Notes under the pieces: generated by a model | What the model was told of the DNA's origin: nothing | The model's input: the letters and a program-made list of their open reading frames with translations, nothing else | The model's database searches: none | Source: Piromyces finnis finn | Taxonomy: Eukaryota; Fungi; Neocallimastigomycota | Assembly: GCA_002104945.1 (NCBI GenBank) | Contig: MCFH01000008.1 | Coordinates: 744,001 to 808,000 of the forward strand | Direction of reading: 5' to 3' | DNA length: 64,000 bases | Translations under genes and position numbers: made by a program | Shown here: positions 1 to 64,000 of the stretch, one piece after another | Position numbering within the stretch: position 1 is the first letter of the stretch | How the letters are laid out: each line of letters starts with the position of its first letter

Positions 1-206
1 CTGATTACTTAATTGATAAATTATAGGAAATTTCTAAGCAAATCAATATATATCATTAATTAATAAAATTATTATTTAATTTTTGGTATCATTAAAAAAA
101 ATATTCAAACATTTAATTTAATATTAATCTTTTAATAATATTATTATAATCTCTTAAGAGTTCAAATTATATAATTTGAATCTTGCAATATATAAATAAT
201 TTGTTA

Positions 207-227
207 ATTTTTTTTTTTTTTATTATA

Positions 228-281
<54 letters not shown>

Positions 282-282
282 T
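207..282. repeat. Compound poly-T / poly-A / (AT)n microsatellite
   Basis: Read directly from the sequence. Confidence 0.85.
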
Positions 283-509
283 AATAAATTTATTATTTTG
301 TTTATTATTATATATTATTACATATTTAATATTAATATTATAATTTATTATACTATATTTATAATAAATATAATTATAGTTGATGATTTTTTAAATTTTT
401 CTTTAACTTTATTTTTATATTTTTTTTCTACAGTTTATTCAATATAATAATTTTATTCATCTTTTTTATTCTTTTTTTTATTTTAGTTTAGCATATAACT
501 TCAGTAATT

Positions 510-2168
510 ATGAAAAAAAATATATTATATATTATATTTTTATTAATAAAAGCAAAAAAGATTTTTCCAAAATGCTGGTCAGAAAAATTAGGTTTCAAGT
601 GTTGTAGAATTGATATACAACCGATATTCTCTGATTATGAAGGGATTTGGGGAGTTGAAGATGATCAATGGTGTGGTATAATAAATAGCCCATCTAAGAC
701 TGATAATTGTTTAAATAATAATTGTTGTACAAAGACAGATACTCATGTTTCATTTATTGATGATGAAAAATCTTTATGGGGTATTGAATCAGGATCATGG
801 TGTAAAATAAATATCAATAACAATAATAATTCTGATAATTGTTGGAGTTCAAAATACGGCTATGGATGCTGTTTCAATGATAATGATGATGTTATATATA
901 GAGATGAAAAAGGATCTTGGGGAATTGAAAATAATCAATGGTGTGGTTTAACAAGTTATAAAAGTACAATCAACGTTGAAAATCTTCCAAATTTTCCTAA
1001 AAAAATTTTAGATCCAGAGACATATAAAGATCCAGCAAAAGATTGTAATATCACAGACTCAATTACAGGTGATTCATTAAAACAATATACTCCATTTAGA
1101 ATTGGGGTAGGCATTAATGGTGTGTCCAAAGAGACATCTGGAATTCTTTCAAAAAAAATGGATGATATAATTTTATACCAATTTAATAGTATTACATTAA
1201 CAAATTTATTAAAACCACAATATATATTAAGTCAAAGTATAACCCAAGGAAATCTTCAAAGAGGATCTGATGAACCAGGATTAGATTTTAGTGCTGCAAT
1301 TGATACATTAGAATTTTGTAAAAAGCATAATTTAAAAATGAGAGGTCATACATTAGTTTGGCATACTCAAACCCCATTATGGTTTTTTAAAGAAAAATAT
1401 AATGCTAACAATAAATATGTTACAAAAGAAGTGATGGAATTTCGAATGGAAAGTTATATACGACAAGTTATGCAATTTATACAATATTATTATCCAGGTA
1501 TTGTTGATGTTTGGGATGTTGTTAATGAAGCTGTTGAAATTGACGAAGGAAAATATGATATAAATTCAACATGGAAAACTCGTACCAAGTACGGTAATAA
1601 TGAACCTAATCCATGGTATGATACCATGGGACAGGATTATGTTATAACTGCGTTTAGAATTGCACGTAAATATGCAATGCCAGGAGTTAAATTAGTTTAT
1701 AACGATTATAATACTTTTATGAGTGAAAAAGCCAAAGCTATTTATACTTTATTAGAAATCTTAAAAAAGGAAGATTTAATAGATGGTATTGGATTGCAAT
1801 CTTATCTTGGCCCAAGTTGGCCCAACCGTACAGGTTATTCTGACGCAATAAAAAAATTTTCAGCTTTAAATTTAGAAATTCAAATTACAGAATTAACAAT
1901 TTCTATTAATACAGAAGTAGAAGAAGAAGATATGCTTATACAACAAGCTGATCAATATAAAGAAGTATTTAATATATATTTAAATTTATATCACACTGGT
2001 ATTAATATTGGAAGTGTAACTGTATTTGGTTTACAAGACGGTTTTAGATTTTATGAAAGCGATTCAACAAAAACTCGTTTATGGGATCATGATCTAATTA
2101 AAAAGAAAGCTTATTATTCTATTCTAGAAGTATTAAAAACATACTACAATAAATATAATAACGTATAA
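510..2168 (+). CDS. Secreted GH10 endo-xylanase-like enzyme with three N-terminal fungal dockerin (NCDD/CBM10-like) domains; intronless
   Basis: 552-aa ORF. Hydrophobic N-terminus, three CW..GY.CC...D..G.WG.E...WCG-type repeats (the second is degenerate), then GH10 motifs RGHTLVWH, WDVVNE (acid/base), YNDYN and QITEL (nucleophile). Confidence 0.93.
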   Translation: MKKNILYIIFLLIKAKKIFPKCWSEKLGFKCCRIDIQPIFSDYEGIWGVEDDQWCGIINSPSKTDNCLNNNCCTKTDTHVSFIDDEKSLWGIESGSWCKININNNNNSDNCWSSKYGYGCCFNDNDDVIYRDEKGSWGIENNQWCGLTSYKSTINVENLPNFPKKILDPETYKDPAKDCNITDSITGDSLKQYTPFRIGVGINGVSKETSGILSKKMDDIILYQFNSITLTNLLKPQYILSQSITQGNLQRGSDEPGLDFSAAIDTLEFCKKHNLKMRGHTLVWHTQTPLWFFKEKYNANNKYVTKEVMEFRMESYIRQVMQFIQYYYPGIVDVWDVVNEAVEIDEGKYDINSTWKTRTKYGNNEPNPWYDTMGQDYVITAFRIARKYAMPGVKLVYNDYNTFMSEKAKAIYTLLEILKKEDLIDGIGLQSYLGPSWPNRTGYSDAIKKFSALNLEIQITELTISINTEVEEEDMLIQQADQYKEVFNIYLNLYHTGINIGSVTVFGLQDGFRFYESDSTKTRLWDHDLIKKKAYYSILEVLKTYYNKYNNV

Positions 2169-2827
2169 TAAATAAGGCCATGTATCAGTTATAAAAGTTT
2201 GCTTTTGAAATAATATTATAATAATAAAAATGTTCATCATAATTAAATATAAAATAAATATATAATTTAATATTATAAATCCTTTTATCTTTTTTTTTTT
2301 TTAAAAAAAACAATAAATCAAAAATATACTTTTCAATAAATATTTATTATTAATATTAAAAAATTAATTAATATTAATTTATTCTTTTTAAAAGATAAAA
2401 GAAAAATTTTTATATTTATTATTCTTAATATATTATAATTGCAAATATTATTCATTTTTTTTTTTATATTACAAAAAATAAAATTATTTTAAATTTTAAT
2501 TTTACAAATTAAAATTTTTAATAATTAATTTAAAATATTTAATTAAAATCTAAATTTTTATAAAACACTTTCATTTTAGTCTTTCTTTCTTTTTTTTTTA
2601 TCTTTATAAATTTTATTATATTCTATTTTTATAACATAAATATTATTCAGAAAGGGAAAAAGCTATTTAATTACTTTTATTATATTTAAAAAAAAATAAT
2701 TACACAAATTAAATGATATTTCCATAAAATTATTTATAACTATTAAAGGAATTTAAAAGTATAAAGTCAAAGTTAGAAATCATATTATTAGTTGTTTCAA
2801 TATTGATATATATTCATAATTAAAGAA

Positions 2828-5374
2828 ATGAAATTTAAAAATATTGTTCTTATCGTAGCATTTCAATTTTTAAGCATTAGTGTATTATTTTCTAATGCAG
2901 AACATGTTAATAATAATCAGTCAATAAAAAATCCAGAGAGTGAATTTAAAGAAAATAAAAAAGATTTAGGATACTGTTGTGTAAGTTTATATATTACTTT
3001 TTGATAAAAATATAAATATATATATTTTTTAATTTTAAACAAATTGAATAATAATATTAATGATATCAAATACTTCACATAGTTTCATGGAACTATTTCT
3101 GATTCTTGTTGTAAATATGAATCAGTTGAAGCTATGAATAAAGAACTTTCTTCAACATTAAATGAATTGGTTCAAACTACTTTCTTCCGTTATTATAAGG
3201 TATTTAAAATGTTAATGATAATAGTAATTAAAAAAAAGTAAAAATAATATATCAGTATATATTATATAAGGTTAATGGGTTTATATTCTATTATTTGGAA
3301 TATTAATATTTAAATAGGTTGATTTATGGAAGGAATGTCCATTTTGGCCAGACGCTGGTTTATTATGTACAAGTGAACGTTGCTCTGTTCCATCTGTTGA
3401 TGATGTAAAAATTAGTTAATATACTTATTATTAAAATATTTCTGAGAAAGTATATATATATACTTATAGAGTAAAAATTTTTATTTGTTTTATTTTTGAA
3501 TTTATTATTTAATAATAAAAATGATTAATGTAATAATTAAAAAAGGAAAAAATTCCTAAAGAATGGAAAGTAGAAAATCTTAGTAAAGTGGAAAAGAATT
3601 CAATATTTAGCGATTTATCTATGATTAATAATTGTGACTATAACTCAAAGGACTTTTGTATATTTGATGATGAATCAAGTGGTATGTAGTTTAAAAATAT
3701 TTACATATATTAAAAAAAATATATATATAATTTATTATTAATATTCTTATAATATGGGGTTTAAATATAGGTTTAAGATATGTAGATTTACCAACAAATC
3801 CAGAACGCTTTACAGGTTATCAAGGTGAACCTGCTAATCGTGTATGGGCTTCAATTTATTCAGAAAATTGTTTTGGTGTTCCAAATAATAACAAAGAAGC
3901 TATATCATGCTCAGAAAAACGTGTATTCTTTAAATTAATTTCAGGTAATAAATTTTAATGATTAATTATTAAGTTTCAATTTGGAAAAAAAAATTAATAT
4001 GTTTTTTTTTTATTATATTAACCTTTAATTAATGAAGGTCTTCACACATCAATTAATGCTAATGTTTGTCATGACTGGCTTGATGTTAAAACCGGACTTT
4101 GGGTATAATTTTTAAATATATATATATGTATATATACTTTTCACATATTTAAATAATGATATATTTTTTATATATATAAAAAATTTTTATAACCTTTTCT
4201 AAAGAAACCAAATCTTGATTGCTTTATATGGAAAATTGGTAAATTCCCAGATCGTATTGAAAATATATATTTGAATTATGCTATCTTTATTAGAGCTATC
4301 AGTAAATTATCAACATATTTGGATAATTATCATTACTGTAATGGAAGTGAGCAAGAAGATCTAGAAGTAACTGTAAGTTATTCTTATTATTTTTATAAAC
4401 AAATTTTATTTAAATAATGATGTAAATTTAATAATAAAAATTATTTAATATATATTTTTATATAAAGAAATTAATGAAAAAAGTTACTAGTATTACAAAT
4501 CAATACCCACCAACATTTGATGAGTCTCAATTTTTCAGTTCACCTGAAACTAAAGTATAATAAATTTATATAAAAATATAAAAATAAAAATATATTCTTA
4601 ATAGATTTAAATTTATAATAAATAGGATTTAATTGATGATATAAGATTCCAATTTAGAAATGTATCTCGTATTATGGACTGTGTTTCATGTGAAAAATGT
4701 CGTTTATGGGGAAAAATACAAATTACAGGATTAGGAACTGCTTTAAAGATTTTATTCTCATTGGATGGGTAAATTATAAAATTTAAAAAAAAAGTATATT
4801 TAAATAATTATAATTATGCTAATTTGAATTATTTATATATATTAAATATATTAAAATTATAAAAAGTGAGCTTGAAAACATTTCTCTCAAAAGAACTGAA
4901 GTTGTTTCATTAATTAACGCTTTTGCTAAACTTTCTAGTAGTTTAAACATTATCGATGAATTTAGAGAAATGTGGAAGAAACATGATGAAGAAAAAGCCA
5001 AAGGAAAGATTAGAGTTACTATTGAAAATTCTATAAATAATATAACAGAAAAGATAAAATTTAGAGATTACAAGAACAAAGCTATTAATATTGCTTCAAA
5101 TAAATATGACTTCCTCTTAACAAAAATTCAAAAAGTATTAATAGATCAAAATATAATGGATGATTCTGATTTTGAAGACAGAAATAGAATTATTTTAATG
5201 ATTTCGGGTGCTGGTTTTACTATTCTTATCGGTATTTTACTTGTTATAAAACTTTTATTCAATATTATTTACTACAAATTTATTCATCAACACCATCATC
5301 ATCATAATTCACATGTTCATCATCATAAACATATTCATCATACAAAGAAAAATAACATCAAGAAGGAAAATTAA
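2828..5374 (+). CDS. ERO1: ER oxidoreductin Ero1, 10 exons, with a C-terminal TM helix and His-rich tail
   Basis: Spliced by eye with GT-AG introns (exon 1 2828-2980, exon 2 3083-3199, exon 3 3318-3404, etc.). Signal peptide; [16 protein letters not shown]; shuttle CTSERC (C-x4-C); [12 protein letters not shown]; [12 protein letters not shown]; [19 protein letters not shown]; [17 protein letters not shown] (CxxCxxC). The 4970-5374 ORF is part of the last exon. Confidence 0.94.
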
Positions 5375-6461
5375 TTATATATATATAATATATAATCAAA
5401 AAACAAATACAAAATTATTTAAATTGTAAAATATATTTTTTAGTAGGTCTATTTATATATATACTAATGTATTATAATTAAAAAAAAAACAATTATATCC
5501 CGAAAATTTTTTATTTATTTTAAAAAATAAAGCAAAATAAAATAAAAAAAAAAGAGATTTTCAAATGAATTTTATTTTAATTTTTATTTTTATTAATAAT
5601 AACATTATTATTACCTGAGTTTTATAATTATTAACTACAACATTAAATATAATGAAAAATATTTAATGTTATAGTTAATAATTTTTTCTTTTATAAATTT
5701 ATATTAAATTTATAAAAGAAAAAAAAAAGATTAGACACAAATGAATATAAAGTGTATGTTATGTATTTTTAATTAAAGACCAATAAACTTGAGTATGATT
5801 GTATTTTGTTAAACAAGTAAATAAAATTATGATCTTTATTAATAAGAAATCTAACCATTAGTTGATTTTCCTCTCTATTATTCCATTATTGATTATTGAC
5901 TTTTTGGTTGTTATTTTAAACCTTTTGATCATTTACTATTGTTGGCTAATACCAAAAGATATGGTTTTTGCTAGAAGTTTTGTATTTTCTTTCAAAAATG
6001 GAAATTAATCATAAATAGTCTGTTTAATTTGATACCAGCAAAAGCTTTTCTATTCTCAAGTGGTTATTATTAAATCTTCTTTAAGAAATTTAAAATTTCT
6101 TATAAATTCAAAAATTATACACATTAATATTAATATTCATAGAATTATTTTTATTACTATTAACAACTAAAGTAATTATTAATGAAAATATATAAATATA
6201 TGTAATTTAATCTATAATCTTATATATAAAATCATTATAATATAATTTAATGAAGTACAAAATACTATATTTATGAAATAGTGAAAATGATAAAATCTAA
6301 AATTTGGATAATAAATATTTAATACTCAACGAAAAAACTTTATAGTATTCACATTATTAACACAAAAGTGAAAAAAAAATTTTTTTAATTAAATTTCTTT
6401 TATTTTTTTTATACAAAAAGTTTTTCTTGCTTTTTTTTTTATTTATTACATTGAATACATA

Positions 6462-7994
6462 TTATGATTTTAAAGCATTAATAATAGCACTGTAAACAGG
6501 CTTCTTTTGAAGGTTATGATCCCATAAACGAGTATCAGTACTATCACTATTATAGAATAAATAACCATCTTGTAAGCCGAAAACAGTAACACTGGTAATA
6601 TTAACACCACTTTTCTTTAAGTCTTTATATATTTTGAAAACTTGTTGGTAGTGAGTTGCTTGATTATTAAATTTATTACCAGAACCATCAGTTTTAATAG
6701 TTAATTCAGTAATTTGGATGTCAACGCCAAGAGAACTGAACTTTTGAATAGCACTCTTATAATCGTTACGGTTTGGCCAGTCAGCATTTAAGTAAGATTG
6801 AAGACCTACCGCATCAATTAAGTTTTCAGCTTTTAATAATTTTACAAGGTTACAGATAGCATTAGTTTTTTGTGACATAAAAGTATTGTAATCATTATAA
6901 ACAAGTTTAACGTCTTTATCAGCGTATTTACGAGCAATACGGAAAGCTTTAATGACATAATCTGGGCCCATAGTTTGATACCATGGATTTGGACTGTTAT
7001 TGTATCTTGTACGAGTATTCCATCCAGTGGAAGAATCATAACTACCATTATCAATTTCTACAGCTTCGTTAACAACATCCCATACATCAACAACACCTGG
7101 ATAATGACATTGAACAAATTGCAATACTTGCTTAATATAGCTTTCCATACGTTGTTCCATTTTTGATGAATTAACATAAGAACCACTATCTTGAAAATTT
7201 GTACGGAAGAACCAATCTGGTGTTTGAACATGCCAAACTAAGGTATGACCTCTCATATGAATATTATTTTGTTTACAAAATTCTAAACCATCAATAATGG
7301 TATCAAACTTTAAAACAGGCATATCATTACCATTTTTTGCATTAGTTTGTGATGCACTTTTATCTAACATATGTTCAGCTTTCATAAGATTGGAGTATGT
7401 AACAGAATTAAATTGATAAGCAATAAGCTCTCTCATTTTTTTAGAGTTAACAGTTGAAGTACTTTTATCACCACCATTTAATCCAACACCCATACGGAAT
7501 GGAGCAACTTTAGCTAAAGAATCTCCAGAAATAGAATCAGAAATGTTACAATTTTTGGCTGGATCATTGTATGAATCAACATCAATAAGTGATGGTTTAT
7601 TTGGAACATTAGCACATGTAGCAGCGGCAGAAGATTGTGATTGTGTAACAGTAGTTCTAGTGGTAGTAGTAGTTCTTGCAGCATTATTAATTATACCACA
7701 CCAGTTATTGTTTTCGATACCCCACTTACCATCACTATCTTCATAAATTACTTCATTAGTATTAGTACAACATGGATAACCTAGGCTTGATGACCAACAT
7801 GTATTACTTGAATTATTATTTTGAATGCCACACCAGTCATTATTTTCTACACCCCACTTACCATCACTATCCTCTAAAATAACATCATTAGTAAAACTAC
7901 AACATCTGTATCCTAATCTTTCAGACCAGCAAGCAGCATTAACTTTGGCTGTAAAAACAACACCAATAATTGATAGTAGAGAAAAATATTTCAT
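6462..7994 (-). CDS. Secreted GH10 endo-xylanase-like enzyme with two dockerin domains and a Thr/Ser linker; intronless paralog of 510-2168
   Basis: 510-aa ORF. Signal peptide, two dockerin repeats, RTTTTTRTTVTQSQSS linker, and GH10 motifs RGHTLVWH, WDVVNE, YNDYN, QITEL. Confidence 0.95.
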   Translation of the reverse strand: MKYFSLLSIIGVVFTAKVNAACWSERLGYRCCSFTNDVILEDSDGKWGVENNDWCGIQNNNSSNTCWSSSLGYPCCTNTNEVIYEDSDGKWGIENNNWCGIINNAARTTTTTRTTVTQSQSSAAATCANVPNKPSLIDVDSYNDPAKNCNISDSISGDSLAKVAPFRMGVGLNGGDKSTSTVNSKKMRELIAYQFNSVTYSNLMKAEHMLDKSASQTNAKNGNDMPVLKFDTIIDGLEFCKQNNIHMRGHTLVWHVQTPDWFFRTNFQDSGSYVNSSKMEQRMESYIKQVLQFVQCHYPGVVDVWDVVNEAVEIDNGSYDSSTGWNTRTRYNNSPNPWYQTMGPDYVIKAFRIARKYADKDVKLVYNDYNTFMSQKTNAICNLVKLLKAENLIDAVGLQSYLNADWPNRNDYKSAIQKFSSLGVDIQITELTIKTDGSGNKFNNQATHYQQVFKIYKDLKKSGVNITSVTVFGLQDGYLFYNSDSTDTRLWDHNLQKKPVYSAIINALKS

Positions 7995-9347
7995 TTTTAT
8001 TTTATTATTACACTATAAAATATTTGATATGACGTTTTTAATAAATGATAATTTATACAGTAGATAATATTTTTTTGTTGATTTTTACAATATAAAGTTT
8101 TCTTATTACTATAAATAGAGTAATTTATTTACAATAATTTCAATTATATATATTTAAAATTGAAAAAATTAAAAAATTTTTATTTTAATAATAAAAAAAA
8201 AACATTAATTTTTGTAGAAAAGATGTATTGTTTAAATAGTATTTTTTTTTTTATTTTAAATTTTGAATAGAAATTATAGTTTCAAACTTTATTTCATATA
8301 AATTAGCCATAATAATAATAATACTTTAAATTATTAATTTATTTCATTATATTTTGATATTTAATTCTGAATCATTTTTAAATTTTAATTTATGTTTAAC
8401 AAATTAATAACCTTAAACCTTATTAGAATTTATTATTTTATAATTGAAAATAATTGAAAATATATTATATTTTGGTAAAGAAATTAAATAGTTTTGAATA
8501 AAATTAAATGCTATTACTATATTAATTATTTTGATTAAGAATTATAATTTATTGTGACATTATTTTATGACCACCTTATTATAAATATGAATATATGAAT
8601 ATCTAGTATTGTAAATGATAATAAATGACTAAAAATTATATAATAGCTATTATAATATTAACTTAAATAAATTTAATTGAATAAAATTTTTAATTCTTTT
8701 AATTATTTGGAGACTTATCTAGTGATACAATTGTTTTATTTCAAGTTCTAAAAATTTTATTAATAAATAAGCTTTCTGAATTGATGATATGAAATAAATT
8801 TTGAATATATGTTTTAAAATATATTAAAACTTAATATTTATTAATGAATATTGTTTTCCAATAATAATACTTTTCCATTTCATTCATTTTATAATATATA
8901 CTATATATGGAAAAAAAACCCCATTATATATAATACCTAAATAGTTATTTTTTAATGTAATTGTAATTTTATAATGAAATGACTCTATCAAATCATGGTC
9001 TACATTTAATTAAAAAATTTGTAGTGATATGAAATATAAGCTCTAATATAAATATTTATTTTTGATTTTGAATAAATAAATATATAAACAAGTAAAGTTT
9101 AATAATTTAAATCTGTTATTATATATTTAATATAGGAAATTCATTTTATTAAGAGTTATTAGAAATATTTATTTCCAATTATATTATTGTAAATAAAAAC
9201 TAATTAGTAATATTATGAATGATAATGTAATTTATAATTATTAAATTAATATTAATATAAATATTTTGTTATGATAAACTTGTTTAGAATATAGTGAGCC
9301 TTTTTTTTTTTTATAAATTTCTACTCTTTATTTCTTATATATATATT

Positions 9348-9359
9348 TTATTATTTTTT

Positions 9360-9400
<41 letters not shown>

Positions 9401-9627
9401 TTCCGAGTGCATTTCTCCCATCGATCAGAGTTAGCTCCAATGGTGGTTCTTAGAGAAACGTTGGCTCATTCCTATTGCTAGGTGGTTGTGACCCTCCTGG
9501 TCTGTCATACTGTTTCTTCAGCTTCGACGCTCACTTAATCCATGTACATTAGATGCATGTCGTTGTACGATATTTCACAACTACAATGCTAAGCCTCTTA
9601 TAGTCAATTTGATTATTATTTTTTAAT
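9348..9627 (-). mobile_element. Short retroposed element (SINE or 5'-truncated LINE) with poly(A) tail and 15-bp target-site duplication
   Basis: A GC-richer ~215-bp body (9398-9612) lies next to a 36-nt T run (9362-9397; poly(A) on the minus strand). It is flanked by the identical 15-mer TTATTATTTTTTAAT at 9348-9362 and 9613-9627. Confidence 0.68.
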
Positions 9628-10803
9628 CGGATAATTATTTTATTTGCTATTAGAAAAAAAGAGTCAAAAATAATTTTCATAAATAAATTTATATATATTA
9701 AAATTATATATATTATAAAATAAAATATTCCGCACAAATTAAAAATATTATCCCTAATTACAAGTTATTTATAAATTATAAAATAAACTTTTTTTCCCAT
9801 TTCCCCCAATTTAATAAATTACTATATATAATTTAATAATCAAGGTAATACAATTTATTTGACCCTTTTTTTTATTTCATCATCAACGCATATTATTTGA
9901 GCAGATCAGTTATATATAATCATATTCTAATATTTCACAGTTCCATCAATAAAATACCTTAATTTAACATGATAATTGTATAGAAATAATTTTTAAACTT
10001 AAAGTTCTAACTACATATATTAAAAAAACCTAACAAGAAAAATTAAAAGATAGAAAAGTACTGAGAATAATTTAAAAAAGTTAACTAATATATATGTTTT
10101 CATTTTTTTATTGTTATGAATTATTAAATAATATATAAATTGAGAAAAAAATGATATATTGTATTTTTTATTAAATGATTACATTCTCTTTCATTATTAT
10201 TATTATTATTACATATAATAAAATGTAATTATTATTTATACCTTCTTTAAAAATCTTTAAAAAGAAATAAATAATAAGTAGTTAATCTTCTTCTATTAAT
10301 ATATAATTAATATATAATTAATGAATAACATATACATAATTTAACTATTAGTAATTTAAGATGATTTATACTTTATCTTAGATTTTGGAAGGATTTAGCC
10401 AGGGTTTCTAGCTAGAGGAAATTTGACCTCTGGCAGGATTTTAACCAGACAAAAATTAAAACAATTATATATTTTCAGCAATTAAATCATTACATTTAAC
10501 ATTTTTTATAATATTAATTTTTTTGTACATACTTTGATACATTCTTGTCCTTCAATCTTAAATTTTTAATTTTTCTTTTACCTCGCCATCAAAAGTTATC
10601 AATTCTATTAGATATATATTAGATATAATTATATTTCTTTTTTTTTTTTTTTTTTTTTTTATATATTTCAAAAAAAAAAAAAAAAAGTATATAATTATTG
10701 TATCAACATAAATATTAATAATTATATATTTAAAAAACATTATTGTTTCTATTCATTTATTAAAAATTATTCAATTATTATGGATAATAATAATAATAAT
10801 AAA

Positions 10804-12735
10804 ATGTTTAAAATGATTTTAAGGAGTAGAAAAAAAAAAGGTTAAAGAAAATATATAAATGTTTTTATAATTTTTTTTTGTTTATTTATATTTTAAAATA
10901 AAAAATAAAAATAAATATCTATTTAAATAGTAGATCAAGAACTAAATAATGAAGTGGAAAATAAAAAAGTATTAAATATCAAAATAAAAAAAAAAATAAA
11001 CAATATAAAACCTAGGATAAAGAAACCGAAAAAAAAAAGAGAACAATCAGAAAGTAAAGAAAGCGAAAGTATAAAAAAAGAAGATAAAAGTGAAAGTGAA
11101 TATGAAGAATATAGTGATAATAATAGTGATAGTGATTATGAAGAAAGCATATCAATAAAAAAGGAGCAATCATCCACACGAAAAAGAAAAAATGTTGAAA
11201 ATAATGATGATAAATATATAAAGGAATACACAAAATTATCAGAAAGCTACTCAAATGAAACTCCTTTATCTATTATTGAAGGTATGATACATATTAATTT
11301 ATATTCTTTCTTTGTTACAATAAGAAAAATTAAAATTTTTGGAAATTACTAACTAAACCATCATAATTGTATACATATATACATACACATACACATATAT
11401 ACCTATAATTTTTATAAATTCATACTATTTACAGTAAGACATAGATTATTTCAAGAAATAATTCCATCAAAGAAAAGACTATTAATGTGTTATTTTAAAA
11501 CTGGACCAGGAGAATATGCAGATGGAGATCAATTTTTAGGGGTGCCTGTTCCTGGTATTAGATCAACCATAAAATATTGTAATTCCCTTGATTTTGAAGA
11601 AATATTTTGGTTGTTAACTTCTTCTTATCATGAAGAGCGAATGCTTGCTTCTTTTTATCTTGTAGAACTATCAAAGAAACTAGTAAAGGAAGAGAATAAA
11701 AGGAAAAAAGATAAAAATCAATATCTTTTGATTTTAAATAATATTAATAATACTTTGAAGAAATATAAATGTAATACCATTCCTGAATTAGTTAATTATT
11801 TTGTATCTAAACCAGGATGTAAACCAGGGGAACGGCAAGGATGGGATGTTTCTGCAATATTTTCAGCAGATAACCGTCAGAAAGAAAAATATGAAAGAAT
11901 TGGAGAATCAAGACCAGTTTTACTAGATGAAGGATATACAATAAAAAATAAATCTAATTTATTGTATGAATATAAATCATATCTTGGGTTTACAGATTCA
12001 TTAAAAATTCAAAAACAAATTTTATTTGAATTTTATGTTGAATGTATGCCATGGATTGATAATTGGGATTTAGTTGATTTGACATGTAGAGATATTATTG
12101 GAAATTTTTTATCGGAGCTTGATGATCAACATATTAAAACCATTTTATATAATTGGGTAACTTATAAGATAAATGATCAAGTAGCAGGATACACAAGACT
12201 ACAAAATAAATTAAAAAAAGGGGTTATTAAAAAAGAGGAATCTTCTTCTTTCTCATTTATTGATAACCTTTCATTAACTACAATATGGACAAAACGTGTC
12301 GCAATAATATGTACCTTTTATTTCATTAACAAATTAGAATTTAAATATACCATTTTTTTATTAGAAACTTTACTAGATTTTTCAAATGAGGAAATTCACG
12401 GACCAAAAAGTCAAAATAGTATATCAGGAAAAAATAAATTTCATGATCTTATTGAGAAAGCATCTGGTTGGATGCTAAGAGAAATAGGCAAAAGGGATGG
12501 ATCTTGTACAGGGAAAGGGTGTAAATGTATCCTTAAGGATGATAAAATAGAAAAAGAAAATAATAATGCAATCACAACATCCTTCGATATATATGCTAAC
12601 AAAAAGAAGACTTTAATTCATTTTTTAAATAAATATGCATGGAAAATGCCAAGAACAATGCTTAGATATAGTATTGAAAAACTTTCAACTTCGGAAAAAT
12701 CAAAATACTTAAATGCTACAGAACCATTCGAATAA
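10804..12735 (+). CDS. AlkD-like DNA alkylation repair enzyme (HEAT-like repeat glycosylase family) with an N-terminal Lys-rich/acidic extension; 3 exons
   Basis: Family motifs YFKTGPGEYADGDQFLGVPVP, HEERMLA, DNWDLVD, DLIEKASGWMLREIGKRD, MPRTMLRYSIEKL. Introns 10841-10930 and 11282-11434 join ATG 10804 and the 10954 ORF in frame to the 11485 ORF (PLSIIE-VRHRLFQEIIPSKKRLLMCYFKTG). Confidence 0.88.
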
Positions 12736-13527
12736 TACCATATAATAACAAATAAAAAGTTTATAAAATTATAATTGAAAATATTTTTTTTCAAAAAACA
12801 ATCGAATGTTTTAATATCAATATATTAAAACCTTTTGTAAAGTTTGAATTTTAATTTTTTGTAATTATTCTTATTATTATATAATGTTTATAAGTTATAA
12901 CATTATAACTTTTCAATTATTTCTTCTATATATAATTTCTTTTTTTTTTTTTTTAGTAATATTATTCTTCAATAGTAAAAAATTGAACAATTATACATTG
13001 TAGTAGTTTAATTATATATATTATATATGCTATTTCTTTTATTGATTATATTATTGTTGTTGCAGTTTTATAAAATTATGATTAACATTTTAATAAATAT
13101 TTTATATTTACATATACATATATAATAATAAATAATAATAATAATAATTATATGAAACATGTATATAAAAATTAAATATTTTCAAGATCACTATTTATAA
13201 AAAATATTCATGTTAAAATAGATTATAAATTGTCTTCAATATTTTAACTATATTCTTTAAATATGTTCTTATAAATTTTTTCGATATGTAGTAATATAAT
13301 ATAGTAATAGTCAAAATTTATTGATTTAAAGTATATATGAATTATGGAAATTATTTTTTCCAATAATTTATTATACAAAGTTAAATCTTTTTTTTTTTTT
13401 TTTTACATAAAAAAAATTTTTTTTATTTATAATACTTTGATTATCTATTTAATGGTTATATCTATAAAGATATTTTATTATAAAATTATTTTTATAATTA
13501 CCTAAAAATAAATCATTCAATTAAGTA

Positions 13528-15402
13528 TTATTGATATATTTTTATTTCAATATTTTTTCCTAAAGCTTTTTCAAGTTTTGATATTATTTTTTTATCTTTA
13601 TAAAGCAAGTGAATTGATTTTATTTTTGTATTATTTTTTAAATATACTAAATTATCAACAATTTTTTTGATAGATATAGAATAGTCTCGATTTGATGATA
13701 AATAAGTTGATTGCCATGAAAGTTGCAATTTTTCCAAATTTGGGAAAGTTTTAGCTATACTTTGAATTGACTTTTCAAAAAATGATTCTATAATTAAAGT
13801 CGTATAATGATTTTGAGAATTAAAATTAATACTATTCCTTCTACTCAATCGATTAAGTAATATATTATTGAAACTACTTTCAAAAGTGTTTGCTATAGAA
13901 CCTACAGATAGAGAAGTATTAGAATGACGGTTATTTCCAGAAATTGAATAACCTTGTACAATATTATTATTATTAAATTCTCTTACTACTGACGAGAGAT
14001 AATTATAGGTATATATCAGAGAAAGTTCAGTTATATTATTACAAATTTTTATAGAATTCCATAATTCAAGATATGGATTTTCAAAATCTAAATGATAGAG
14101 TTTATTAAGAGAATGAATCATTGATATTAAATGCTTTTCATTTGTTTTTGTTAATAGAAGGTGTGGACTGAATGAAAGTTCTTTTATTGATTGAGTTTTT
14201 GATAAAACATTATACAAAAGTTTTAAATTGGAAATTTGGCTAATTGGATTATGTATTGAGAATTTTTGAAGATTTCTTAATTTTACCAAATCACTAAAAA
14301 ATTTTGCTTCAATAACTATATTATCCATTTTTGAAGGATAGTATATCATATTGAGCTTCTTAGCTAATAAATAAAAAATTTTTATTTTATTTTTTTTTTT
14401 TTTGGAAAATGTTAAATGTCCATATTTAAAAAATAATAAATGTAATAAAATTTAATTTAGTATTTAATTTATTTGAAATAGAATTTTATATTTTATAAAT
14501 ATTGGAATATATTTACTTACCCATTAAATTATTAGAATCAAAATTTTCTGTTATAATTTTAGAGAATTTTGATGCCTTAGTAGATTTAAAATTACTAATT
14601 GAATTCAACTCATGGGAAAAAACGTAATTTGATTTAATAGTTAAACTAAGACTTTCTAATTTAGTAAAATTATTACATATATACTTTATTGCTTTACTAT
14701 AATCTCTTAATAGTAAGCTAATAGTTAAATGTTTGATATTTACAGGTATTTCATAAAGAACAGGTAAACTAATTAAACCTGTGTTAATAGATTCAGGAGA
14801 AAAGGGAGAAAGTGAATTAAAGATATCATGCAATTTTGGAAGAAAAACAATATATATAGAAGGGTCAAACCATATTGCTGGTGATTCTACATAAATATGA
14901 ATATTTTTAAATACTGGTATTAAATTACGATTTGATACATCCTTTGCATGACTTAATATTTTCCATTTTTTTTTCAACTTATCTTGAAACAATTCTTTTA
15001 TTTTAAAAGTCCTATTATTTATAGGTACTGTTTTTATCTTATTACCATATCTTATTTTTTTAAACAACAATGGTTGAAATTTAACTTCAGCTTTACATTT
15101 ACCATACAATGTTTCAACATTTTTTTCAATTATTTTTTTTGTATTTTCATTTTGATAGATAGAAATTTCATTTAAAAAATTATAGAGTTGGATAGATGAA
15201 ATATAAAGAGAATTTTGGGAGAAATATTGCTCAAAAAGACTGAAATGAATGGATAAATCAACATTTATTGAATATGATTGAGACAGACAAGCTTTATTCC
15301 AATCTACACACACTAATGGAATTTGACATAATCTTTGTTTTGGGTCTAATGATTTATATATTTTATGTAGAATTTCGGGTGGTAAAATGGAATTATTACA
15401 GC

Positions 15403-15441
<39 letters not shown>

Positions 15442-15472
15442 GTTTATTATTATTATAATTTTTATAAAACAT
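13528..15472 (-). CDS. F-box protein with a probable LRR-like C-terminal region; 2 exons
   Basis: ILPPEILHKIYKSLDPKQRLCQIPLVCVDWNKAC is an F-box consensus. Intron 14364-14520 (GTAAGT...TTAG) joins the two ORFs in frame. LxxLxL-type repeats follow (FTKLESLSL, FPNLEKLQL). Confidence 0.8.
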
Positions 15473-16316
15473 TTTATTATAAAGAAAAAAAACAAAAATA
15501 ACAAATATTATTCAAAGTAGAAATGTTTTTTATATGCTAATATATCATTAACATTAACATAATTATTTATTCATAAAATAAACTTTTAATTATGAAAGGT
15601 TCCAATATTTCCAATAACTTTTATATATTTCTTTATTTTTTATACTTAAAATAGTACGGAAATTTAAATAAACTACTTCAGAACTTTTTTAAGTTTATTT
15701 TTTTTCTGTTAAATGGTGGTTTTAATTTTTTTTATTATATATATATATTTTTTTTTGATTTACTATTAAAGTATGCTCAATTATTATTAAAAATTTAAAA
15801 TTATAATTAACTATTTTATATAAAAGTTAATTATACATTTTATTACTTTAAAAAATATTATATAATAGGTTATTTAGAGATAATTGTCTTTTTTAATAAT
15901 AAGCTATTATATACTTTTATATAAATAATATTCTTTAATGAAATACTTTACCGTAAAATTGATAGCATTTACATTTAAAATTTTTTTAAAATTTTTAATG
16001 TTGTAATATTATTATATATTAATTTAATATATGAAATTGTTGAAAGATAAAAAAGTTTGGATAATAATTATTATCCAATTTTTTATAATTAAAAAAAGTA
16101 TTTTTAAAAAATTTTAAAAAATCTTAAAATTATTCATTTTCTATTATAAACTTTACAAAATTTATCTTTAAAAAATATTTTAATTATTAACAATAAAGAA
16201 ATAAAGAAGCATAAGATTATTTATAATTATAAAATTTGAGGAATCTTCATCTATATAATTTTCGTTTTTAATTATCAAATTTTAATTTTAAAATATAACT
16301 ATTAAAATATCTAAAA

Positions 16317-19243
16317 ATGAAGTCGATAAAATTACATATATGTTATATTTATTTTTTATTAAAATGTTTTATAATATATTCAAATGAAATAATTATAAAT
16401 AATCAAAATTTCATATACTTAAATACTATTCTCATAAATAATGTTGATAATAATTTAACGTTATATTTTATTGAAGATTATTATGATATGTCAACTCTTC
16501 CATATTATTCTATTGATATTACGATGGCATCAAATATTTCACTTATTGGAAATAAAAATGGAACTATTTTTGATTATAAAAATAATTATAAAGGTGCAAT
16601 GTTTTTTAATTTCATAGAAGATAAAACGCAATATAAATTAGAAATGAAAAACTTAATTTTTAAAAATTATGAATATCATGGAAGATTTCAAAGTGGTGTT
16701 CGATGTATTTCTATTTTATCTATTTTTAAAGATTTTCATATAAGTATAAATAATTGTACATTTATAAATGGTAAATCACCATATATTTCATTAATTAATG
16801 ACTTCTTTATTAAAGAAACAGTCACTGAACCTCAAATGAAATTTAACAACTGTAATTTCTTGTATGTTAATATTTATTAATTTTTTTTTATTTATATAAT
16901 TATTTTATATTAATATGATTCTTTTTCTTAATATAAGTAATAATAAAGGGAGAATAATGGAAGTACATCATAAGGAAGAATATAAATATTCTAGTATATA
17001 TAATAATTCCATTATAAAATTTAACGAGTGTAATTTTACTGACAATTCAGGATTAATATATTCTCATAATTCAAAATTCATAAAATAGAAAAATGTAACT
17101 ATAATTAAAAGTTTACATTAAGAAAAATTGAAAAATTTATTGATAAAATAAAAACTTTTTTATAGGTTACTTTTCAAAAATGCAAAGAGGTATAGATCCT
17201 GATAATGATGTTGTATTTTTTTTTCAAAATTCACTATGAATTATTTGGATATAAAAGATTCAATATATGAAGATATTAATGTTAATGGACCTTATACGAT
17301 ATTACAAAGTGATGAATTAATTTTAAAGTAACTTTTAAAATATTTAATATTTATTTATTAGTATATATTATTAATACAGTGATTTGATATTGTTAGAATT
17401 GAAAACACATTATTTTCAAATTGTCACACAGGAAGTGGATACTTATTTAATGTTAAAAATCAATTTCGTAATCAGTATATCCAATTCAAAAATGTTACAT
17501 TCACAAGTATTTATTTTTATAATTCACTCTTATAAAAATTTATATATAAATATAAATATCAATTATATTTCATATTAAATAGATACTTGTACAGTGTTTC
17601 AAGGTGACAATATTAAAATTAATATAATTGATTCAATTTTTAAAAATATTACGTCAAGAAATACTTTGCCGGCATTGATTGATTCGAAATATTCAGTTAT
17701 AAATATAACCAGTTCATTAATTGAAAATTTTGAGTAAGATATAATATATAAAATAGTTAATCTTTTTTTTTTATTAAAAAAAATAAGATATTTAAAATTA
17801 TAACTATATAATATGTTTATATATAGCATTAATAGTGAATTAATTAGAGGAGAATCACAATATTATTTAAAAGATGATATATTTAATAATATAAAAACAA
17901 ATTCAAATTCATTATTATCATTCTTATACAATAGTGTTGAAATTAATAATGTTACAGTAACGGATATACAATGTATTGGAGAATATGGAAATACTTCATT
18001 TATATTATTTAATTCAGGAGAAAATCCCAATAAATTATCAATAAAAAACTCAAATATGCAAAGTAATAAATCGAATGATTCATTCATAAAAATAATCGGG
18101 GATTCTATTGAATTTGTATTAGAAAACTCTATAATTACTAAAATGAAATGTTATGGACCAATAATCGATATTAAATCTAATAATGTAATATATTCTATTT
18201 ATTAAAAACAATCATTTAATAAAACGTATAAAAATATAAAAATATACTAAAGTTATAATTTTCATATATAATAATAATTATATATTTATATATAGTCAAA
18301 TGTTTTAATTTCGGGTTTAAACTATAGTCACAATATAAATTCAAATAAATCTACATGTGGTAATATTCATTTTAGCAATAATCTAAAAGTTTCAATTAAT
18401 AAATCTAATTTTACAACAAATATTTGTAATGGAAATGGTGGCATATTGTAATATAAATTTAATTATGTTAAGAAATTAAAAATTTCCAGAATTTATATTC
18501 ATTTTAATATAATTTATTAATTTATACATTTAGATGTATGGATAATTTAATTTACATGGATCTTTACATAATCTCCAATTTGTTTGAAAATAACAAAGCA
18601 ATAAATGGAGGAGCAATATATTTCGAGGAAAATAAAAATGATATTTCCATTAATGGAAGTGGTAAAATAGAAAATAATACATTTATAAATAATATTGCAG
18701 AAAATTTCGGAGGTGCTATTTATTCAAAGCATAATAAATTGTATTTAGTTGATTCAAATAATAACGAAATCATTAATAATAAGGCTGGTATTAATGGTGC
18801 TGGAATATTTGTTCCATATTCAAAAAAGGCAAATTCATTTAACTTATCAAGTAATATAATAGAGAATAATACAATTAACTCATACAACAATAATTATTCC
18901 TCAAATCCGTCATATATAACATTAAATAATACATATGAAAATATCCCAATAAAAATCATATCAGGTGATTATTTACCATTATGCTTCATATTGTATGATG
19001 AATTTGATATTATTATGATGGATATTACTAAATATTATTCATCAATGTCACTAAAAGTAATTATGGAAGAAAAAAATAAAAATTTCATAGAAGCTGAAAG
19101 TAATAATAATGAAGTAAAATCAGATAAAAATGGAAGCTTTACCATAATAGGAAATGTTTGTTCATTCACAAATGGTAAATATATAATAAATACAAATTTA
19201 AAAATTAAAAAAATATCCCTTTTTATACTATATTTAATAATTT

Positions 19244-19288
<45 letters not shown>

Positions 19289-21040
19289 GGACAATGCGAC
19301 TTAAATAATCTTAGAATATTCGCTAATCCAAATAACTATACCTTGAAAATAAGAATTGATAATTATAATGGTATTTTAAGTTATAAATTTAGCAATATTG
19401 AAATTGAAGTTTTATCATGTAAGTCAAATCAAGTAAAAATGAAAAATAAAAATAAAATTCTTTATTGTGAAAATCCAATTTGCGATGATAAATGTCCAAT
19501 TGGTATATCAGCAATATGTGAAGCATCTAAAGAAGAAAATGTAAATGATTTTAATAAAAATAAATACAAATGTTTAAAAGGATGGCATGGAATTAATTGC
19601 CAAGATAAAGATTATATGAACTTCAGGTAACATTATTAAATTCAATTTAATATTTAATATTTAATATATATTAATTATAAATTTATATTACATAATTATC
19701 ATAGTAAAATAAACAAAGCAATTTATATAATAACAATACCAGTAATAATCATAATTTTTTTCAATATTATTACTATAATATTAAATAAGAAAGAAAAAAT
19801 TATTAAAGATACTGGATATTATAAAATACTGTTTTTTTCAGTCGGATTAATAATATATTTTATTAGTAACTTTTTTATCACATATAGAACTTATTTTAAT
19901 TGCGCACTATATTTTCTGTTTAAACATATTGGAATTTTTACAATATTATGTATTTTTTATATTTATGTTATAATGGGTTCAAAGTTGGGTATTGTTAATA
20001 AACAAGATAATAAATACCTGTTGGTATCATCTAATATATCCTTAGAGAAAAACAAACCTTACAATGTTAATGCAAATAATTATTCATATAACGATCATAA
20101 TGATAATAATAATAATAATGATAATATCGAAGAAATAAATCAACAAATTGAAATAAAATTAAGTATGATAAAATCAAGTAACTCAAATCTTAAAAAGAGT
20201 AAATCAAGTATTGATAAAAAAAATGAAAACAAAATATTAAAAAGAAATATAAAACAAGTTCATTCATTAATTTATGAAATATTATTTATTTATCCTATCT
20301 ATATTGCATCAATAATTACAGTAATTATATTCAAATATTTTAAAAATGAAAACTATAATGATGCAAATATTAATTATTTTAATCAAAATAATGATGGATA
20401 CTGGAGTTACCAATGTCCTTTAAATAAATCAGATTTTGTATACAATTTAATATCATTGTTACTTCTTATTGTTGTGCTATCAAATGGAAAAACCATTATT
20501 AATTATGAATGTATTTTTAAATGTACAAGATATATTACTTACTCGACTTATGTTTTTGTTGTTTTAGGACCATTAATAAATGTATGATAACAATATTATT
20601 AAAACTTTATAAATTATAATATAATCTATTCATAATATTACATAATATTAATTTAGAATATATTTATATAGATTGTAGGATTTGTTATTTTAAATAATCA
20701 AAGATATGAAAGAGTAATCTTTGAAACATTATTAAATACAATTTGTTATATCATTGTTTTTTTATTCTTTTCATGGGATAAATTATATTACATTATTAAA
20801 AAGGAGAAAAAAATAGAAAATTATTTTATTTATAAAAATTATGAAATGTGTTCCCTTCATAAATCATTAACTTGTGGGTGTCAGCTTGAAAAAAAAAATA
20901 ACAATGTAATACCAGTCATAGAAAAATATATTGATTTTTATAAATTTTGTTCTGCAATTGTCGAGAAAAAAAATGGAAAAACAAGACTTGTAAGAGTAGA
21001 ATCTAAAATAAGTATATTTAATGATCATAATGAACAATGA
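16317..21040 (+). CDS. Beta-helix (Pmp/pectin-lyase-like) + EGF-like + class C-like 7TM receptor, copy 1; 11 exons, two apparent frameshifts (possible pseudogene or assembly error)
   Basis: Signal peptide, FxxN/GGAIY repeats, ISGDYLPL.F.LYDEF motif, Cys-rich EGF-like exon (CENPICDDKC...GWHGINC), seven hydrophobic helices. Same intron positions as the other copies. The frame breaks near 17082-17088 and 17216-17224. Confidence 0.8.
19246..19287. repeat. (AAT)14 lying immediately before the 3' AG of an intron of receptor copy 1
   Basis: Read directly; the acceptor AG is at 19288-19289. Confidence 0.9.
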
Positions 21041-21416
21041 GTAATAATTTATATAGTTTATATATTATATATTTAAAAATTAGTTACTATTTTGAATTTT
21101 CACTATTTACTCTTAATTTTATGCTTATTCTTTTTACTTATTCTATTACTGCTACTACTATTACCACTATTACTATTATTATTATTTTTATTATTAAGAA
21201 AAAAATAATAATGCCTAATAAAATATTAAAATAAAGTTTGTAACATTATAAATATTAAAAAAATTAATTTTTAAACTTTATAATATTAAAAAATTGTTTA
21301 ATTTTTTACCTTCAAAGAAACTTTAATTTATTATATATTTTTGTCACTTTCTTTCATATATATAATTAATTGTTTATACTAATTAGTTATATTTATATCC
21401 TATTAATTAATTAAAA

Positions 21417-24400
21417 ATGAAAATAATAAATAAAGTGGTACTATTATTTATTAATTATTTTCTTTTTTCTTTCAAAACAATATATGTCTATTCAAAAGAA
21501 TACATAATAAGAAATGAAAACTTTCCTAGTTTACGTAATATTTTAAATAATTATCAGTCTGATAATGAATTAATTTTACGTTTCGTAGATTCATATTATA
21601 ATATGGAATCATTAAATGATTTCTCTTTGGAAGTAACTCTTACAACGAATATTTCTTTAATTGGCAATGAAAATAGAACAATTTTTGATTATAGAAAAAA
21701 GAACAAAGGTGTTTTTATTTTTTCAATAGATAATGCACATCATATAAAAATGGAAAATATAATTTTTGAAAATTATTCATGTCAAGGATTTGTATTTGGT
21801 ATAAGAATGAATATTAATTCACCTAATTTTAAATTAACAATAAATAATTGTACTTTTAGAAATAATGATCATTCTATGTTCATTTTTGAATTTCTCTATT
21901 CTCAACTTGTTCAAGAAAAAATTCATGTGTCATTTAATAACTGCAGTTTCTAGTACATTGAAAAATATATATAAACATCATTTTTATTTTTAATATTGTA
22001 GTAATTAAAATATATATATTTATTATAGTAAAAATGTAGGAAGATTAATAGAAACTTTTCATAATGAAGAACATCAATATATTGAAATATACAATTCAGC
22101 AGTTGTAAAAATAAATAATTGTAATTTTACTGATAATTATGGAATATTTTATTCTCATAATTCAAAGTTTATCATCGAGAACAGTAAATATCAAATCGAT
22201 TATATTACCTTTTTCGCATTTATTCTATCTATTAATGGCATATTATAAAAAATCTTCTTAATATATTATAATAAAAGGCTATTTTTCGGGTATTCAAAGA
22301 GATATCAATAATTCAGTGGTTTTTTATTTATCGCAATCATCTATGAATCATTTAATTATCAAAAATTCAATATTTGAAAATATTAATGTTAATGGACCAT
22401 ATCCTTTAATTAAGAGTGACCATATAACTCTAGAGTATTATTATATAAATATTTAAAAAAAAATAATAATTATAATATATTAATTATAATTATATAATTA
22501 CTTTTTTAATAAAAACTAGAATTGAAAATACTATTTTTAAAAATTGCTTTACAGATTACGGTTATTTATTTTATATAAACTATAATATGCCTGGACAATT
22601 TATAAAATTTAATAATATTACCCTTACAAGTAATAAATAATATATATTGAAATTTAATCATTATCAATTATATAATTAATTAAATATATATATTTAATAC
22701 TTTATCTTAATCAATAAAAAGACTCAAATACTTTAATAAATGGGAAAAATATTAATATTGATATTTTAAATTCTAAATTTTCCAATATTTTTTCAAAAAA
22801 ATCTATTCCAATAATAACAGATGCTAAATATTCGTTTATTAATATATTAAATACAACATTTTCAGATTTAAAGTATTAATGTTATAATATTTTTAATACT
22901 ATTAATAAAATATTCTAATTTATAACTTATATATATATAAAATAGTTTGATTAGTGAATTGATTGATGGAGAATCTAAATATACATTAGATAACATTAAA
23001 TTTTCAAATATAACAACAAATTCTAAATTTTTATTACATTTTATGTACAACGATATATTTATTAATAATATTGAGGTTGAAAATATATCTTGTATTGGAG
23101 AAGCGGGTAACACTTCATTTATATTATTTGATTCTGGAGAAAAAAATTGTATTCTAACAATAAAAAATTCAATTATGAAAAATAATTACTCTAACGGGTC
23201 ATTTATCCGTATTGTTGGTGATTCTACTAAGTTGTTTATTGAAAATACTATATTTCATGAAATTGAATCATATGGTTCAATAATTGAAAATCAATCGAAA
23301 TTAGTAACATTATTATATAATTGATTAATATGTATATATATATATATTAATTATATTATTTATTTAATTATATATATATTAAAAAGACAAAACTTTCAAT
23401 ATCGGATTTAAAATTTACTAAAAATACAAACAGAAATAAATTTGGATGTGGAATTTTGTATCTATGTAATGATGTAGATATTTCAATAATAAGCTCTGAG
23501 TTCAATAATAATATTAGTAAAAATAATGGAGGAGCAATGTAAAAATTACAAATAATTGATTATATGCCTTTATATTAATTTTACAAAATAATAATAATAA
23601 TACTATTTATTATAAATATACGCGTTTATATAAAATATCTAATTGCTTATTACAGATGCTTATATGATTTAAAAAAATTATTACTAAATTTAAATTCTAA
23701 TGTATTTTCCGATAATCAAGCAATGAATGGAGGCGCATTATATATAAAAGACAATTCTGATTTTAATGTAACTAATGAAAATTTTTATTTTACAATGAAT
23801 AATAATTCATTCAATAATAATATTGCTGAAAATTTTGGTGGAGCGGTTGTAACAGAGTTCAAAAATAAGTATAATAATGTAATTATAAAAAATAACATTT
23901 TCATACACAATAAAGCAGGAATTATGGGAGGAGGACTATTTTCACATAACTTATATAATAAATCATTTTTGTCAATTAATAATAAATTTGTTAATAATAC
24001 AGTAAATTCATATTTAGATGATTATTCATCTTCACCTTCATATGTTATGATTGATTCAAACTTTCCTAATAACAAAAAAAAACTTATTTCCGGAGATTAT
24101 TTGCCGTTATCATTTTCATTATATGATGAATTTGATAAAGCTATCATTGATGTTTCAAAATATTATTCATCATTGGCATTAAAAATAACTTTTAATGAAA
24201 TTAATAGTATAAATAATATAGATATTAATGATGATAAAAATTATAATTTAATTGGAAATACTGGATCTTTTTCAAATGGTAAAGTAAATGATACTATGTA
24301 AAATTTAGATTTATTTTATTTACATAAAAATTAATATTTATGCTAAAAAAATAAACAATATTAATAATATAATAGGACACTGTGAATTAAATAATTTTAG

Positions 24401-26183
24401 AATATTCTCTAATCCTAATAGATATTATTTAAATATTTGGGTTGAAAATAATGGTAACAATAATAATATTGAAATTAAAAATAATGAAATAGAAATAGAA
24501 ATATTAGGTTGCGATGAAAATCAAATAAAAATGTATGATAAAGATGGTATATTATACTGTGAAAATGCAATATGTAAAGATAATTGTCCAATAGATATAT
24601 CAGCTAATTGTATTCCATATTATAATGAAAGATATAATAACATCGATAAAAATATATGTTCTTGCTTACCTGGTTGGACAGGAAATAATTGTGAAATTAA
24701 AGTATTAATTGATTATAGGTATTAATTTTTATAAATAAAATAATCTATATAATTAATATAATATTTGTTTAATTTTTACATTCTAACTAATATTTAAATT
24801 TACATTAATAAGTCAAATAAACAATATTATTAGATCTATTAATTTACCCATAATATTAATTATTTGTTTGTTTATTTTGTTTACAGTATTAAATAAAAAC
24901 AAAAATATTGTTAAAGACAGTGGATATTACAAAATATTAATATATTCTAGCGGTATGCTATTTTATTTTGCAAGCATTTTTTTTACTACTTATACGAACT
25001 ATTTAAATTGTTCTGTTGGATTTATATTAAAAAACATTGGAATTTTTACAATTCTAATAATTTACTTTTCATATATTATTCTTGCTTTAAATTTGGGAGT
25101 ACAAAATAGTGATAATCTAAAATCAATTTTACTCAGTTCACAATCAGTTTCAATTTGTAATACTAATTATATGAATAGCAATAACAATACAAAAAATATA
25201 TTAGAATTAGAATCTTTATATTCTGATAATATTTCAATAAATAAAGAAAATAATAAAAATATTGAAATAATGCTTAATAGAAATGGATATTTAGATTCCT
25301 ACAACAATAGAATATCTAATTTAAAAAATAAAAAAGAAAACAATGTTAACATAATTAGTAGAATTGCTAATATTCATTCAATATATATTAAAATACTGAT
25401 TATTTATCCATTGTACGTTATTTCGATATTTTTTTTTGTATTCTATTACATGATATATAATAATAAGAATGATGATGTTACTATTGTTCAAAATAAAGAT
25501 GGTTATTGGAATTATAAATGCAATCTTGAAAAAACCGATTTTACCTATAATATAATTCACTTTATCATAATTATATTATTAATCAATTCAATTAATAAAA
25601 CAATATATTATGAATGGATTTTTAAAATAACATCATATATAGTATTTTCTCTATATATTGCTATATCAATAGGCCCTCTAATTAATGTAATAAATTATAT
25701 ATAGTTAATATTTTTTTCTTTCTAAATTTAAAAAAAATACTAGTTCTCAAGTTTTTTTAACTAAATAAATATATATCTTCAAAATAATAGATTTTTAGTT
25801 ATTTGATTTTTCATAATCAAACATATACAAGTATTATTTTTAAAGCATCATTAAATTCTTTATGTTACTTTATTTTATTCTTATTGTTTTCATGGGACAA
25901 AGTATATTATATCTTAAAAAATAAAGGAAATGACGCCAAAAATTATTTTATATTTAATTCAAGAGATAAATGTGTTATTCATAATTCATACACTTGTGAA
26001 TGCAAAAATAACTCAAAAGAATCAATCGATATAAATATAATTTCAAAATACATATATATATATAAACTTAGTTCAAGGATTATATACCTTCATAAAGGAA
26101 ATGTTAAGTTTGATAAATATAAATCAAAAATGACTTTAATAAGTATTAGCAATGATTATACATTAAATAAATTATATACTTAA
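21417..26183 (+). CDS. Beta-helix + EGF-like + class C-like 7TM receptor, copy 2; 11 exons, intact
   Basis: All 11 exons splice in frame by eye. Motifs GGALY, FGGAVV, MGGGLF; CENAICKDNC...CSCLPGWTGNNC; TM1-7; ECL2 Cys (YWNYKC). Confidence 0.88.
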
Positions 26184-26497
26184 ATTAATTATTAAAAGGC
26201 ATAAATAAAATATTAAAAATAATCAATATTTCTATTTACTTAATAATTTATTAATAAATTAAGTTTTTTATACATTTTTAATGACTAAGATTTTTATACT
26301 TCTATATTGACAATGAGAGATTTGTAATTTATATTTAAATAATTAACACCTGTTGTATATTTTTATTGTTTTTATCATTACTATATCATTAGTGCATTAA
26401 TATTATATTATAGTTTTAATTATTATTATCATTAATAGTGATATTAGTGATTATCTTTAATATTATTAAATCTATAATATAACCAATATTATCTAGA

Positions 26498-27430
26498 CTA
26501 ATTCAAAGCATAATAAAAATTTAAAATTATTTGATCTAAAAACTCTTTATTTTTTAATTTTTCAATCCAATCTTCTGGTATCTCATCATAACTATAGACT
26601 ATGCCTGCTAATGAGCCCGTTATGGCACCAATAGTGTCAGTATCGTTACCAAGATTTACAGCTGTAAGAATAGTATCTTTTAAGTTATGACTTACAAGTA
26701 GAGCCCACAAACTAGCTTCAAGAGATGAAACAATATAACCGGTGGATTGAATTTCTTCAATAGAAAAGGTTGATATACTTCTCATAATTATTCTTTCATA
26801 AACTTTTTGAACTGAACTTTGGAACATTGAATAATCCAATTTCTGTATTATTTTATAGCTTTCTTCTTTGTTCTTTCCCTGTAACAGATTAATAACATAA
26901 TGAACATAGATATAACAACCCATTATACTAATCTCATGTGCGTGAGTAATACTAGATGTATTTGTTACAATATTTAGTATTTCTTCATTGCTTAATTTTT
27001 TATAGAAACAATAAAATGCTACTGGCAAAATACGCATTAATGAACCATTACCATTAGAGAAGTTGTCTGTTCCTCCACAATGAATTGCATCTTTTTTATT
27101 TTGTTTATATTCCCTTAATGCCTGATCTGTTGTCATACCAACATCAAAAACTAAATTTGTTGCAGTATATTTTGCATTAAATCTCCATAAGCAAAACCTA
27201 TCTGCCATATCATTATAATCTATTATATTTTTTTGAACTATAGAATCCATAGTAGCCAAAGTCATTGCTGTGTCATCACTCCAAACACCCTCTGGTACTT
27301 TATGAGAACCATATCCCTTCATTTCTGTTACGGGATGTTTTTTTAAGTAAGCTCTACTAGAAAATTCAACTGGTACGCCTAAAGCATCACCTACTACAAA
27401 GCCATACAAAGCATCCTTTATTTTATTCAT
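26498..27430 (-). CDS. ADP-ribosylglycohydrolase (DraG/ARH family); intronless
   Basis: 310-aa ORF with GDALGVPVEF, WSDDTAMT, DVGMTT, SNGNGSLMRILP, SSITHAH and AVNLGNDTDTIGAITGSLAG (metal-binding SDDT and DTDT motifs). Confidence 0.95.
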   Translation of the reverse strand: MNKIKDALYGFVVGDALGVPVEFSSRAYLKKHPVTEMKGYGSHKVPEGVWSDDTAMTLATMDSIVQKNIIDYNDMADRFCLWRFNAKYTATNLVFDVGMTTDQALREYKQNKKDAIHCGGTDNFSNGNGSLMRILPVAFYCFYKKLSNEEILNIVTNTSSITHAHEISIMGCYIYVHYVINLLQGKNKEESYKIIQKLDYSMFQSSVQKVYERIIMRSISTFSIEEIQSTGYIVSSLEASLWALLVSHNLKDTILTAVNLGNDTDTIGAITGSLAGIVYSYDEIPEDWIEKLKNKEFLDQIILNFYYALN

Positions 27431-28795
27431 TGTTTTTATTTTAATATTATATTGAAATGTTAAGTATTACAATTAAATATAAATTTTTTTCCAAAAATAA
27501 TACTATTCAACCTTATATTTTTTTTTTAAAATTTTAAATTTTAAATATGAATAAAATTATATCCAATATAATTTAAATCAACTCTTAAATAATATAATAT
27601 TTAGTATATAAATTATTATTTGAAAAATTATGAACACATATTTTTATATATTTACATCATATATTTATGTACATTCACGTGTCTATAGTATAAAAATATC
27701 TGTAAAATTGATGTCTATATGTTTTAAAGATAAATGATTATATAATTGTAAATCACATAGATATATAATTTTATTCACAAAATACATTTATATATTATAA
27801 ATATTCCTCAATACTACTATATATAAAGATTTAAGAAACATAATAATAATCCATACTAGTAAATTTTTAATATAGGAAACATAAAAAATAGCTAATAATT
27901 AAAGTATATAGGATTTTGTATCTTTATATCATTTATTAGAAATAGAAAATTATTAATCAACTCTTATTTATTCCATATGACATATTTCTATATTATTTTT
28001 TAAATGAAAAGTCATATGTCATTATAATAGGAGAAATAATAATAAAAAAAATAATTCAAGAACATACATAAAGTTCATTAAAAGCATATTATTATTAAAA
28101 GAAAGATTTTCACCTATAATAATAAATATTAAACTAATATTAAATTATTTCAACATAAAATAAACTCACAATTAATAAAAATTAAATTTGTTATAATAAT
28201 ATTTAATAAAGATTAAAATGAATATCTTAATTTATTTTTACAAGTTTTTTTATCTTTAAAAGATTAAAATTCAACTACAAATGAATTTTAAAAAAAATTT
28301 TAGAATGTATCATTAAGTTTTAGATATCTTTGTTTTTTTTTTTTTTTTTTTTTTTTGCTTTATTAAAATACTTTATATTATTTTTTAAAAAGGAATCAAT
28401 ATTTTTAGAAAAGTATTTAAAGGTTTCATAATGTTAAAATTTTTGTATTTCATAAATTAAATAATTGATTTTTTTACAGCCCGAAAAGAGTATTTTTAAA
28501 ATTAAGGTTATAATGTTATAATTGAAAAAACAAAACTTTATATTTTTTATAATAAATAAATAGATAAATAGATAAATAGATAAATATATATAAATATATA
28601 TAAATGAATAAATAAATAAAAATATATAAATGTTTATAATATTTATAATAATTAATAATTGTATTAAAAAGTGATAAAAAGAAAGTCAAAGCGAATTTAT
28701 ATTTAGAATATTTTTAATTTTAAAATGAAATTTCTTCTATAAATAGTATAATAATATATAATTAAAAAAGGAATAGGAAAAAAATTTAAACAATA

Positions 28796-29926
28796 ATGTA
28801 TTTAAAATCTAAAAAAAAAATCTACAAATTTAATATATTATTTATTTTTTTATATGTCACATTTTTATTTTTTTCATTTTCCAATGCTATAACAAAAGAA
28901 TATTATATTTATAATAGTAATTTAAATGAATTGGCTCCTATAATAAATAATGCTCAACAAGATAATAATATAATAATATATTTTCCCGAGAAAGAATATT
29001 TTCATTCTTTGGTTTCTACATATGATTTAAATATTTATTGTAATATTACAATTATTAATGCAAGTAATAATGAAAATGTGATATTTAATTATGAAAAAAT
29101 AGATAGTGGGAATTTTAATATAGATTTTGGAGGCAATATAGGGAGAAAAAAAATATTAAAATTTGTAAAAATTAAATTTGTAGATTATTTAACTCAAAAT
29201 TTAGTTGTATTTCTTATAAGTTCATACTCTGAACATGATAATTATCAATTGGTATTTGAAGAATGCACTTTTGAAAATATTCCTTTTAATGTATATAATT
29301 CAAGATACAAGTGTAATAAGATTACTCAATATCAACCCCAAGTAATATTTAAAAACTGTATATTTAAGTAAGTTTGTAATATATTAATGATAATAAATAA
29401 TAAAAATTTACACTAAAAATAAAAATAATTAACATACAACATATTTGATAAAAAGTAATATTGGTCATAGAATATTATTAACCAATAATAAATTTGATAA
29501 AGCTGAAAATGAATCAACAACATGCAATAGAATATTATTCGATAATTGTAAATTTAATAATAACAACGATTTAATGGTTATCCATAGAGGAACTGTTGAA
29601 ATTAACAATTGTAGAATTTAAATTTATTATAATATAAAATATTTATAACAATCAAAATGATTAATATCAATATATAAAAAATAATTATTATTTAGGTTAT
29701 CTTAATAATACATCAAGTAGTGATGGTGAATCATCAGTAATAATAGAATCAAAAACAACAAATAATAATATTATTATAAATAATTCAATTATTGAAAATA
29801 GTAATATAAAACATAATGTTCCACTTATGCACTTCATAGAATCTAATGTGAAGTAATATACAAATATAACAATTATTTATATTGAAATGTTATTTATATA
29901 TATCTAAAATATTTGTTAATAATATT

Positions 29927-29973
<47 letters not shown>

Positions 29974-32900
29974 AAGTAATACAACAATTAAAAATTGTTA
30001 TACTCAATATGGATTTCTAATTGACGTTGATAAAAGCATAAATGAAAATAAATTTATTATTGAGAATTCTATCTTTGATGGTAATGATTATTATTTCTCT
30101 CTTTTTTTTTAAAAAAAAAAAAAATAAAATAAAAATAAAAATAAAATAAAATATATTTATAATACTAAATTTTTAATATAATTAATTGTTTATTTATATA
30201 ATAATAATTATAATAATAATAATAATAAAGATGTTGGTTCAATTCTTAAAGGATATTATAATTTAATAAATCTAAAGAATATAACTATTCAAAATATATT
30301 ATTAAAAAACTCACTTCCTGTTCTTAATAATTGTAAACATACAAAATTCATTGTTGAAAATTCAATGTTTAAGAATATAAAGTATTTATTTACATGAAAT
30401 ATAAATATATAAATATTTATGGAATTAATATGATATATTGATTATTTGCAACTAATTATTATATGAAATTAAAATTAGAACTATAGGAAATGGATTGATT
30501 GGCCCTGAAGCATCTTATATTTTTAAAAATGTGCAATTTAAAAATATTACAAGTAATGCAAAAGCCATTTTTAATCTAATGTATAATAGTAATACTTTTG
30601 AAAATATAATTGCTGAGGATCTATCAAATATTGGAGATATGGGTGATGCATCATGTTTTTATTTTAACTCAGGTGAAGATGAAAAGAATTTAAATTTTAA
30701 AAATATATATATTAAAGATGGAAGATCAAATGGTCCATTTTTTAAAATACAAGGATATAATAATTTAGTAAATATTAAAAATACGATATTTAGTAATATA
30801 ACGTCTTATGGTTCAATTATAAATAATACCTCGAAAAAAGTATATAAATTTTAATTTATATTACAATTTATTATTTAAAAAATAAATTGGCATTTAACTA
30901 AATTTGTGTTATACTTTAATTAATTTGATATATTTATTTATTATATTCTTTTAAGTCAAAAGTTGTAATCGATGATTTAAATTTTAACAACAATAAGAAT
31001 TTAAATAAATTAGAATGTGGAACAATTCATTTCGAAAATTCACTTGAACTCTTAATTTATAATTCAACGTTTGAAAATAATTCAAGTAGAAAAAATGGAG
31101 GATCAATGTACTATTTTATATTTTTTATAATTATATAAATATATCACTTTATAAAAAAATTTTTTATTAACATAATAATAAATATATTTATATAATATCA
31201 ATAATAACAATTTCAAATTTAAAAAGATGTTTTACAAATAGTGATATTGAAGTACTCTCAATCAATTCAACTCAATATATATTAAATAAAGCAGAAAATG
31301 GAGGTGCAATATATTTTGATTCTGTTATTAAAGAAAATAGTATTAAACCTATAATCCAACTAGTAAATGTTACATTTAATAATAATACTGCAAATAATTG
31401 TGGAGGTGCAATTTTTTCAAATAATAGTAAGCTCTATTATACAGACATTGAATCAATAAGCTTTAAGAATAATATTGCCGAAGTTGCTGGAGGTGCTATC
31501 TACGTTCCTGATCATGTTGATAAAAAAGTATTTGATATATCTAAATGTATATTTAATAATAATAAAGGGATGACTTATGGAAATGATTATTCTACTGAAG
31601 TTTCCTATATAAAATTAAATATTACTGATAATATTATTATAAGGAGTGGTGATTATATACCATTGAGTTTTTCACTCTATGATGAATATAATAAGTATAT
31701 TGATGCAAAATATAATGCATTTTCTGATATTTCGATAAGAGCATATTTATCTAAAAAGAGTATCAATTCAAAGGATTCAAAATATCTTTTAAATGGAAAC
31801 ATTTGTTCATTTTATAATAGTAATTAATAAATATGAATATATATTCTTTAATTTGTTATTATAAATGTATTAAATTTAAAATATATTATAAATATTTATA
31901 ACTATGTAAATCATAAATAATATAAGGTATCTGTGACCTATCTCAATTAAGAGTATTTGCCAACAATGATAGTTATTTTCTAAAATTTGAAATAGAAAAT
32001 CATAATAGTAATAAAGTATTTGATATTGCAAATGTTAATGTTACAGTTATTAATTGTGATGAATATCAAATTCAGTCATTAAAGAACGGTATAAATGTAT
32101 GTGAAGATCCTATTTGTGATGAAAAGTGCAATAGACAACACTCAACATGCATACCCAAATATAAAAATATAACAATAAATAGCGTTGAAAATAATATTTG
32201 TAGATGCAATGATGGTTATAATGGAAATTATTGCGACGATAAAATACTATTTAATAGCAGGTAATTATAATAATTATTATAATAATTATAATAATAATAA
32301 TAATAATAATAATAAGCAAGTAAATAAATAAATAAATTAATGGATAATAAATAAATATAAAATTTTCATAGGAAAATTAAAAAAATAATCTATATTACAT
32401 TTGGTTCTCTATTTTTTTGCATTTTAATAAATACTATCTTTTTAATAGTCAATAAAGAAAAAAGAGTAGTTTTTGAAACTGGCTATTTCAAACATATATT
32501 TTTTTCAATTGGAATAGTAATGATACTATTTAGCTCAACATTTTTAGGTTATATGAATTATGGCTCCTGTGTGTTATTCTTTATTTTATACCATAATGGC
32601 TTTTTAATTACTTATTGCGTTGTTTTAATTCATCTACAATTAAATTTAGCATTGGGAACAAATCCAAAAGAAATAAGAGTTATTAATAATAAAAGTGATG
32701 AAAATTACGACAAATCAACAGTAACTTCATTGTTACAAAATAAAAACAAAGGTTTTTATGATAAATCAATATCTATTAATGATTTACCTGAAAATATGAG
32801 AAATTATTCTGAAAAAAAAGTACATTTTTCAATTCAAGCTGAAAATATTAACACCCTCTTTAATAACATTAGAACCATTAATATTCTTTATTCCAAAATA

Positions 32901-33681
32901 TATATATTTTATATATTATTTGCAATATTTATGATTATTATCATTTCAGTATTGGGAATAAAAGATAAAAAATTAAAAGAAGAAGGAAAAGAAAATTTGA
33001 TTTTAGATGGAAGTAAAACATTTATATATGAATGTCCATTAGATCAATATAATATTGTATTAGGTTTTATTGAATTTTTACTTTTTATCCCATTAATTTC
33101 AAAGCTAAAAAAAGTATTAACATATGAATGCATATTCAAACTAGTCAGGAATTTAGGTGCAGTTATAATAGTATGGGTAACTATAGGACCATTTTTAAAT
33201 GTAAGTATACGATTTTGATTAAGTATATTATAATTTCAATTTTAATATGATATAATTAATAATCAATAAAAAATAATATTGTATATATATTATTATTATT
33301 ATAATAATATTTATAAAGTTTGTTAGCAATTTAGTACTACAATATAATAATAAATCCAAAATTTTGTTAATAGCTTCAGGAAATGTTATCTGTTATACAC
33401 CACTCTATTGTTTATACATGTACAATATTATATATACCATTATAAAAAAGCAATGGGATAATACTAGGTATTATTTTATTTATCCATCAAAAGATTTCTG
33501 TTTTGAACATAAAATTTATTATTGTAACTGTAATTATGACTCAACTCCGATTGAAATAGAATCAAGCATTGATTCTTACTTGATGGATTATAATTACTGT
33601 TCTAAATTTTTTGAAATATCAAATGGTAAAATTAAATTTGTTTCAAATATAAAAAAGATGTCACATAAAAATCTAATTTAA
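28796..33681 (+). CDS. Beta-helix + EGF-like + class C-like 7TM receptor, copy 3; 11 exons, intact, the most divergent copy
   Basis: Same exon pattern spliced in frame. Motifs GGAIY, GGAIF, AGGAIY; SGDYIPLSFSLYDEY; CEDPICDEKC...CRCNDGYNGNYC; 7 TM helices. Confidence 0.86.
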
Positions 33682-34002
33682 TTAAAAAAAAAAAAAAAAA
33701 AAAAAATGAAAATATAGAAATATATATAAATTATAGTTTGTTATATATAAATATTCACCTAAAAATATTAACTCAAACATAAAATGTTTATTTGAAAATA
33801 ATTCCTTTAACACAGATTTATAATAATATAAATATAATAAATATACCAATTTTTATAATATAATTAATATGATGTTGATTTTTTTTAAAAAATATATAAA
33901 GTTATACAAATTTATTTATTTTTTTTTTTTTTTAATTTGTATGATAAATATAATAATAACATTATTTTCTGTATATTTATAGTTAAAATAGCAAATACTA
34001 TT

Positions 34003-37000
34003 TTAATTTGTTTCCTTTCCAATTGAATCTAAAGAACTATCAATATTGTTATTATTTTTTCCTTCTTTAAAGTTTGAAACTAATTGGTTATTTTTTTCCT
34101 CCGATGAATTAATAATTGTTTGAATTAATTCATGAACTTTATCTACATTTTCAATATAATATTTTACATTTAATGGCTTTTTTCCAACAACTGCCGTTAT
34201 GACATTTCCTTGATCAATATCGGTTATTTCTTTTAAGTAAGAAAATACTACTTCATCTTCTTTTCCATCACCAATATACATTACAAAATCATATTCATCC
34301 TGTGCTTTTAAATCAGTTAAGATTGCACGAGCAGCTGATGATTTGTCAATTACGGATGGTCGTAATTCTACTACTTTATTTCCTATAACTACAGTAATTG
34401 CCATATATGATATAATATTTTCAAGATCATTTAAAAGCTCAGATGCTTGCCAAGCACCAAAAATTGGATCTGAATTCTTGTAATTCCAACTCATATTAAT
34501 TTCCTTTTCCTCAATAAATGATCCTGGGGTATGTTTTGTATAATATTGAAGTAATGGGCGGATTGTATCTCTCCAAGGGGATTCTACTTCATCAATTAAA
34601 GCTAACCAACCTTGAGTTGATTTATTACCATTAAATAAAGTATGCTGAAGAGTTTTGTTCTTTTTTAATTTTTCTTTTATATTATAATCAATAAGCCATT
34701 TTTTATTATGTTTATAAAAGCAACCATGTTCCGCACTTAAACCAATACCAATTTCATTAAACCATCTATCTAAATATATACGACTACGACCACTCAATAT
34801 ATATACATAAGTATTCTCAATGCTTTGCAAATTCTTAAGTAATTGTTCAATTGGTTTCGTTGGTCTCGCGAATTCAGGCTTTATATATATATATATATAT
34901 AATTTATTTTAATATATTATAATTCTTTATAAATTTGTTTATATTAAATAAGCTTACCAATTTATGTGTTGATGTTAAGGTTCCATCATAATCAATCATA
35001 ATTAACTATATATATATATTTATATTTTTAAATAGATTATTATTAATATCACTATTTATTTTTCTTTATTAATAAATTAAAAAAAAAAAAAAAGGCATAT
35101 TATATAAATAAAATCAAGTCATTGATATTTTTCTTCTTAATAATCTTATTATTACCTTCTTTTTTGTTGATTTATTGAGTTTTTCTAATAAAATATTAGG
35201 AGTTAACCTCTTTAACTTTGTATCATTATTATATTCTTCACTAACATGTTTTAATTCGTTAATAAAGCATTTACCCCAATGTGCAGCTGTATATTTCTGA
35301 ACATAATTAAATTGCTGTTCATGATTTTTTTCCCTAACATCTTTTGGCATTGTTAAAGCTTTATATATAGCATTTGAAATATCTTCTGAATTCCATGGAT
35401 TTATAACAATTGAACCTAATAATGATTGGGCTGCACCAGCAAATTCTGATAAGATTAATACACCTTTTTTATCTTCTTGACATGAAATATATTCAAAAGA
35501 AACAAGATTCATTCCATCTCTAGTTGATGTAACAATACATGCATCTGAAATTGCATATAAAGCATTTAGCTCACTAAATGTAACAGATTTATGTAAATAA
35601 TGTATTGGCATAAAATCAAACGTTCCTTTAAATAATAAAATAAAAATTAGTTTATTATAAAAAAAATATAAGGAATAAATATGTATTAAAAAAAAATTAT
35701 ATATAATATTATAAAAATTATTTATATTAATATTAAATGTATGTGAACGTATATAATAATATTGTAAATACAGTAACATTAATAAAATTCTTATATATTT
35801 ACCAAATTCTCCATTAATTTTTCCTACAAGTTGACTAACAACACTCTGTAAATATTGATATTCTTTAACATCTTCTCGAGAAGGTACAGCAACCTGAATT
35901 AATATAACTTTTCCTATCCATTCGGGGTGTTGAGTTAGAAAGTTTTCAAATGCTAATAATTTTTGAGGAACACCTTTAATATAATCTAAACGATCAACAC
36001 CAACAAGTATTTTTGCACCTTGAAATTTCTCCTTCAGATATTCAATTCTTTTTTGAACATTTTCTTTTTTCAACTCCTTTATTATACGTAAAATAATATT
36101 ATAAAGTATTATATATTGTTTTATTAATTAAATAAAAAAAAAAAGAAATTAAAGAATTAGTATTAACATAAAATAAATGCAATAAAAAATAATATTTCAT
36201 TAGAACAACAATATTTAAATTAATTAAACAGTATATTTACATTCAAAAAATTTGATGGATCTATCCCAATTGGAAAAGCATCAACAGTAACTATTTTTCC
36301 TTTAAATTCAACAGCATTTGGTCTAGTTGGTATAGAAAGTACCCTTTGGCATGATGTAATAAAATGTCTTGCATAATCGTACGTATGAAAGCCAATTAAA
36401 TCACTATTTAATACACCCAATAATATTTCTTTCCTTACTGGTAATACTCTATTCAAATTTTATTTAACATTATTAATTAACAAAGATTTATTTAGTATAA
36501 TAATTATTAATTTTATTTAAATTTCTAAAATTAAATCAAATTTTATAATATTTAACAAATATTTATAACTTTAAACTTACAAATACATTTCAGAAGATGG
36601 AAATGGTATATGAAGAAAGAAACCAATTTTTAAATTATAAGATTCAGGATGAGATTCACGTAGCATTTGAGGTAACAGCATTAAATGATAATCATGAACC
36701 CACACTATATCACCTTCATGAATTATATCATTTACTGTATTTAAAAATGCTTTATTTGCTCTTATATATGCCTCATATTGGATTTCATCAAAGTTAATTT
36801 CACCAGGATAATAGTGAAATAATGGCCATAATATTCTTATCAAATTCAATTATAATCATAATTATTATTTTACATTATTATTATTAACATTAATAACAAA
36901 TTTCTAATGTTTAAATATTACTAACCCATTAGAAAATCCATTATAATGAGCATCAGCAACTTCATCACTTAAATATACAGGATAACATGAATAATTTTCA

Positions 37001-37370
37001 AATAATTCTTGTCTAACAATTGCCTGCTCCGATTCTGGAATTTCCATTCCTGATATTAATTTAATATTGTCAAAAAAAAAAAAAAGAAAGAAATTTTATA
37101 ACATTCATAAATAAGAAAATTTTTAATTGAAACATTATATTAAAAAAAATATTTCATTTATTTTATACGTAATATAATATATTGAAAACTTAACATAAAC
37201 ACATTATAACAATTACCTGGCCAACCAATCCATATGAATTTCATATCTTTTTTCATTCCTGATAAAGCAGAAACTAAACCTCCGGAACTCATTTTAAAAT
37301 TATATACACCTTCATTTGACCGTGATATTGTCACCGGTAGACGATTTGATACGACTATTAATCTATCCAT
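34003..37370 (-). CDS. Fused trehalose-6-phosphate synthase (GT20) / trehalose-6-phosphate phosphatase (HAD), multi-exon
   Basis: Synthase motifs: RLIVVSNRLP, SSGGLVSAL, WIGWPG, YNGFSNGILWPLFHY, WVHDYHLMLLP, FFLHIPFPSSE, GVDRLDYIKG, RDGMNLVSFEY, SEFAGAA. Phosphatase motifs: IDYDGTL (micro-exon near 34957-35009), LSGR, SAEHG, KVVELRP, IGDGKEDE. Confidence 0.93.
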
Positions 37371-40193
37371 TCTTAGATGTTTCTATATTGTTGTATTTAT
37401 TTATTTTATATAGTTAATGTTAAATATATATTATTTTCAATTTATTATGATTATATATATATGTACATATATTAAAAAAAAAGATAATATTTTTAAACAA
37501 CTGTATCTAATAATTTAATAATACATAACATTATATTTTATTTTATTTTATTTTATTTTATATTCCTTTTCCAAATTTTCTTTATTATTTTTGTTAGTCA
37601 TTTAACAGAATTTTACAATTAACTTTACACCTCTTTTTTTTTTTTATCATTTACTACACCTTTATAGAATAAAGGAAAGTTAAGAAAATTGTTTAATTAT
37701 ATATCCGAGAATAATATATAAATAAATACAATATTTCCTTAATTTATATATAAGTAAAAAAAAATTTTATATCCAGTTATTTTTTTTTAATAATAATAAT
37801 AACAAATGAAAAAAAAATTAATAAGAGTAAAAGATAAAATTCTCTTAAAGTACATAATAATTGATTAATTTTTACTAAAAACATTTTCAATTTTTCTTAA
37901 CTTAAAATGTACTATATTCTTTATAAATTTTATATCTACAATATATATAATTTATTGTATGGAATTATGATATAATATTTTTTTGTTAATTTTTCCTTAA
38001 CATATCAGAAATTTATAAATGATTATTAATTACTTTATTTTTCTTCGTTAAAAAGCAAAATAATAAATTTTACTTTAAAAAAGATATTGTTATAAATTTT
38101 TATTTTATTTATTTTATAATTAACAATATTTACATAATATATATATTATATATATGATATAATGGAATTATTTCTCTTTTATTATATATAAAAATTAATT
38201 CATAATATATATAAGGTATTTATATGAATCTTCTCTTTTAAAATTTTAAATCATATATTAGATTATATATATTTATATATTCTAATCAATAATGAATTTT
38301 GAAAAGAAATAAACATTATGATTTCGAATGATTTATATTGTTTAATATATAATGTAATTTATTGTAATATATTTACTAATTTTAATTTTGAATATACAGA
38401 AATTATATAAAAAAACATCCACCAAATAAATTACATTATAATTGAAATGAAATAAAAACGTGGAGATTTTTCAAATTTTTGAGTACTTTTATTAAAGTAT
38501 AAAGAGTAACATTTTTATGTTAATTAAAAAAATAATTATGCACAACCCAATACATTTATATAGTTACATGATAAATATAATTTGAATAATTTATAATAAT
38601 TTATATCTAGAACTGCTTTTATTCATAATTCTAAAAAGTAATGTTGATTAAATATCATATTATATAATGAAAGGTAAAATTATAATTTTTAATATTATTT
38701 AATGCATTCTATATCTAAAATATTAAGTGGATATTACTATATTGTTTTAATAAATAATAACAAAATATGATAATAGTTTACATTCATAAATTATTATGTA
38801 AAGGTTTTTATTATTTATATTTGTAACTAATGCTATTTTTATTTATTTTTTTTTTTTTTTTTTTTTTACTATACTATATATTTAAAATATTTTTTTTTTC
38901 ATGTTTGACTATGAATTTATTTAAATGTTTTATTAATGAAATAATCATAATTATATATTGTTTAACTTTTAAATGTATATATTATTAAATGCTTAAATAT
39001 ATTTTTGAATCTTTATCATACATAAGTATAACAACAATATAATGAAATACTCTTTTGAAATACTTTCTATAGTATATATAGTATATTTCAATTAATAAAT
39101 TAAAAATATGTAAAATTGATAATACGATAAATAAATTTTGTAATATTTATTACTGAAAAAATAATAGAAAGCAATAAAATACACCAATTTCATCAGTATA
39201 TTTTATTATTCTATCATTTCAATATCTGTTGATTTGAAATAAAAAAAAATGTCCTTCAATAATTACTTTTTTTCTTTAATTAAATAAAAATAATGAAAAG
39301 GTTAATGGTTAATAGTATTTTAATTTTAAAATTTATCCATTCTTTTTAAAATCTTTAAATTATGTTGATATATGTATCAAAAAAGAATTTTTAATTAAAT
39401 ATCATATATACCATATATTATAATTATTTAAATAATATATTTGTTATATATAAATATGTATACTTTTTAAAACACAATTAAATTTATAATATATTAACAA
39501 TTAATTATAATATGCTTAAACGATTAAAATATTTTTTTATTTTTTTTTTAAAATAAATACTAATTTTTATATAATAAAAAAAAGTTTTATTATTTAATAA
39601 TTAAATAATAGTGAAAATATAAAAAAAAAAAAATAGATTAACTTTATATAACTAATTAGGAATTTATTATTTAACTCCCTTTAATTGTTGAAGAATACAG
39701 GTAATTCATATTGAAGAAAATGAAGTATTTTAGTTATATATGCTTACAGATATTATTTAAAAACGGTATAATTGAAGAAATAATTTATTATAGTGTAGTT
39801 ATGTATTTAAGAATTAGCCTCTGAAGATCAATTATAAGTAATTTAATAGTACAAATAATGATAATAATAGTAATAAAAAGAAAATAATAAAAATAAAAAT
39901 AAAAATTCAATTATTGCAATATTGTTATAATATTTAAACTTTTAATTTTAATTTATAATAATAAACTTTTAATAATTAAATTTAATTTATAAATTACATT
40001 TTGAATAAATAATATAAATTTAATCTTATTTCCCATTAAAATGAATATAAAAATTATAAATTTGATATATATTTTACTAATACTATATAAAAATTATTAT
40101 TAAATATATATATATTTTAATAATGATAATAGGTGTTGCAACAGCTTTTTTTTTTTTTTTGTATTTCATTAACATTATATATACAAAAGTAAG

Positions 40194-41662
40194 ATGGAGA
40201 TTCCTGAAGATCTCGAAAGTAAATATAAATTATGTTTAAATAAGCTTAAGAATTAAATGAAATTTCATTTACATTGTTGGGATAAATTATTATTAATTTT
40301 AATATAAACTTTAAATATTATAATATTATGTACAAAACATTAGAATACAAATTTATATAATTATTTAAAAAATATTTTTAAATTATTTTCAACAAATACT
40401 AATTATATTATTTAAATATTTTATAAAAGTTACATTACAGGAAATTCGAAGTCAATGGGAGTTTGCTTCCATTTGTCAATTTTTGAATCTTTTTTATAAT
40501 GCTGTAGGTTTAGAATCTTTTGATACTGATGTAAGTTATTTTTATAAAATTTGATTTAATATATTAAAATTGTATTAATCTCTATTTTAAATAAAAGGAA
40601 TTTGAAACTGATTTAGTAACTGGAAAATCAAATGCAAATATAATTAAATTACAAATGAAATTATTAAAATCATTAACAGGACTTAACAATATATTGTAAT
40701 ATTCAAAATAATTTTAAATTAATTTTTATTATATCATTTTTTAATTTTTTATCTTAATGTTATAATTTTTTTTATCAAGACTGGATAATTATCAAAACCT
40801 TATAATAAAGGAGTATAAGAAGCATAATTTGGATTGTTCAATCACTGAAAAATTAGATTTTTTTGATTTACCCATTAGAGAAAAAGTAGAATAATACACA
40901 TAATAATTTTTGAATTAGCAAAATTATTTATTTATTAACAATATCAACATTTATATAGATAATGATATTATATAATTTATGTGAATGGCAATTTGAAAAT
41001 GCTGATAATTTTAGAGCGAGAATAACAGAAGAAGATCAACAAACTTGGGTACAATTTCTTATATGATATGATATAATTTTATATTTTAAATAAGATTTTT
41101 TAAAAATTATACTAAAACCAACTATTAAATCATATAGAGAGTTGATCCTATAGGGTATGATCAAAAGGGAAATAAATATTGGTTATTTGATGGTAAATAT
41201 AAAATATGAATATTTTATAATAAATTTATAATGATTGTTTAGTTATTAATATTAAATTATAAAGATAATAGATTATATAAAGAATTACCAGAAGTAATAG
41301 CAAAACCAAAACCAAGAAAAGGAAAACGTAGACATCGTCGTGATACCACAGAAAATTTGTCGAATAGTCCCGCAATGAAGCAAAATAGATGGCAGTTGGT
41401 ATGTTCTCCAATGATTATATTAAAGAACTAATTTAAAAGAATATCTTATAAATATTTTATAATGAGATAATAAAATTGATATATATATATTTATAACTTT
41501 TATTTCTTTAAAAGGTATGTTTGACATCTGAAGACTGGAATAACTTTCCAAAACAATTTGAAAATTCTAAGTATCAAATCGAAAAAGATTTTTATGAATT
41601 TGTTACAACATATATAATACCTAAAGTTCTTGATGCTTTAAAAGTAATTATTTATATATTAA

Positions 41663-41694
<32 letters not shown>

Positions 41695-44474
41695 ATAATA
41701 ATAATAATTAAACATAATTTAAATGTACAAATATTAGTCAAAAGAAAAGAAAAGAAGACTTCAAGAAGCTATTGTACATCGTAAACGTTCAAGTCGTATA
41801 CAAATGAAAGAAATTGAAAAGTTTGAAAAAGAAAGAAAAGCTGAACTAGAAAGGCTTCGTAAAGAAGAAGAATTAAAGATCAAAAGAGAAGAAGAAAAAC
41901 GAAGAAAGGAGGAGGAGGTGAAATATTAATCATTGATTTATTAAATTTTAAATTTTATTAATATATTAATAGATAATATTTTAACTATTAAATTATTAAT
42001 GAAATATTTCAATATAATAGCGTTTAAGGCAAATCCAATTAGAAAGAGAACGTAGAATAAAAGAAAGGGAAGAAAAAATAAGATTAAAAGAAGAACAAAA
42101 ACAAAAAGAAAGAGAAGAACAAATGTTGAGAGAAATGCGCTGTAGAAGAAATGAAGAAGGCCCAGGAATAAATGGTGAACCATTTGAATTTAAATGTATA
42201 TGTAATAATAATGAAATAGATATTGAACATAATGAGGTTCCACTTATTGTTTGTGAACAATGCAACGTGTGGATGCATATACCGTGTTTAGCTATGAAGC
42301 TTTTAAGATTTACTGAACAACCTTTATTATTATATGAAGATGATATTGAGGATTGGAAACGCATTTTATTTATATGTCCAAGATGTAAAGCGAAGGAGTT
42401 AAATATTGATTACGATAAAGTCATTAACAAAAAGAAACGCGGTAGACCAAAGCTTTCGGAAGAAGAAATTCAACGTAAAAAGCAGGAAAATTCAGAAAAT
42501 AAAAAACAAATAAGAAAAAGGAGAAAGATTACAGACGAAAATGGTGTAGTTTTTATAATTAATGATGGTATAAGTAATAGCGACACTTCAGCTTCAAATA
42601 GTAATAATATTATACTTGATAGTAATGACCAACCAATTAAGTTATCAAAATATAAATTAAAGAAGCTTGAAGAAACACCAGAAGAAAAAGCAGAGAGGGA
42701 AAGATTAAAACAAGAAAGAAAAGAACTAAGAAGGAAATTAAGATTAGAAAAGAAATTACAACTTAAATTAGAAAGACGCGAACAGAGGCGAAAGGAACGC
42801 TTAGAAAGAAAGGAACAGGAAAAACTTCAGAAAAAAATGGAAAGAGAAAAGTTACGACAAGAAAAAAAGGAAAAATTACAAATGGAAAAATTAATAGAAA
42901 AAATGAAAAAGAGGAATTTAGTAGTGTTTGGTCCAGTAGGACCTGATGGTCAACCACCTCTTTTAGTGCCTAATCAATTAAGGCAGCATAGACCAAAAGT
43001 TAAGAAACAATCTTTATCAAAAGACAATGATCAGCTATTAGGCAATAATTATAATAGCATTTCCTCTTCAGTTACCACATCAGTTTTATCAGAGGGTAGT
43101 GTTTAATAAAATTTTATAATATTTTATATATTCTATTAAACTATTGAAATTAAATATTAATATTTTAATATATTAAAATTTAAAATTTATCTAATTATCA
43201 TTATTTTATATATATTATATTAATTATATTTTTTTCTTTATATTGAAAAAAAAAAAAAAAAAATAGATTCAACAAGTAATAATGAATATTCATCAAATTG
43301 GGTAACATCTTCAAAGGAATCAACACCAGTTATTAGTAATTCTTTACAATCATATTCTTCATTATCATCAGTGATATATAGCGATAATTCCTCAATAACA
43401 TTAAATGGATCAGAAAGACAGGATACAATGATAATTAAGAAACAAAGAAAGAAAAGAGAACCAAAATATGATGAAAATGGGAATATTATACCAAGAAAAA
43501 GAAAAAGTAAAACTAATATACTAGAAAATAGTTCTTTAAATATGAATGGAATTACTCAAAGTAATTCAATTCCTCTCCATCCAAATAATTTAAATTCAAT
43601 GAATTTAAATGACAATAATATTAATCCAATAATTCCTCAATTCCAATATAATTCAAACCCTAATAATACCCCATCATGGAATACTTCAATGCTACATATA
43701 TTAGATAATAAAAATTATATTGTTAATAATAATATATTAAACAATTCGAAAAACTCAAAAACTATATCTCCACAAGTACTGGGAAATCCAGTTCAAACAT
43801 CTAAAAATTTATCATATGGATATCATAACCAAAGTCCAATTCTTCCAAATAGCATATTGCATAATAAAAATCAGGAAGCTCCAAACTCATATCTAAACCA
43901 GACTGTAAATAATAATTCTGGAATAAAACCAATATATCCTCTTTTTACTGGTAACACATTAGTTCATCAATTAACAAATCAACAATCATCACAACCATCT
44001 TTAGTTAATCCTAAATTAATTAATAATATACCAATAACTGGTTCGTCTTCCTATTCAAAGATAATACCAAAACCCAATATTTATCATCAAAATTCTAATT
44101 ATGATACCAACGAAAAAGATGTAATGAATAATGAGAACAAGAACATATCTAATTATTCACAGCATTCAAAAATTCTTTCTAATTCCCAAAATTATTTAAA
44201 TCCTCTGACTAATAAATCAAACAATTTTTCAAATATGGAAGGTAGACCTATAATACAATCATCAGTATTACATAGTATTAAAAACAACAACAACAACAAT
44301 AATAATAATAATACACATACCGCAAGTAACTCAAATGATAACAATAATAATACCTCAATTCAAAATCAACCAGAATTAATTAATGAATCTAATACTGAAT
44401 CTATGATTTCAAACCAGCAACAACAAACTGCTGTAGCTGCCAATATTTTAGCATCAATATCTTCAAATATGTAA
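40194..44474 (+). CDS. RSF1/DDT-like ISWI-associated chromatin protein with WHIM/WSD-type motifs, PHD finger, AT-hook and Asn-rich tail; multi-exon
   Basis: Spliced by eye: MEIPEDLE-ITLQEIRSQWEFASICQFLNLF; LYNLCEWQF; RVDPIGYDQKGNKYWLFD; WQL-VCLTSEDW; then a coiled coil. PHD: CIC...CEQCNVWMHIPC...CPRC. AT-hook: KRGRPK. Confidence 0.75.
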
Positions 44475-45513
44475 AATTAAATGGAATTATCATTCATTTT
44501 CTTTAAATAAATTCCATTTGAAGCTATATAAATAAATTTATAGAATTATTAATAATAGCCATCATTCATTTAATTTTTTTTAATATTTTTATTCCTATGT
44601 ACAATTATTTTTTTTTTTTTAAAAAAAAAATTGTCTATTATAATATTATAATAGATATTATTATAAGATTGTTATTATCAATTGTTATTATCATAATTAT
44701 TATTATTTATTTCAAATTAATAGTAATAATAACTTTAAATTATTTAATAAAATAAGCAACAAAAATTAAAAAAAATAACAATATTATATATTTATTTTTT
44801 AAAGTTTAATCAATTAACAATGTGAAACTTGATAATTTAAATTAATTTGTTTGATTATTATATATTAAAAAAAAAAGTTTTTTCTTTTTAATTTTCAAAT
44901 TTATTTATCATACCATTACTTATGTTTAATTCAATCCCATAATAACACCATAATATAATAGATAATAATAATAATTATTATTTTTTTTTTTATGTATGAT
45001 GGTTGTTAAGATTGTTTTATTTGTCACCTTTGTTAATATCACTTTTCCTTCTAAATAATACATTTAATAAAGTAGAATAAATTATATTAAAATCTTAACC
45101 AATAAAATTAAATATAGTTAATTATATAACCATTATTTTTTATATTAATTTAAATATAATTAAATTGGGAGATTATTTAAAAACTATTTGTTAAAAAAAT
45201 GATTTAATTTAAGAATTATTTACTTTTGAATTATAATTGTAATATTTAATAAATTCATTATTTTTAATTATTTTAAAAATGAGTGTAATATACAAATCTA
45301 TTTTATTTTATAATTCAATAAAAATTGATATATAAAATTAATAAAATTATATTTATTAATTAGTTGATGTAAAATATTTTTTTTTTTTTTTTTTTAAATT
45401 ATTAATATTAACTAAGTAATAATAATGATATATTTTAAATCATAAGAATTAATATATAATATTCTTTCGATTTTTTAATTACAATTAAATAAAAGTTTAA
45501 GCATAATTAGAAA

Positions 45514-48969
<3,456 letters not shown>

Positions 48970-49410
48970 TTTGAAAATTTAAAAATATGTTTATGCTATT
49001 AAATAATTTAACATTTTGTCTATTAAATATATATATAGTAATATATTTTACTATGACTTAAGTAAACTGTAGTGAAAAATAAAATATATATTTAAAAACA
49101 AAAAATATTGGTATTTTTATTTATTTATTTATTTTTTTTATTTTATTATTATCATAAATTTAAGAATCTTTTGTTATTGTTTTTTTTTTTTTATTATTTA
49201 ATAATTATTTTTTTTTCCTAAAATACTTATTAAAATTCTTTATATACATTCTTAATAAAAAATAATAATCAATATTATTTATATTATATCTATTTCTCTA
49301 TTATATATAATTGGCTATTCTTTAAAATAAAATAATAATCTATATTATTTTTATTTTATATATATTTTCTATTAAAATGATTATTAAGTAATACTTAAAT
49401 TTAGATACAA

Positions 49411-50490
49411 TCATATTTTTTTATAATCTTTATTTTTTGAGGTATACTTTGTTGAAATTTGTATTATCGAAAAAATTACTAATAAGAATGTGATAAAATA
49501 TAATAAAAAAGTCAATCCACTTTTGAATCTTTGTTTGAGTATAATTTTTTTTAATGGTTTAATACTTTTACTACTTGTACAATAATTTAAAGGATGACAT
49601 ATATTACTATCACATTGTTCATTTGATATACATGGTTCTTGATTTGATAATTTACATTCTATTTTCATATTATTAATATCATTATAATTTACTCTACAGA
49701 TATAATCTTTAATTGAATTTTTTTTAATACAAACATCATTGTTACAGACTCCTGTATAACACATTGTATCATTATTTTTACAATTTTCTGTTGAACAGAA
49801 ACCTTTTTTATATAATTTATTATTACAAGATTGTAAAATTGTTTTATTTTCAATGTTTTCTCCTCCACTTTTAGTATACGTATATTTATTTACAAAAGCA
49901 ATACCAATTTCTGCATTACCATCATCTAAATGAAAGATGTTATGATTTTCGCTTTCATAAGCTTTGCATCTTAAATTACCATGACATATAAATGACATAT
50001 TACAAATATTAATCGCTTTAGTTGTTTCGGTTGCAGGTTTTACATTTATACATCCACTACTATAAAATGGACAATCAGTTTTATTATTACATATAAATCT
50101 ATATATGAAATAAAATTTGTTGTTAAAAAGTCAAAGTATATTATATTATATTTATTACATAAATTATCATATAAAGTTTTTATATAATAATTATAACATT
50201 CCAAAAAAAAAAAAAAAAAAAAAAAAAAGAAATTAAAAATAGAATAGAATATATAATAAAACAAAACAAGAATGCATGTAAATATTGTTTATATATATAT
50301 TTTAATTAAATATAATTAGTAAATAAACTTACACCGGAAGTGCTTCTATATCTTCTTTTCTATATTTTAAACTTTTAAATAAAGGTATTTGTTCACTTAA
50401 AACGGTTTTATTAATGTTAAAGAAACAAAGCAATATAAAGAACCGAAAGATTAAGTATTTTGGTTTAATATATTTATTTTTATATTTCAT
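49411..50490 (-). CDS. Cys-rich single-pass (type I) membrane protein, ~268 aa; 2 exons
   Basis: Exon 1 (50333-50490) encodes a hydrophobic leader. Intron 50060-50332 (GT...AG) is followed by exon 2 in frame with the 49998 ORF. Dense Cys motifs (CSTENC...CYTGVCNNDVC; CISNEQCDSNICHPLNYC) precede a C-terminal TM helix. Confidence 0.75.
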
Positions 50491-50505
50491 TATTATTTTA
50501 ATTGA

Positions 50506-50510
<5 letters not shown>

Positions 50511-50577
<67 letters not shown>
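50511..50577. repeat. (TAT)~22 microsatellite just upstream of the Cys-rich gene start
   Basis: Read directly from the sequence. Confidence 0.95.
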
Positions 50578-50875
50578 TAAATGATTTAACTTATTAAAAA
50601 TTAATAATCATTATATATTTATTTTTTTGAATCTATTACTTATTATTTCGTTTTCTTTTATTATTTTTATTATTATTTACTTTTATAATTGTTTTTTCTA
50701 TTTTTTTTTTTTTAAAAAATAAGATTTGTTACATTTAAACAATTTTTAAGTTTTTTTTTTTAATATTTTGGGTAACACAAAACTTAAATATATTTATATA
50801 AAAAATAAAAAAGTAAAATTAAATGTTTGTAATATATCAAACAATGAAGTATTCATTTAAAAAAAAAAAAAATTA

Positions 50876-53800
50876 TTATTTAATTAAACTAATTTTTGAT
50901 TTTGAATTGAAATATTTCCATTTTCCATAATCATCCATTATAAATAATGTTGAACAAAATTTATAGAATAAAATATATTTTTCAATTGTATTTTCGTCGT
51001 TTTCTTTTCTTTTTTTGAGTTTACAACCACAAGTATATGAATTATGAATAAAACATATTTCATTTTTTTCATATACAATAAAATATACGCTTGTATTGTC
51101 ACCTTGTTTTTTCATAATGTAATATACTTTATCCCATGAGAAGAATATAAAAAATGTTAGATAACATATTGAATTTGCTATATTTTCAAGAATTATCATT
51201 GTATATCTTTGTTTTTTAAATATAATGAAACAAATTATCTATTATTTTATAATTTACAAATATAAAAAAAGAGTAAATTAGTGAAAAAAATAATTTATAA
51301 ATGATTTATTTTAATGATCAACATTATATTACATTGATTAAAGGACCCAATGCAAAAGCAAAAACTGTTGAATATGTGATAAATTTTGTACATCTAAAAA
51401 TATATCCCATTTTTAATAATTGTTTACCTTTCATTAAAATTATAACTAACAATGCAAGTTCTAAAAAATAATATATAATATCTTGATTCAATAAGTTACA
51501 TTTATAAATCCATTCATTATTTTCATTTTGTTCTAAATTAATGCTAGTATCAATATTTCCTTCGGTATAACTAACATCCTTTAATTTATATATTCCAATT
51601 GTAATAATAATTACTATAAAAAAAATCGGATAAAATATTAATATTTCAAGAAACATAACATGTGCATTTTTCACACTTTTTATAAGAGCTTTATTTTTAT
51701 TTTTTTGATTTGAAGTTTTTTCAGTATATTTTTCATTAATATTTCCATTAGATTTACTTATATTTAATATTAAAGAACTTGAACTATATTCACTGTTTAA
51801 ATCATCTATGCTTCTTTTCTCTGATTTCACTTTTTCTTTGATTTCTGTTTCGTATTTTTTATTTATTATTGAATCTGTATTATTATTATCTAGATTGTTT
51901 GTTATTGTAGGGTGAATTTCTTCATACAATAAAGGATTACTTTTAAATGCTAAATTTGTTTTACTAGAAAATATAGAAAATTGATTTCCTGAACTTTTTG
52001 AATATTCGTTAAGATTTGTTTTTGATCCTCTTATAGAATCTGATAGTGTATCTGTTGAAAGAAACTTAAATTTTTCATCCTTTTCATTTAAAATGCCTAA
52101 TTCAACGCCAATTGAATTGAAAATATAATAAATTACCAGCATCAATGAAATACCAACATGTTTGAAGAAAAAATTTAATGAACATTCAAAATAATTTGTA
52201 TATGTAGAAAACAATAAACTGAAAAAGAAGAAGAATAGACCTGTACAAAAGATTAAAATTTTATAAAAACCACTATCCTTAATAATGTTTTGCTTTCTAT
52301 TTAATATTATGAACAAAACATATACTAAAATAATAAATGAAATTAAAATGAAAATTGAAGATATATTGTTTTTTAAAATACTAATTTATTTAAAATATTG
52401 TTAAAATATATTGATATTTTACAATATATATAATAAAAATTATGTGTTATTATATTTATTATATTTATTTGATATATTATTTATTCATAATATTATTAAT
52501 TGTATATTACAAACAAACCTGAAATCCAAAAAAACTCTATTTTCGCAATATTCTCCTCCCCATCCTTGTAAGCATTCACATCTATTAAGATTTCTATCAT
52601 TAATACTTTCTTCATAATATGGTTTACAAGTTGCTGTGGAATTTGTTGGACAAGTTGATTTGCAAATAGGATTTTCACAATATAAAATATTTTTATTATG
52701 CATTTTAATTTGATCTTTATTACACCCTTTAACCTCAATTTCCACATTATTAACATTAATATTAATATCATTATTATAATTTTCAATTGAAAATTTTAAA
52801 ATATAAGTATTAGGATTAGCAAAAATTCTTAAGTTTGTTAGTTCACATCGTCCTAATAAATTAAAAAATTGTTCAATAATAATCAATATGATAAGGAATA
52901 GATGATAAATTAATAATATTACTAAGAAATGTTAATAGTAAAAATAAAATAAAAACCTTTTATGAATGAGCCAATATTTCCCATCATTTTAAAAGATATT
53001 TTATCTAAATTTTTCATATTATTTTCTTTTTCTATCATTGATACTTTTAATGTCATAGAAGAATAATATTTTGTTATATCTTCAATTAAATTATCAAACT
53101 CATCAAATAATGTAAAGTTCAAGGGAAAATAATCACCAGTAATGATACTTATATTGTCATTTAGTGTTGTATTTAGTAAAATATATGATGGTTTAGAAGT
53201 GAAATTATTAATATATGAATTTACTGTGTTATTTTCTATTATGGAATCATTTAAATTCATTAAATTTTTATTTACTGAATTTTCAATATATATTCCTCCT
53301 CCCATAATACCAGCTTCATTAAAGGTAATTTCATTTTTTTTAAAAACTGCTAATTCCATTTGAGTATATTTTGAATAAATAGCACCACCAAAGTTTTCTG
53401 CTAAATTTCTTTTAAAAGTATTATTTTCAATATTAATGTAAGGATCGATATTTAAATTATTTCCTATTTTGTCTCCAAAATATAATGCACCACCATTAAT
53501 TGCTTGGTTATTTTCAAATAAATTTGATTTTAAATTAACATATAAATTTGAAATATTATCAATACATCTAATATGTATTTAATATTATCTTAGTAATTTT
53601 TTATTTATTTATAATATAAATTATTGATATATTTTTATTAATATTTTAATACTTCGTACATTGCACCTCCATTACTTTTACAATAATTATTTGAAAAATT
53701 CGAATTGGATATTGTCATATTTAAATTTTTACTAAAATGAATATTTCCACATGATAATTTATTATTATTAATATTTTCAAAAATATCAATATTTGATATA

Positions 53801-55840
53801 TTTATTATTGACTATATGTTTTATATTAGTTTCATATCATTTTTTTATATATGAATCAATTATTTATAATGTATACCTTTTCTGATGTATTTTCAATAAA
53901 TGGTCCATATGAAGTAACTTTTGTAATTTCAAATTTATCCAATATTACATCACTTTTACTTCCAGTAATTTTTATTAATGGTCCATTAGAATATGAATTT
54001 TTAATTACTGAATTACTTATAGAAATTTTTTTATTGCTTTCATTGGAATCAAATATAATAAGAGATGAATAATTAATGTCCCCATTACAATTAATATTTT
54101 CAAATTCACAATTATTGATAGTTATATTATTATTAACAAAATGAAAAAGTGCTTTCCCATTTGATTTGATATTATTAATTTTAATATCATTTAGATAATA
54201 TTGTGATTCATCATTAAATAATTCACATGATAATCTACAAAATAAATTATTATTTTTAATATTAGAAATATATATATTATATAATTATTGTTCAATTATT
54301 TATAAATAATATAACTATTACTCTAAATTAGAAATTTCAGTATTTGAAATATTTATTAATGAATTTTTTGAATTAGATAGTAATGGAACAAAAACTCTTT
54401 TTGTTACATTTTTGAATGCTGAGTTTTCAATGTTAATTTTGATACTATCACCACGAATAAATGGAGTTGAATCTATTCCAATTCATTAATATATATTTAG
54501 ATGCATTAGTATTCACTTTCTATTTTTTGTTAATTTTAAAATTTATTAAATTATATTACTTGAAAATGTAAAGTTATTTAATTTAATATGTTGCTCTTCA
54601 TATTTGTGACTTTCTATATATAATAAATATCCACACTCAGCATAGGAATTTGTAAGGACAGTATCACTTATTCTAGATATAATTAAATAATTAAATAAAT
54701 ATTATAATTTATTCTTAAATTTCTTTTTTTTTTTTTTTATAATGTTTTTTATATTACTCAAGGATTAATCCATAACCGTATATTAAAGGTTGTGGACTTT
54801 CAACGTTAATATTTTCGAATATTGTATTAATAAATATCAGTTTGTCCATTTCTGAGTTTGAAGAAAAAAGTGCACCCACTCTTTTCTTTGGATTTAAATA
54901 AGTTTCTTCATCTATATCTGAAAAATAGCCTTTTTAATATATTTATAATAAAAATAAGAATTATTATTTAAAATTTATCTTTTTATGTTTATATATATGT
55001 TTAAATATTGATATAATTACAATTTTCGAAAATAAATTTAGAAAAATGTGATTGAAATAATCCTCTATTTTTAATAAATCTTGTATTTTTAAATTTTATT
55101 GCTGCATTATCATATAATTGAGAATAAGATAAAGTCAGGTAATTATGATAAACATGTATAATTTTTCGTTTATTATTACTTTTTAATTATTATTTATATT
55201 AATAAAAATATTATATATGTTAATAATGTCCTAATATTAAAAATAAATATTTTAAAATTTAAAAATAAAAATAAATAAATAATAATAATAAATACATAAA
55301 TTCAGTATTGTTAAATTGAATTTGTGGATCTACTTTAATTTTTTTACTGGAGGTGAAATTCAATAGTATTAAATCATAATTATTATTTTTAAAGGAACAA
55401 TTATTTATATATACATGAAATTGTTCTGTTTTCGATGTGATAGCTAAAATATAAACAAATGATTCTAATTCCTGATTAAAATTAGTAAAGATAATATTTT
55501 CAAATGTCAATGAATAATTATATTCTGTTGAAAATTTGAAAGGACCTTTTCTTCCTTGATGATTATAATCAAATACGGTTCCATTTATGTTACCAATTAA
55601 TGATACATTATTAATTAATGAAATATCAATACTAAATGCCTCAATTAATGTCATATTATAATAATCATCTACAAAATTTATGATTAATTCTTCATCTTGA
55701 TTATTATTTATTAAGTTTTTTAAATTATAAAAATTATCATCGTTATTTTTTACTTTTATTAATTTTGCATTTACATATTTTAAATTGAATTTATTTAAAA
55801 TTATTGAAAATATAAGAATGTAATAGATAGATATTTTCAT
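50876..55840 (-). CDS. Beta-helix + EGF-like + class C-like 7TM receptor, copy 4; 11 exons, intact
   Basis: All exons splice in frame with the same intron phases as copies 2 and 3. Motifs GGALY, FGGAIY, MGGGIY; TGDYFPLNFTLFDEF; CENPICKSTC...CECLQGWGGEYC; 7 TM helices. Confidence 0.88.
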
Positions 55841-57424
55841 ATTTAAGATATTTATAAAATAAATATTGATTTAATTGTAACTTTTAAAAGAATATCATTT
55901 CAATTTTCAATATAATTTTTTTTATTAAAAAATAATAATTAAAACATAATTTTATTTTCCTTTTAAAATAAAAAACATATAAAAGTTTCATAATAATTAA
56001 TATATGAAACTTTAAACTTCATTAAAAAGCACGTTTTGTCTTAGTCTTTTTATTTTGAATATGAGACTTTTTTTTTTTAATAATTTAAATTATTTAATTT
56101 TTTTTATATTAAAATTTAATATAATTAAAAAAAAAAATCTAAAACTTTAAAAAATAGTAAAATGTTAATAATTATTAATGAATGTATTATTTAGGATTTG
56201 GTTTTATTTTTAAGTGTATTTCAGTATTTCATTTGATTCATAATTTTTCCTTTTCATTTTTTATTTTATTTATTTATTATTATTATTATAATTATTATTT
56301 ATTCAACTTTTAATATAGATATAATTAAGTTCTATATTTTAGTCTGAAATTTAGTTTTTATAATTATTATAAATTATAAATATATTTATTAAAATGATCT
56401 GCTACAGTTTTAACAGTTATTTTATATTAAAAAAATATAATACTAAAACATTGAAATATTTATTTGTTTCATGTTAAAATACTTTATGAAATTAAATGTT
56501 GAAAGATCTTGATTAGAAATTTAATAAAAATAAAAACTATATAAAATACATATATTAAATAAAGTAAATTTAATAGAGTTCTTTTTTTTTTTTTTTTTTA
56601 ATTAAAGTGAATTATAAAAAATTAATATAAATTATTATTTTTTTTTTTTTATGAATTATGTGATAATTGTAAGGCTTTCATATCTATATACTATATGTAT
56701 AAAGTTAATTTAATCAATTGAAATAGGAAAAAAATAAATAATATACTTTTCGGTTATATTTCATGTGTTTTCCGATAAATATCATGACAAAATAATTAAA
56801 GTAATAATGATTCACATAAAATTGGAAACTAACTTATTATATAATACATTAATGGCAATACAATAATGTATATGCAATATGCAATGTAATAGATAATAAA
56901 AAATTATTTAATAATCATCAACCATTTATATTAGTTGAAATATTATTTTATAATAAAATGAAAAAAAAAAAATTTTTTTTTTCAATATTAACTTTTTATT
57001 TCAATCGACTGTTTATTTTAAAGATTTGTAAATAATAAGGTAAAAGACAAACTTTTAAACTCCTTTGTAAAAATATAAAATAATTATTAAATATAAAATA
57101 AAGAAGGTAATTCAATATAATTAAATTATAGTAAAAATTTAATTATATTCCGAATAAATAAATAAATAAATAAAATAGTAATTATGTAGATTTGATATTT
57201 ACATATTTTTAAATAGGAATAAAAATCTTTTTTTATAATACAATATAATAAAATAAACAATAAATATTATTAAAATGATTATAAATAGAATATAATTAAC
57301 CTTAATTATATATTTTTTATTTTATATATAATAATTTATAATAATAAAAATAAATAAATAATAAAAAAAAAAAAAAAAAGGAATATATACATTATATTAT
57401 ACCATACTAAAAAAATAAATAAAA

Positions 57425-58159
57425 ATGAATTATAGTGACGATACTCAAGCTATATCTAAAATTCTTTCAGTTTCGATTGATCATGTAGTGGCAAATCCAA
57501 ATTTCGCAAAACCTTCATTAGAAGCATTTAGAAACTTTTTACTTTCATTACAACAAAGTTTTATTCCAAAATTAGCAAAAATCGAACATAAAATTTGTTC
57601 CAATGTTACTTTTTCTCAATTATGCGAAAAAATTAACTGTCCTAAAAAATATGGATTTTTAAGTTTATTAGCTATTTCTCTTTTTTCAGTTTCATCTTAT
57701 ACTCGCTATTTATGGTCAAAAAGACCTCGTCTTCTTTCCGATGTCCTTGCACTTGCAGGTCCAGGAGCTTCCTGTCTTAAATTAATATACTCAGAAAGTT
57801 TATCTAATGCTTCTTTAACAGATGATGAAGAATATTCATCAAGTAATTATTTAAACAATTATAATAATAACAATAATAAAGAGGTTATCTCCACTAAAGA
57901 TAAATACAAATATTGGGTAGTATATTGGTTATTCTATGGTGTTTTCCATATTACTGATAATATGGTAAGTGCAAACACTCAAAAAGCTTTAAAGAAATAT
58001 GGAAATAAATCTAGTAATCCATATTGGTATTATTGGCTCTTAAAAATTATATCTATTTATTGGGCTGGTTATAATAATGGTAACATTACTTTATATCAAA
58101 AGGCTGTTATTCCATGTTTAAGAAAATATTATGAATTATCAACAAAAAAACAAAATTGA
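57425..58159 (+). CDS. Divergent Yop1/REEP (TB2/DP1/HVA22) ER-shaping-like membrane protein; intronless
   Basis: KYWVVYWLFYGVFH, YWYYWLLKIISIYW and LYQKAVIPCL match the HVA22-domain pattern. The N-terminal LCEKINCPKKYGFL...LLSDVLALAGPGASCLKLI resembles the Yop1 hairpin 1. Confidence 0.65.
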   Translation: MNYSDDTQAISKILSVSIDHVVANPNFAKPSLEAFRNFLLSLQQSFIPKLAKIEHKICSNVTFSQLCEKINCPKKYGFLSLLAISLFSVSSYTRYLWSKRPRLLSDVLALAGPGASCLKLIYSESLSNASLTDDEEYSSSNYLNNYNNNNNKEVISTKDKYKYWVVYWLFYGVFHITDNMVSANTQKALKKYGNKSSNPYWYYWLLKIISIYWAGYNNGNITLYQKAVIPCLRKYYELSTKKQN

Positions 58160-59336
58160 AAAAAATGACTTAATAAAAGCTCAATAACAACAACAACAAA
58201 AAAAAAAAAAAAATAAATGAAAAAAATTTAAAAGGAAAATTTTTTAAAATGTATAATAGTTTTCAAAAATTTGACACGTCAAGTTAAAACAATAATGAAT
58301 ATAAATAAATTATATATAGAATACAGCACTTTAAATATAAATAACTTTTTGAATACAAATGCTTTACTAATTTAGTAATTAGAAAAAAAAATCAATAAAT
58401 AATTCCATTGCATCCTAACTTGATATTTTTTTTAAAAAAAATATAACGATTTATTATTATTTGAATTTACATCAAATATTTATTTATAAGCTACAATATA
58501 TATTTCTAAAAATATAATATAGTCTATAAAGGATTTAATACAAGTCCAATATAATAATGATTTATTTAGTCATTCAAATTTAAAATAATAAATAAGACAA
58601 AAAGAAAATAAATCAACATTAGCAATAGGAAATAAGCAAAAAAAAAAAAAAAAATTCAATTAATATTATTGCATTCCAAAATAAGTAATCGTAATTAAAA
58701 ATGATGATAATGTATATTCAGTTAGTTTTCATGCAACATTAATTATTTAGAATAGTAGGTATTAAATACTATATTTTAAGTATATTCATATAATAATCAT
58801 ATTAACAATTTTCATTATTGTTAATTTATTTTTTCTTATTTTAATTAGATTTATTATTTATATAATATATATAATTTATTAGTAAATAATTTATTATTTC
58901 ATTTTCATTTTTTGAAATAAGAAAAATATATATATATATTATGTAATTTCATTATAATTAAATTTTAAGTTTTGAAATTAAAATAAAGATTAAAAAAAAA
59001 AAAAAAAACTCTTTTTTATAAGAACAAAAAATAAATATATGCTATATTTATTTGTTATTCTATTAAATAAAAAGTAATATATATATGTAAAACTAGAAAA
59101 ATAGAAATAGATATAAGACATACAAAATCAATATTATTAAATATATTTTTGTTTGATAAATAAATAGAAAAATCTAAATATAATAATTTAATTTTATTGA
59201 TATTTAAAAAAAAATAAATAAAAAAAAAATAAAAAATTAAAGTTAAACTAAAATATAATGTATATATTTCATTCTTGATTATCTTTATTTTCAAAATAGA
59301 AAAAAAAATATGTACTAATAAAATTTTTGATTGTAG

Positions 59337-59437
<101 letters not shown>

Positions 59438-59697
59438 TTCACTTTTATTTATTTCTTAGTATTTTAATTTTTAAGTTTTAATTTTTAACATTTTTAATTT
59501 AAAATTATATTACATTATATTAGTACTCTTTTAAATATCATAATATCATATAATATTTTATAATTATATTTCATCATTTTTACATAGTATTAATATAAAT
59601 ATAAAAAATTTTAATAATATATTTAATCAAATAAAATTTATATATATATCTTATATTCTTATTTTTTGAATACTATTTTTGATGCTTATTTGTATAT

Positions 59698-62600
59698 TTA
59701 TTGTATTAACGAATAGAGTGACAGTTTATTTATTTGACTTTTGTTATTAGTATTATCATTTAAAGACATAATTTCCTTATTTTGAGATTGATTAGTTGTT
59801 GATAAAGGTTGTAATGGATTAACATTTTGTAAAGATTCATAAAGTCTTGGATTTCTTTTATCCTGTATAATTGGCTTATTTAAATCATTTTCAAAATTTA
59901 TTGAAGAATTAGGAGACATTGTATCTGTATTATTATAAAGATAGGGTTTCTGATAAGTTTGGTAACTTTGATTACTATTGTTATTATAACTATTGACATT
60001 ACTATTGTTGTTCTGATTATTTATAGTGGTAAGATCAACAGTATTGTAATTTATATTATTACTGTTTGAATAATCAAATTCATTATTTTGTACCTCAAGG
60101 AGACTATTATTTTGAAGATTATTTTTGGTTGCATTTTGATTAAATAATGTGGAAGCATCTAATATTTCATCCTTATCCTTATCCAAATTTAATATAGAAC
60201 TATCTTGTTTAGTTTTAGGAAAAGATGATATATGTGGACTCGATTTTGGATTTATATCAGTTGTTTCTTGCTTATCAGTAGCCATTACTAGTTTATTATT
60301 ATTAGGGAAATTAGATAATGAATTTGATCTATTTATTTCTATTTTTTTAATATTAAATATAAAATTAAGAAATAAAAAGAAATATTAAATATTAAAAATT
60401 AATTTTTGAAATTTTACTTTAAATAATAATAATAATAATAATAATATTACCTAAATTCTTTAAATCATGATTTGGTGATATAGAATAGTCATTTGATTTA
60501 TTGGCCTTAACAGAACTAAGTTCAACATTAAAACTAGCTTTTTTTAATAATTCATTTTTATTAGAAGATGATTTATTGATTAATGGTAATTTATTTGAAG
60601 AATTATTTTGAAGTTCTGATATATATAATGGTGCATTTTTATTATTGTTATTAGTATTATTCGATACCATTATTTTTTCATTCTTTAAGGAATTTGATAA
60701 TGAATGAAAAGGTTGTGTATTGAGTTCATTAGATTTGTTAATTAATTGATTAAGTTTCATAGCATTTGCATTTGTGAGGTCTGAAAGGTGTTGACCCTTT
60801 TGCATTAATACTGCAGAAGAAGTTGGGATATTTATTGGATGATGATTGCTTTCTATATTTTCAATTTTATTTAAATCATAATCATTTTTAACATAAGAAG
60901 ATGATAATGGTGGAATATAGGAATGAAGAGTTGGTTCCTGATTTTTAAATGTCTTTTGAGTATTTAATTGTTGTTGATTTTGATTATAGTTATAATAACG
61001 AGGAGATATTTGTTGAGAAACTGTTGATTTATTTTGAGAATTACTATATAAGGATGAAAGATATGGACTCAACTTATAATTATTTATACCATTATAGTTA
61101 TGCTTAATATACAAATCAGGATTAGGATTTATAGTATAAGATGACATTGGTATTGGTGGCAAATCATTGAAAATACCAGAGTTTGGCGAATTCTAATAGT
61201 GTTAAATAATTTAATTATAATAAAAAAAAAAGTTTATACAATGTTAAATTAATATAATTATGTCGTTTTTAAATTTTTAAGAATTAAAATTAAAAAAAGA
61301 AAAAAATATTATATTTATAAAATTCAATCTTTACTATATTTGCATATTCCTGTTTCAAAAGTTTAAATTCATTTTTAAGTTGAGAATTTTTATATTCTGA
61401 AATTTCATGCTCTTTTCTAATTTTTTCAATATCTTTAATTAAATTCATGTTATCAACTTGAAGTGCATTTATTTCAACATCTTTTTGACTAATTTGTTCT
61501 AAAAGTGCTATAACTGTTCCTTCTAATGATTCTTGCTTTATTCGTGATATATCATTAATGATATTTTTTTGTAATTCTTCATTATATTGTATATTTAAAC
61601 TATTTTTAGTAGTGTTTCCATTAATAATGCTTGTAATATATTTTTCAAAATCTTCTGTTAATGTTTGAATCTTTTTATCTTTATTCATAAGCTTTTGCTC
61701 ATATATTTTTGTCTTGTTATAAAGATTATTATACTTTCTAGTCCAATTTTCAATTTCATTTTCAAATGTTAATATTTTAGATTGAGTTTTTGTTTGAATG
61801 TTTACTTGTTCATCCTTGACTTGATTAATATAAGAACGTAGGTTACGATTAATTTCAATTTCATCTTGATAAACTTGATACAATTCATTATTTCTTATTT
61901 TTAACATGTACATTGCAGTTTGATCAGAAGATATTTTCATTGAATTAATAACCTCATCTTTTGTTGCAATATTTTTAATGGCATTTCTTAATAATTCTAT
62001 TTCTTTTTCTATATCTTTCATATCATCTAAAGCATAATGACATCTAGTGATAAGTTCTTCCTGTTCATTAATTGTCTTCTTTAGTCTATTGATTTTATTA
62101 TCTTTTAGTTTAATAGTATTATATATTTTATTATAAACTACTTTATCGGCAGATTCCAACTTAAAAGATAAAGAAGAGATGTTGGATTCATCATCTTCAT
62201 TCTTTTCATTTTCATTTTCTTGATTCTTTAAAATATTTTTTAAATCATTTACTTGCTGATAAATAACTTCATTTTGCATTGTGAATTTATGAATATTCAT
62301 ATTCATAGCTGTGAAGTCCTCTTTAATATTTGATGGTATGTATGTTGATTTACTATTAATTTCTATTTGTATTTAGTATAACGTAAGTATATGAAATAAT
62401 TATATATATAGTATACAAAAAATAGTTAAATATTTACAAAAGTTTAAAAGATTATTGGTTTTACACATAAATTTATATTTAAATATTTATACAATAATTG
62501 ATATTAATATTTATTTTTTATATTACCTTCAAATTTTTCTAATGTTTTTTTAAAGAAAGGTTCTAATACTTCTATATATTTATCCATTTGTTCAATGTAT

Positions 62601-64000
62601 TGAATAATAATTTGTTGGATTTTATCATTTTCAGCTTGTTCAGCTTGGAAAGAATGGTCATCATATGCAATCCATTGTTTTATTTTTTCAATATCATTTT
62701 TAAGGCGTTGTTGATCCATTATAATCTTATTTTGGGATTTTTGAAGATTATTACTTTTTTCGATAATCTTTTCTGAAGCCAGTGGCTCACACTCAAGTTT
62801 AATATTATTTTCTGAAATAATAGAATTACTTTTATTTATTTTACACATTTCCTGCCAGTCAATAATTACTTGATTTGACTCTTGGAAAATTTCAGAAACT
62901 TCATTATATAAATTCATTAATAATTTTTGAACCATTTTTGAGGATTTTCTAGTTGGTTGTAATTCTTCGATGGAAGAACTTGAAGTTTTAATATCAGATA
63001 ATGATGGATTTTGACCTTGCTCATTATTTATATTATCATTTTGTTTTATATTATCATTTTTTGGATTTTCATTACTTTTATTGGTGGTATAAATAATATT
63101 CTTATTATCGCTAGTACAGTTAGTGTTATTTAATAATTCATTTTCTTTTTGTTTCTGAAGCATTTCATAATACAAACTTTCTATTGATTTTAATTCCTTA
63201 ATTCTATTACCTAGATCTTCGGTTGATTTTACTTGCAAATCTTCCATGATTTTTCTAATATTAACTAAATTGCTTTCTTTTTCCTTTAAATTTTTATAAA
63301 GTTCATTATAATTTTTTTGAAAATAATCTATTCTCTTTTTAATAGTATCAAATATTTCATAAGATTGTTTTATATTTGAAGATGTCATAACATCAGTAAG
63401 TGGAATAAAAGAATTTAAAAATGGTGATAAAATATTACTATCATCATCTAAATTAGGTGATTCTGGCAGTGGTCTATAAGGATATGAATTATTTGCTAAA
63501 GATACGCTAACATTTGTATTTGAAAATTTTAATAAAAATTCATCTAATTTATGTAAATTATCGAGATATATTGAGCATGTTTTTTTCAATTCATCGTTTT
63601 CTTTTACCATGTCCATATAATTTTTTTGCAATAAAAATATTCCATAACTATTATTTCCACTATTATCCTCATTTGCTGGATTGTTTTCATTAGTTTTTAA
63701 TTCATTTAAATAGTTATCCCTATCTTTTTGAACAGCTTCTTTAATACATTTATTAATGGATGCTTTAGTATTTTCTAATTCTTCTTGAAGCATCCATTTT
63801 TCTTTCGAAAGAGTATCAATGTTTTGACGCTGAACATTAAGTTGTTGATTTTTTGTTGTCAACTCTTCTTTAATATCATCAATTGCTTTTTTCATTGAAG
63901 TACTTTGTTCTGATAATTTGGACTTTTCTTTTTCCATTTCCTGGAGATTTAATATTAATTCTTTGTATTTTTCCATTATTTCAGCTTTTTGTTCAGTTAA
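59698..64000 (-). CDS. Large coiled-coil / low-complexity protein, 5' end outside the window; at least 4 exons here
   Basis: The frame is open to position 64000. Introns 62363-62526, 61193-61334 and 60339-60450 join four ORFs in frame. E/K/Q/L heptad-rich segments are followed by an N/S-rich tail. Confidence 0.75.

Follow-up and report, generated by a model that had tools for sequence, protein, structure and literature searches.

What does a glycoside hydrolase of family 10 (GH10) become when it keeps both catalytic glutamates, while the residues around them are replaced? The question is raised by two genes of the anaerobic gut fungus Piromyces finnis, which lie in a stretch of 64,000 nucleotides (hereafter the window) that is strongly AT-rich, with a GC content of about 0.19. 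GH10, one of the two principal families of xylanases, has, to our knowledge, no official subfamilies; His205, Asp235, Trp273 and Trp281 (numbering of Cellulomonas fimi Cex) are usually regarded as fixed in it. The two proteins discussed here have none of these four residues.

Two dockerin-bearing GH10 genes

Gene A (positions 510–2168, forward strand) and its paralogue gene B (6462–7994, reverse strand) are intact open reading frames of 552 and 510 amino acids, each of which joins dockerins to a GH10 domain. The two genes are convergent, with about 4.3 kb between them, and their products are 50% identical. Both belong to GH10, according to their Pfam scores for PF00331 (231.8 bits for A and 250 bits for B, the cut-off being 22.1). 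A match to the NCBIfam model of a bifunctional xylanase/feruloyl-esterase is far below threshold (121.6 bits, for a cut-off of 1200).

The product of gene A consists of a signal peptide, three dockerin-like repeats and, at the C-terminus, the variant GH10 domain. A hydrophobic N-terminus can be read from the sequence of both proteins and both have CBM10-type dockerins (Pfam CBM_10, PF02013, 79.3 and 105.6 bits), so that each combines dockerins with a putative secretion signal. A pattern scan finds three dockerin repeats in A and two in B. Those of A (573–947, forward strand) are Cys/Trp repeats at residues 22–57, 67–100 and 111–146, the middle one being degenerate, and Pfam CBM_10 recognizes two stretches in this region. 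With these fungal dockerins, A and B are candidate components of the cellulosome.

The initial annotation placed the GH10 domain of gene A at 1092–2140 (forward strand). Alignment, AlphaFold and Foldseek all find the barrel there, but the domain starts earlier: the conserved region begins around residue 165 (nucleotide 1002 or so), because the N-terminal segment is common to the bacterial homologues. The public model of gene A (P0001) comprises only residues 217–552; it begins at the internal Met217 and thus leaves out all that comes before, the signal peptide and dockerins as well as the first strand of the barrel. The long reading frame is backed by full-length orthologues of 545–552 amino acids (P0002, which has 552, P0004 and P0005).

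The AlphaFold model of gene A (pLDDT 94.3, pTM 0.92) is a (beta/alpha)8 barrel like those of the solved GH10 enzymes. The top 50 Foldseek matches are all GH10, the best one being 2w5f, with a TM score of 0.79 and 32–33% identity. The model places the replaced residues where GH10 enzymes have them, at the C-terminal end of each of the strands beta2, beta6, beta7 and beta8.

Residues kept and residues replaced in the active site

The residues were placed using a HMMER alignment to the GH10 module of C. thermocellum Xyn10B (2w5f/2wys, E 6e-51) together with MAFFT alignments, one set of 117 GH10 domains and one of 147. The Cex numbers, which we take to apply to A and B, are assigned from established knowledge. 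Xyn10B (also called XynY; 2w5f/2wys/2wze) is the closest solved structure to gene A; it shares with A and B the barrel, a long insertion past the acid/base strand and the motifs HTLVWH, NE, YNDYN and TEL, so that the retention of these four motifs, first read from the DNA, is borne out by the alignment. Similarly, A and B resemble Cex (Xyn10A) in family and fold, and have in common with it the two catalytic Glu, Lys47, His80, Trp84, Asn126 and Gln203; the last five are kept in nearly all members of the clade described below. In gene A, the residues kept are K235, H280, W284, Q287, N339-E340, Y400, Q430 and E461.

The acid/base of gene A, E340 in the pair N339-E340 (1527–1529, forward strand), is a Glu in every sequence that could be aligned. 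The second catalytic Glu of A is E461, in the pair T460-E461, and the two of gene B are E310 and E430. Throughout the clade, every member that was aligned or tabulated has Glu at both positions, which makes a role in binding only unlikely.

The positions that define the glycone side are replaced. Canonical GH10 enzymes have the His205-Asp235 pair, Trp273, Trp281, Glu43 and a neighbouring acidic residue, and A and B have lost them all: where Xyn10B reads ENEMK, QSH, TELD, VWG and T-W, they read TNLLK/SNLMK, QSY, TELT, VFG and F-Y. The -2 subsite motif of gene A, T231-N-L233-L-K235 (1200–1214, forward strand), corresponds to ENEMK or GNELK in canonical enzymes in the alignments; both acidic residues are gone, the Asn and the Lys are kept. 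Y432 (1803–1805, forward strand), which the model puts at the end of strand beta6, occupies the place of His205; the codon of this Tyr had been located exactly, and Y432 does fall at the position that corresponds to this histidine. In E461-L-T463 (1890–1898, forward strand), which starts with the nucleophile, T463 replaces Asp235, the partner of His205. The His205-Asp235 network, which is a conserved feature of GH10 and stands outside the formal definition of the family, is therefore absent in A (Y432, T463) and in B (Y401, T432).

F506, in place of Trp273, and the rebuilt beta8-alpha8 loop that follows (2025–2078, forward strand) were delineated from clade-discriminating positions and from the alignment of the loop. 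This loop, which normally bears Trp281, is rebuilt in the clade with conserved Tyr, Tyr, Asp and Arg; in gene A it contains F512 (Tyr in most members), F514 (for Trp281), Y515, D518 and R523 (Leu in canonical enzymes). The two Trp walls and Glu43 are thus missing in both proteins (F506, F514 and T231 in A; F472, F480 and S201 in B). The whole variant set of gene B is S201, L203, Y401, T432, F472, Y478, F480, Y481, D484 and R489.

The five changes that the initial annotation listed (at Glu43, His205, Asp235, Trp273 and Trp281) are therefore confirmed in both genes by three sources that agree. They do not result from an alignment artefact, since three independent alignments and the topology of the model concur, and neither the alignments nor the model relocate any canonical His, Asp or Trp to another position. 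The change of Glu43 is real, but it is not unusual by itself, as many canonical GH10s of the Ruminococcus type read GNELK. The change of Glu45 to Leu, also found across the clade, comes in addition to those listed initially.

When 46 variant sequences are set against 61 canonical ones from bacteria, 12 positions carry a residue that the clade conserves and that is seldom seen elsewhere. The canonical set has His205 and Trp273 throughout (61 of 61 sequences each), and the variant set has Tyr at position 205 in 41 of 46 sequences and Phe at position 273 in 44 of 46, a split that is not due to chance. The discriminating positions include L233 (Glu or Asp in canonical enzymes), Y432, F506, Y512, Y515, D518, which sits in an insertion, and R523, whose position is occupied by Leu in 57 of the 61 canonical sequences.

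It may be that the substitutions compensate for one another, and that A and B are ordinary endo-1,4-beta-xylanases whose specificity and kinetics are essentially like those of other GH10s; the clade would then be no more than a lineage of sequences. That aromatic residues are exchanged for aromatic residues, and hydrogen-bond donors for donors, is consistent with this idea, as is the annotation of all members as endo-1,4-beta-xylanase in the databases. On the contrary, at least 12 coordinated and conserved changes in the loops of the active site, which include a new Arg and a new Asp, exceed what compensation would need. We regard this explanation as rather unlikely, and we return to it below with the genomic context.

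The loss of the His-Asp network raises another possibility, namely that the protein is feeble or does not hydrolyze its ligand, and serves the cellulosome by binding carbohydrate or acts as a transglycosylase. Mutants of His205 in Cex have activities that are lower by orders of magnitude, which speaks for such a defect. C. stercorarium Xyn10E has a low activity (0.17 U/mg on arabinoxylan, PMC6106730), to which we give no weight, as this enzyme may or may not be a member of the clade. We nevertheless consider a feeble protein very unlikely: the catalytic Glu pair, Asn126, His80 and Gln203 are conserved in more than 150 bacterial and fungal sequences, and nothing specific speaks for transglycosylation. 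The gene of C. stercorarium Xyn10E, looked for by means of its published primer, had no match in the loci that were compared; nine matches to this primer in metagenomes were due to chance, being without a GH10 reading frame.

The variant clade and its origin

The remodelling was initially described as a feature of the two paralogues of the window, and this view proved too narrow. There are 22 matches to PF00331 in the P. finnis genome (56.46 Mb, 232 contigs), and the variant set occurs at nine loci: the two of the window, five that lie within about 28 kb on one other contig (C171), and two on a third contig (C172), both of which duplicate copies on C171. The remaining GH10s of the genome are canonical (ENxCK, QYH, TE[LM]D, VWG, SW). 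Several GH10 proteins encoded outside the window are identical to proteins of P. finnis (P0025 and P0033), which identifies the organism as this species or a near-identical strain. Outside the fungus, the variant residues define a large clade of putative lipoproteins from Clostridia and Lachnospiraceae. Of the proteins in the collection searched, the 120 closest to gene A all have the variant motifs. The closest are from other anaerobic fungi (51–80% identity), and next come proteins from Butyrivibrio, Caldicoprobacter, Mobilitalea/Herbinix and uncultured Bacillota (46–50%); the clade also includes probable surface lipoproteins of Acetatifactor and other Clostridia.

Among 80 loci taken from the genomes of individual species, the variant set is found in those that are at least 40% identical, the canonical set in those that are less so. 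Since Xyn10B falls below this boundary of roughly 40%, none of the solved structures comes from the clade; the best solved match found by Foldseek is 32–33% identical.

In a tree of 147 sequences, the variant group forms one clade (SH-aLRT 96.6), which settles whether the Y/T/F combination is a lineage. The fungal members are monophyletic (support 100) and nested among bacterial members, so that the variant is indeed shared by the bacterial relatives; the canonical GH10s of the P. finnis genome form a separate group, also with a support of 100. This nesting, together with the separation from the other fungal GH10s, fits a horizontal transfer from bacteria to gut fungi, a direction that depends on outgroup rooting, as does the order of changes proposed below. 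GH10 is among the families for which horizontal transfer has been considered in anaerobic gut fungi (bioRxiv 10.1101/487215).

These results also bear on when and how the active site was rebuilt. Because the variant is common to the bacterial clade that gave rise to the fungal genes, the remodelling is older than the fungus; the bacterial clade has every one of the changes, which rules out a fungal innovation. The initial annotation had argued for selected remodelling as opposed to decay, and this is upheld: both genes are intact, and a deep clade conserves the very residues that replaced the canonical ones, which excludes pseudogenes. A small sister lineage (L102 and L132), which groups with the variant clade with a support of 95.1, has Tyr at position 205 and Thr or Ala at position 235, and retains Trp273 and Glu45. 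The joint loss of His205 and Asp235 that had been supposed is thus placed on one branch of the tree. In the simplest reading of the sequences, these two residues would have been lost together first, and the change of Trp to Phe, that of Glu45 to Leu and the rebuilding of the loop would have come later.

The clade is not uniform. Its subtypes include a Butyrivibrio/Acetatifactor group in which the beta8-alpha8 loop is shortened (DHYR...RLFD in the Butyrivibrio subgroup, unlike A and B), a "QPT" type with Thr at position 205 and a "DNPYSV" form. Position 205 is occupied by Thr or Asn in some members (the QPT and QCN types), which shows that the Tyr is not indispensable. In fungi, a second group of paralogues is further diverged (K47N, Y171H/V, Q203E, TEFT); the group that contains A and B is the conservative one.

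Bacterial relatives and their context

In all of the 17 bacterial members that we inspected, the N-terminus is a signal peptide that ends in Cys, followed in most of them by a low-complexity and often acidic linker, which points to surface lipoproteins. The relatives from Lachnospiraceae would be anchored by a lipobox and an acidic linker where A and B have fungal dockerins. One of them is Xyn10E of Butyrivibrio proteoclasticus B316 (bpr_I1740, ADL34477.1), a secreted protein that belongs to the clade and shares its residue set with A and B.

Most of the bacterial variant genes are solitary among housekeeping genes. The exceptions are three: one gene comes after an AraC regulator, an Acetatifactor member is fused to an esterase (PF00756), and a Lachnoclostridium member has the gene of a GH51-type arabinofuranosidase immediately downstream. 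The bacterial context points to decorated xylan, though thinly, given how many of the genes are solitary, and the esterase fusion and the GH51 neighbour hint at xylan as opposed to another glycan. This xylan-related context would also be expected of an ordinary xylanase, and the separate deposition of the clade member from Pecoramyces sp. F1 under the name "xylanase" (UOO00983.1) suggests that it was cloned as such.

In four genomes, each of which has 2 to 12 matches to PF00331, the variant stands beside 1–11 other GH10 genes. Of 151 Lachnospiraceae species sampled evenly, about five carry the variant, all of them rich in GH10 (with 3 to 10 protein matches). Wherever variant copies occur in the genomes examined, canonical GH10 genes are also present. 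That the variant is kept beside 1–11 canonical genes, and has expanded in the fungus to nine loci, speaks for a role that is not redundant and against the idea of a merely compensated xylanase.

The same data bear on whether the substrate itself has changed. The enzyme could act on a hexose-based beta-glycan, if the Phe walls admit C6, or on an anionic polysaccharide that contains uronic acids. In Cex, the C5 hydroxymethyl group of a gluco-substrate runs into Trp281 and Gln87; in the clade, W273F and W281F/L would enlarge the -1 pocket. As deduced from the sequences, the variant cleft would have three carboxylates less, and one Arg and one Asp more, than the canonical one; the loss of the carboxylates and the gain of the Arg amount to a shift of charge that would suit a non-xylan or anionic substrate equally well. 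Two metagenomic members have an N-terminal CBM96, which is not a classical xylan-binding module, and most of the bacterial genes are outside xylan-utilization loci. On the contrary, Gln87 is kept in gene A, the esterase fusion and the GH51 neighbour suggest arabinoxylan, and the clade is confined, among the genomes examined, to those that are xylanolytic and rich in GH10. On balance we find a change of substrate unlikely.

Proposed function

We favour, with slightly less than even confidence, the idea that A and B are active retaining GH10 glycanases in which a Tyr replaces the His-Asp pair and which act on xylan with altered -1 and -2 subsites. That they act on xylan, whether in this altered manner or as other GH10s do, is probable. 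The clade would have been acquired from Clostridia, resembling Lachnospiraceae, by an ancestor of the anaerobic gut fungi, and A and B would now be secreted, docked to the cellulosome and catalytically active as retaining beta-glycanases. Catalysis would proceed by the usual double displacement, with Glu340 as the acid/base and Glu461 as the nucleophile.

In most other families of clan GH-A, a Tyr on strand beta6 is hydrogen-bonded to the nucleophile. In GH5, GH1 and others this Tyr is at the end of beta6, by the nucleophile of beta7, and the topology of the model puts A and B in the same situation. From this topology and from the analogy at the level of the clan, we infer that Tyr432 could substitute for the His205-Asp235 pair as the hydrogen-bond partner of the nucleophile. 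GH5 and GH1 are other families, and the likeness to Tyr432 is one of position only.

The glycone side would be reshaped at the same time: with two carboxylates lost at -2, both Trp walls turned into Phe, and Tyr, Tyr, Asp and Arg in the new loop, these subsites are predicted to be wider and less acidic. The substrate is most probably still the beta-1,4-xylan backbone. The decorated segments accepted at -1/-2 (with arabinosyl, feruloyl, acetyl or glucuronyl groups) would probably differ from those accepted by the canonical paralogues of the same genomes. In the glucuronoxylanases of GH30 subfamily 8, an Arg of the beta7/beta8 loops and aromatic residues recognize the glucuronic acid side chain at -2. 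The variant clade likewise has a loop Arg and two Tyr; since GH30 is another family, this is an analogy only.

A stronger proposal, which we put forward as tentative and rather doubtful, is that the clade is a functionally distinct subfamily of GH10 with a specificity on the glycone side so far unrecorded for this family; candidates of the same standing are an acidic or esterified side chain needed or tolerated at -2/-1, and the cleavage of a glycan other than xylan. If this were true, a new specificity would be the reason why gut fungi captured the clade and multiplied it for their cellulosomes.

Whatever the exact specificity, a conserved clade in which residues held to be fixed are replaced would be a natural test of the ways in which clan GH-A enzymes position their nucleophile. 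The clade persists beside canonical GH10s in Lachnospiraceae of the rumen and gut, with nine dockerin-bearing loci in a gut fungus, and it is a candidate source of new specificities in the cleavage of xylan, or of another glycan, for biomass conversion. Its members could be flagged in annotation by the short motifs [ST]NLMK, Q-x-Y, TEL[ST] and x-F-G.

Members of the clade in published data

Our searches of the literature found no paper on the variant residue pattern and no assay of a member of the clade. Members do appear in larger data sets. Jin et al. (2025) screened 173 "celsome" proteins of P. finnis, chosen as transcriptionally upregulated and fused to dockerins, of which 17 were soluble (PMC12421816). 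From the supplement of this study, gene B is celsome_086, as judged from a match over the first 400 residues or so that are stored there, and two other entries, celsome_091 and celsome_167, are paralogues of the variant type; the 17 soluble proteins include none of the three. Two proteins of the same panel that we identify as canonical-type GH10s of P. finnis, celsome_061 and celsome_069, are active on xylan (PMC12421816). For expression, the bacterial orthologues are an alternative to the fungal proteins, which failed in E. coli. Among these orthologues, B. proteoclasticus xyn10E (bpr_I1740) is reported to be transcriptionally elevated (bioRxiv 10.1101/395103).

Active-site variation within and around the variant clade

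The GH10 domains that resemble those of genes A and B carry Tyr for His205, Thr for Asp235 and Phe for Trp273 (Cellulomonas fimi Cex numbering), and several relatives depart from this set. Two metagenomic CBM96–GH10 fusions, P0075 and P0107, retain His at position 205 (QGH) but show the variant residues at 235 (Thr) and 273 (Phe), so that, as judged from these sequences, the coupling of His205 and Asp235 is not strict.

A sister lineage of the variant clade, which consists of L102 (from a Clostridia MAG) and L132 (Lachnoclostridium sp. UBA3262, G003:C33), has Tyr at 205 and Thr or Ala at 235, retains Trp273 and Glu45, and has Asp in place of His85. This lineage, whose branches are long, appears to represent a step partway through the remodelling of the active site.

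Inside the variant group, a "QPT" subclade (L033, L038, L126, L144 and L145) has Thr rather than Tyr at 205, and Tyr (LYLW) at the position of Arg523 of gene A. The L033 gene is directly followed downstream by a GH51-type arabinofuranosidase. In an Acetatifactor MAG, a 786-aa fusion protein (L029:5710-8067) combines a variant GH10 with an esterase domain (PF00756) at its C-terminus.

Other GH10 loci in the Piromyces finnis genome

Besides the pair in the window, the P. finnis assembly (G000) contains five variant-type GH10 genes in a cluster of about 28 kb (C171:281126-309519), and two duplicates of these copies in C172:5256-9293, which are possibly assembly duplicates. These loci (L013-L017, L019 and L020) form a group with additional active-site changes, K47N, Y171H, N172D, TEFT and VYG, which suggest that the paralogues have diversified. 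A GH10-like segment (L021, C162:549172-549867) also lies within a 1274-aa open frame.

Gene models in the window

The public model of gene A, P0001, starts at the internal Met217 and is 336 aa long. Residues 1-216, absent from P0001, are encoded by window positions 510-1157 and comprise the signal peptide, all three of the dockerin repeats and the first strand of the barrel. The 552-aa open reading frame of gene A is uninterrupted, and the long form is backed by full-length orthologues.

Between genes A and B, the forward strand contains a 134-aa open reading frame (window 4970-5374) whose product would have a hydrophobic stretch and a tail rich in His; the frame may be spurious given that the DNA is AT-rich.
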